From positions 14,136,001-14,200,000 of the forward strand of contig NW_025964112.1 of assembly GCF_023055435.1 (NCBI RefSeq): 64,000 nt of DNA, in the 5' to 3' direction. A model generated the notes under the pieces. The model was given only the letters and a program-made list of their open reading frames with translations. It was not told where the DNA came from and searched no databases. This document shows, in pieces, positions 1 to 64,000 of the stretch. Position 1 is the first letter of the stretch, and each line of letters starts with the position of its first letter. The DNA comes from Haliotis rufescens. Lineage: Eukaryota. The position numbers and the translations under genes were made by a program.

Positions 1-404
1 TCAGCACTAAACCAACCTAAGAAGTTGTACATATAAAACTCAACACATGACAACTATTGACTTTCTAAAATGTGGGCCAACCTGCTGTCATCTCTATTCA
101 GAAAGTTCAGTGGACCAACATTTGTTGAAAGCTAATAATCACAATGTTATTAATTTCATTGGCAAGCACCTTTTTTAATTATCTGAAAGTTATGGATGGA
201 AAGATAAGTGTATAATATATTCAAACATTTAATTAAGACTACGGTTTGCCTTAGGGGTTAGATGGCCAATTAATAGTTGCACCAACGACAACGTACTACG
301 TGATTGACGCTTTCTTTCGCAACGAAAATAACGGTAATAGTTTCCGATTGAAATTAGAGTGACCTCACTTTCCCAATATGAATCATTGATAAAGTGGTTT
401 TGAC

Positions 405-760
405 GTTCACCTGAAGCGGTATGATGTACTTTTTGACTGCAAAATGCAAGATGTTGGCTTCTAGTTTCATGGGCGATGGATTGGTTTGTTATCATCTGTT
501 AGTTCACCTGGAGCGGTATGATGTACTTTTTGACTGCAAAATACAAGATGTCGGCTTCTAGTTTCATGGGCGATGGATTGATTTGTTATCATCTGTTAGT
601 TCACCTGAAGCGGTATGATGTACTTTTTGACTGCAAAATGCAAGATGTCAGCTTCTAGTTTCAATATTGTTTTATTATCATCTGTTTGTTCACGTGAATT
701 TGTCTGATGTAGGTTTTGACTGCAAAATGCAAGATGTCAGCCTCTAGTTTCATGGGTGAT
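405..760. repeat. Tandem repeat, 97-bp unit, ~3.7 copies
   Basis: GTTCACCTGAAGCGGTATGATGTACTTTTTGACTGCAAAATGCAAGATG... restarts at 405, 502, 599 and, diverged, at 688. Confidence 0.9.
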
Positions 761-1765
761 TAATTGAGCAGGACAGAAACTAACAAATGTGCATGTGGAT
801 TTCCCAAAAGTGGTAAACGTCAAAGACCTCCAGAGCGATATAGAATAATTTTTTAATTTGACGTTTACACGAATAATTTTTTAATTTGACGTTTACACGA
901 TATACGGCTTTTCCATTGGACGAGAGGTGGTCACATGACCGCGAAATTGACGTTCATAAGTGTATGAACTACACAATTTTACGTTCATACGTTTTTTACG
1001 AGACAGTGTTCTTGAAATGACGTAAACACTGACAGACTACTTCCACATTCCTGGGGAAACCCCTGGGAATTCCCTAGCATGAAAATATACATAAGCATTA
1101 TTTCTGATCATTTAGAACCTTTAATCTTGGTCTCAGCATTTCAGTATACATTGGGAAACGTAAGAGAGCTTGACTGCATGATTGTTCACGAATTTCCTCG
1201 CTACGGCCCATCCTAATGAACAAACGAAAAAATGCACATCCAAACTATCGTCAGTATCGATTCGATCTGTGTCTAGGCTGACAGTGACCGTCTCCAGCAA
1301 TCTACGAATTTACCTTGGTGTCTGTTTGATGCATCTTTAATCACCTTTTAATAATCGGTCAGTTGATCAATGATGACTAACACATGTAACCGCAACAGGT
1401 TCATTCACAACTTCGGAAATCCTCCCGTCACGTTTATCGTGTCGGCCATTTTGACGTCTTGTACTTGATGTAAATGTATTACGACGCGCTGTCATTGTGA
1501 CTGACTTATTGAGGTAGTTCATTACAGACCTTTCTCATCTAATGGGAATATTATATGAACACATGTGTTGCGTAAGATGTTTCTGAAGAGCAAGTTCTGC
1601 ATCCCTTCGCTCATGTCACCTCTCTTTTTGGGGAACTATTTTATTCCGCGATATAGCTGGTTGTTGTTTGGCTGTCAGTGTAAACATGAAATCCCACTAC
1701 TAAATAAAATTGTGTTTAGATCTTTGCCTACATCCTTTGAGGTAAGAAATTGTGATAAAAAATTA

Positions 1766-1935
1766 TAAGAATTGACTTTCACTTTGTGTGAGTTCATTGA
1801 AGTATGAACCTTCATAGAGTGAGGGCCAAACATTGTATTAACGTCGTCGCAAGCACCGACGTGCATACAGTTTGGCCCTCACTCTATGAAGGTTCATACT
1901 CCAATGAACTCACACAAAGTGAAGGTCAATTCTTA
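1766..1935. mobile_element. Fold-back palindromic element (MITE-like), TAAGAAT...ATTCTTA termini
   Basis: 66-bp arms 1766-1831 and 1870-1935 are reverse complements with 2 mismatches; the spacer has a further ACGTCG/CGACGT stem. Confidence 0.75.
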
Positions 1936-2430
1936 AGTGTATAGCTTTCGACAAGAGTTCATTTTGAAACACTAAATTTGCTAATAAGAAGTATTTAATT
2001 AAGAATACTGATACCAGCAACAATTCTTTTTTGAACCAATATTGACTGTTTGCGATTTCTACTGCCAACAGCTAATATAAGGTTACAGTCAACGAAGTTG
2101 GGAGCAATGCTTTGATGTTGTAGACTTCAAGTTACTGCATTCTTTACACAGTAATTACCAGTTTCCTATTGTCATGGAGCCAAATGTCATGTACCAAATA
2201 CCTGCATGCTATATATAAAAAAAGGAATATCACCGTGTGATTAAACATTGCACACAAGGCAGCTAGACACCATCTGATTAATGGTGTAATTCTAAGAAGT
2301 TAAAACAATTCGTTGTCAGATACTTCGACTATCATGAATATCTCTTGTGGTTTTTTAACCATTGCCAGCAGTAATAGTAGAGTTATCTTCTCCTGATTCT
2401 GATAGATTACCATACATATGATACTGATAA

Positions 2431-2801
2431 TAGGGCTGGGATGAGTCCAAATTTACTTCCCACCCCCTATTGCCCGACCCTACCCTCAAGAGATACAAAA
2501 TGTCCGATTGGGAATTTTTCTTTTTACCACAGCACTTGCAAAACATATTTAGATACATGTATTAAACGATCTGGTCATGCATACACTGAAGTTGACTTAA
2601 GTTATATCTTTATTCAACTATATGAAAAGTCAGAAGGAATGGGTGCAAAGAAATGCGAACATTAGTGTAGAGATCTAGATAATTTTTCTCATTAAACTAT
2701 ATATCACATGACTAACCACGGGTCCGGGTAGTCCTGTGGGTACCCGTGTCCTACTCAGTACCCACCCGACCTGGGTACCCGAGGTACCCATCCCATCCCT
2801 A
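2431..2801 (+). mobile_element. hAT-type MITE, family D copy 1
   Basis: TIRs TAGGGCTGGGATG / CATCCCATCCCTA; perfect 8-bp TSD ACTGATAA (2423-2430, 2802-2809); GGGTACCC-type subterminal motifs. Confidence 0.9.
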
Positions 2802-2921
2802 ACTGATAATATGAAAAAGAGACTCAATTTTTGACATAATATATTTAGATCATCACATTTCTTATGTGAAGCCATTTTTGATAATTGGTGCTTTCTGTCC
2901 ATGGGGTTTATCAGAATTGCA

Positions 2922-3200
2922 GGGGGGGCTAGGACGGCCCAGTCGTCTGAGGCGCCTCGATTTACTGTGCAGAGTTGCGTCCCTTGGGCACGCCAGAAAC
3001 CTATGCTTGTGGGTTCGAATCCCTTTTGCCCCGATTATGTTTCCAGATTTGTCAGCACCATACCCGTGCTCGTGGGTTTCACCAAAGTGGTAAACGTCTG
3101 AGACCTGCATCACTTCGGGCTTTCCTCCCACATTAAGCTGACACGCCGTGATATAACTGGAACACTGTTAAAAGCAGCGTTAATCCCAACTCACTCACTC
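2922..3200 (+). mobile_element. SINE family C (expanded tRNA-Leu/Ser-like head, (ACTC)n tail)
   Basis: GGCCCAGTCGTCTGAGGCG A-box region, GGTTCGAATCCC B box, body shared with copies at 24845, 35204, 46572, 48550 and 61694. Confidence 0.9.
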
Positions 3201-3489
3201 CAGATGTATTTTGGCTTGCCACTGAATTCGGCTTGCCCATTTGATGATATTGATTGTTTCCGGTGTCACTGTTTGACAAGCTTACACGCATAGATTGAGG
3301 CGACGCAAAGTATTATTTACATACATACTGACATCAATACTTGTAACAAGATGTGATACATCACACTCAGACAGCAGTGTTGGGCTTGTTATCGTTACTT
3401 GGTAATGTGACAGTTATAAATGTGACACCTTGACTCCCTGTCTCATGTGTACAATACAACTCTCCACCACTATCCCCTTCTTAGCTTCT

Positions 3490-3677
3490 TGATGTGGGAG
3501 GAAAGCCCCAAATGATGCAGGTCTCAGACCTTTATCACATTGGTGAAACCCATGAGCACGGGTATGGTGCTGACAAACGTAATCGTGTCAATCAAGGATT
3601 TGAATCCCAAATCATAGGTTTCTTGCTTGCCCAAGTGACGCATCTCTGTACAGACAATTGTTCTGGCCAAGACTGGG
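3490..3677 (-). mobile_element. SINE family C, degenerate; head interrupted by a DNA element
   Basis: GTGGGAGGAAAGCCC...GCAGGTCTCAGAC...GAGCACGGGTATGGTGCTGACAAAC matches the reverse complement of family C. Confidence 0.8.
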
Positions 3678-3837
3678 TATGGGCGGATACAGAGGGGGGG
3701 GGGGGGGGGGTGCGGGGGTGCGCCCCCCCCTTCTTATTTCTAAAAAAATATTTCTTTCTTTATAAATTACCACCAAAGACAATGAATAGATCTTCATTGT
3801 GCACCCCCCCTTTTCAAAAAAGCTGTATCCGCCCATG
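3678..3837. mobile_element. Small TIR element (MITE)
   Basis: TIRs (T)ATGGGCGGATACAG / CTGTATCCGCCCATG; internal poly-G/poly-C; CTGGG duplicated at 3673-3677 and 3838-3842. Confidence 0.75.
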
Positions 3838-5393
3838 CTGGGGTCACTGTTATATCGTGGGATATTTCTGACTGCAGTGTAAAACAAACTCACAACCGCA
3901 AACAAATTATATACAACCAATCCCCATAAAAAATACAAACTTATGCAGCTGGACAGGGCAACTTTTACAATATCTCAATCGGTATAAGGTTTCTGTGTCA
4001 CTATAAAGAACTTGGCAATGTATACCAATGAAAGCAATTTCAAACTCACTTGATTTTAACTCTTCTCTCCGTCCCATACTAATACTGTAGATTGTGGGAA
4101 GGTATCAACTCCGGGGAATGTGGATCAGGACGACAGAATATACTCAAGGCAAGCATGTGGTGTGTTCTTGGTGGATGTTAAGTATATGAAGCATACATAA
4201 AATCTTGCTCCTCTTTCCACAGCCATTCCACCAAAATATTAATCCAATACTTTAACATAGGCTTGCAACAGTTTGTGGAACAGGTACCCCTCCCTATACA
4301 AGTTGGATAGAAAGGTTCCATGTCACTGACTGCTGATTCAGAAATATATAGCACAGCCAGACTTTCTTATAAAAGTTCACCAAGTTCAGTAAAGCTCATT
4401 TGCCCCAAGGACTTGTTGGATCTGGAGTACCACACTCTCCATGATGGTGGTGTGCAGATTTATGTATTGATCTGACAAATAAGTATTGGTCTGGTCTGGT
4501 TCAAATTCATTAATACTGCACATAAGGATGGGATTTTGTGTAGACTGTATGTGTAGACAGTATTTCTCATGACGTTTTGTTAAAAACAATTAGGTCATTG
4601 ATGACAATCTCAACTTCCCCCTTTGAGCTAAGAATAGACTAACACTTAGTCAATGAGACTAACACTAAGTCAATGAAAACATTTCTTTAAAATAATTGTT
4701 TTTGTTTTTCTTCAAAAGAACCTTTCCTCTTCTGCTGTTTTCATATGTGGAAACAATCAGACTAGACTTGGTTAGTTTGATCTAAACTTGCCAAGGCTTA
4801 TAGATAAAACAAATATCTTAAAAATATAAATCCCACAGTCATGGCGCAGGACTAGGCTTAGAACTGCCTTCAAGCTTTGGATGATGATTTTAAAAATACA
4901 GAGAATAAGGACCCAAAGTCGGCTGGTAGACATGTTGGTAGACTGAAAAATATGGAGAAATAAGCTTCACTGTCAGTACATTTGAAACAGCGTGCATACA
5001 AATTCAACACATGTCAGAATCAAATGTTGAGATGTGTTTGTGTGCATTGTTTCCAACTGCGTATTGGGTAGACAAGGCTGGGGACCCATGACAGCGTATC
5101 ATTTTACTGTGTCTGAAACTAAGTGTTCATTTCCATCAGTATATAAGTACATGTGTAAGTTAAAGTTACATACAGATCTACAGAATCATGGTGTGTACTG
5201 TTGTCTGGATGATAAGGATGAATAAGGTCCCTATTCAGGATTGTACACACCATTACAAACACCAGTTGAACTTGGTAGCCAGTCTGGGCATGGGTGTCCA
5301 TGACGACTTGAGACACAACTGGGTATGCAGAGTTGTGTCCCTTCTCTGTCCATGGCAGGTGAGCATCCTGATTCACTCTGATAATGTCTCTGT

Positions 5394-5804
5394 TAGGCCT
5401 GGGACGAGTCCAAATTTACTACCCGGGTACCCACCCCCCTATTACCCGACCCTTCCCGGGTACCCACTGTAGGTCTCAAGAGATAGGTAAAACATGTCCG
5501 ATTGAGAAAGTTTGACGGTACTCCTGTCAAAATAAATATAGATACAGGTATAATCAGATCTTGTCATACATACACTGACGTTGACTGATGTTTTATCATT
5601 ATGGAAACATATAAAGTCAGAAGGAATGTGTGCAAAGTCAAAGAACATTTATCACTTATAGTGTAACCATAGAGTTCTAGATATTTTTTGCCATTAACAA
5701 ATATAATCACGTGACTAACCACGGATCCGGGTAGTCCTGTGGGTACCCGGGTCCTACTCAGTACCCACCTGACCCGGGTACCCGAGTTACCTGTCCCAGC
5801 CCTA
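5394..5804 (+). mobile_element. hAT-type MITE, family D copy 2
   Basis: TAGGCCTGGGACG...CTGTCCCAGCCCTA; TSD GTCTCTGT/GTCTCTCT (7/8); colinear with 2431-2801. Confidence 0.9.
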
Positions 5805-6130
5805 GTCTCTCTGTCATTTTAAATGTTGCCCCGACATTCAGCTGACAGGCTTTGATATAGCAGAAGTTATGTTACCACTGTGTTCATTGACAATATGCTC
5901 ACTCGCTCTATACACAGGCAGTTCAATACAGAGACTCAACTGTAGAACACATTACTTTAGAACACAGAAGTAGGTTTGTAGTTTTCAATATTGATTGAAA
6001 TCAGGCGGCATAGAATGACCTATTCTTCTTGTTAAGATATGATGAACATTTTTCAGTTATTATTTTACATGAAACTACTATATGACCAATATCTGTCTGT
6101 GTTTAGTGATTATATTAAGAATATGTATTT

Positions 6131-6374
6131 TGTTTGTTTATTTGTTGTTTAATGCTGCATTCAGCAATATTCCAGCTATATGATGGCGGTCTGTAAATAA
6201 TCGAGTCTGGACCAGACAATCCAGTGATTGACATCATGAGCATCGATCCATGAAATTAGGATCAATGACATGCATCAACCAAGTCAGCAAACCTGACCAC
6301 CTGATTCCGTTAGTTGCCTCTTACGACAAGCATAGTCGCCTTGTACGGCAGGCATGGGTTACTGAAGACCTATT
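6131..6374 (-). mobile_element. Retroposon family B (no tRNA head; (AAAC)n tail), slightly 5'-truncated
   Basis: Reverse complement of the 37398-37675 copy, including GCTTGTCGTAAGAGGC and the CAGCAATATTCCAGCTATA tail. Confidence 0.85.
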
Positions 6375-6722
6375 ACTTACACTAACCCTGCAGCAGATCA
6401 GTTGAAGATACATGTAAGGCTGTTTGCAATTGCTAGCACCTTAATGCAAGGTTATCGGTTTCACCCAAGTGGTAAACTTTGATTGTCACTTTGAGCTTTC
6501 CGGACACATTAACATGATTATTTATGTGTAAAACCAGTTAACCCATGACACCTTTGTTTCAAACCAGGTATTAACTACATTTGGAATGATGGAAGGTCAC
6601 TTGTTTTCAACCATTTAATTTGCTGATGTAACAATTTGACGAACATGTCACCAGCAGGATTCAAACCTACAACTCAATACCGTATGTTTTCTTCTACAAA
6701 TAAATGAATCACTTGATTGTCT

Positions 6723-6790
6723 GACTGCCGTCATATAGCTGGAATATTGCTGAGTGCGGCGCTAAACAATAAAGAAACAAAGAAATGAAA
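6723..6790 (+). mobile_element. Family B 3' tail fragment
   Basis: GCCGTCATATAGCTGGAATATTGCTGAGTGCGGCGCTAAACAA. Confidence 0.75.
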
Positions 6791-7221
6791 AGACAGAAAC
6801 AATTAAGCACTCCTTCCTTGATCATGGGCAAGTAATGTGTATGTGATTGATAAATGTGTTTTTGTTGGTACTATGTCATTGTATTCTTGACTAAGACCAT
6901 GCATGTCATAACCGGAATTGCCGAAGAGCAGGGCGAACATGCATAGTACTTTTTTCTTGAACAGAGCAAAGTACTTTTTTCTTGAACAGAGCAAAGTCCC
7001 ATCAATATGGGCAAATAATGTGTAGGTGATTGATAAATGTGTTTTGGTTGGTCTTGTGTGAAGTTTTCTTCATAAAGAACGTGCACAATATAACAGCAGG
7101 TGTACCTGAGAAAGGCCGGGGCGACTCACACAATGTTCAAACAGTTAATCATGGAGTATACATTAAATATGGTCATAGGTTCTTAGCCATAGCTGATATA
7201 GGTTATACCACCTGGACCTGG

Positions 7222-7402
7222 TGTAAGCAAGGATTATATCCTACCTAAATATTATCCCAGGGGAAGTTTTACTCTAGAGTATAGTATAGGACAGGATTAA
7301 ACACACTAGTATGGGTTCAAATTCACTGGATAGAATCATCCTGACACTAGAGAATTTCATCCCCGGGATAAAAAATAGGATAGGATAATATTCACTCTTA
7401 CA
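7222..7402. mobile_element. Degenerate inverted-repeat element (MITE-like)
   Basis: TGTAAG...ATCCTACC...TTATCCCAGGGG is an imperfect reverse complement of CCCCGGGATAA...TAGGATAGGATAAT...CTTACA. Confidence 0.45.
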
Positions 7403-7929
7403 TAATCACTAAATGAACTCTTTCAGCATTGACACATTTAGACTAACCTGTCCTAACCCAGGTGCACTACAGTGTCATCAATCAACACACATTGATCTAC
7501 ATGTACATACACCATGCTTCTTCATGCATAACCTTTGAAATGTTCAATTCAGCTTCAGTGACACTTGTCAATAGAAACATAATGCCACACATGTAATTTT
7601 ATAGCATGCATCTGCTGCTTTGGTGTGTGCATACAAATGTTGGTACATTTGAATCAATATTGCAGGTATATATATAATGACATGTATTGAATAGTTATTT
7701 TTGTTATGTAAACAACTGAAATGGGTTCATTATCAGGTTGTCTATTGCTCTGTGAATGTGCCATTGAAGTTTGTTATTGATCGGGAAACATGCAAGGGGA
7801 GGTAACTCTGTTGAACATACTGTAGCGCCAAAGTGTCTGAAGCTGTCAATGACAAGCGCCTTAGGTTTAAATCAGCTGAATTTGATGATTGAAATATTTT
7901 AGTTTTCTTGTAAGGAAAACTGTATCTTA

Positions 7930-8383
7930 GGGACCAGTTCAAAAGTTCGATGTCAGATAAAAATCTTAATTCCTTAAGTTTCAGGGAGGGGGAATTAATG
8001 GCCCTGTACATTTTCCATCGTACAAAATCAACTTACCTAAATTCTCAGTATGTTATATAGTAACTGAACTAAACCGATCCTATTTTCGTTCATACATTCA
8101 TACATTCAGAGGTAGGGTTTTATCATTGCCAGCAATAGTCCATTTAGTGCGGTGCGTAATATATGATGACATATTTGATCTATATGAACCCACAACGCCC
8201 AGTAAATAAACTTCATTTGATAAACACTCCAAGAAAAAACAGGGCAAATCACGAGAATGAGTGACAAAATATTCCACTGAACTTGGAAATTCTATAGTAT
8301 CAGAATTACGTTATGGGAGGGGGATGTCTCAAAACTTAAAGAATTAAGTTTTTTATCTGACATCTAGCTTTTCAACTGGTCCC
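7930..8383. mobile_element. PIF/Harbinger (Tourist-like) MITE
   Basis: ~50-bp imperfect TIRs starting GGGACCAGTT; TTA on both sides (7927-7929, 8384-8386), the TWA TSD typical of PIF/Harbinger. Confidence 0.85.
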
Positions 8384-8503
8384 TTAGTCTGTTTCAAAAC
8401 ATAAAGCATTAATAATTTTTTTATCTAAACCCGATGACCCTTGCTAGTTTAAGGCATTAGGTTTTATATACTGATATTGGATGAAATGATATGTAAAATA
8501 GAG

Positions 8504-8627
8504 GTGCTGGCACAGCCTTGTGGTTAAAGCATTCGCTCGTTGTGGGTTTGGTAACCCATTTCTGGTGTCTCCCTGCAGTAGTATTGCAGGAATATTGCTT
8601 AAATCAGTGTAAAACCTCACTCACTCA
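8504..8627 (+). mobile_element. SINE family A, degenerate and internally deleted
   Basis: AGCCTTGTGGTTAAAGCATTCGCTCG...CCCATTTCTGGTGTC...GGAATATTGCT...CTCACTCACTCA. Confidence 0.75.
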
Positions 8628-8784
8628 TATATTTATATAACCATGACCATTATATTAATTTGTTGCTGCAGGCTATTAGTTGTGTTCATTTGTATAGGCT
8701 GCATACAGTAAAAATAGAAACTGCCCTTGTAAAGCCCGTTGAAATGTGGACTTTCTCTCAGCACCAACCCACTGACTAAGTTGG

Positions 8785-8976
8785 TTGGTTGGTTCTTTGT
8801 TGTTTAATGCCGCACTCAGCAATATTCCAGCTATATGACAGCAGTCTGTAAATAATCGAGTCTGGACCAGACAATCAAGTGATTGATATTATGAGCATTG
8901 ATCCACGCAACTGGGATCGATGACATGCATCAACCAAGTCAGCGAGCCTGACCACCTGATCCCGTTAGTCGCCTCT
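8785..8976 (-). mobile_element. Retroposon family B, 5'-truncated
   Basis: 12-bp TSD TGACTAAGTTGG (8773-8784, 8977-8988); body matches the 37398 copy. Confidence 0.9.
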
Positions 8977-9065
8977 TGACTAAGTTGGGCTTTGCTCCAC
9001 TATGAGCATGTGAGAGGAGGGCCTCAAATTACATTGGCCAGACACTTTTGTTCAACCTTGAGCCA

Positions 9066-9240
9066 GGGGCGGTTGGGTAGCCTTTTGGTTAAAGCGTTTG
9101 CTCGTCATGCCGAAGACCGGGGTTTGATTCCTGACATGGGTACAATGTGTGAAGCCCATTTCTGGTGTCCCGGACCCCACCGTGATATTGCTGGAATATT
9201 GCTAAAAGGGGTGTAAAACCTCACTCACTCAGCCACCCAC
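9066..9240 (+). mobile_element. SINE family A (tRNA-Asp-like head, (ACTC)n tail)
   Basis: A/B-box head; TSD TCAACCTTGAGCCA (9052-9065, 9241-9254). Confidence 0.9.
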
Positions 9241-9784
9241 TCAACCTTGAGCCAGGGTGTGGTGTGGACAGTCCAGATAATCAGGGAAACGCAAATGGAT
9301 CCACAACCAGCAGGTCTTGTCTGATCATGTCTGTCTGTTGCAGCAACATAAACTACATGGAATGGCCTATCATGCCTGTGTTTAAGTGCTCTAACAAAGT
9401 CAGACTATTATTTTTTCTTGTTTTAAATACCAGCCTTCACAAAATTTTGCATTTTGTGAAAATTCAAACAATGCGATGTTTGTCTGAAAATGCATGCATA
9501 TCTACATGTAGTCATGTCTCAGGATGTGTGCATGGATAGAATTCTTTGCCTTTTGCACACCCCGGTTCATTCATGATATGCAGGAGCAGATATTGCATTT
9601 AGGAAGAGGAGGGGTGCATTTGTGATTTGGCAATTTCTATTTAGTAATCGTGAATTTTGTTGAAAATATATCATCAAATGAGTTCCTTATAGTATTGTAA
9701 TACTTTATTATTGGTGTACCTGATAAAATTAATATTGTCTGAATGTGTGAGTGTTTAGTATGCTTCAAGAATGAGGGTGCCACC

Positions 9785-9981
9785 TAGGGCTGGGACGGGT
9801 AACTCGGGTACTCGGGTCGGGTGGGTACTGAGTAGTATCCGGGGACCCACAGGACTACCCGGACCCGTGGTTAATTACGTGATACATTGTTTAATGACAA
9901 AAAGTATCTAGAACTCGGGTAGGGTCGGGTAATAGGGGGGATGGGTACCCGGGTTGTAAATTTGGACTCGTCCCCGCCCTA
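9785..9981 (-). mobile_element. hAT-type MITE, family D copy 3 (internally deleted)
   Basis: TAGGGCTGGGACG...CGTCCCCGCCCTA; perfect 8-bp TSD GTGCCACC (9777-9784, 9982-9989). Confidence 0.9.
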
Positions 9982-10337
9982 GTGCCACCCCTGCACCCCC
10001 GCCATTGTATCCATGTATATGGCCATGAGAAGTTCACTGCATGTGTGTAGCGGGGGACAGGTGTGTTCACGAATATAGACAGGTGCATCCTGTTGGGTGT
10101 GCAAGTCCTGATGGGTGGATGTATTGATAAGTCTGTGTGTGTGTGTGTGGAAGATGATGTGGTATACGATCACATTTCCTCCACGTGTGGGCGTTGCTAT
10201 AGACTTCAGTCGCTGCACACTCACCTGACATTTGGATGACGTGCACAAGGAAATGCCACTGACTGTCACTGTGTGGCAGTAGATCAAGTTTCATTCCTAC
10301 TGCTAGGTTGATGTCAACCATACTACATGTGGAGGGG

Positions 10338-10537
10338 TAGACTAACATCTTCTCTCTGATATGAACATATCATACAGAAAAAAACAGTTGTTCAATTATC
10401 TTAATAAAAATATAATAAAAAGGAGCCCAGAGACTCTCTTCATGTTCAGATACTGCAGTAATGTAGACTTGCCAAACATTATAGACTTGCATGGGCTGTA
10501 TTTGATATATTTGTATCAGGGTCTGTAAGACAGACAA
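10338..10537 (+). mobile_element. Non-autonomous DNA transposon with 9-bp TSD (Academ/AcademH-like), copy 1
   Basis: Highly similar to 56912-57110; TAGACT...AGACAA ends; TSD GTGGAGGGG/GTGGACGGG. Confidence 0.75.
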
Positions 10538-11318
10538 GTGGACGGGCACTCACAGTCTTCAACATGGCCACATGAGGATTGAACCAGTGAATTTGAATAG
10601 GGCGGGGCCTGTTAGTTGGGTCCCAATTACTCTTTTTTGCAATAATATATTTTCATACATATCAAATGTTCTGCGTATGGGGTAATTTGTAGTCCACAAT
10701 ACAAGGGGGTAGAATAGGCCAATACCCTAAGCCAATGTTCTCTGAAGCATTTTTCATGAACATACCAGTCAACAAAAAGTTATCAAAAGAAATCTGCAGC
10801 TGAATATCTTTTCAGTCCCGTGATTTTATACTCAATGTTAATGACTAAAGTGGAAGAAATATCTTGCATACCTTTAATAAAACTCATCATCTGTACCTAG
10901 TTATTCATGTTTTTGTGAAAAAATAATTGCATATGATATTTTGTAGAGGGATGGACGTAGTAACGGAGGGTCTGCACCCTCTTTATCACCATGTGGATTC
11001 ATGCAATACTGGACTGCCTAAATTGTTTTTCAGCAGATAAGTGCACCCCTTTTGAATGTGTCCATGATTGTTGACTAAAACCACTCATCATATTTAGACT
11101 AATGCTTTGTCTCTGAAAATATATTATTTTGATAGAACCAAATTCCATTTATCATTTTGTAATTGAAAAGGAGCCCTAGTGAGATGGGAGATTCAGAACC
11201 TGAACCTGTGTCAAATCTGGACTTGCTTCATGTAGGGCTTTAGCATTACAGGGAGGACTGGGCGAAAGGAAAAAATAATATGGTTCAGTGTCTGTGAGAT
11301 AGGGACATCATATGATAA

Positions 11319-11488
11319 GGGGGACGGTCGGTTAGCCTTGTGGTTAAAGCCTTCGCTCATCACGCCGAAGATCCGGGTTCGATTCCCGACATGTATACAA
11401 TGTGTGAAGCCCATTTCTGGTGTCCCCCGCCGTGATATTGCTGGAATATTGCTAAAAGCGGCGTAAAACCATACTCACTCACTCACTC
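11319..11488 (+). mobile_element. SINE family A
   Basis: Full head TAGCCTTGTGG...GGTTCGATTCCC; TSD TCATATGATAAGG. Confidence 0.92.
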
Positions 11489-13180
11489 ATATGATAAGGT
11501 AATGCAGCCATTTTAACTTAGTCATTGCCAAACCTTTGTATGAGGAGACCTGAATGGCTGTCATGTTTACCCCCTCTCTGCAGAATCCAACCCATGTCCT
11601 AGATGCAAGGGTCCTGCTACTTGGCTGTGTCACCACCCACATTCAGTATAGACGATGTGACCCCATAGGCATGACATATACCAAAATAGTTTGGTCTTAA
11701 TGTCTTGGCTGCATAAAACTATATTCACTCAAAAGGTTTCTGAATAATTGGAAAAAGAAATGACAAATTGTTTGGAACAAGACAGAAGTGTTGCTCATTA
11801 TTTTTGCGGTTCAAATCTTTCTAATGCGTGAAGACAGCCATGAAAACACTAATATTTAATTCTACAAATGCAGATAATTGTATTTCCAATCATTTACTTT
11901 GCCACTTCGTGGTGTGTTGTACAGAAACTCATCACGTCTGTGGAACTTTCTCACTTCTAGTAATCAAAACCACAAGAAATGAATTCATTTGGAAAATTAT
12001 GTTTTGGAGACCTTTTGACATATTTGCTCTGAAAGCATGTACTGACAAAACAACTTCCTCAGGAACATTGCTGAAGTGGATCCAAGTCCTTTGGGTTTGG
12101 TGAATAACCTGCAAAATGTCTGAAATCAATAGCATTAATAAGTGCTATAGTTTCTGTAAAAGGATTGCAAAATTACCATGAAAGACTGCCTGCTTGTAAT
12201 TTGCTGTAAATTAGGATTTTCTAAAAGTCAAGACCTTAACTTTTGGCCTTTCTAAGTAATTAATCCCTGTAAATGCCAGTGACATCGTATGTAGAGGCTT
12301 TACTTTGTTGGAACATTATCTTTTAATGTTCATTTCCACCAAACTTTAATGTCATACACTATCAATAAGCTGGCATTTATTTCTTCAAATATGACCTTTA
12401 ATAATAATACTTTTCATGTCCACAACGTCATTTGTATTATTAATCAGTTCAGTATTTGTTAAAAGCTGAGCTCTTTGAAAGAAATAAGACATTGACGGAA
12501 AAATATTTTTTTAACATCAATAACGCATCCGTCTCTAAGCACATTGGTGCAAGTATTCTCATGAGAAAGACTGGATATTTCCGCTTCCAGCATCAGGTCC
12601 TGGATTCAGGTCATCAGGTCATCATGAAGCTCATAAGGCTCAGGTCATATTGGCTCAAGTCAGTAATCTCCATGCGTCTGATTGGTCCTGCCTGTGTAAT
12701 CAGTGTAGCAAAAACCAGTTAATTTTCTGTTGGTGAGTTTGAATGTGTACGAATATAATAAGCTGAATACTTCGTCTGCTAGCGAGCCAAGGGCGGTGAG
12801 CTCACGTTGTGTGAAGTGTTGGAGATTGAAATGCATAGAATAATCAATCAGAAATGTGGGGAAAGATGTCAAAAGGGTTTGATCCATTATCCTAAAAAAT
12901 TCAGAAACTACATCAAATATCAATATGTCCGATTAGCTTGTGTATATATGTGGAAAATTGAATGCAGCTGGGTTGTGCAGCTGCTGCTGTGAAATGATGT
13001 CACTGAGTGACATTTTAGAAGCTGTAGAAGCAATGAAGACAGAGTTGACTAATGGAATCGTACAGATACTGAGTAAAGACTTGCTTGATAAAGGTACTAG
13101 CATCTGTACCCAAATGTTACTTTGAACGAGTATAGAAGTTGAGAATTGGATTTGCCTTGCACTTAGTTACCACATCAATA

Positions 13181-13442
13181 GAGAGCGGAAGGTCAGTGGT
13201 TTGAATCCTGGCCATGTCATACTGTAAAGATGTTAAACATTGCTCTTGTGGTTACCCTGATAAAAAGGGACTGGTTGACTAGTGTCTGTACACTGTGCCT
13301 CATGTTGACCTGCAACATGGCATCTCTGTGGGCTGGAATTATTAAACAGTCCCGACTAGAACATGCACACACATGCATGATCATTGCTGTTGAAGCGCAA
13401 TAATCTGGCAAGACAATAAATCCCATTTCACCTCACCTCACA
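13181..13442 (+). mobile_element. SINE family E (Meta/MESC-domain-like), degenerate
   Basis: GGTTTGAATCCTGGCCATGTCATAC...AAAGATGTTAAA; (TCACC)n tail as in 17263-17613. Confidence 0.65.
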
Positions 13443-14232
13443 CCTGTACCTTAATCCTGATAAAGTACTGTCTCTTGCCCTCATTCTACTACATAAACAG
13501 TTTGATGTAGACAAATAACTTTCTACTAAGCTCCCAGCATTCTGCATACGTCAATGAAATTATATTTTTAAACTTATTGTATCTCACACTGTGCACTTCT
13601 TCTTACTTTTTTCATCCTATGTGGAAACGTGCTTGAACAGAGTTTCCAGCTTTTGAATACAACTCATCCGAACACATCCCCGCATCACCATGGTCACCAC
13701 CTAAACAAATGGGTCGCACACTGTCATCCCTTTCATAGTGACATACATGACCTGATCACGTGATTACCTCTGTGGCATCATTCGCCCTCTCATCACCACT
13801 CAGTGGAGATGTGTACCACTCAGTAGAGAGTGTTAGAGACTACATTTTGGTTTTCTTACCATCTTTCAGGGTCAGTGTAGTTCAGACAAGAGTTCATCTT
13901 TAAGACGAATCTTTCAGCATATATCTTTACAAGTGTCATAGAAGTTAGGTACTAAGATCGCCATTCGCTAGTCCAGGGACTCTGACAGTAATCCAAGGAG
14001 GCTGTCAAGCCCAAGCCGTCATCTACCAAGCCCAAGAAGTCCAGTAAGTTGACTGTCCCCTGACTGTTTCTATGGCAGTGCCTCCAGAATCTTCCCTGCC
14101 CGCCCTCCCTGTGGCTGATGTTGGTGTTTCAGTCAGCTTCCTGACTAAAGACATTGCTTCTTTACCTCATCACCAGTCAGTTGCTGAAGAACCTGTGTCC
14201 GCGTTCACATTCACGTTTCCATCCTTAGGGAG

Positions 14233-15583
14233 CACAGCCATTTTCTTCGGTTTGTTTTCCAAGGCCGCCACTATCAATGGAAGGTGCTCTCATTTGGAAT
14301 TTCTTCGGCCCCGTGGGTTTTACTTGCCTCACAAAGCCCAGCACGAAGTTCCCACACATCCAGGGGATAGTGTTAGAGTCCTACATAGATGATTCCATTC
14401 AGGCCAAAACAGAGCCAAATGTCCTTCTACAACACCTCAAGTTCACGCAACATCTTCTCCATCAACAAAGGCAAGTCCGAGACAACTCCCACACAACGAT
14501 TCCAGTTTATCAGTGCCCTTTTCGACACCGACCTGGTCAAGATGTTTGTTCCTTTGGATTGATGGTCCAAGATTCAACTTGTTTCTCAAGCTGCTGGCAC
14601 TCAGACAACCTCTCCTGCTACGTCAATGGCAACAGATTCTCGGCCTTCTGACTTCTGTTCAAGCCCCAACTTTGAGGGGTCAACTTCACTTTTGGCTGAT
14701 CCAGTGCTTCCTCAGGCCCTTCATCCAGAGCGATGACTGCCAGACACTGATCTCCCTACCGCTTCCTCTGTGTCTGCACCTTCAGTGATGGCGGTAACAT
14801 CGAACTTACACCTCCTCGTCGACACACTGACCATGGGCTGGGGAGGGCACTTCCACCATCTCCAGGTAGCAGGGTATTGGTCCGTCAAAGAGAAGCAACT
14901 TCACATCAACAATCTCGAGCTCAAGGCAGTCATCCTGGCCATATCCCATTGGTCAGAGCTCCTTCATTTGTCACACCTCATGATCCAGTTAGACAATCTC
15001 TTGGTCATCTGGTACAGCAACAAGCTCTGATCTACCAAGTCATTGTCACTCCTGTCCCTCTCGATCGACTTCACCCGGTTCAACTCTCTCAACATTCAGG
15101 TTCATGAGGCACATTCCAGGGATTACCAATGTGATAGTTCTTATCCCGAAGGGACAGACCTCTCAACTCGTCGATTTGCAGGTGAATCTGCCAACTCTGA
15201 TCCCAGAGGTTGATCTGCTTGCAACAAGGTTCAGTGCCAAACTCTCCTGGTTCGTCTCTCCCATTCCCGATCCTTAAGTTTGAGACCACGATGTTCTGGC
15301 GATCAAGCCCTCAACACTTAAGCCTTTCCCCTGACAGGCATTCTACTACTAGGTCCTTCAGAAGTTTCCTGTAGCACGATCTCCTTTTGGCACTGGTCAA
15401 CCATTCTAAGGGCCTATATATCTTGCTAAATTTGCTACCCCTGATCATGTCCAGTCTCACGAGACTGGAGACGTCACCTCTACCAAGGCCTTGCACAGCA
15501 ATTGCACTCTGTCCGTAATTATGGAAGGGTGCTTTTGGATGTCAGATATGGTCTTCACTTCCCACTATCTTTTTGACATCTCC
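14233..15583 (+). pseudogene. Decayed DIRS1-type tyrosine-recombinase retrotransposon (RT, RNase H, YR remnants)
   Basis: Frameshifted pieces: FLRFVFQGRHYQWKVLSFGISSAPW (from 14233), YIDD (14382-14393), INKGKSETTPTQRFQF; RNase H GWGGH...GYWSVKEKQLHINNLELKAV...IQLDN and RHIPGITN; YR C-terminus HETGDVTSTKA...IMEGCFWMSDMVFTSHYLFDI (15446-15583). Confidence 0.85.
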
Positions 15584-16365
15584 ATTGCAGAGTTCTTGGA
15601 ACTTTAGCTTTTCTGTGTGTATTGTTTTTTTATTGTTTGCGTTCCTTGACTGAGTACCCAATTGTAGAGACTTAGGTCTTCAACACTGAGTTGCCGCAAG
15701 AGAGGGACATTTTGACAGTGTCCCTTCCCTTTATTCTGCACACCTCTGCCTTGAGCGCGTGTTGTTGGGTACTGGATTGAAGGTCCTCTTGTGGATATTG
15801 TTGATCGTTCCCCTTCTCGTCTTGACATGCGTAGTGTGAGATAGGATAAGTATATAAATATATAATGTATAATAAAATTTTCAATTTTATTTAATTCTGT
15901 GAACACAAACAGCATGATATACATGGCACATACTTCAAGTCACATGCAATGTTGAGACACTGAGACACTTTTCATCACAAAATACATTGTATATGAACCT
16001 CTACAACATTGCTCTCCAGCTACTCAGTACTGGTGGTAGAATAAGGTAGGTAGCCCATCCCTTGACGCACTGCTGCACAGTTTTATGACCTCATTTACAA
16101 TTGTCATTGAGTGTGTGTATATTCTGATTATCAAAACTGACTTAATCTTGTCAAAGTTGAGTATGAGATATTGGTCTCCGGAGACTCTTTGATGGGATAA
16201 AACGATGAAAACAGTGGTCGATCGATTTTCTGGGCAAACTCTCATAAAAGCTTCACCTTGTTTATTTTTTTAATATGATTACAGTACTCTCTTATTTTTT
16301 TATGTCATTTCATCCAACTGATAATCTTTATTATTCAATCAGAAATATGTAGTTTTGCATGGCAT

Positions 16366-16538
16366 GGGGGCGGTCGGATAGCCTAGTGGCTAAAGCGTTC
16401 GCTCATCATGCCGAAGACCCGGATTCGATTCCCGACATGGGTACATGTGTGAAGCCCATTTCTGGTGTCCCCCGCCGTGATATTGCTGGAATATTGCTAA
16501 AAACGGCGTAAAACCACACTCACTCACTCACTCACTCA
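16366..16538 (+). mobile_element. SINE family A
   Basis: Full-length match to the other A copies; TGGCATG on both sides. Confidence 0.9.
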
Positions 16539-16656
16539 AAGTGGCATGTAACCAAACTCACAAACTGATCTATAGCGGATGGTTATATTTGGGGAAGAAG
16601 TGTACTTTCCATTGTCATATGATGTCATGCCTGTTATGATGTCATATGATGTTATG

Positions 16657-16982
16657 TAGGGTTGTGACGGGTACTCGAGTACCCGATAACGGGTCGGGGA
16701 GCTTAGGACTCGAGTCCAATTTTCTGGACTCGAGTACCCGTTCAGGGGAGATAACTCTAATCGCCTTTCGTAACACGTAAGTCACTTCAAAATGGACGAC
16801 AAAGCGGACAAACGTTCAAATGTTTTAGGTAAGCCATGCAGGCATTTAATAAAAAACAAAATACCTTAGAATAGATCAATATATGTTTGATGACCTTTTA
16901 TTCGCAAAAGCATTACAAACAAGTGGGACAACATTGAACTACGGGTACTCGAGTTCAGTTTTCGTACCCGGTCGCAACCCTA
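16657..16982. mobile_element. hAT-type MITE, second family
   Basis: TIRs TAGGGTTGTGAC / GTCGCAACCCTA; perfect 8-bp TSD ATGTTATG (16649-16656, 16983-16990); repeated (GT/GG)ACTCGAGT subterminal motifs. Confidence 0.9.
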
Positions 16983-17174
16983 ATGTTATGCGAACACTTT
17001 AACCACTAGGTTGCCCCACTGCCCCCATGCCTGATGTGACATTAAATATACGTGAGGAAAGTCTCACTTTGTCCTATAGGTGCAGTGTCATCAATGGAAA
17101 CCATCTGCTTTGTTTCTGTGGGTTCTTGTTTCTCCTTTACTTCCCTTGGACACCAAAATTAAATAGTTCAGTAA

Positions 17175-17805
17175 TAGGGCTGGGATGACTCTACCTACCT
17201 GGGTAGCCGACCCCCTTTTATCTGACCCTACCTGGGTTCCGGCTGTAGGTCTCAAGTCAGGTTGCCGCCTCCGTGGTCTTGTGGTAGAGCGTCCGCCCGG
17301 GGAGAGGAAGGTCCGGGGTTCGATCCCCGGCCGCGTCATACCAAAAGACGTTAAAAGATGGTACTTGTTGTTACCCTGTCTGGCGCTCGACATTAAGGGG
17401 CTAAAACAAGGACTGGTCGGCTCGGAGTCAGAATACTGTGTCTGAGTGGGGTATTCATGTTAAACTGCGGCATGGTATCTCAGTGAGCTAGCACTATAAA
17501 TCGGCATCAGTCCGGACTAGTACAAGCAGCCACACACACACACACACGTGCATACACGTCGCTATATAAGTGCAATAATCTTGGACGCAACGTTAAACCC
17601 AATTTCACCTCACCTCAAGTCAGGTACAAAATGTCCAATGTAGAATTTTTCGATTGAAAACTACACAGATACATGAATTATACAATCTTATCAAGCATAC
17701 ACTGAAGGTGACAGAAGCTTTCTCTTTACTCAGACATAAAAAAAGTCAAAGAAATAAGTGCATATTTAGTCAGAAAGAAATGTGACCTTGTGTAGCCATA
17801 GAGTT
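17175..17805 (+). mobile_element. hAT MITE family D copy 4, right end lost, interrupted by SINE E
   Basis: TAGGGCTGGGATGA start; resumes at 17626 (ACAAAATGTCC...CATACACTGAAG...CCATAGAGTT). Confidence 0.75.
17263..17613 (+). mobile_element. SINE family E, full length (tRNA head plus Meta/MESC-like central domain)
   Basis: A box TGGTCTTGTGG, B box GGTTCGATCCC, GTCATACCAAAAGAC...ATGGTACTTG...CATTAAGG domain, (TCACC)n tail; perfect 12-bp TSD CTCAAGTCAGGT (17251-17262, 17614-17625). Confidence 0.9.
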
Positions 17806-18160
17806 GACGTGTTACCTTTTCCAGTTGAAACACTTGATGTGTTGGTGTTTATTTTTTATACCAATTTGTATTGACCCTTGTGTGTTGATTAACTACATAT
17901 TCTTACATCCCACTGGTGTTGGTGTTACATAAAAATAATATTAACATTTCGATCAAGTTCCTTTTTTAAATTTTCTTACTTTTCATGAATTTTTCTGTGT
18001 CCTGGACATGTCATTTCCTTTCAGTGCAATAATGAAGCATAACATTTTGTACACTTGAAAGTTTATCACTTATTTACAGCAAAGTTTATCACTCTGTTAC
18101 AGCAACGTTTATCACTCAGTAAAAGTATCATACTTAAGATAAAGCCATTCATCTTGCAAG

Positions 18161-18320
18161 TGTAGTAGGGCGTGGAGTCACCCACAGATGACATCCTTAC
18201 CTTGTCAGATTGCTGATGGGGTTAACCCCTTTGGTCATGTGGACAAGGCGTCCGACCTCTGATCAGAAGGTCCCTGGTTCGAATCCCATCAGGGGACTCG
18301 GAAATTTTATGGCCGCTACA
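18161..18320 (+). repeat. 5' LTR of TRIM
   Basis: 160 bp, TG...CA ends, terminal inverted repeat TGTAG/CTACA. Confidence 0.92.
18224..18297 (+). promoter_or_regulatory. tRNA-Arg-like Pol III type-2 promoter inside the 5' LTR (equivalent copy at ~18491-18564)
   Basis: A-box-like TGGTCATGTGG 18232-18242; GGACAAGGCGTCCGACCTCTGATCAGAAG resembles tRNA-Arg D/anticodon arms; B box GGTTCGAATCC 18276-18286; CCCCT/AGGGG acceptor-like pairing. Confidence 0.8.
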
Positions 18321-18321
18321 T

Positions 18322-18339
18322 TGGCGCCCAACGTGGGGC
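18322..18339 (+). other. Primer-binding site complementary to the tRNA-Lys(CUU) 3' end
   Basis: TGGCGCCCAACGTGGGGC, the canonical tRNA-Lys1,2 PBS, separated from the 5' LTR by 1 nt. Confidence 0.92.
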
Positions 18340-18417
18340 TGAGCACGTTCATATTAAATTTGAGCAAAATAAGCCTCAGTACCCTACTATGCGGCCCAGG
18401 ACGTGCCTTCTGTTGAC

Positions 18418-18426
18418 GGGGGAGTA
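18418..18426 (+). other. Polypurine tract
   Basis: GGGGGAGTA directly abutting the TG of the 3' LTR. Confidence 0.85.
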
Positions 18427-18587
18427 TGTAGCAGGGCGTGGAGTCATCCCACAGATGACATCCTTACCTTGTCAGCTTGCTGACGGGGTTAACCTCTTTG
18501 GTCATGTGGACAAGGCATCCGACCTCAGATCAGAAGGTCCGTGGTTCGAATCCCATTAAGGGACTTGAAAATTTTATGGCCGCTACA
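18427..18587 (+). repeat. 3' LTR of TRIM
   Basis: 161 bp, TGTAGC...GCTACA, ~93% identical to the 5' LTR. Confidence 0.92.
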
Positions 18588-18625
18588 TATTCACAGGACG
18601 TTTTGTCCACCATTCAGTCACATGT

Positions 18626-18729
18626 CTGAGACCTGCATCACTTTTGGCTATCCTTCTACATCAAGCTGACATGCCACGATATAACTGAAATACTGTTCAA
18701 AGTGGCATTAAGCCCAACTCACTCACTCA
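18626..18729 (+). mobile_element. SINE family C, 3' part
   Basis: GTCTGAGACCTGCATCACTT...AAGCTGACATGCCACGATATAACTGAAATACTGTT...CCCAACTCACTCACTC. Confidence 0.8.
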
Positions 18730-19452
18730 TACCATGATAATTCTGATAAAACGAACATTTTTAGTACAAGAAGTAAGATACATCATTTGCTTTTCGCATT
18801 TCAGTTTATTCTAAAACTGGGAATTCACAACATCTGAATTATGAGCCGTCTTTTGTGAATAAGAATTATATTAAAACCTGAATACAATTACAATACTTAA
18901 TAATGTTACACTGACACAAGAACTTACACGGAAGCTTTTATTATTAGAATGATCACTGTATTCACTATTCACAATTCCATGTTTTCATGAATATTGGTAT
19001 TTTAGTTCAGCGAGATCATGAGAAGATATGGTTTCCATGGTTACAGTAAATGTAAAAAAATAATTGATACATGCAACTAAGCTGTTTCACTTATCTGTTG
19101 GGCGTCATTCTGCTACAACTGCCGCAGTATTAGAAAATGTATAGATTGTTTAGATCTCATAAGTCATAGTTATGTAAAGCTTGTCCAGAATGCCTGACTA
19201 CTTCTAAACCATCTGTTACCTGGCGTGCAATAAATTCTATTTGACATTTTAACAATTAAATAAAAACTAAACGCAGTCAATATTGATTTTTACCACATTT
19301 GTGTGTACTCATTATGATCAGTTATTTATGATGTAAACGTAAACAAATACAACCAGTAATTGTTTATCTTGTCTTGTCTTGTCATATCTGACTTTCTTAT
19401 GTATGATGTCAAATTGTCCATGTTAATATTTAATGTGTACCAGGTGCTCAGA

Positions 19453-19485
19453 TACTAATGAGTTCTTTTTCTTTTTCAGGTAAGT
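19453..19485 (+). other. Candidate recursive splice site (branch point, polypyrimidine tract, CAG|GTAAGT)
   Basis: TACTAAT 19453-19459, TTCTTTTTCTTTTTCAG ending at 19479, GTAAGT 19480-19485. Confidence 0.55.
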
Positions 19486-19970
19486 ACAGTTTGGCTGTTA
19501 ATGCTGTTCTAGATAGCACTTCATTAGAAGTTCCACCTGAAGCTAAGTGGTCTTGTTGAATAATTCAATTACAATGCATTATTCACCTTGGAGGTTTTTC
19601 TTTGATACATTGAACAAGATTCTGTTTTTAAATGTTATTGAAATAAAATTTATAATCAACACGATCAAGCTATAGAAAAATTTGAGGTTTATATTATCAT
19701 CATATTATTATAACTCCTGGGAGGAAATGTCTGTTCCAGGATGGTCTCAAAAAAGTGAAGTGATTGATTTTGATCAAAGTGATATGTTGCAATGATAGAT
19801 CCAAAATGTTTATGACTGTTGTGATTGTGGAAAGATGTGGCGAACTTATTTAAATTTTGGTTTCGAAATAATCAGAATGAGCAGTTCGGCGTTGCAAATT
19901 GTTGAAAATACACAAGGTTTTACTCGAGGACAATGGACAACTGATTGCTACAACCTATTTGAACAAGATA

Positions 19971-20091
19971 TACTCAACAAAAGAAGTTAGGGATCATGAA
20001 TATTTTTGGGATATATTTCTGAAATTGTGTCCTTAGTCTTCACTATAAAAAAATATCCCAAAAATGATCCCAAAGTTTTATTTGTTCAGTA
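19971..20091. mobile_element. Short fold-back MITE, TA-flanked (Tc1/mariner-like)
   Basis: Complementary blocks TACTCAACAAA/TTTGTTCAGTA, GGGATCAT/ATGATCCC, ATTTTTGGGATAT/ATATCCCAAAAAT; TA on both sides. Confidence 0.6.
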
Positions 20092-20690
20092 TATATATCT
20101 GTTATGAAATGCCAACCTGTAACCAGTGTTATCAATTTACATATGCATAAAAAAACGGAATCTTGTTTTATAAATACTTACAAAATATCGGCTTCTTCAT
20201 CATTCGTTTTGAATTGCAAATATTTCATCGCCTAAGGTAAGTTTTTTGTGTGTTATTTTTGCGCTTTGACATAATGTGTCGTTTTAAGTGTACTATGACT
20301 ACTTGCCCTTCATGATAGGCAGTGGTAAGGAAATCTGTATGATGAGATCTTGTATTATGAAATGTATACTACGCACAACAAGTTTAAGAACATCCACACT
20401 TGGGAGGCTGTGTGTTGGTATACCCACCAGCCATGGCAGCAGAGCTCTATTCAAGGAACTTCTTTTAACTTGCACCAGGTGCTGGTTGACATGAAAACTT
20501 TATCAAAATTGAAACACAGATGCATAGTCTAAATAAGTAAAATCACGTATCTCTGATGACTGTGATTTTGCATAAATTAATTAAGTATTGCTGTAAAACG
20601 TAGTAGAATCATGTGCACATAATCTTGAAGTACCCACAGTTTGATGATGTCAAGCCCAAGACAGTATGACAACACAGGGATAAATGATGT

Positions 20691-20947
20691 TTGTTTGTTT
20701 GATTGTTGTTTAACGCCGCACTCAGCAATATTCCAGCTATACGATGGTGGTCTGTAAATAAATAGTCTGGACGAGACAATCCAGTGATTGACATCATGCG
20801 CATCGAGCCACGTAATTGGGATCGATGACATGCATCTACCAAGTCAGCGAGCCTGACCACCCGATCCCGTCAGTCGCCTCTTACGACAAGCATAGTCGCC
20901 TTTTATGGCAAGCATGGGACCAATTCTACCCCGGATCTTCACGGGTC
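20691..20947 (-). mobile_element. Retroposon family B with intact 5' end
   Basis: 5' end GACCCGTGAAGATCCGGG on the minus strand; TSD GATAA(A/G)TGATGT. Confidence 0.9.
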
Positions 20948-21404
20948 GATAAGTGATGTAGTATGGTACATAAGCTTGTATGTATTGAGTCTGTTCAATG
21001 ATCGTTATTGTGTGGACAAGCAAGGGTTAGTCAGACATAGATTTGAATTTTCGTAGCATACATTTGGTGCACGTAGACATAAATATTGAAAAAAAAATCA
21101 GATGTTTTTCAAATTCTTTTGAGTAGTATAATTATCAATTTTTATGATAAATAAATGTTCTTTGATATAATTTTAGTTTCCTAATTTTGATGTAAAATGG
21201 GATCTTCTCAGAAATTACAGAAAAATTTGACAATCTGAATTGTTTGGGTGTATATATGTTTATACATACAATGTTCCCATAGTCATAAAGGAAACAATAC
21301 TGGATACAGGCTCCAGATTGGAGACAAGCACATTGGTATTCTATTGTCATTCATATGTATTGTTGTCCTTGGTATACTATATCTAGATAATGTGCGGATT
21401 CTTG

Positions 21405-21631
21405 TTCAGGATTGGTCTCCAGCAACCTGTATTTGTCCTAAGAGGCCACTTCTTAGTAGTCAGGCTCAGTGACTTGATTTATAGCACGTCAACTGTATCA
21501 TTGCTCATAATATCAATCACTGGTTTATCTTGTCCAGGCCACCAACAAATAGCTGGAACATTGCTGTGTGAGGTGTCAACAGACCCGTGAAGATCTGGGG
21601 TAGAATAGGTCTTCAGCAACCCATGCTTGCC
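21405..21631 (+). mobile_element. Degenerate family B copy followed head-to-tail by a less diverged family B head (21582-21631)
   Basis: GTCCTAAGAGGCCACT...ATAGCTGGAACATTGCTG, then GACCCGTGAAGATCTGGGGTAGAATAGGTCTTCAGCAACCCATGCTTGCC. Confidence 0.7.
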
Positions 21632-22622
21632 CCACACTGAAACTCATGTAGCACATGTGGTATCTCCTTGGGCAAGTGAATTTGTTCGAAATATGCTTCT
21701 GTTAACCCAGCAGTGAATGGGTACCCGGTAGGAGGAGGTGGTAACCTTCTGGCACCTCACATGTAAATGGACCCAATGTTTCTATATGCTGCCTGTTTCT
21801 CAAACCTTCTCATTGCAGACTGAATATGTTGTTGAGTTTGTTGGCTGTTGCCATGTTTTTAAGAAGGAATTGAATGAGTTTCAATTCAAACTGACATGAT
21901 TCAGGCAACTGCTGTAGAAAGGACAACTGATATGGCAAACCCATCCATCCAGTGGAGTTTAAATGTAGCTGTTGTTGACATTGTGTCTGAACTGACTTGT
22001 TTTACATTAAATTTGCATTATAACAACAAAGCGATACTGTGTAATTGAGCGGTGGCATTTAGGCAACACAGAGCATCACGGAAGCGAGCTGATTGATTGA
22101 AATAATCCTCATTGATCTGAAAGAGCACAGCGCACTGAAGAATGCTCTTTTATTGGTAGAGGTGATAAAGTTGTAAGTTCAGCTTGTGCCCATTTGAAAT
22201 ATACTTTGTTTAGTTCTGGAGTGATGTACAAAGTAAGAAGGAAGATTGTGTCTCATCTTCGTTGTGACAGGGTGGTTTTTGTAAGCTATATAGATCTTTT
22301 CTATAGGTCCTGATATTTGCAGATCCCTGTGGGGTTCTGGAACAGAATGGGTCCTTAGGATCTGTCTTGGCAACCATATTGCATTTGCCAAGAATCTGCT
22401 TTAGCATGTATTCATACTTGCTGTACTGTCCTAGCTGGGTTCTGTCCTATCAAACATCTGTGTCATATCACATGTTTGACTTAGGAGATACACATGTACT
22501 TTCAGTTTCCACGAACACGTGGTATCATCAGTATTTGATAGTGATTCATAAACACATGGGGTTAATAATAGTCAGTTCGGTCCGATGGACTCCTCTTTGG
22601 TTGAGATTTCTTATAATTATGG

Positions 22623-22788
22623 GGGGCGGTCGGGTAGCCTAGTGGTTGAAGCGTTCGCTCGTCACACCAAAGACCCGGGTTCGATTCCCGACATGGGTAC
22701 AATGTGTGAAGCCCATTTCTGGTGTCCCCCGCCGTGATATTGCTGGAATATTGCTAAAAGCTGTGTAATACCATACTCACTCACTCAC
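22623..22788 (+). mobile_element. SINE family A
   Basis: Near-consensus copy; TSD CTT(A/T)TAATTATGG. Confidence 0.92.
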
Positions 22789-23869
22789 TTTTAATTATGG
22801 AAATGGATTTTGTCACTTTTGACTTTTTGTGTTTGATGACTGGATATTTCATTTGGAACTGCCAGTGATTTTAAGTCGTAAAATTGCCACCGTTCAGATT
22901 CTCAAAACCCCACATAATGTGTATCAGCAATATAAATATAAAACTTATTGGTAATTTTCTGTAGCATTCTCTCCTTTCTGAATTCTCCCAGTTTTCCCGG
23001 TGGACGACATCTAATGCTTCATCGATAACTGAGCCTGCCCAGTTTGCAGTATGTGGAGTAGGAATATCTAAATTCAAGTTGTTTAGATAAATAGTGAAGA
23101 AACTAAATATATAATTAACTGGGTATCTGTTTCACGAGGCCAAATGCCACACTTTTAAAATTTGGAATTGAGGACAAAAGATACTCATCAAGAAATGTAT
23201 TCATACGCATTGAAAAGTACAGGAGAATTCTGATACAATTTAACAAGTCAGGGCATACATATTCTTCAGATGTTGAGTCTACACAAACTTGATTTAATCA
23301 ACACTATCAATAAAGGAGTCTGGGAGCTGCTGAATTAAGTGATAATTACTACTAAATCATCAGTAAATGGAATGATAAGCTACTGTAATTAGTAGTGATT
23401 AGTGTTCATCAAAATGGATGTTATCGGAGGCTTACAAGGAAGGGATTGAATGGAATGGATACTGCTGAATATTGGTTAATTACCACGCTTTTCCATCAGT
23501 ACTGTTGTCTCCTTAGTACACAGTTATCTTAGGAGAAATACAACAGAAATATTTGAATCATTTCATCATGTTTATTGTTGCCTATTTGTCAAATAATGTC
23601 AAAGAATATTAGTAATTTGTGATAACAAAAATACTGTTTTGGAAACTAAGGACTTCATAATGTCAAGGAGTAGGTGTTTGTTTCATAGTATTCTTCTTTA
23701 TTGTGTTTAGTTTATATATTTATTTTTTAATCATTCAAATATATACGACATCAATGGTAAAAAATAACCATTCTGGATTATTCACCAAAACTGATTCCAG
23801 TTGGGTCAAAAAGCAACATTGTGGCGAAAATTGTAGGAATGTGTCACTTAAACTCACTGATGACACCAG

Positions 23870-23976
23870 GGCCCACTTGCACAAAGCGATCTTAGCGCTA
23901 ATATGATCGTAACTCCCATGCTTTAACATAGGCTTACAATAGTCATACTGCTAAGATCGCTTTGTGCAAGTGGGCC
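23870..23976. mobile_element. Small MITE with 27-bp perfect TIRs (Harbinger-like); related degenerate copy at ~25782-25880
   Basis: GGCCCACTTGCACAAAGCGATCTTAGC / GCTAAGATCGCTTTGTGCAAGTGGGCC. Confidence 0.8.
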
Positions 23977-24844
23977 TTGTTGCTAGTTAAAGTGTAAGCA
24001 GGACTTGACAATATCAAACCATTTTGATGAAGATTCAATTTTATTTTCCTTTTATCGATAATCAAAGATACCATTACTTATGACTGTTCTCTCAAGAGTA
24101 GACAAAATGAATCGTTAAATTGATTTTCAAAATTAAACATTCAGTAGAGAGTTGATCTGGCAGCACATATTGCCTCCAGCCTATATTTACATAGTGTTTC
24201 TTTGCAGGACCACGTTGACTAGGTGTAAGGTTGTTCAATACTTAATGAGTGCAGAAGGAGTAGCTATTCTTGGGACAACTAACGTGTAGGGTCTCGGCTC
24301 TGGTACCATTGCAGTCGGAAGCTGTCTCACTCTGACTTCAGCATCTTCTTGACAGAGATTGGGAGTAAAAGTAAAAGATAGATTCAGTAAAGCCTCTTGT
24401 AACCACATTATGTACTTCCATCATCAATATTTCAAAATGTCATTTGTAATTTGAGATTAGTGGTTTTAGAGATTTAGATTCATGTGTTTTGAGCACGGAC
24501 GTATATCAATGTACGTCTTTGGTTTTGAGAGGTTTGAGTTGGTGACATCTTATGTCTATGAGGTAGAGTCTCTTACTGCAAGTCAGTGTGTCATCCAATT
24601 TGTCCTCTGTGGGATTGTCACATGACCAGATCTGATTTTGATTATTCGGTCAGGCTAATACTCTCCACTGGATAAGTCCGTTTGAGATTTAGAGAATATA
24701 ATTTACGATCTATGTGAAATTCTGGAACTTCTATCCCAAGCGAGTGGATTCTGTCAGGAGTTTTGGCAAGGGACTTTCCTCATTAATTCTCGTGGGATAG
24801 TTGCCAGTTAATAGTGGTTATTTTATAGATGTATGCTACCAGAA

Positions 24845-25125
24845 GAGTGAGTGAGTGAGTCGGGTTGAACGCCGCTTTTAACATTATTCCAGTTCTATCA
24901 CGGTGTGTCAGCTTAATGTGGGAAGAAAGCCCGAAGTGATGCAGGTTTCAGACGTTTACCACTTCGGTGAAACCCACGAGCACGGGTATGGTGCTGACAA
25001 ACCTAGAAACATAATCAGAGCGAACCGGAATCAAACCCACAATCATAGGTTTCTGGCATGCCCAAGGGACGCATCTCTGCATAGCAAATTGCGGCGCCTT
25101 GGACGACTGGACCACGCTTGTCCCC
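24845..25125 (-). mobile_element. SINE family C, full length
   Basis: (GAGT)n start, full body, ends GACGACTGGACCACGCTTGTCCCC. Confidence 0.9.
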
Positions 25126-25915
25126 ATGAAATGTGGTTTTGTTGATCACATAATTAGAGACAAATGAGGTCACACAGAAAACTTCTGTGAGGGGGCACAG
25201 GTATTGCTTTTGTATAAGGTTGCACAATTCGTGATAATGATGTATTTCTCAGCTTAATGATGATGATTCCTAATCTGTCAGCTCTTTACGTGGAGATGTG
25301 GGCGTTATGATAGTGGTAAATATCTAAGAACTTTGTTGTTTTGGGCTCCTCAAACTAAAACATGCCACGACATGACTGAAATGTTGATCAAAGTAAATCC
25401 AACTCACTGACTCCTGATTCCTGAAATGGTGTCAGTGTGTTAACCAATGCATTGGTCTCACCTGCAGTCACATAGCTGAGCATGGCAAGTACCAATCACA
25501 GCCTCACTCACTTACTCATCGATGCAGTAACACCACATCTTCATCAGTCCATCATCCACTGAACCTGTGTGGGATCTGAAATAATGGCACAAATAATGAT
25601 TGGGCTTTCGGTCTATCGCCAAAGAAAATGAACCTTCTAGTGCTTTAGCGTCAGATTTTACTCTTAACATAGGGGCTGCTACTGGCTAACTCGCAGTACC
25701 AAAAAGATTTATTTCAAATAGTTACAGACTGTTATATTACTGTCAACTCTCTTGGGTTTATGCTTAGGTGGTTTGGATCAAGGGCCCCATTCCACAAGCG
25801 CCATATTTGTCGTAAGTTTATGTGAAAGTGTGGGAGTTACTAACGTCTTCGCACTAAGCTCGCTTTGTGGAACAGGCCCTGATCTACAAAACCTTTGCTG
25901 CATTACTATGGTTGT

Positions 25916-26136
25916 AGTGAGTGAGTGAGTTGGGTTTAACGCCACTTTTAACAGTATTCCAGTTATATCACGGCCTGTCAGCTTAATGTCGGAGGAAAGT
26001 CCGAAGTGATGCAGGTCTCAGACGTTTACCGCTTCGGTGAAACCCACAAGCACGGGTATGGTGCTGACAAACCTAGAAACATAATTGGGGTGAACCAGGA
26101 TTCGAACCCACAATCATAGGTTTCTGGCGTGCCCAA
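25916..26136 (-). mobile_element. SINE family C, 5'-truncated
   Basis: Matches family C up to TTTCTGGCGTGCCCAA. Confidence 0.88.
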
Positions 26137-27083
26137 ACAATGATTGTTAGTCTATGTTAAACTATAAGGTTATGATAGTCATAGTGCAGTGAATGTTTGA
26201 GGTATGGTGGACATATTAGGTTCTCCGTATTTCAACATGTTTCCTGTTTTCAACAATATTTCATCTTCTGATGTGATGAAAAGAATTAAAATTGCGCCAT
26301 AGACAAATTGACAGAGAAATGTGCTATTTCCGAAGTACAAATCAGTTCATGTATTAAAGGTCAGCACAGAAGCACAGACATAGTCCCATGTGCATTTGTA
26401 GCTGACAGATGGTCACGTGATCCTTTCTGACTCCAGATCAGCTGCTGCTGAGTGATTAGTGGTCAAATTAACACAGGATTTGCTATAAATGAGCTATGTA
26501 TAGTTTATGAGGTCAGTTGTCAGTTCACATACACAGATACCTAGACATCTGGTGTGTGTTGGCGTCAGAATTAATCCTCACCTTGTAGGCTTTTTGTTAC
26601 ATTGTTGATCAAAGATATATCCTCAAAGTGATGAAGATGGTTTAGATATAAGTAGATACACAATGAACCATGTCCTGTGTATGGATTTCCTAACCTCCCA
26701 GGGATGCATCCTGCCATGTAAGAACTTGTAGAGACAGAGGAACATGACTGTTATGCTAACAAATCTAGAAGCCCACCACACACATACCCCTTTCTGAAAA
26801 TACCGTACAGATATTGTATGTCTTCTTATTTTCGACCCCTTCTTGTGGAAATGTTGATTCTGTCCTTGATTCTGCTAATGCTTTTATCTGCAGGATCTAA
26901 ACAGGGTTTTTTATCGTTAAATATTTATGATTAGATAAAATGAATCAATAGAAAGTTATTGATAAGACATGCAAAAAGTAAATGGGCCTTGTTTTTAAGT
27001 TTTCCTGAAAAGTTCACAATTTTCTGAGTGACCATGTTTTATGTTACTTTTAAAAAATCATGGTCCAATATAGCTTAACGACG

Positions 27084-28318
27084 GAGTGAAAGCATGGTCA
27101 AGTACAGTGTAAAGGTGGATTGAGAGCATGGTTTAGTATGGCGTATAGATGGAGTGAGAGCAAGGTCCAGTATGACATAAAGGTGGATTGAGAGCATGTC
27201 GTAAGGTGGATTGAGAGCATGATCCAGTATGACATAAAGGTGGATTGAGTGCATGGTCTAGTATGACATAAAGGTGGATTGAGAGCATGGTCCAGTATGA
27301 CATAAAGGTGGATTGAGAGAGTGGTCCAGTATGACATAAAGGTGGATTGAGAGCATGGTCCAGTATGACATAAAGGTGGATTGAGAGCATGATCCAGTAT
27401 GACATAAAGGTGGATTGAGAGCATGGTCCAGTATGACATAAAGGTGGATTGAGAGCATGATCAAGTATGACATAAAGGTGGATTGAGAGCATGGTCCAGT
27501 ATGACGTAAGGGTGGAATGAGAGCATGGTCCAGTATGACATAAAGGTGGATTGAGAGCGTGGTCCAGCATGACATAAAGGTGGATTGAGAGCATGGTCCA
27601 GTATGTCGTAAGGGTGGAATGAGAGCATGATCAAGTATGACATAAAGGTGGATTGAGAGCATGGTCCAGTATGATGTAAGGGTGGAATGAGAGCATGGTC
27701 CAGTTATGTGTAAACCTGGAGTGAGGGCATGGTCCAGTATGTCATAAAATTGGCTTGAGAGTATGGTCCATCATGATGTAAAGGTGGATTGAGAGCATGG
27801 TCGAGCATGACGTAAAGGTGGATTGAGAGCATGGTCCAGTATGACATAAAGGTGGATTGAGAGTGTGGTCCAGTATGTCGTAAGGTGGATTGAGAGCATG
27901 ATCCAGTATGACATAAAGGTGGATTGAGAGTGTGATCCAGTATGACATAAAGGTGGATTGAGAGCATGGTCCAGTATGACATAAAGGTGGATTGAGAGAA
28001 TGGTCCAGTATGACATAAAGGTGGATTGAGAGCATGGTCCAGTATGTCGTAAGGGAGGAATGAGAGCATGGTCCAGTATGGTGTAAACCTGGAGTGAGGG
28101 CATGATCCAGTATGACATAAAGGTGGATTGAGAGCATGGTCCAGTATGATGTAAGGGTGGAATGAGAGCATGGTCCAGTATGGTGTAAACCTGGAGTGAG
28201 GGCATGGTCCAGTATGATGTAAAGGTGGATTGAGTGCATGGTCCAGCATGATGTAAAGGTGGATTGAGAGCATGGTCCAGTATGACATAAAGGTGGATTG
28301 AGAGCATGGTCCAGCATG
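27084..28318. repeat. Minisatellite, 34-bp unit, ~36 copies, three unit variants
   Basis: GAGAGCATGGTCCAGTATGACATAAAGGTGGATT; the 34-aa periodicity of the overlapping ORFs equals 3 units. Confidence 0.97.
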
Positions 28319-30179
28319 GACTACATTTACTTGTTCTAAATTCTCCATACCATCCATATCTTGATATTGGCTGTTTCCTTCTTGTTGAACTTTGGTATGG
28401 GAGAATATTCTGATAGTGTTTTGTATCTATGAGTTTGTCACTTCAAGTTCTTTATATTTTTCATGTAGCTGAGAAATGAATGTGATAACCCCAAAGATTC
28501 TGATGTTTCAATTAATTGACGTGTGAAGTGAATAATGGCTGTTATTTTTATAATGTATTTCCTGTAGTCATCTTTCACAGCAGGGTTTGCATAAATCATC
28601 TGTCATATTTCGCAATTGATTTCCAGAGCATCATAAAAAAACTGTTAAAAATTAATTTCATATTTCAGACTTCAAATAGGTTATGCTTGGAAGTTTGAAT
28701 GATGATAAATGGGTGTTTGAGTTTTTGCTTTAGAAAAGGTAGTGATATGATTTGCATTGGAGAATATGATATGTTACCATGGAAACTACATTGGAAATTG
28801 TGTGCAGTTGAGGAATATATTATTTATTTTAGCATAACTTTTAAAGGAGACATTTGATCCGAGGTCTTGTGACCCCTAGACAACCTTTTTCAAAACAGTT
28901 ACAAACAATCTCATGGTTGTTGGTCAGGTGACCCATAAATACCCAGCCCATCTTCAAAGTTACCTGCCGACATTCAGACATTCACAAACTGAAAAGTCGT
29001 GAAAAAAATAAAAGACAAATCATGTCTTGATTCGGCTGAAATAATGCTGACAATTACTTGCGAATCTACAATGAGTTATGATAAAACTGAATGCGTAAGT
29101 TGGCTTAAACTTATCTGCCAGACAGTGGGGCAGGTAGGGAAAATTTTAATGCAGCCCGACCGAAAAGTTACCAGCCACGGGCAGGCGGGCAGGCTTTATT
29201 TCGGACACTGAGCACCAATAGGTCTACCAAATAAATGTATAGTTTATCACCTGAACTACGAGATAAGTATGTGCAAACCAATACATGTGGTACAGAATGG
29301 CCTGACAATTTCAGTTCCCTCACTGCAGAGAGTCCTTCTGGTACCTATGTATTTCCAAGTGTGTCTTCCCTCTGTTTCTGCAGTGATGTATGTATGGTGA
29401 TTCAGCTGATATATGCTGTTCCATTACCCTGATGCTAATGTGGTCCTCAGGCTACAGCCCTGGCCTCTCATGTGGATACAATATTATATTGATGAAAATG
29501 TCACAAGCAGCTCCCAGAGGGACTGGTACAAACTGTGACATTCAACACTGTCTTCTTACAGTCGGCTTCAATTGTATCCATGTAATGAATTAACTAAAAA
29601 ACATGTTTTAGATAACCAGGTGCTGCCGAAGCTAAAAACTAATTAGAACTTAGGAACCTCATGATTATTTTCTGCAGTAACTGAACAACTTTGGTATTTT
29701 TTTTTAAAATTCTGCAATTTGGACAGACAGTAGGAACACTTGGACCATCTTCTTTTTTTAATCTAACGTAACTGATTTGAGGGTGAGAATGCTTTTTGTC
29801 CCGTTCTTGGTACTATGCAATTATTTATTCATCATATTAACGCAAGCGCTTTGTAAGCAATTGGAGTGCAATGAAATATTCATCATAATAAGAGTAATTA
29901 TTAACCCTTCTGTTATGTTAATGAGATCTCTCTCCCCAAATGAGAGCAAGTATACGATAAGTGTACAGCTGACAAGCTACAATTTACCATTGTTAAATTT
30001 GACATTCTCTGTGGATAGCCTATAAGCCACATACCGCTTAAATTGCTCCCAAGACGGGTATGTTCCTACTGGTCTCTCATCATGGCTGAGGTGGCCACAT
30101 GGGCCTCTTATGCCAACATAGGCCTTTCGTTCTTAGCCTGGGTTTGCTGATCTCCACTAAGAAGAGATACATTACTGTG

Positions 30180-30218
30180 ATGACAACTATTTCAGAATCG
30201 GAGTCCGAGCCTGACAAG
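30180..30218 (+). CDS. Candidate first coding exon segment (MTTISESESEPDK), phase-0 donor
   Basis: ATG...AAG|GTAATC; unique sequence; no homology assigned. Confidence 0.3.
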
Positions 30219-33200
30219 GTAATCATGTGTTTATGTTTGGAATAATCCTTAAATGGCATGCACTGACATGGATTTTTCAGCCATCTTTAATACAGATGGT
30301 GTACTATTTGAATATTGAAAGGGTATTGGTTGCAAATTGACTGTGGTATTTGAGTTTTCTTAGTTCCATTGGAAAGGTATGGGAGTTTGGATGGATGATG
30401 GGAATTGAATGGATAATTATCCTTCGATTGTTAGAATAAATTAAGAATATTGAATGACATGATGTGTATATATACTAAATTGCAGCCAGTTTCTTTTTTG
30501 TTTTATTTAAATTTGGTTTATTGTCATATTTATAATCTTCATCTTTTTATCATCAGAAAATAATGTCTTGGGACCTTTTCAATGTTGTGTTTGTATAAGA
30601 AAAAACTCATTATGAGACATATTGATATTTGTTGCTTTGTTCTTGATATCACCTGTTTTAGTAGGTAAACATACTGTAGAAAATAGAAGTGAAAACTATA
30701 AACTAACTTTGCAGATACAATTGTGTGGGATAGAATTATATATATTTCAACTTAATTGTAAAATATAAAGCATCATCTCTTCGGAGCCTTTTTCTACATA
30801 AAACAATGTATATATCTGTGTTTCTTCTGTTCAGAAGCTAGCTTTCAGACTATTTTTCTTTCCTCAAATGTTTCAACTTTTCTGAAATGCAAATTCTATG
30901 TTGTGCAATCTTTCAATCACACATAACACAATATTAAATATGTGAAAAGTTGAAATTGCATTTATTGTAAAATTACTGAACTAAACATGCTTGAGGCCAG
31001 ACTCTCTTGCTCTGTAGTCCAAGGCCATATTAATGGTTCTCAGAGTCGGAGATTGGCATCATTACATGACATTGTGAGAGGGAGCATATTTCTCTATGAG
31101 CACGTTTGCTATCTGCCAGTTTCTACGAATGGCTCAGAATCAATAGAAACCGTGAATAAAACATTTATTGTCCAATTTGCTCAAGAAATACCATCAGACT
31201 GCGTATTGATTCCAGAAATGATTTGCCATTTGTCAGAAGTTCTAGTCAAAGACATTTCATGTTCAATTGGAGAGGTTTATGACCATTTCAAGCAAATTCC
31301 TCCCTGTTAGAGCTAATCAAAAGTGGCTAAATTCTTTGAATTTCCATTTCAATGAAGTTAAGTTAATGTATTGATGCTTCTCAATCATTTGGGTGAAGTA
31401 TGCTGAAGATCTAGCAAATATATACATACATATATCTTTCATGTGGAATTAATTAAGGTTCATTAACATTAGATTTGAATAATAACACTTAATCTGTTTC
31501 CTTCAGAATAATTCAGATCTAAAGGATATAATTGTATGTGTTAAGAATCCTATTGGTCAGAAAGTTAGAAATGCTCATATTGAATAATTGGCTTGCTAAT
31601 TGAAATTTGAGTTTGATGTTGCAGATAGCATGTTATTCAGTCATCTGTTAGTGAAGGTTGTACTTGAGATGTAGTACATATCATTGTTAACCTTTCTAGT
31701 AGAACCTTTCTGCTGAACACAAGAATATATGGAGCACTTTGGTCTTGTCAATTAAAATGTTTATCTTGTTTAAAAATCTAACTTTGAGTAAAATGTACCT
31801 ACAAGACTAGAAATGTTGGTGCTTTTACCTTAATGGAATTTTTAACAAGAGCACAAAACTTTATATTCGTTTTGTTCTATTAATTAAGTACAATAAGTTC
31901 ATGTTTGAGTTTTTATTTCTAATTAAGTTTTCAGTGATAATGTCACAAAAATGTTATGATGGATGATGTTCTGACAGCATATTTTTTAATACGAATGCCA
32001 GTCAGAGTGTTTTTAGGAGGTTTAAGATGCAGAATTCAGAGATGCCTCTTCTGCACTGTCGAAGACAATATGGAAGTATTACCAAGGGACTACCATCAAC
32101 ATCAGTGGCAGCAGCCATTTAAACAGACTTGGACCGCTAAAACACCTGGGCCTGCATGCTTGAGGCATCCATCTTTTAGTGTCGATAATCCAATTAGGAA
32201 ATCAAAGAAGCATCCATAAATTTTCTCTGAATATTTTTTAGCAGTTGATAATATTTTATGCATATTATTATACTTGTTCATCTCAGCATATCCTGATGAA
32301 ATTTTACTGTTTATGAAATTTTGGATGTTCTATGTTCTTTGGAGTTGCTGTTCAGTAAAATGTCTCACAATATAGCAATATATATATATATATAAGAGTT
32401 CATAAGTCATTGCGTGAGGATCTGAGTTGATTTTATGGAGATATTTGGAAAACTGATGGTACTTTATTAAGAAACCCTTTTTTTTAGTGAATAAACAAGA
32501 TGAAATATTTGTATTGATTATCTATGAATTCTAGCAGGTTGAGTTTGGTAAATAAATAAGTAATGTTGGAATTTAGACATCTTAAGGAGCCAGAATTTGC
32601 CATGATCAATTTATGAGTCATATTCAACGCCATTCCCCAGTCAATATTTGAACCAGAGGACCAAGAGAATTATGGTAATGACCACTTGAACAATTCAACA
32701 TGACAAGCTTTTCATGAAGTAGATAAAATGTTCCATGATCAATATTCTCTCCTGGTTTGGTTGAACAGCAAGTGTGGTGCTGCCGAGAGAGTGGGTGTTA
32801 TGAAATCCGATTTTTACACTTCCCGAACATCAGAATCAATACCACGTCCCCTGTAGGCATTTGGTCAAGATCAGGAGAAAATTACATGATACTGTACAAA
32901 TATTGTCCTTCAAGAGAGGAGCTGATTTGTCTACAGGCTATGGACACCACAGCACTAATGATGGCCAAACCACTGCGGACCTTAGGCAGTACTAGCCAGT
33001 GGTCAGTTTGTAAGCCAGTACTAGCCAGTGGTCAGTTTGTAAGCGGTGGTGACTGTGTGTTCACTCGCTGTGGAAGAAGAGTCGAGAGTAAATTCCCCCT
33101 TGGTTCAATTATATTCTCTCGATGAACCTTCATAGGGTAAACACAAAGACATGTTGGTTTTGCTCTTAGATTTCAGCCATTGGGTATATCTTGAGTTGGT

Positions 33201-33507
33201 GGTGATGGTCCTATGAATGTTGTATGAATCAGAAATAATCCCCCTCGCTGGTGGTGATGGGGGTATTGAATGTAGCCAGATGGAAGCGAAGCAGTCTACC
33301 TGCTGGGTATTGGGGTCACGAAGATAATGTACTGTTTCACATTATATCAAATATCTGATACAAATTTAGAAGAAGTGTAATGATGGCAACATGGCCAGCA
33401 AAGATTTAATACCAGTCTTTACATCAGGCAGTTGAGTAAATGTATTCATGTATTCAAAATCAATCAAATGACTTCTTTGATAGGCATTTAGAAGTTGGAG
33501 TACTAAG

Positions 33508-33687
33508 TAAGGATAAGATTTATGGATGAACAACTTCTTTATTACAATTATTGGAGATGTTTCAGTGTAGGTTCTAACACCATTAACAAGCAAGTCATCA
33601 CTTGCTTGATAATAGTGTTAGAACCTACACCAAAATGTCACTCTTAATTGTAATAAAGAAGTTATTCATCTATAAATCTTATTCTTA
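33508..33687. mobile_element. Fold-back palindromic element, TAAGGAT...ATTCTTA termini
   Basis: Whole 180 bp is an imperfect palindrome centred on CAAGCAAGT-CATC-ACTTGCTTG. Confidence 0.8.
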
Positions 33688-34154
33688 ATCAATCAAATTA
33701 TTCCCATCAACCACTGAAACAATAGTAGATGGTCAAAATCACAGCAATTCAGAAGTAGAATAGACATTAACCTACATACAGTTCTCGTAAAAGTGTGATA
33801 ATATATAGTTCCTAGTTTATATGAAGATAGACAGTTTCTCCATGACCTTCCTAACAGTATAACATGCAAATCAACTCCAGCAAACCCTTATAATAAATCA
33901 AGTAATGCTGATGCATTGGGATACTTTTGCTTAATATATTCAAATGTTTTTAGTATCTATATTTCCAACATTTTGATTCTGTAATATTAATGTTGATATG
34001 GTTATCTCACTGCACTTGACATCAGTCAATGACTGTTTATGATAATGACAATAACAAGGTCCCAGGACACATTGATTCTGTTATGGAATGTAATTATCCC
34101 TGTCATTCTATCATCATTCATTTCATAGACTTCTCATGGTCTTTGTACTTCACA

Positions 34155-34320
34155 GGGGCGGTCGGGTAGCCTAGTGGTCAAAGCGTTTGCTCGTCACGCC
34201 GAAGACCCGGGTTCGATTCCCGACATGGGTACAATGTGTGAAGCCCACTTCTGGTGTCCCCCGCCGTGATATTGCTGGAATATTGCTAAAAGTGGCGTAA
34301 AACCATACTCACTCACTCAC
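34155..34320 (+). mobile_element. SINE family A
   Basis: Near-consensus copy; TSD TTGTACTT(C/T)AC. Confidence 0.92.
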
Positions 34321-35131
34321 TTGTACTTTACTGTTTCAGTGTGGGTGGCATATTCAACCAAGGTTTGTGTTTTAGACAAACCATATACTCGGAGTTATTC
34401 CGGCTAGAAGGACTTATACAATATGTAGCAAGTACATATAAAATTTAGATGAAGACTCTAGTTTTCACAAAACCCCTAATTATTTTTTAAAAAGACAATT
34501 GCCTTTACAGGATCAGATAAGACAACAAGCTGTTAAATGTTAATGTTAAGTGGTAATGGTATTAAAATCCATCTGATATGTAGTTTGTTGGATCCAAGAT
34601 GATGACTCACATGTATCCCATCATTTGGTGCATCAGTGAAGTCGGAAATTAGAGTGATGATGTAAGATTGCAAATGAAGTTAATAAATAAAAGCGACAAA
34701 ACCCTTTCCATGAGGAATGTCTTTACATCAAAGATCTTACAATACCTCATTAGTGCTTGTTTTGTTGATCAGCCGCCTTGAGAAATATAAAAAAAATAAC
34801 TTCTTTCAAAAATTAAAAAGTCCCCTTCATATAGAAATCAATAAATTAGACCATACTTTAGAAAGAAAACCGGTTCCTAAAATTATTTTATGAATGTAGT
34901 TTGTCTGTCCACTTCTAAGAGGGGATTTTTTTCTCAAAAACTATGTAAGTCACAGAAATGAAATGTTTCACGCTGATGTTACTGGTCATGATCTCAATGA
35001 GTTCAAAAATTGGTGTTGTAAATATGTCATCTGAATATGCAAAAGCACACCAGGTTTTTTATCTTTTTCTCCTAAAAGAACAAACAACACTGTATTATTT
35101 CTTGTTGTTCTTTGCCTAATTGTTGTCATTT

Positions 35132-35566
35132 GGTGGGGTATCCTAGTGGTTAAAGCGACTGCTCATCATGGTTTAATTCCCTGGGTTCGATTCCCTTCAT
35201 GGGGGCTGGGGGGGGGACACGGATGGCCCAGTCAATGGTGCTGCGATTCGCTGTGCAGAGTTGACACACCAGAAACCTATGATTGTGGGTTCGAATCCCG
35301 GTTCACCCTGATTATGTTTCTAGGTTCGCAGCACCATACCCGTGCTCGTGGGTTTCACCGAAGTGGTAAACATCTGAGAACTGCATCACTTCAGGCTTTC
35401 CTCCCACATTAAGCTGACACGCCGCGATATAACTGGAATAATGTTAAAAGCAGCGTTAAACCCAACTCACTCACTCACTCACCCTACATGGGTACAATGT
35501 GTGAAGTCCATTTCTAGCGTCCCCCACCATGATATTGTCAGAATATCACTAAAGTGGTGTACTCAC
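35132..35566 (+). mobile_element. Old SINE A split by a SINE C insertion
   Basis: A head 35132-35203; A body resumes at 35482 (CCCTACATGGGTACAATGTGTGAAG). Confidence 0.8.
35204..35481 (+). mobile_element. SINE family C nested in SINE A
   Basis: TSD CCCT(T/A)CATGGG (35193-35203, 35482-35492). Confidence 0.9.
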
Positions 35567-36024
35567 TTCAAATTGTAAATTTAGAATTTAGTCTGGCATC
35601 TGAATGTGCATAAACTGGTTGAAGGATTCCCTGATTGCCTCTCATTAGCCTTTCCTGCTAGTGTTTCTGTATTGCCACCAATGTGGCGTGGGATGGTGCT
35701 TTGATAACCCTGGCATTTGCGCTGCACTTAATGATGCTGTCACAAGATTGGACAAACATTCAGCTGCTATCACCGATGAGCATACAAATGTTATAGGTTT
35801 ACCATTACCAGTCCAGTATTACATCAATAGTAGATATTTCAACCTGTTCTGTGGCAGCAGATTAATGGTTCTAGTGACAATGATTTTAGCACTCAGTTTG
35901 TGGACAATTGTTTTATCATGTCATAAGATTAACTAAGTGAGCTGTGTTGTCATATCCCACTTCATGTACATTTGTATTTGCATGAATGATTAATGGAGCT
36001 TATAAGGTTGAATGTGTCGTCTGC

Positions 36025-36903
36025 ATGGAATGAGATCTAGGCAGAATAACTGTCATAGAGGGCGTACAGTTGTATGGAATGAGATCTAGGCAGAATAACT
36101 GTCATAGAGGGCATACAGTTGTATGGAATGAGATCTAGGCAGAATAACTGTCATAGAGGGGGTACAGTTGTATCGAATGAAATCTAGGCAGAATAACTGT
36201 CATAGAGGGCAGACAGTTGTATCAAATGAGATCTAGGCAGAATAACTGTCATAGAGGGCGTACAGTTGTATCGATGAGATCTAGGCAGAATAACTGTCAT
36301 TGAGGGTGTACAGTTGTATTGAATGAGATCTAGGCAGAATAACCGTCATTGAGGGCGTATAGTTGTATGGAATGAGATCTTGGCAGAATAACTGTCATAG
36401 AGGGCGTACAGTTGTATCGAATGAGATCTAGGCAGAATAACCGTCATAGAGGGCGTACAGTTGTATCGAATGAGATCTAGGCAGAATAACTGTCATAGAG
36501 GGCGTACAGTTGTATAGAATGAGATCTAGGCAGAATAACTGTCATTGTGGGCGTACAGTTGTATCGAATGAGATCTAGGCAGAATAACCGTCATTGAGGG
36601 CGTACAGTTGTATCGAATAAGATCTAGGCAGAATAACTGTCATAGAGGGCGTACAGTTGTATCGAATGAGATCTAGGCAGAATTACTGTCATAGAGGGTG
36701 TACAGTTGTATCGAATGAGATCTAGGCAGAATAACCGTCATTGAGGGCGTACAGTTGTATCGAATGAGATCTAGGCAGAATAACTGTCATAGAGGGCATA
36801 CAGTTGTATCGAATGAGATCTAGGCAGAATTACTGTCATAGAGGGTGTACAGTTGTATCGAATGAGATCTAGGCAGAATAACTGTCATTGAGGGCGTACA
36901 GTT
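36025..36903. repeat. Minisatellite, 49-bp unit, ~18 copies
   Basis: GAATGAGATCTAGGCAGAATAACTGTCATAGAGGGCGTACAGTTGTATC. Confidence 0.97.
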
Positions 36904-37397
36904 CTAGGACCTCATCATCAATCTCCTGGTTGGGTACTGACGTAAGACAGATCAGGGTGAGTCTGGCTTTGAATCCTTTAGGATCCTGGCATAGCCAAGG
37001 CACACAACGCCACATGTGTCTAACAAGGATGTATTACAAGTATAGGCAACTTTGGAGATGTAAATTGAGAGGATTCTAGTGAGGACGTCAGTTTCTAAAC
37101 CTGTGCTTTTAGCTCCTTACAATGTGACCTCGTTTCCTGAATATATAATAGTTGGATTTGGCCGAATATCTCACTATTTTATCTTGTTTCATTTTGTTAA
37201 TTTTTGGGACATCTGACTGCAATTACAACTTTATGACAGTGTAATATGACCAGGCGGATGCAGAACATATGTGACATGTCATAATATAGAAGGATATTAC
37301 TCTTTACTATTATTATCTGTGCAGCTATGATAAGACAGTTTCAAGTGTTAATGCTGGGTACATGAATTGAAAGATGTGGCTATTTCCATAGGTAAGC

Positions 37398-37675
37398 GAC
37401 CCGTTAAGATCCGGGGTAGAATATGTCTTCAGCAACCCATGCATGCTGTAGAAGGCAACTATGCTTGTCGTAAGAGGCAACTTATGGGATCGGGTGGTCA
37501 GGCTTACTGACTTGGTTGATGCATTTCATCATATCCCAATTGCATGGATCGATGCTCATGATGTCAGTCACTGGATAGTCTGTTCCAGACTCGATTACAG
37601 AATGACGTCATATAGCTGGAATATTGCTGAGTGCGGCGTTAAACAAACAAACAAACAAACAAACAAACAAACAAA
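37398..37675 (+). mobile_element. Retroposon family B, full length
   Basis: Starts GACCCGTTAAGATCCGGGG, ends with long (AAAC)n; TSD CCATAGGTAAGC/CCATATGTCAGC. Confidence 0.9.
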
Positions 37676-37925
37676 CCATATGTCAGCACAGATTTGCCAC
37701 ATTGTGTCTTATCAGGTCAGTGTCTGTCGTGACTGTGTATTTTATGTTCTTGTGTATTTGAGTCAGTGTCAATGTATATCATTATGCTCCATGATGTCAA
37801 GACATTTTGTGGATGTGATTTATTAATGTGAGGTTGTAAATTTTAGCAAGAATATTGAAAGAGGTTTATAATGTCACCAGGATTAACAGTTTCTAACAGT
37901 CAACTTCACCCTTGAAACTACTGAA

Positions 37926-38017
37926 CACCTCCATAGTGTAGTGGATAGAGCGTCTGCCGGGAGAGCGGATGGTAGGAGGCTTGATCCCCCAGCTGCGACC
38001 TACCAAAGATGTTAAAA
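37926..38017 (+). mobile_element. SINE family E head fragment
   Basis: CCTCCATAGTGTAGTGGATAGAGCGTCTGCC...TACCAAAGATGTTAAAA. Confidence 0.65.
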
Positions 38018-38230
38018 TAACAACAGAAAAAGCGTTTGATGAAAGTGTAACCCATACATAAGCTGACCCCTTTCTACAGAATCTTTTTTCTGGTCCTCAA
38101 AATTTGGCTTATCATCGGTCATATACGGTACATGCAGTTAAACCAAAAGTGGCTCTCGGTTGTTGAACCTTGTTATAGTGTCAGTGTATGTAGCACTTTT
38201 ACCGTGTCTACCTCTAATATACCTGCTAAT

Positions 38231-38489
38231 CGCCTCCGAGATCTAGCGATAGAGTGTCTCCCCAGTGAGCCAAAGGTCGTGGGTTCAATCCACAGCCACA
38301 TCATACCAAAACACATTAAGAAATGGTACTTGTTCTTACCCTGCCTGGTTTTGGCATTGGATAAAGCAAGGAATGACAGGCTCGGAGTCAGTTTAATGTG
38401 TCTGAGTGGGTATTCGTGTTAAATCTTGGCATGGTATCTCACTGGGCTGTCACTGTAAAGCCAGTATACATCTGGACTAGTACAAGCAG
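38231..38489 (+). mobile_element. SINE family E, degenerate
   Basis: GGTTCAATCC, CATCATACCAAAA...AATGGTACTTGTTCTTACCCTG, GGCTCGGAGTCAG, GGACTAGTACAAGCAG as in 17263-17613. Confidence 0.82.
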
Positions 38490-41400
38490 AATTGGAAAAC
38501 ATGTAAGGCGCTACTTGGAAAAAAGTAAACTTTGATCCTGTCGTGTAAGTCTGAATGATCCAACCACTCGGTAGACCCATCAGCATTCTGTTCGAAACCC
38601 AGATGAACAATAAACTGCTCACTTTATTGGTCAGACTTGTAATAATTGTTTTATGGTTCATTAGTAGGACATGCTTTTATGGATTCCGGTGTGACATTTT
38701 TGAATGTTTTTTCTTTGTATATAAAGGATCTTTGTGTTATGTTTGTCTTTGACAATCGTTAACATCCAACTTGCAATAAATCAGTGTAGATGAAAGAATC
38801 AGTTATCTCACTAATCAACGTAAGGTTACAGAATTCAAATTATACTCACAGGAGATAGCTTTCTAAGCCTTACTTGACAATGCTAAGAATATTGAGACAA
38901 TTTTTAAACTTCTAGTAAGATTCAGAGCCTCATGACTAACTTCTAATGGCCATTAAATCCCTGGGTTATTAATTCCTCGAATTATTTCATATTTACATTA
39001 TTATTTCATTATGCTATTTCCATTTAAGAAATGCTATGTCAATAGTACAGGGATAGAGTTACTAATCTGCATTATCCTTCAACCACATTTCCGAGTAAAC
39101 ATATTTCCTAATGAGGAAATTGTCTTGCAAATTCTGCATAACAAAAACAAACACACTATGCTCAAGTGCAGAGAAGTGAAGAAAAGTACAACAAAGGACA
39201 ATGCAGAAATCGATCATTTCTGGCAGTGACAGATGAGATAATATGAAGGTGATATATTCCTCACGACTACTGCTATTTGACTTTTAATCACACTGCGCTC
39301 GCCAGATCAATACTTCGTGTCCGAATAGATGGCGTTTCTGGACGATTTCGAGCGCAGGGTGATTATTTGGGAATCCATGCTTGTAAAGGGGATCTATCTA
39401 GATTCACTATGATTATATGGTGGTGCTAATGACTACCTTGAGAATTGACAAGCAGGCTGTTCTAGCAGCAAGGAAATGCTGAAGTCAGGAATTCATCACA
39501 TTTATTTCTTATTTTTAGTATTATTTCATAATGATGTTTGAGAAATGTGTTCTGATCAGAAATTGACATCTTAATTATAATCTTTGGAAAAAAATATATT
39601 TGATAAGTGATGAGGAAAATTTAGACATCGTTGATAAAAGAAGGTAGCTTGTGTTTCACAAATGTTTCATGTTGATGACAATAAGAGAAGCATAGTGAAA
39701 GATTCCTAGAAATTAATATAATAATTATACTCCATGTTACATTAGTTCATATTTAATTAGTTTTGATTTCATGAAAAAGTAATCTTTACGATATATACTT
39801 AAAGTAAAATACAAAAAGATAACTGAGTTTCAATCAAAATCAACTTATCTGGATATAATCATACAAGATTAGAAAGTTAATGTGTTTAAAAAAATTGACA
39901 AGTTTCAATTTCTCACCAATAAACTCCTAACACCCTGATAATAAATCTTGTTGGAACTGTTCGTGATAGTGTTTGTAGTTCATTTGTGGGAATCATTAAG
40001 ACACAAAGATCGCTGCCAGAAAATCAATGGAGACTGAACAAGTGGTTCCCTGCTTCATCACACAGCTTTTTTGCTGATACCAAGGACCCTTTGATATGTC
40101 CAACTGGCCGCACTGATCATAGTCCTATAGCCGGCATCTTTAGATCTACCATTCCTGTTTTTGTCTCATTGGGCTATTCTGTTGATGAGAATAGCCTCAG
40201 GCAAAGAGTTCTACACCAAATTCCTTTCAATCCCTCATTCGCAAATTGAATTTGGGCTCTATAGAAAAAGCCATTATCGGAATGACGATATCCAAGAGAA
40301 GGAGACGGAACCTCCAAACTGACCCTTATTTATTTGTCACACACGTTCTGTTCAATATTTATCAGCATGTACGAAAATCAGAATAGGAAATTACTTGATC
40401 AGGGTTGTTTAGGCTGAGGTAGTCTACCTTCTATTCTGATCCCGAAGCATTGTAGCTGATGCAAGCTGCAAGTTTCTTGGATGCTACAGTCTCAGTATAA
40501 TATCTGCATTAATTGAGCCTGTTTGCAACAGCAAAGTTTGATTTGTTTCTGAAACTGGAGATATTGATTTTTCTGATCAACAGGTTGGTGATTTAGAACT
40601 GATTATGTACCTCATTTGGTACAGGACCAGGATCTGTTTAACGTAGTTGCCACTAAAACATGCCATGGACACCATGATGTGTGTTTTGTAGACTGAGAGG
40701 CACCAGACCGCTTACTATCAAACCTTGGGGTTTTCATTTGTATGGATGTTTTCCAGAACATTAAAATTTCCACTTCCACTGACATTGATGAACCACCTGT
40801 GTGACCAAGCCGAATCACCTTACATTTTATTTTATGCAATCTGGTCAAATGGCTCTTAAGAATTTGGATTGCATGAGGTAGCTCCTGAAGCCTTTAGATC
40901 GATGTTGAATACTTACCAAATCCTCTTTGGAATCTGCAGGATTAGGTCTGGTCAACTTTGAACCTTGTCTAGAATTCTGTTTTTGCTTGGAACGGTCATA
41001 GTGCCCTGAAGTTCTTTGAGAAGGAGAGGGAGAGCTTTTCGCCACAGTCAGTTTCTACTTGAGATGTGGACATTGTTAGTATATTTCTCTCAAGTATCTC
41101 AGCATTTTTAGACTGCCTTATTCCACATTGATAGTAATTAATTCTGTGCAGCAGCTGCAAATATAATGGGATGTTTACCAAACTCTTTGTCACATTTTGA
41201 CTTGAACATCTGTCCCGACTACATCAGGAATTCTGCAACTTGTGTTTTGGTGACAGGAAGTCTACAGTTCAAGTTCTGAAGAAATAACTCCATTGACATT
41301 GATGAATTGACCCAACTGTACCAGAATTCTTCAATTCTCCTAGAAAAAAATTCCAACAGAGGCTACATACACCAGACTTACCAAATTATTCTTAAAACTG

Positions 41401-42340
41401 CCAATAGGACTGAATTGTATGTGCACTGGGATGCTTCACCCGACTGTATTGGAATCAAAGTCAGGCTTTGACATTGATGTTCAGCCCCGAAAAGCTTCTT
41501 TTTTATAACTTTCAGGAATACTGTTGGAAAAGAAGTGCATGCGAAAGGACAGGGGCATTTTTTATGTGGCATCATTGTGTTAATATTCTTGCAGTGAAAA
41601 AAGCAAATCCTTGAGGAACGTGTGCCTGGAATAAAGACCTTCAGGAATGGCATTGTTGTCAGTCAGCGCTGAGGATCCAACAACCTTATTTTGCTTTGCG
41701 ATTCACTGATTTGAAATTTGAAAGTCACATCAGGTCAGGTCATTCAGGACACCAGGGAAGAGTTGCATCATCGTGACTGCCAATGCATATTTTAGTCACC
41801 AGTGATTGATATCACTATTTATTGTATTTGATTATGTTGAACACGACAGTAATTCCCCTTGGTACTTGCCCATGTGTAAGGATCAAACAATACATTGGTT
41901 GAAGCACCAGGTCCAAGTAGCTTGAAGGCACACAGTTTCTGTGTTTTTTTCAATGGTTTTGCACAGCCAGACCCATTCTGATAACTTTGGTACCCCTGCA
42001 GTTTCTGGTACCGAAGCAGCGTGCGACAAATTGCATCAGTGTCAATATTTATTTAAGTCCCACAGGATTGCCGTATATGCTTTTTTGAGTCATTTATGTT
42101 AAATACAGGCAGGAGACCACGCTATCTGAACCACGGGACAAATTGGATCGAGATATTGACAATACGATGGTAATCGATAGATCAATGACGGGACTGATGT
42201 TGGTCTTGATGAATATTATTTCATGTCAGATTGGTTTGAATTAGTTTCCACGTTTCCCGATACTGTTTCATAAAGAAACAAGCCATCATTGGAATATTCC
42301 AAAATTCTCTACTAGACCTGATCGAGGCTGTTTGAAGAAA

Positions 42341-42349
42341 ATGACGGCG
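42341..42349 (+). CDS. Candidate start (MTA) at the end of a putative first exon, phase-0 donor
   Basis: AAAATGACGGCG|GTAAGT: good start context and consensus donor after a CpG-enriched unique stretch (~42010-42349). Confidence 0.3.
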
Positions 42350-43588
42350 GTAAGTTTCTTCGGCTTGTTTTTATGTTTCTGTCACGTTTCACATGTTCAC
42401 AGCATGCTTTTTGGGGGGAAATTAGTAAAAGTTCATTGTTTGGGGTTTGGGTTTCGATTTTGTAAGGGTAATGATTATTCTCAACATGTAGAATGTTCTG
42501 CAATATGGGAAAGGATGCTAGGGAGAGGGGCCATTATCAGACTACCTGTTGATCCTGTGCCAGAATGATCTCATCCATTCTTGTCTTCGTCGTCTTGCAT
42601 AATATTGCTGCACAAGAATCACTGAGACTTGAGGCAACTTGAGACTTCATGATTTGACTTTAATCATTTGTTGGTTTAATAATTTTAAATATTTGGATTT
42701 AATTTCTGATTTCAGTTAAATTAAACAGTTGATGATAAATTTATCATTTTACGTGTATTATCTTTTCCTTTAAATTTAGGTATCAGTTTTTAGCTTCAGT
42801 TCCTTCTTTGTTTTAATCTCCCAGTTAAGGATTATGAGTGCACATAGCCAATGCTCACCCATTGCATGTTTGTACTGAATTGTCATTTGATTTGTGGAAA
42901 GTTGTTGTAATATTCTATCAATTTAAGTATAAGTTAATATGTTGCAAATCAATCATTATGACAGAGTTCTGTTATTGTGGATGCTGAAACACTTGGCTGC
43001 AAGCGAAATCAGTTTTAATGGAGGTTTTCTATAAAGAACTAATGAAAAGTACTTTTTGCTAGAAGATTGCTGACATTTTACGCTGTTTCCATAGCAACAT
43101 AATATCAGTTGACATTCCCTGACTCCTAGCTGGTGATATACATGTACATTCCCCAGACTTAATGCATGTATATGATATGTGTATTGATTCTTAGCATATA
43201 GGCTGAACAGCGAGCTAACACAACAGTTTTGGATTGTGTGGCAGCAATTAGCCTGTAAAAGCTCAAACTGTTCCCAACCACTCCAGTGTAAAATGTCTCA
43301 ACTGTTAATCTGTTACAAACATGCCTCAAATGTAAATCTGTCAGAAAAATGTGTTGAATGCTGCTATTGTATTCAGGTTTCTGTGTCAAGTATCAAATTG
43401 ATAAAGATGAAAATAATATTGGAAAATTGTAGGTTTGTTTTACATGAATTTGCTTTGAGGGCATTCATAGTTTGAACTTACTGGTATGACATGTAGTGCA
43501 TTGAGACCCAGTTACACCCAAGATGACCTCAGAGCTCGTAATGTTCTTGTAATAGAGTGCCAGTTGCATGGTTAAATTTATCATGTTT

Positions 43589-43780
43589 GTAATGGCATGT
43601 TTAAAAATGTTCCTGGTGCCAGAAGTGCACACTTAGAAATAATATTTTTTTCTAAAATACACAACTTTTGACAGTGGCATGTTTAAGTTCGTAATGGCAT
43701 GGTTAAAATAAGTTCCCAATGCCAGAAGTGCACACTTAGAAATCATTTCTTTCTAAGAAAACATACCTTTTAACCATGTT
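43589..43780. repeat. Direct duplication, ~102-bp period
   Basis: GTAATGGCATG...TGCCAGAAGTGCACACTTAGAAAT at 43589 and 43691. Confidence 0.8.
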
Positions 43781-44129
43781 TTTTATATGAAGCCGGTGAA
43801 AAATGTACTTTCAATAAAATGTACTGGACAAATACATGAGCTTGTGAACATGCTTCGCGTGCAGTATAACTCCAGTAAACAGGGGGGATTCAGAATTCAA
43901 AAGGGTACTGTCAATCTCAATGCAAAGGAAGGAGGTAAACTTTCTACAACTGCTTATCATCTAGCTCATGGTGAAATGAAATTCACACCAATTATCAAAG
44001 ATGGATCAGAAGAATTCTTGTTGGCACACTTAAGTTTAAAGTTAATGACTGCCCCGTGGCACACTAGATAACAAAAACATTTCTTTCCCTGAGTAGTAGA
44101 ACACTGATGCTACTCCTTGCCGACACAGT

Positions 44130-44340
44130 GCATAATTATACCTTACCAACAAGAAGCATAATTATACCTTACCAACAAGAAGCATAATTATACCTTACCA
44201 ACAAGTAGCATAATTATACCTTACCAACTAGTAGCATAGTTATACCTTACCAACAAGTAGCATAATTGTACCTTACCAACAAGTAGCATAATTATACCTT
44301 ACCAACAAGTAGCATAACTGTACTTTACCAACAAGTAGCA
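44130..44340. repeat. Minisatellite, 26-bp unit, ~8 copies
   Basis: GCATAATTATACCTTACCAACAAG(A/T)A. Confidence 0.95.
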
Positions 44341-45629
44341 ATCCTCATACCAGTGTGTCTTACAATGCCTGATTATGCTTGCAACTACTACTGAAATGTT
44401 TTTTCTGTCTGCAGTACTTGACTCCTTTCATCCTGTGTTGAGCATTCATTGATATTTCTTCAGTAAAATGTTCCTGAAAGTGTTGGTCAAATTTCAGAGA
44501 CCAAGCAGACCCCATTTTCAACATTGATATGAATTTTTATTACAGCATGGAGTCTGTACTTCATTGCATGACATCATGACCAATGGGCAATATGGAGATA
44601 ACTGCTTGGTCTAACAGGAGTAGACTGTTATTGCTTCCAACCTAAGATTGTCAACGGTTGTATTGAAATGGATAGGATCTGGAGGGCTAGCCTCATGGTT
44701 AAATCATTCCCTGTCATGCAAAGACCTTGGTTGATATATCCCAGGAGCACAATAAATCAAGCCCAGTCAATGGTACTTATAGCAATACTTTGTAAAAAAT
44801 ATACTTATTACAACAATTTGAAAATTAAATTCTTGAGGCATCAAGGAATTGGATCCAGAGGGCTTCATAGTTCCTGAAACCTTTTTTATCAAGATTATTC
44901 AAATATTCTGACAATCTGTTATCTATATTCTGAAATATTCATATATTTTCCCCTCCAAAGTCCTGTGCGACATGGTGCAATTCCACGCCTAATATCTATA
45001 GAATATGATATAGCTCCTAGCTTGGTTCATGTCTTTTTCAATCTCTGGACACCCACGTCACAGTCTTGTATAGTCCCTGGCCCAGATTCAGAGCAAATGT
45101 TATTACGTCCATGTCAGTGTCATGTTGTAGGGCAGGGGGTGTATCAGTTTCCCCATGCAGAGATGTCTACGTGATATCTGGGTAATAGAGACTATATGCT
45201 TTCTCTTGCCATAGACAAACATTAGCTACGGTTGTCTTTGTTATGAAAATGCCTAATTCAATTAACTATTTATTCTAACATATGCTTCCACACAAAAGGA
45301 GAGCAGTAAACATACAATTTGTACAGATGAATTGTTTTACAATCACAGAGATGACACACCGTGTTTCCAGTGTCCTGTGTGAACAGGCTCTCCTCAATGA
45401 TGTTGTCAAGGTACTCCCCTATAGACATCAAGACAACTAGTCCAGGAAATACTTCTCTCCTCAGTAATTGGGCAGGAGAAGGATTCTCTGGCTAAAGGCA
45501 TGGAAACCTGTCTGCTTCTTTTTTTTCCACTGAGTATTTTCGGCCATCCATTTGTTCTTTCCCGTTTAGTTTGTATTCCCAAATCCATTTTTTCATGTCT
45601 CTAATGCTATCTTTCAAGCTACCTTAAGC

Positions 45630-45945
45630 ATACTTCTTCCTCCTCTCTCTACTTCTTTCTTTCTCTTTATGTCCTCTTCATTCTTTCTTATCTGAAAATT
45701 ATTTGTTCATTCTGTCTTTCATTTTTTTCCACAGACACTCAATGCAGTCTTTTTATTTTATTTTCATTCAATTCTTGCATTTCTATTTCCTGTATGCCTT
45801 CTTCTCCCTATCTATTTTCATATCATTCCTTTTTCTCCACTTCTCTCTCTCTTATCCAATCTCTCTGTGTTCTTTTCCAGTCATTAATTTTCGTTTCTTT
45901 CCCGTGTGATCTTTTCTCATCCTTTCTCATTCTCTTTATCTCCAG
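45630..45945. repeat. Low-complexity pyrimidine-rich tract
   Basis: T/C-dominated, very G-poor. Confidence 0.7.
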
Positions 45946-46571
45946 GCCTCCGAGCTTAATCTCTATTTGTCCAAATTGCACATACATCACAAATACCAAT
46001 GCTTGTTAGCAGCATCAGAAATACCTTATTGACCATTCCAGAGTAACTTTTGTAGAAATCAATATAAAAAATACCACCACATAAAATAAATAGCTCATAA
46101 CTGCAAAACTAGATTTTTTTACCTAAAAATTACTTCTCATGGAAACTCCTAAAGTGGCATTCTTTGCAAGTATGAATAAATTAGCTTAGTGCTTTGATTT
46201 TAAATTTCTGTGAAATAGCTCCCACAGGTTCATTCTGTTTGATGGCTTTCTCATGAGGAACTGTGATGAATTATGAATGACTTGAACTTTGCAACATAGC
46301 AACTCTCCATCTATCCAAATGCAATGAGCAACATACAAACTGCTCTAGAAGCCAGCCAGTCTGACTTCGTGAAAGTAAATGTTTCAACTTTATTATTTGG
46401 AATGTATTGCAAAATGGGTGCACAGGAGGAATTTTGTCATCAATGTTTCAGCTACACTCAAAGATTGGCTTGAAGATAACACAATCTGGCCCAGACTATT
46501 GTTTGTTAGCATGAACAACGATCCCTTCTGTCATGCTATGATGGCATATAAACATTCATTGTAACCACTTG

Positions 46572-46819
46572 GTGAGTGAGTGAGCGAGTTGGGTTTATGC
46601 CACTTTTAACAGTATTCCGTTATATGAAAGCGTGCAGGTCTCAGACGTTTACCACTTCGGTGAAACCCACGAGCACGGGTATGGTGCTGACAAACCTAGA
46701 CACATAATCAGGGCAAACCGGGATTTGAACCCACAATCATAGGTTTCTGGTGTGCTCAAGGGACGCAACTCTGCACAGCGAATCACGGTACCTTAGACTA
46801 CTGGGCCACCCGTGCCCCC
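46572..46819 (-). mobile_element. SINE family C with internal deletion
   Basis: Perfect 11-bp TSD GTAACCACTTG (46561-46571, 46820-46830). Confidence 0.92.
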
Positions 46820-47803
46820 GTAACCACTTGATCCTCAGGTTAGTTTGTCCCCAAACCCTGGTCTATATTGCAAGTGGTCCTAGTGGTCTAGTTGTTAACA
46901 TGATGTCCGATGCAATTCCCTTTTTTAACAGGCGTGTTTTCAGGTGAACAGTTGATTGGCCTTTGCATGTGTTTGTGACAAGTGCCACTGGTGGGGCAGG
47001 ATATGCCCTTTATTGGGGTGAAAACCTGGTATCATCTCTGTTTGATAGTGATTCTTAAACACATGCGTATGATATAGCCGGACATGTACAATGGACACTG
47101 TAGTAGAGATTTTTTATGATTATGGATTTATTGTTTTCGTTTTTTTGTCCAGAGTTGAAATGTAAATTCATTCATTTTTATGGTGAGTGTTTATTGGTGT
47201 TGCAGAGAGCCTTTTGATTAAATGCAGCAGTTAATAATACATTACATAATGGGTTTCTCTTAAATGTAAAGACATATACTCTCTTGGGTGTATACGATTA
47301 TTTAGTATTCTGAATCAATGTCAAAACATCAATGAGGGTGAAAAACCCAAGTAAATTTTGGCAGAGTTTGGGTTGGGGTGATGGTGTGTGTTTTGAGGGG
47401 TGGGGAGAGGTTTTGATTGGTGGTGTGTGTGTGTTTGTGTTGGGGGGGGGGGGGGGGGAGGAGGGGAGGTTTGGAGCGGTGGTCACTGACAACCCATTAA
47501 TCTTTCTGTTAACATTGATCAAGTGTGCTTTTGACAGGCAGGGCATTGCAGTAAATACGACCATGATCATGTTTGGTTGGTGATCGATATTAAACATTTT
47601 AGAAAACCACCAGTGATCATGTGCTTAATTGCAGGAGGTCAATGCTGTTAGTTCATGTTTGCTCAAAAGTTTTCTGATTCTGAAATGTAGTTTTTAAGGG
47701 CGTTAGTGTTAAAGTAGAATCTGAATCAACTTCATTGTATTTTTGAGAAAAAACCCGAAATATGAAGTTTGTAATGGATATTGAAGGCACTATCAGAGGT
47801 TTC

Positions 47804-48144
47804 TATGAAGTTTCCACTGAAGGTTAGTATGAGGTTTCCACTGGTAGAAGGTTAGTATGAGGTTTCTACTGGTAGAAGGTTAGTGTGAGGTTTCTACTGG
47901 TAGAAGGTTAGAATGAGGTTTCCACTGGTAGAAGGTTAGTATGAGGTTTCTACTGGTAGAAGGTTAGTATGAGGTTTCCACTAATAGAAGGTTAGTATGA
48001 GGTTTCTACTGGTAGAAGGTAAATTTGGGGTTTCCACTGAAGGTTAGTATGAGGTTTCCACTGGTAGAAGGTTAGTATGAGGTTTCTACTGGTAGAAGGT
48101 TAGTATGAGGTTTCTACTGGTAGAAGGTTAGTATGAGGTTTCCA
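47804..48144. repeat. Minisatellite, 28-bp unit, ~12 copies
   Basis: GAAGGTTAGTATGAGGTTTC(T/C)ACTGGTA. Confidence 0.95.
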
Positions 48145-48549
48145 TGCAGATGTTCGATATTGATTACTCCATCATGTTGTGACAGTATAAATGTCATTGG
48201 TTTTAATTTGTGAGAATGATGAAGCTTTGAAGTAACTCCAAGAATCCTTAATTAGCTACATTGTCCATGTTAAATATACTGTGCCGTTGTTTGTGCAGTC
48301 TTTGATACTTCACCCATTTTCGATTTTAGCAACAATCTGTTGAAAGACATTCCTTTTCATGTGTTTTATGTCATCATCAGCCAAGTCCTACTGCTTCCAT
48401 GTGATATATATCTGTCAGTGTCTGCAACATAGTCTTCCATGAAGAATCTGTCAACTATTTCAGTAAATGGAATTTCAATCCACAAAATCACAATATATAT
48501 CAAAACTAATGAAGGTGGGTAGGTTTACAAAAGATTAAAACCTGCATGT

Positions 48550-48821
48550 GTGAGTGAGTGAGTGGGTTGGGTTTGAACAGTATTCCAGTTATATCGCGGC
48601 GTGTCAGCTTAATGTGGGAGGAAAGTCTGAAGTGATGCAGGTCTCAGACGTTTACCACTTTGGTGAAACCCACGAGCACGGGTATGGTGCTGACAAACCT
48701 AGAAACATAATCGGGGCGAACCGGGATTTGAACCCACAATCATAGGTTTCTGGCGTGCCCAATGGACGCAACTCTGCACGGCGAATTGCGGCGCCTTAGA
48801 CGACTGGGCCACCTGTGCCCC
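48550..48821 (-). mobile_element. SINE family C, near full length
   Basis: Head GGGGCACAGGTGGCCCAGTCGTCTAAGGCGCC on the minus strand. Confidence 0.92.
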
Positions 48822-49274
48822 GTACACAACGTGAAGTTTATCTGACAGATTTAGACAGCGAAAAACAACTTCCTTTGAGATATATCCAAGAAATTCTCTC
48901 TGTGATGATAAACTATGATGTACTCTAAGATGACATACTACAATGTGAAATATAAGCTCCAGAGAGATTATCTGGTGTACATTTCTTAAGAGATCAAAGG
49001 CACTTTCGACTTGATTATCATTTCGGTAAGTAGCCCACTTGGGTATTTGACTGAATGACAGAGGAGGGAGTAACAAAATTTTCAGACACTGAATAATGTT
49101 CATTTCCTTTTTAGTTTGTGGACAGAGGTGAGGAAAGGTGAAACGGGTTTTAACTTTACGTTCAAGATTATTGCTATTAAATAGAGGTGTGCACACTAGT
49201 CCGAACCAATGACACTTTTATAGTGCAAGCCCTCTGATATACTATGCCACAATTTAACATACATACCCCACCCA

Positions 49275-49438
49275 CACAGTATAATGACTCCAAGCCAACC
49301 ACACCCCTTGTTTTATCCCCTTAATGCTGAGCAGGGTGACAAGAAGCATCACCTTCTTACGTCTTTTAGTATAATGTGGCTGGGGATTGAACCACCAACA
49401 TTTCTCTATCCAGGCAAACACTCTATCCACAGAGGCAG
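49275..49438 (-). mobile_element. SINE family E, degenerate 5' half
   Basis: CCCCTTAATGCTGAGCAGGGT...ACGTCTTTTAGTAT...GGGGATTGAACC is the reverse complement of the E head and central domain. Confidence 0.6.
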
Positions 49439-50992
49439 TCAGAATACAATTGGCCTTTAAAGATGTTCTTCCAAGAAAATTGTCCCTACAGTGATTTGTA
49501 GCTGATGTCGGCTGCCTTGTTTTTATTGTTGTTCTTCTATTTAATCAAGTATCAGGGTTGTACAAGGAAGAATGTAAGTCTTGAATGGTGCATATACATT
49601 CATGTTACATGCTATTGTATATATAAATCTTCATGAAATTTGAAAGCTCAAAACAGCATATTCTGGTCCCTTATGAAGTTGCAACTTGTAATCTCCACAT
49701 GTTCCTAAATATATATTTGCATTCATGACTTACTTGTGGATATATCAACTTGGTCTCGTTGCTATATGGAGAAATAATGCTGATGCGATGTTAAATTTTA
49801 ACTCACTCACTCACTCCTAGTGAGTCCTATCAGCTGTGGTATATGTCGTGACATTGTTCAGTATTGCGAGAGGGTTTGCATGAAGTCAGTATCAGTTGGC
49901 TTCAGTCATTGCAACTGGTGATTACTCTTCATATTACCGTATTCAACAGAATAAACGCCCAGGGAACTCTCAAAATTTGAAATAGGAGGCTCTTACTAGA
50001 ATATTATTTTGGTGAAAAAAACAGAGTTAAAAGATAAATTTTGTGGTTTATGCTCACAGCCTGAAATGTTTATATACGACAGATATGTTTTTTCAGAATT
50101 TAATTGCCCATAATTAAGGGTGAATACAACACAGGAGTATGTATTATAGGCGAATCAATAAGTCTTGTGTACATTGATCAACCGGAAGGGGTGCCAATTG
50201 GGATTGTTGACTTGCCAATATATTAGCAAATATCGCCGTGGGGGCTTATTAGAGAAGGGCGCTTATTACGTGGAAAACGGTAACCCGGGGAACCTTTCTC
50301 TGACATTCCTCCATCAGTGTTCCTCACAGTGTTCTGCCCAAGTCCAATCAAGGCTTCAACAATGCTGTGCTTCTCCTGAAGAATCAATTCTAATTCATCT
50401 GTCCACATTTCATTCTATTGTTATTTTTGTGTTATTTTCGTTGCGATGAATGCTTGGCAATCATCATCAAATAGTACCCAGAGTCGCACTAATAATTGTT
50501 ATATCAGCAACTCTTGATTCACTTTGATGAAAGCATGCCTGATGATTGCTATTAAAGTAAGAGCTTCACTATACAAGTACTATAAATCCATGTGGGTATG
50601 TCTTAAGTGGTTTGTGTTTGTATGGATAGTACATATACTGAAATACTTTGAAAATGTATATTTGAATTTGTGTTATATTCGGCAAAATGACTGCAAAAGT
50701 CAAATTAAGTTATCTTACCTCCATGTGAGAATGTTGAAAATTGATTGGTTCGCGTGATCTTGATAAAATACTAGGTATCTCACCTGAGAGGGAAATAAAT
50801 TTCTGAGCAGGAGAATAAGTCCCATTTTCCTCTCTACGAAGCCAAAAGCTGCATCTTGATTACGAGTCAATGAAAGTCATGTGACAAACCACAAGTTAAC
50901 CACAGTTCAATCAAACAGATGTTTTTTATCAATTTTTAGTTTGCTTTTACTCTTTACAATGGCAGATTGAATCATGTTGGCAAGATAATTCA

Positions 50993-51129
50993 TTGTAGCA
51001 GTATCACTTTGAGTATATGTGATTTTTATGCATCCCTTGTTAGGTTATATACAGCTCGCCGCCGGCTTGTGGAATAAAACCTAATGCAGGATGCATAAAA
51101 CCACATGTCCCCCCATGACACTGCTACAA
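50993..51129. mobile_element. Degenerate fold-back palindrome
   Basis: Nested complementary blocks TTGTAGCAGT/ACTGCTACAA, TTTTATGCATCC/GGATGCATAAAA, TTAGGTT/AACCTAA. Confidence 0.7.
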
Positions 51130-51221
51130 CTAATATTTTTCTGTGTATTTTGGCATTAGGTAATCAAAAACTACAATGTTGTTAGGGTTTGAATCTCATT
51201 CAATGTATTTTGAGATTGACT

Positions 51222-51391
51222 TGAGTGAGTGAGTGAGTTTGGTTTTACGCCGCTTTTAGCAATATTTCAGCAATATCACGGCTGGGGACACCAGAAATGG
51301 GCTTCACACATTGTACCCATGTCAGGATTCGAACCCGGGTCTTCGGTGTGACGAGTGAACGCTTTAACCACTAGGCTACCCAACCGCCCCC
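51222..51391 (-). mobile_element. SINE family A
   Basis: Full reverse-complement copy; TSD GAGAT(T/G)GACTTGAG. Confidence 0.92.
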
Positions 51392-54300
51392 GAGATGGAC
51401 TTGAGCACAAAAGTACATATGTCTGATGATCGAAAACATGATTATGTGTCTTCATTGTGCATATAACCTTGTTGTCTTACAAGAGCAGGCTCTGATTTCA
51501 TCAAAAATATTTTGAAAAAATGAGTCAGGATTGTTTTTTTCTTCCTTTCGTTGAGATATTGGTTACGATGAATCAGAAGAATGTGGTTATGATGAATCAG
51601 TGCTTGTGATTATTCACATTAATGTTATCATGTATCACGGTTATTTGTTTCATTGAATACTTCCTGCAGCTGAATTCAAACTTGTTTATCTTTGTTGTAA
51701 GATTGCAGTCCACCTGTGCAACATATTTCATCCAGACTTTCCAGTTAATTTTTCTTGTTCAGGTGAAAGTAATAGCTGTGAAGGCTTCTCTTGTCAAGCA
51801 CAGATAACTGTGATACAATCTCTCACACATCATAGCATTCGTCTTGATTGATGACATTAGCCTAGACTCCATCCATTGTCCATGACATCACTATCTGATA
51901 ACGTTACATCATCTGAACTATCATAGGCTGATTTCTGTGACACTTCTGAGCAGGGTTGATATTCATCATACGGTTTTTTTCAAATTTTAGTTCTTAAAAT
52001 GACAAAAATATACAGAGTAACATTCTTGTAACTCAGAATGACAGAATATCTGTCCATCATGAATGATTGCCACCAAGGCTTGGGCTAACATCATTCATCC
52101 ACTTGTGACATATCATGTGAATTCATGGAGCTTTTTAGTTATTATCTTATTGTGAAATGCCATTATCATAAGATACTTCATAGCAGTGCAAGGGCCAGAC
52201 CCCACAGACTTTCGGCCCCACAATGTAGGTCGGTAGGTTGGAATAAAAATGAAAAATACATTCCAATTTAAAATATTTTGTTTGATTTCCTCAGAATGTT
52301 TAAAAAGTAGGGAAAAACATTAAGTGTTTTTTTAAAGATAAATTGTCAACTGGTTTTAGTTTTAATAATATATTTAAATTGATAGTGACAGTAAATGAGT
52401 TGGCAGAATAAAATAAACACTGCTTTTCATTATTTAATTATTATTTTGATATTTGAATTTTTGGGAGTTGGCAGACTCGTAAACCAAGTTTTAAAAAAAG
52501 TCCTGCTGAGAGTTACTTGATCGCTAGGTTCAGCAAGCCAACAAACAGACAGAGGGAGTGTGATCGAAACGTTGTTGAACTAACTGGAGTTCTAGTTTAC
52601 ACTTGAGTGTAATGTTCACCAGTGTTTGTATCTTTTCTGAAAATATTCACGAAGAAGAATGGTTTCAAAACAGTCACATATTTATGGCATGTTCAGTTTG
52701 TGAAATAGCTTTTGAGAAACTTATTTTTCTCCCGTCACTGAAGCAATAATGAAATGACAAGAAAATAAACCAACTCAATGATGGACAAATAGATGTGGGA
52801 AGCTTGGGATTTAAAGTAAACAAACATGTTTTGAATCCCATTACAGTTTACATACTATAGGCTCTGGAGTCCTGATTGATATGTATTCAGAAAACATGAA
52901 AACATTTTGTCTTGGAACATCTCTCACAGGAAAGACGACTGAACTGTGATGCCATGCGTATGGGTGTATTAAGCACATTTTTATGATCAAATAAGCTTGT
53001 TAAATTTTCTTTAGACTGACATAATACGCTTTTTGTAACGGTTGTTTATGTAACAGATTTTTAGAACTGATCCAAAATGGGGAATTTAATATTGATACCA
53101 ACCGCTAAGGCTAATATAATCTTCTTTTAAATTTTGTAATTCAAAGGAAATAATCGTGTTCTGTTGAAATTATATATTTCATGCTGACAGTAACATTAAA
53201 CAATATTGATAAGGTTAGTTTGTGCCCCCAGGGATTTCAATTAAAGTTGAAGCAACCTCCATGCAAGGTCTTTGGCAATGTAAAGTTTTGATGAATTTGA
53301 TTGTCGCCATCCCTGAAAGTTTCTAGAGCTTGGTTATGTTTATCTCTTTGACCCAAATGTTAAGTGTGTATTTAGAAACAAATGTAGAGAAAATAGTCAT
53401 TTAAAGAAATCCTGAACTTTAAGAACTTCGGTGTGAATATAGAATGGGTTTGAAACGTTCCATGAACTATCACTTATATTGATATCTTCTTATGCAGCTT
53501 TTGTTGTTTTGTTTTGAAATATTTGTTGATGAAGGTTTTAAGGGCATTGTCTTAATGTTATTTTATTGTCTCACAGTTGATTTGAATAAGTTATAAGTTT
53601 TTTATCTAAAACAAAAGAGAAATTCTGATAAAGTACGGAAAGTATTGACTTCAATATTTTTTACATTTATGGAGGTGAAAATGTAAAAGCTGTGTATATG
53701 CCTGTAGCATAGTGGATTTACACAAGTGTGCACAGCATTTTGTGCCTATCATATTTATACAGAGGTAGACCAATAAAGTTGCAAAAGACAGAACTGATGT
53801 TTTCAATAATATATTTTGATTTTGTTCTATAATCAACACTACCATCATTTTAAAAGTAATTATTCCCATTCTGATCTTGTTATGAACAAACTTTGGGAAG
53901 TATTGTTTTCTGAGTTTTCTCAAAATGTCACACAATAAAACTTTTCAGAATAACAGGACTTTTCAGGAAATTGATGTGTGTTTTCCATATTGACCTGTCT
54001 GTGGTGATATATTGATAGCTGTGTCAGGAGAATACAGTGTATCTATTGAGCAGACATGTCTGTAATTAAGGTTCATCGGAACACAGAGAGCCATGGCTTC
54101 CTGTGGTACATTCAACTGCTAATAGCCTCGCTTCCTGCCCAATTTCACCTGCCACCAGGGGGAGCCTACATCTCTCGGCATACATGTGGGGTAACGCCAA
54201 ACTCTCACCCACATGGTCTTAAAAAAATATATTTCGATGGGTGGTGTGAATTTGTTTTGGTAAAAAAAGGGGTGGACTAAATTTTTGTGGGTATTTGTCA

Positions 54301-56462
54301 GTGTTTTTATGTATGCAGTCTCCAGTAGTATACAGTATAAAACCTCAGCATATTTCCGAGTCTGTTTGCGTTTAATGCTAAAACCTATGCAGTCAGACCA
54401 AACCGTAACGACCTTTTATTACCTATTAACCCTGATATAGTCAGACTGGTATATATAAAAGTAATACAGTTTTAGAGATCACGGTTTTACAGTGGACACA
54501 CCTGGATAATGGCCCATGTTTTTTTTCTGCCTGCTCCCGATTATTGACAAACTGCCATGATACATGTGGAATATTGCTGACCCCTGTGTTAAAGGGTCAG
54601 GATGTCAACCGTTCTGAATCTTTGTTTGTAAACAATAACCGATAATTCCCGTTACTAGGTTTCTCTGCTCTGCTCGTCTTATTCCATTTCTGCTCCAGTG
54701 ACCACACAGCGGATGTAGGCTTATCACATGACTGGACTTACCTTGTAAAACAACAAATAAATGCGAACAGGTGGGCCTAATGTTAGTGTGCTTTACATAG
54801 TGTTTTGCATAATTATATAGATATACTTCTACAACTGTGACAGTGAGGTGCATGACAATTGTGCTTTATACATCAAATTGATGGTATTCACTAGCTCTCT
54901 GGTCTTGGAGGATAAATAGGCAAATGGAAATAGTACTTCTCACTTGAGGATATTTTTGCAATGAAAGTTAAACATTTCGAAATGCATGTTTATCTAAGTG
55001 TGTAGACTTGTCCAAAATGAAACATGAAGACTGAAACTCGTTTACTCTGTCGGCTTCACTGTGAGGAGCTCTGTTGTTTGGGTTTGAGAATTGAAACAGG
55101 CATGTGACGTCCCACTCGGAAATTATTTTCTTACGCGATTTAAAAACACAGAACCATTCAACGTACTGTCCCTTTAAACAAGACTTGACTAATCTGGCCA
55201 ATCTATCTCTATGATAACTAATTACTGTATCCAATTGTTGCCTCACTAGGTAGACAGTGAAATCTCATTCAGAGACATTTATCCAAACATTGCCTTTGAG
55301 ATAATCTTTCTAGGAGTGTCAGTATATCTTAAGAGGGACATGATTCCACATCCCTGATTTGTTAATCTGGTAATTTATTGATCCGGATGATTTCTCAAGG
55401 ATTGATTTCCGGTTTACTGAGGTTTAGGAATAAATGTGTGTGTCAGTCGGTGGCCAGACAATCAAACTATTCCTAACCCTGATACTCGTATCTTTTCACC
55501 GTGTCAAACCAATCTAAGTTTGATGGACCTGCGTACTTGCTCGCTATCGTCTGTGCAGATGTTTAATTATATATTGAGCCCTGTGATTACTCCTGAGCAG
55601 TGCCAAACAGTGTGTGTATATTTGTAGGTGTGCATAAAGGTGTCGCCACACGCTGCAGACAGCTACTGCTTGTGTGACATGCATTGTACATGCACTTTAG
55701 TGCTTTCATTACCTGTTGTGTCGTGCAGGAAATGCAACGTGCAACATCTCACCATCAAAACTGATCGTGTTGCAGGAAAAAACGGGCTGATAATGGCGAC
55801 AGAGTGGAAATCTGGCGTCAATACCGGTAGTTCTTGACACTTTGAATGAATTTGTTCAAACCAAGACAATTCTTAAGATAGAATCCATCTGAATTATTAA
55901 CATTAAATTTGATTTTATAGTTGTCTGGTTTAGACTGGGTTTGTCGGCCTAGTTGTTTAGACTGGTATTATACTCATTTTGGCTATCTTCTTTGTCTGAC
56001 ATGAGAAAGTGTTGAAGAGAAAATGTCAAATTTGTTTCAGAGAATTGCAGTAAAGAATTTTTTTTGTAACAACCAAACTCATTGTTCTGAATTGATTTAT
56101 CAATGATTTAAGTGTGTGTGGAAACCAATTTTAAACAAACAATTGGTTAACATTCCACATCATTGTAAAGCCCTTATTTTTTTTCAATTCAAAGATATTA
56201 CGTGATAATGTAACAATAAGGCAACAAAACCCTTTCCATTACCACAAAATCTCTTCTAACAGCAGAGTCCATTGTACAATTCCGACTATGTCACTATCAA
56301 ATATCAATTACCGGTACTTTCTTTGGAAATTTCAAATTCCAATTTGCGAATGAATACAGTTGTAGACCATGTGCTGAATATCAAACACAAGAAACGCCAA
56401 GACAAATCTCTGATCACTTCACTCTGCAAAACACACTTTTGACTTAAGAGTTAATGGGTAAG

Positions 56463-56634
56463 AGTGAGTGAGTGAGTGAGTATGGTTTTACGCCGCTTTT
56501 AGCAATATTCCAGCAATATCACGGCTGGGGACACCAGAAATGGGCTTCACACATTGTACCCATGTCGGGAATTGAACCCGGGTCTTCGGCATGGCGAGCG
56601 AACGCTTTAACCACTAGGCTACCCGACTGCCCCC
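56463..56634 (-). mobile_element. SINE family A
   Basis: Full reverse-complement copy; TSD TAATG(G/T)GTAAGAG. Confidence 0.92.
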
Positions 56635-56911
56635 TAATGTGTAAGAGAGTCTACCAGGCACTAACATTAGGGCATGGCTGGTTCTGTAGTATAAAGATGC
56701 TTGTTTGTCATTATGAGCCAGGACAGTGGGTCAGGGGTTTGATATGCACTACCCAGGCCTGTTCTCCAACATTGACAAGCCATGCTACATTTGAGAAACT
56801 GTTAAATGCAGCATTAAACCTTAGATTCTGTTTCACAGTCCCTGAACCTTAAGCTTTCACTTCCACCCTGCCCTCACTGTAATTCTATAGCCCTTGATGA
56901 AGCAAGTCCAC

Positions 56912-57110
56912 TAGACTAACATCTAGTCTCTGAAATGAACATACAGTACAGAAAAAAACAGTTGTTCAGTTATCTTAATAAAAATATAATAAAAAGGGGC
57001 CCAGAGACTCTCTTCATTTGATACTGCAGTAATCTAGACTTGCCAAACATTATAGACTTGCATGGGCTGTATTTGATATATATTTGTATCAGGGTCTGTA
57101 AGACAGACTA
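56912..57110 (+). mobile_element. Non-autonomous DNA transposon with 9-bp TSD (Academ/AcademH-like), copy 2
   Basis: TAG...CTA termini; perfect TSD CAAGTCCAC (56903-56911, 57111-57119); short hairpins at both ends. Confidence 0.82.
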
Positions 57111-57440
57111 CAAGTCCACATTTACCACAGATTCTGAATCACCCCTCTCACTGGGGTTCCTTTTCAGTTTGAATGGAATTGTTTGTTTCAATCAACATTA
57201 TTTTTTTTAGAGACTATTAGTGTTAGTCTACATTACTCATGCACTCACTAACTTGACAACAATTGGGAACATAACAAAATGTCAGAAGATGTGAATCAGT
57301 TTACTCATCCTTTGCTAATTTTATGATGGCATGAGCAAGTTAGATTAAAATATGTCTTATGCAGAGGAATATTTGGATAGAGTCGAAAAAAGTTGAAGGA
57401 AAAATCTACATTTTGTTCCTCACAACAACTCTGAATACAA

Positions 57441-57641
57441 GGGGGCCGTCGGGTAGCCTAGTGGTTAAAGCGTTCGCTTGTAACGCCGAAGACCTGGGTT
57501 CGGTTCCCCTCATGGGTACAATGTGTGAAGCCCGTTTCTTGTGTTCCCCACAGTGATATTGCTGGAATATTGCTAAAGTGGCGTAAAACCATACTCACTC
57601 ACTCACTCACTCACTCACTCACTCACTCACTCACTCACTCA
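57441..57641 (+). mobile_element. SINE family A with expanded (ACTC)n tail
   Basis: TSD CTGA(A/G)TACAAG; about 12 ACTC units. Confidence 0.9.
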
Positions 57642-58359
57642 CTGAGTACAAGATTGCAGGCGTTCTATCAGGTGTCAGGACCTGTTGCAAGGGAGATTTA
57701 TTATTCTACATCTAAAGTGAAAATGAAATGCCACATGTTGCCATGGAACTAATATGTAATTCAAAGTTATTGATTCACTTGTCAATCAGTAAGTTTGATC
57801 CAAAACATTTCAGACAGCTTATGAGTACATAACCCTTTTATAACCTCAGTGTATTTATTTAACAGCTGGTCTGACAGTGTGAAGAATAACTCACCAACTT
57901 AAAATAAAAGATCTGATTTCACCTTCGTTTTTTCAGTTGTTTTGGAAAGGAACTGATGACTATATAGAGAATCTCACCCAAGTGTCTTTTGATATCAAAA
58001 TACATGAGGGTAACATTATCTATATATTATCCAAAATGATTCCTCCAACTTTTTCAGTTTGTAATCAGTAATAAGCAATGATTCCAATGTGTGTACAAAG
58101 TACAAAAAACCAGCTTCAGTGACATAAGTGATGTCATTTGACTTTTTTAGAACCTTGAGAAAAAGGATATTTTATTCCAGAGATAATTTTTGCATCCTTT
58201 TTTCTTACGGAATCCTGAACTCTTTTGTCTTAAGTCTAGGACCTGTGTTACAAACCATCATCCCTATTCCCCACCCTATCCCACTCTCTGACCCCTCAGG
58301 CCTGTGATACCCGTGTTACCTCACCCCCATTTCTTCCCTTTCCTTATCCTACATCTCTG

Positions 58360-59560
58360 TGACCTATGCTTCCAACCCTCACCCCTACTCTCACCCTATA
58401 TTTCTTACCTCATCCTTTGTATATCCAACAATTTTACCCTATGGCCTGTGCTACAACCCTCACCCCTACTCTCACCCTATATTTCTTACCTCATCCTTTG
58501 TATATCCAACAGTTTTACCCTATGGCCTGTGCTACAACCCTCACCCCTACTCTCACCCTATATTTCTTACCTCATCCTTTGTATATCCAACAGTTTTACC
58601 CTATGGCCTGTGCTACAACCCTCACCCCTACTCTCACCCTATATTTCTTACCTCATCCTTTGTATATCCAACAGTTTTACCCTATGGCCTGTGCTACAAC
58701 CCTCACCCCTACTCTCACCCTATATTTCTTACCTCATCCTTTGTATATCCAACAGTTTTACCCTATGGCCTGTGCTACAACCCTCACCCCTACTCTCACC
58801 CTATATTTCTTACCTCATCCTTTGTATATCCAACAGTTTTACCCTATGGCCTGTGCTACAACCCTCACCCCTACTCTCACCCTATATTTCTTACCTCATC
58901 CTTTGTATATCCAACAGTTTTACCCTATGGCCTGTGCTACAACCCTCACCCCTACTCTCACCCTATATTTCTTACCTCATCCTTTGTATATCCAACAATT
59001 TTACCCTATGGCCTGTGCTACAACCCTCACCCCTACTCTCACCCTATATTTCTTACCTCATCCTTTGTATATCCAACAGTTTTACCCTATGGCCTGTGCT
59101 ACAACCCTCACCCCTACTCTCACCCTATATTTCTTACCTCATCCTTTGTATATCCAACAGTTTTACCCTATGGCCTGTGCTACAACCCTCACCCCTACTC
59201 TCACCCTATATTTCTTACCTCATCCTTTGTATATCCAACAGTTTTACCCTATGGCCTGTGCTACAACCCTCACCCCTACTCTCACCCTATATTTCTTACC
59301 TCATCCTTTGTATATCCAACAGTTTTACCCTATGGCCTGTGCTACAACCCTCACCCCTACTCTCACCCTATATTTCTTACCTCCTATATTTCTTACCTCA
59401 CCCTTTATATATCCAACAGTTTTACCCTATGACCTATGCTACCAACCCTTACCCCTACTCTCACCCTATATTTCTTACCTCATCCTTTGTATATCCAACA
59501 ATTTTACCCTATGGCCTGTGCTACCAGCCCTCACCCTTCTCTCACCCTATTTCTTACCTT
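58360..59560. repeat. Minisatellite, 81-bp unit, ~14 near-identical copies
   Basis: ATGGCCTGTGCTACAACCCTCACCCCTACTCTCACCCTATATTTCTTACCTCATCCTTTGTATATCCAACAGTTTTACCCT. Confidence 0.97.
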
Positions 59561-61693
59561 TTCCTAATCTTACCTCTGCCTATTGTCCGTGTCACCCACC
59601 CTCACTCACCCTGACCCCACCCCTATTTCTTACCCCATCCCAATCTAATCTCTGCCCTACGGCTCTCAGCCCTTAACACCAACAACGTATCGGATCACAC
59701 ATATGTATATATGTGCAGTCAACACAACAGTCACTTCACCTGGTTTTGTGTTAACAAGCATCCGTTTTGTAATATATATCAATAGGTAACCAACACCTCC
59801 AAAAAATCAATACATGTTTGGATTATCAAGTTCTAGTTCCGGGGAGACAGCTATAAATCAAGTGTCAAGCTGCATCAGAAGTCATCAAGCACTGTGGTAT
59901 TGATGGCACACATTTTACCACAGAAACCTTGACATGTCGGAGGCAAATAGATAGCTGATGACAGCTGGTTATAAACATACCACCATGTGTGCAGGCTGGG
60001 TAGGAGACACATAGTGACCCTGTACCTATATACATGTCCACACCACTCAGCAGCCCTCCTGAGTGACTGACCCAGAGAGATTGCCTCAAGCTGGGAACCC
60101 TCTCTTTGAGTAATGAGTAAAGAAGGCCACCCTCCTGAATGTGCCCTCTCCTGATTCCAGTACAGGGATTCTCTCCTCCAGCACAGGAGACCTCCAACCA
60201 GCTATCCTGTGTGCGATTCCTGCACACTCAACCAACGGCTGCCATTGCTATATTTAGCATTTCTTGCAGTATCTAATTCACCACTATTTGGCAGTGTTGG
60301 GATTACCATGGCAGATAGGAAACAGGGAGCTCAATCAGCGGAACAAGTATGATAAACAATTTATACTCCAATTTACACATTTTTTACCTTTTTCACCATT
60401 TTCACCATTTTCTAACCTTATTTGCACGTGCACCAGTTATTAGACAGCAAAGGGATGTTGTCATGTTCATTTTGATTCTTCCAGTGGGTTGATGTCTCTG
60501 GTTACACAGGCGACCTATGTTGTTGGTGGGGATGTATGTGTGGTATATAACCTGTATGGTAGGCCTATATTCACCACAAGGCCATATTCTAGTCAAGTAG
60601 CTCAGATTTCATTGATCAATCCGATATTTGAGCTTAGTGATGGCCATTCAGCTGAACAATATCAATCACGTGTGTGTCAATTTAAAACCCATTTGTTCAG
60701 ATTGAAGAACTGTGGTTTTCATTGTATTGAGGGTATTGATACATGTTCTTGTTCTGGGTTATCCATTGGAAATATTTGCCTTTCATGACTAAAGACATAG
60801 TTAAGTCAAGCCGTGGTGATTTGGCATGTCTTTCATTATTTTCATCTGACAGAATTAGTCGTGATTGAGGAATAACAACAATTCATTTGATTATAGACAA
60901 AATTGATGAGTTTATCCTCCCAATAGAATATTCTGTGTTTTCGCCACATTCCACATTATTCTGGCTAGAAGATGAAGTGATAAATAAAATATTCATGAAA
61001 AGACATGTTACAGAACAATCTGCTGGACCAGATTTCAAGCCATGGTTTTAACAGCACCCACTGAGACCTTGATCGTTCAACCAGTTTCCATCAATTATTT
61101 AACATTCTAACATATTTCTTACTTATCAGGAAGATCCATACTGAAAGTAATTTAATTCACAGATTTGAGTTACAATGTGAGAAATGTACCTGATGGACAT
61201 GTTTTCTTGAATGTTTACATATAAAACTGCATATTGCTGACACATTGAGATATGATAATTTTGGTCAAGCATTTTCAGTGGGTATGCGTGTATCTTGCAG
61301 TCCAGGAGTAGGAAAGTTGTGTACACAAGTGCAGGGTTGTATTAATTGCAAAATATGAATCTGGTATTACGAAGACCTTATTAAATGTAAATCTGTCTGT
61401 TTTGAAATTATATCAATATGTGTATACGTCTCATGGTACAGAAATATCAGAATGGGAATTTGGATTTAGGGAGTTATTGGTATGGAAATCAAGAATCAAT
61501 ACACAATTTAAATATCTAAGGGTGAGTTAATGAAAAAATTGAAACCCCAGGTTAAATTATTCTGGCACTTATTAGGTAATCTGACATCCACTTGAAGCTT
61601 AAGTAGTGTTTGTCAATCTTCTTGTCAGCGTGGACTGCCGGCAGGCACAGTTCTCATGACACCATCGGAAGCATGTGATAACTCCATGTGTGA

Positions 61694-61981
61694 GTGAGTG
61701 AGTGAATGAGTGAGTTGGGTTAAACGCTGCTTTTAACAGTATTCCAGTTATATAACGGCGTGTCAGCTTAATGTTGGAGGAAAGCCCGAAGTGATGCAGG
61801 TCTCAGACATTTACCGCATCTGTGAAACACATGAGCACGGGTATGGTGCTGACAAACCTAGAAACATAATCAGGGCGAACCGGAATTCGAACCCACAATC
61901 ATAGGTTTTTGGCGTGCCTAAGGGACGCAACTCTGCATAGCGAATCGCGGCGCCCTAGACGACTGGGCCACCAATGCCCCC
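61694..61981 (-). mobile_element. SINE family C, full length
   Basis: 14-bp TSD AACTCCATGTGTGA (61680-61693, 61982-61995). Confidence 0.92.
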
Positions 61982-62162
61982 AACTCCATGTGTGAACAGT
62001 AGCATCATGCGATGTCCACATGCTGATTTAAACATGTGGTGTTGGCAGTTCAGTTTGTGGTCTGATGTCTGTATATGATGTGATGTGTCTGTGTTGAAGA
62101 TGGCAATGTAGTGAGAGAGACATGTACACTCAAACAACATGTAGAGAAAGATCTGACACACT

Positions 62163-63076
62163 TGACAATGAGAAGGAATATGGGATATAAAACAGTTGAC
62201 TATGACAAAGAATGTGGATATATAACAGTTGGCTATGACAAGGAATGTGGATATATAACATTTGGCTGTGACAAAGAATGTGGATATATAACAGTTGACT
62301 ATGACAAGGAATGTGGGATATATAACACTTGACTATGACAAGGGATGTGGGTTATAAAACCATTGACTATGACAAGGAATGTGGAATATATAACCGTTGA
62401 TGATGACAAGGAATGTGGATATATAACAGTTGACTATGACAAAGAATGTGGATATATAACAATTGACTGTGACAAGGAATGTGGGATATATAACAGTTGA
62501 CTATGACAAGGAATGTGGGATTTATAACAGTTGACTATGACAAGGAATGTGGGATATATAACCATTGCCTATGACAAGGATTGTGGGATATAAAACTGTT
62601 GGCTATGACAAGGAATGTGGGATGTAAAACTGTTGGCTATGATAAGGAATGTGGGATATATAAGAGTTGACTATGACAAGGAATGTGGATATATAACAGT
62701 TGACTCTGACAAGGAATGTGGGATATAAAACTGTTGGCTATGACAAGGAATGTGGGATATATAACAGTTGACTATGAAAAGGAATGTGGGATATAAAACT
62801 GTTGGCTATGACAAGGAATGTGGGATATATAACAGTTGGCTATGACAAGGAATGTGGGATATAAAACTGTTGGCTATGACAAGGAATGTGGGATATGTAA
62901 CAGTTGACGATGACAAGGAATGTGGGATATAAAACTGTTGGCTATGACAAGGAATGTGGGACATATAACAGTTGACTATGACAAGGAATGTGGGATATAT
63001 AATAGTTGACTATGACAAGGAATGTGGGATATAAAACTGTTGGCTATGACAGGGAATGTGGATATATGTGACAAGG
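62163..63076. repeat. Minisatellite, 33-34-bp unit, ~27 copies
   Basis: GACTATGACAAGGAATGTGGGATATATAACAGTT and variant GGCTATGACAAGGAATGTGGGATATAAAACTGTT. Confidence 0.96.
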
Positions 63077-64000
63077 ACTTTTTTGTTATATCAAGTGAAC
63101 GTTTAGTGATTCTAGAAAGTTTTTCTTGAGGCAAGCTAGCTAAATAGTTTACACAGAAGTCGTGAATCAGACCAATAAAATACAGTTGGTCTTTATACTT
63201 GATGAGGTTGAGGTCCGTAAGCTTGGCACTTGAGAGGCCCTAGGGAGTGCCTTGCTTGGCCACCCACACTGACACATGGTGGGATCTATGTTGTGGTATC
63301 TTTGTAGATTACTCATTCGTTTGGTAGTAAGAGGGTACCCAGTTAGAGTTCAATTATTCTCCCAAGGAGGTAGAATGTTTATCCTTAGTTAACAAAACAC
63401 ATCACCATGAAAGCTATGCTACCCAAGAGCCACAGTCGTTCCTTGTTAAGAAAGAGACTTACACTTGGACCCAGCTAGTCTAAGATGATATACTTTTTAT
63501 GAAAATTAGACCTGGGCGAAGACCATTCTTTCCAAGACCTGATTTTAAGATCACACTTTCAATTTTGAGGTCAGTTGAGTGCAATGATATGGCATATTAA
63601 GGTGTGTTCTGAAGGTTAAGTGCCAAAGGTCAAGACAGATGCTTGTGAGAGAGATATGATTAAAGTTGATCGTTTCTGTCTGTGACTTATATAATAGCCT
63701 CCATTTTCATCACCTTCACAGACAAATCTAGCTGTGATATGTTTGATTGATTCCTAACTAACAGGTGATGAAAATACTCCAATTTAGTTCTCGGCTTAAC
63801 ATAATTAGCAGGTTAAGAATGACCACGATCTATTGACTTGAGAGTTGAGCCTCGTCTCAACAGGAAATAGAATTGTACTGCTGTACAATGCAATTGTATA
63901 CAATACAATGTACAAACATGGTAGTGTTGGGAAATGTTAATGTTTTCACTGAAGAGAATTGAAAAAAAACATACATTAATTAAAGACATTCTTTCTCAGT

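Follow-up and report, generated by a model that had tools for sequence, protein, structure and literature searches.

The window, a stretch of 64,000 nucleotides of Haliotis rufescens DNA, contains on its forward strand a compact repeat with the organization of a miniature LTR retrotransposon (Table 1). A first inspection of the letters (hereafter, the earlier note) had described two direct repeats with TGTAG...CTACA ends, a PBS just after the first, a PPT abutting the second and a gap of 106 bp between them devoid of coding capacity, and each of these parts was recovered in place. The two LTRs agree in 149 of 161 aligned columns (92.5%), the differences amounting to 11 substitutions, 8 of which are transitions, and 1 indel. 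The element has no ATG-started ORF longer than 56 codons and is thus without coding capacity. As for its surroundings, the Pfam matches of the long ORFs of the window are repeat artefacts only, and no clear gene was detected in the window.

Table 1. Parts of the miniature element and its immediate flanks, numbered from the first nucleotide of the window.
Feature	Position	Strand	Remarks
Left flank, CAAG	18157-18160	+	Expected position of the TSD; unlike the right flank; the TG upstream fits the left target half-site
Whole TRIM	18161-18587	+	427 bp, LTR-PBS-PPT-LTR
5′ LTR, TGTAG...CTACA	18161-18320	+	160 bp; 7/161 positions differ from a young copy
Predicted U3, 5′ LTR	18161-18223	+	5′ of the tRNA-like unit; boundary inferred from the position of box A
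tRNA-like unit, 5′ LTR	18224-18297	+	From comparison with tRNAs; no ARAGORN or Rfam call
Box-A-like motif, TGGTCATGTGG	18232-18242 and 18499-18509	+	One per LTR
Anticodon-arm-like segment, 5′ LTR	18248-18270	+	Anticodon-equivalent triplet TCT
Box B, GGTTCGAATCC	18276-18286 and 18543-18553	+	One per LTR
T4 run, 5′ LTR	18305-18308	+	No other run of four or more T in the LTR; predicted to act as Pol III terminator and to mark the R/U5 boundary
Internal region	18321-18426	+	106 bp, non-coding; 1/106 difference from a young copy
Spacer, T	18321	+	1 nt, between 5′ LTR and PBS
PBS, TGGCGCCCAACGTGGGGC(T) = TGGCGCCCAACGTGGGGCT	18322-18340	+	19 nt; 3′ end of tRNA-Lys-CTT, printed in Fig. S2 of PMC10886601
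PPT, GGGGGAGTA	18418-18426	+	G-rich; adjoins the 3′ LTR
3′ LTR, TGTAG...CTACA	18427-18587	+	161 bp; 6/161 positions differ from a young copy
Anticodon-equivalent triplet TCA, 3′ LTR		+	
T4 run, 3′ LTR	18572-18575	+	
Right flank, TATT	18588-18591	+	Unlike the left flank; the CA downstream fits the right target half-site

The order LTR-PBS-PPT-LTR without an ORF is that of a TRIM, the identity proposed in the earlier note. The names Helenus and TRIMp3, suggested there, are correct and belong to a class published by Kojima in 2024 (PMC10886601). All the structural features of this class are found in the abalone repeat: a length below 1000 bp, the lack of an ORF, a PBS, a PPT, boxes A and B, and in the family a TSD of 4 bp, which is the size generated by animal Helenus elements (PMC10886601). 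The attribution of the PBS to tRNA-Lys(CUU) also holds, the complementary stretch comprising 19 nt instead of the 18 claimed. We put at about 0.88 the probability that the window copy is a real miniature LTR retrotransposon, a TRIM of the Helenus (TRIMp3) type that belongs to an active family.

The repeat is one of many in the genome. A whole-genome search returned 1866 first-look candidates, and 59 scored matches are 94-100% identical over the full 428 bp. When patterns were counted with up to two mismatches, 635 LTR-PBS junctions and 1741 LTR 3′ ends were obtained (0 and 1, respectively, for the reversed-pattern controls), giving 2.7 LTRs per internal part. Such a ratio implies the existence of several hundred solo or otherwise unpaired LTRs, and a similar excess has been described for an oyster family, Helenus-2C_CGi (1124 LTRs versus 402 internal parts; PMC10886601). 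A much higher count, of 4,672 for a 24-mer of U3, was discarded as a measure of LTR number because it is inflated by closely and regularly spaced arrays.

To characterize the insertions, 34 full LTR-internal-LTR copies were sampled, a set that is biased to well-preserved copies and of which 33, including the window copy, could be scored, the remaining one having a mutated landmark. The same TG...CA boundaries accompanied by perfect 4-bp TSDs, which the earlier note had proposed to look for in other copies, occur in 30 of these 33; in 2 further copies three of the four bases match, and in the window copy only, none does. The paired LTRs are 100% identical in 14 copies and have a median identity of 99.4%, and this abundance of copies with identical LTRs implies that the family has been active very recently. 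The target site is palindromic and reads ATG-YAWR-CAT across the 33 copies, with T at position -6 (29 copies), G at -5 (23 copies), C at +5 (20 copies) and A at +6 (21 copies). A symmetric target preference is the kind of mark left by an integrase.

Mobilization of the non-autonomous TRIM would depend on proteins provided in trans, and the earlier note had anticipated a Lys-primed autonomous LTR element with TGTAG...CTACA ends. One long element with matching termini, of ~9.2 kb, was indeed found (hereafter, X). There are 41 places at which the 18-nt PBS is matched exactly and the next base is not T; 8 of them are mutated TRIM copies, and most of the others read GGGGCC at this point. When the pattern was extended to ACA, one base, the 18-nt PBS and a non-T base, only mutated TRIM copies were retrieved, and X was found on dropping the ACA prefix. 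At one locus (L011), the place of the TRIM LTR before an internal part is taken by non-TRIM sequence that ends in GGCTACA, followed by AATT. The last 126 bp of this non-TRIM sequence recur with 98-100% identity at at least 110 places, and these form at least 13 same-strand pairs with a distance of 8,284-8,295 bp between the members. All 126 bases are present in the upstream member, which directly abuts a GGGGCC-type PBS, and the downstream member stops at base 122, that is, at CTACA. A 301-bp piece of the X LTR located further upstream is found at 40 places with 100% identity and shows the same pairing. At its other extremity, the X LTR starts with TGTAGCAGGG at L011:2496, preceded by AAAAGGGGGGTGCG, a 5′ end that rests on one junction. 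The resulting dimensions are ~866 bp for the LTR, ~7.4 kb for the interior and ~9.2 kb in total, with at least 13 full-length pairs.

The likeness between X and the TRIM is confined to the termini and the primer site. The first 10 nt of the X LTR, TGTAGCAGGG, are those with which U3 begins in typical TRIM copies (the window copy has T at position 6), the last 6 nt (GCTACA) are identical in both LTRs, and so is the 18-nt PBS. Beyond the termini, no significant similarity was detected between the two LTRs, and none between the internal part of the TRIM and the leader of X.

Both elements are also found physically joined. The region of contig C583 at about 20393085-20404500 is a mosaic concatemer in which TRIM and X modules are connected at canonical junctions only. 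One module consists of the long LTR, AATT, the PBS and the TRIM internal part; another comprises a TRIM LTR, the T, 11 nt of the PBS, a 22-nt stretch with the X PPT and the long LTR; and in a third one a TRIM LTR is followed by AATT, the GGGGCC-type PBS and the X leader, the next long LTR lying ~7.4 kb further on. On contig C25 (locus L043), an X LTR is followed by TRIM internal-LTR units. We infer from the position of these junctions that they would be the expected product of strand transfer between TRIM and X RNAs reverse-transcribed in one particle, although chromosomal recombination on 10-19 bp of homology, or an error of the assembly, could also have created them.

On the basis of these sequence comparisons, we give X an even chance of being the helper of the abalone TRIM family. 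The competing view, rather unlikely in our judgement, is that the two elements agree only in a widely occurring type of Lys PBS and TGTAG terminus, and that the TRIM is mobilised by another Gypsy-type element. It draws on the wide distribution of TGTAG...CTACA ends and Lys PBSs, both in the LTR elements of molluscs and in Helenus families already published, as well as on the lack of leader similarity noted above, but it has to accommodate an agreement of 10/10 nt at the LTR 5′ end and 6/6 nt at the 3′ end next to an identical 18-nt PBS. Moreover, every non-T PBS place that could be assigned (~30 of the 41, with ~10 not placed) is either a mutated TRIM copy or adjoins the end of an X LTR. The very young age of both families, their union at canonical junctions on C583 and the TRIM units that follow an X LTR on C25 argue likewise for a connection between the two.

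Regarding the promoter, the earlier note had placed a tRNA-derived unit of ~74 nt in each LTR. The derivation from a tRNA stands, by virtue of colinear similarity, but the resemblance is weaker than had been implied, as ARAGORN and Rfam are silent and no cloverleaf is formed. In detail, neither the window nor 20 younger copies or loci yielded a tRNA with ARAGORN, the Rfam tRNA model had no match on any LTR (the region was searched at E<=1 and 10 copies at E<=10), and the predicted fold of the tRNA-like segment contains no cloverleaf. By these three results, the unit does not qualify as a functional tRNA gene. On the other hand, positions 81-110 of the LTR align to positions 17-46 of a tRNA-Arg(TCG) of the same genome (25/30), and a tRNA-Thr(AGT), also of the same genome, matches LTR positions 105-128 with its positions 42-65 (21/24). 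Both alignments are in the same register, and neither score was reached in any of 1000 shuffles. In addition, the anticodon-arm pattern of the unit led to tRNA-Arg(TCG) genes that form a large tandem array in this genome. For the tRNA genes at large, 63 of ~330,000 whole-genome candidates were scored with the Rfam model, which is not the full tRNA set. Judged by this colinearity, the unit in the LTR is tRNA-derived and degenerate.

Within the unit, box B agrees with the consensus at every position (11/11), and box A departs from it by 1 or 2 mismatches, TGGTC...TGG having one mismatch in TRGCY. The exact box B is preserved in 60 and the exact box A in 62 of the 66 LTRs of the 33 copies; such conservation among young copies carries no information on selection. 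The triplet equivalent to the anticodon is TCT in most copies, with a variable third base in 26/66 LTRs. With respect to the origin of the unit, MESC SINEs of gastropods and bivalves, Haliotis included, have tRNA-Arg-derived heads with A and B boxes (PMC4758252), and a published model for these TRIMs postulates the insertion of a SINE into the LTR (PMC10886601). By analogy, the head of a MESC SINE is a plausible source of the abalone unit, in keeping with the SINE-into-LTR model.

The unit is followed by a possible termination signal. A single run of four or more T, situated 12 nt before the end of the LTR and just after the tRNA-like unit, is present in 63/66 LTRs, and no such run occurs in the internal region in 32/33 copies; in an internal region of 106 nt, this last absence is not significant alone. 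A run of four or more T between the tRNA-like unit and the LTR end is also present in 15 of 21 published Helenus LTRs. The paper describing these families discusses no Helenus terminator and calls their use of Pol III unproven (PMC10886601).

Taken as they stand in the sequence, the boxes and the T run suggest that the TRIM family probably uses Pol III. Initiation would take place in the 5′ LTR, a few bases before box A; a fraction of the polymerase would pass the weak T4 of this LTR, cross the T4-free internal region and stop at the T4 of the 3′ LTR, yielding an RNA of ~350 nt. [quoted passage not shown] Minus-strand synthesis would be primed by tRNA-Lys and plus-strand synthesis by the PPT, with Gag, reverse transcriptase and integrase provided in trans by a long autonomous element. 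The weak point of this scheme is its requirement for read-through, as the T4 of the 5′ LTR should halt some or most of the Pol III before it arrives at the PBS. Retroviruses offer a parallel to such read-through of a first terminator, in that they bypass their 5′ poly(A) signal.

A distinctly unlikely alternative to Pol III use is that the element is an ordinary Pol II TRIM in whose LTR a decayed piece of a SINE or tRNA is retained as a passenger, with boxes A and B unused and transcription arising from an unrecognised Pol II start or from read-through of a host gene. A passenger of this kind is what the rejection of the unit by tRNA finders and its lack of a cloverleaf would lead one to expect, the hindrance that the 5′ LTR T4 would pose to Pol III counts in the same direction, and so does the published caution about Helenus transcription. 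However, the TRIM LTR has no TATA-like motif and neither AATAAA nor ATTAAA, whereas the LTR of the candidate helper has both a TATA-like motif and AATAAA. A passenger would also have to retain a perfect 11/11 box B and, just 3′ of the unit, the lone T4 seen in nearly all the abalone LTRs and in most displayed LTRs of unrelated Helenus families. Families of separate origin in fungi, insects, fish and bivalves share this design of a tRNA unit plus a T run (PMC10886601).

Along with the LTR excess, tandem LTR-internal arrays, whose presence the earlier note had also proposed to check, are found in the genome. Three copies have the structure LTR-internal-LTR-internal-LTR, each within one TSD, and a much longer array (C112:51216460-51220626) comprises 16 LTRs and 15 internal parts inside a single TSD, its 15 units being 100% identical with a period of 267 bp; this array of identical units could be an assembly artefact, or could have been generated by recombination in the chromosome and not during reverse transcription. 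On contig C1, a piece of the LTR recurs at ~49-bp spacing, and arrays with a spacing of ~2.25 kb exist there as well. A search for other Lys-primed Helenus families in the genome with a pattern of box B, gap and PBS yielded only mutated copies of the abalone TRIM family.

These arrays, both those with a 267-bp period, such as the one on C112, and the ~49-bp repetition on C1, might suggest that the window holds 1.6 units of a 267-bp satellite and not a mobile element. We consider this highly improbable in view of the dispersed single copies on many contigs, which have their own 4-bp TSDs and a common target motif, and of the fact that the arrays too sit within one TSD. Close to untenable is the idea, which the earlier note had named as one that could undo its reading, that two independent tRNA-derived SINEs mobilised by a LINE inserted 267 bp apart: SINEs with a tRNA-Arg head occur commonly in molluscs, among them Haliotis (PMC4758252), but these repeats have TG...CA ends and lack an A-rich or microsatellite tail, their boundaries coincide exactly with the PBS and PPT, and hundreds of copies of one LTR-internal-LTR unit exist with 4-bp TSDs around the whole. 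The LTR pairs, the PBS, the PPT and the fixed 4-bp TSD likewise rule out an assignment of the family to tRNA-derived SINEs (SINE2). From a practical point of view, ~1,700 LTRs with tRNA-like boxes, together with many arrays, give rise to erroneous calls of tRNAs, SINEs and satellites in genome annotation.

The window copy itself has a history different from that of most sampled copies. Compared with a young copy, it has 6-7 private differences per LTR and 1 in the 106 internal positions. The absence of a TSD at this copy (CAAG on the left, TATT on the right) had escaped the earlier note. These flanks share no base, yet both sides fit the half-sites of the target, with TG before CAAG and CA after TATT. 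A TSD lost by mutation is unlikely, since four substitutions in 4 bp would not be expected at a decay of ~4%. From this pattern, the window copy, which is old, most likely arose by recombination between two older insertions, with loss of the DNA between them.

Bringing these lines together, a joint reading can be put forward tentatively, at somewhat less than even odds: the abalone family would be the first animal TRIMp3 with a nameable helper, X; the mosaics would record strand transfers inside the particle; R would extend from the tRNA-like start to a leaky T4; and Helenus would extend to the gastropods. To our knowledge, helpers are still missing both for Cassandra and for animal Helenus. 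If true, the joint reading would provide a complete and testable scheme for Pol III-driven LTR retrotransposition.

The class to which the element belongs is already known; what is new is the family, its host group (abalone, a gastropod) and the candidate for a helper. In agreement with an abalone host, the genome, of 1.33 Gb, contains one cluster with several exons that match the abalone sperm-lysin family (PF01303) above cut-off, and the control genomes gave no match. No gastropod appears in the paper that defines the class or in its supplements (PMC10886601), and literature searches retrieved no report of Helenus/TRIMp3 in Haliotis or of TRIMs generally in gastropods. Word matches against the published sequence file (DataS1 of PMC10886601) place the family in none of the published Helenus families: 11 words of 9-18 nt, which represent the interior of the LTR, the complete 18-nt PBS and the junction at the PPT, were compared, and 10 of them are absent, although line wrapping may hide some matches. 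One 10-mer among the words tested occurs once, in Helenus-1_PiIm from Pinctada, and a generic LTR-end word and shorter PBS words are present in the file. Molluscan Helenus elements have been inferred to have arisen in an ancestor of the pteriomorphs (PMC10886601). The abalone family bears on this idea, and an older origin or horizontal spread should be considered. Besides, it offers a clean and currently active example in a farmed mollusc, with a conserved T-run architecture that is absent from the discussion in PMC10886601.

The closest counterparts of the abalone TRIM are the Helenus elements of pteriomorph bivalves (Helenus-1_PiIm, Helenus-2_ArIr and Helenus-3_CGi; PMC10886601), which it resembles in size, their LTRs measuring 104-193 bp, their internal regions 87-268 bp and the whole elements 325-580 bp. 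Both have TGTAG...(C/T)TACA ends and, in each LTR, a boxed tRNA-like unit that is usually followed by a T run; both combine a Lys PBS starting with TGGCGCCCAAC with a PPT of the GGGGGAGTA type; and both exhibit 4-bp TSDs, tandem arrays and an excess of LTRs over internal parts. Lys is one of several primers of bivalve Helenus elements, which may use Lys, His, Ile, Pro, Glu or Ser (PMC10886601). The isotype of the unit is Arg/Thr-like in the abalone, and Thr has been called in some bivalve families; like the abalone TRIM, most published Helenus families are without a callable tRNA. A clear difference concerns the PBS, whose complementarity to the primer extends over 19 nt in the abalone TRIM versus roughly 11-14 nt in the bivalve families displayed.

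Similarities are also found outside the molluscs. LTR-11_DR and related fish Helenus elements are like the abalone TRIM in total length (~429 bp), high copy number, tandem arrays and 4-bp TSD, but they have a His PBS, an internal region of 43 bp and no sequence relationship to it. Within the same host group, the MESC SINEs (PMC4758252), which were compared by description only, share a tRNA-Arg head with A and B boxes; in contrast to the abalone TRIM, SINEs have LINE-type tails, variable TSDs and no LTR, PBS or PPT.

Finally, the design of a TRIM with the promoter of a small RNA gene in its LTRs is shared with Cassandra of plants and Ajax of nemerteans, which carry a 5S Pol III promoter there. 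Membership in Cassandra or Ajax was rejected, as Rfam searches of the region gave no 5S rRNA match at E<=1 and the LTR unit aligns to tRNAs. Transcription of Cassandra starts in the 5S unit of the 5′ LTR and ends in that of the 3′ LTR, producing short terminal repeats (PMC10886601), a course comparable to the one proposed above for the abalone family. The promoter is of type 2 (tRNA A and B boxes) in the abalone TRIM and of type 1 (5S) in Cassandra and Ajax; compared with Cassandra, moreover, the predicted R is ~85 nt instead of 18 nt, the TSD is 4 bp instead of 5 bp, and the host is an animal instead of a plant.

The window is rich in repeats and has no clear gene; its long ORFs are translations of these repeats. 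Elsewhere in the genome, an exon cluster matches the abalone sperm-lysin family PF01303 (best match, 57 bits), which indicates that the host is an abalone or closely related to one. The coordinates of this cluster and of the repeats discussed below are collected in the table.

Locations of repeats and related features (C, contigs of the same genome; L, individual loci from it)
Feature	Location	Remark
23-bp repeat, three copies	window 18058-18126	just upstream of the TRIM
34-bp minisatellite	window 27110-28318	
49-bp minisatellite	window 36028-36903	
81-bp minisatellite	window 58373-59559	
34-bp minisatellite	window 62158-63067	
TRIM family array	C112:51216460-51220626 (L015-L029)	16 LTRs, 15 internal parts
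Mosaic concatemer	C583:20392553-20396515 (L011-L013), on to ~C583:20404500	
50-bp satellite	L011:1-533	upstream of the mosaic concatemer
Short-spaced long-element LTR pairs	C334:41463022-41465715; C190:1964380-1966969	~1.9 kb apart
TRIM U3 pieces	C1:90650303-90651257; C1:90764176-90764787; C1:41912343-41912415	24 nt
TRIM LTR copies	C1:43919548-43988047	~30, same strand, ~2,250 bp spacing
tRNA-Arg(TCG) gene array	C1:30532662-30545271 (L051-L080), to at least C1:30568164	period ~309 bp
Weak tRNA-like matches or 'GIEP'-motif ORF translations	window 56557-56628 (-); window 17091-17393 (-); L034:70-141 (-)	
Sperm-lysin exon cluster	C556:27479767-27778965	

The TRIM, a miniature LTR retrotransposon, also occurs in tandem. 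In the array on C112 all 267-bp units are 100% identical (15/15), and a single TACA duplication encloses the entire array, which is either of very recent origin or an assembly artefact. On C583, TRIM LTRs alternate with LTRs of the long element (~9.2 kb), the candidate helper of the TRIM, in a mosaic concatemer whose modules meet at canonical LTR/PBS and PPT/LTR junctions. Separately, two closely spaced pairs of long-element LTRs were observed on C334 and C190, probably derivatives carrying an internal deletion that leaves ~1 kb between the LTRs; the C190 pair lies in opposite orientation between two LTRs 9.99 kb apart.

Other repeats contain LTR sequence. At three places on C1 a piece of the TRIM U3 recurs every 49 bp or multiples of it, which suggests a putative minisatellite born from part of the TRIM LTR. 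The regularly spaced LTR copies on the same contig constitute a higher-order tandem repeat, the unit of which includes a TRIM, either complete or as a solo LTR.

Within the LTR, the anticodon-equivalent triplet of the tRNA-like unit has a hypervariable third base, LTR position 101 (18260 and 18527 in the window): it departs from the majority base in 26 of 66 LTRs, while every other position varies far less. The triplets found among TRIM LTRs are TCT, TCG, TCA and TGT.

Genuine tRNA-Arg(TCG) genes form a big tandem array on C1, with 286 forward-strand matches to the anticodon-arm pattern, which was built from the tRNA-like unit of the TRIM LTR, and five tRNA genes called by ARAGORN within 3 kb. 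The copies vary slightly, T arm included. A few weak tRNA-like or 'GIEP' segments bear no sequence relation to the TRIM LTR; in translations, the 'GIEP' motif is typical of the heads of tRNA-derived SINEs.
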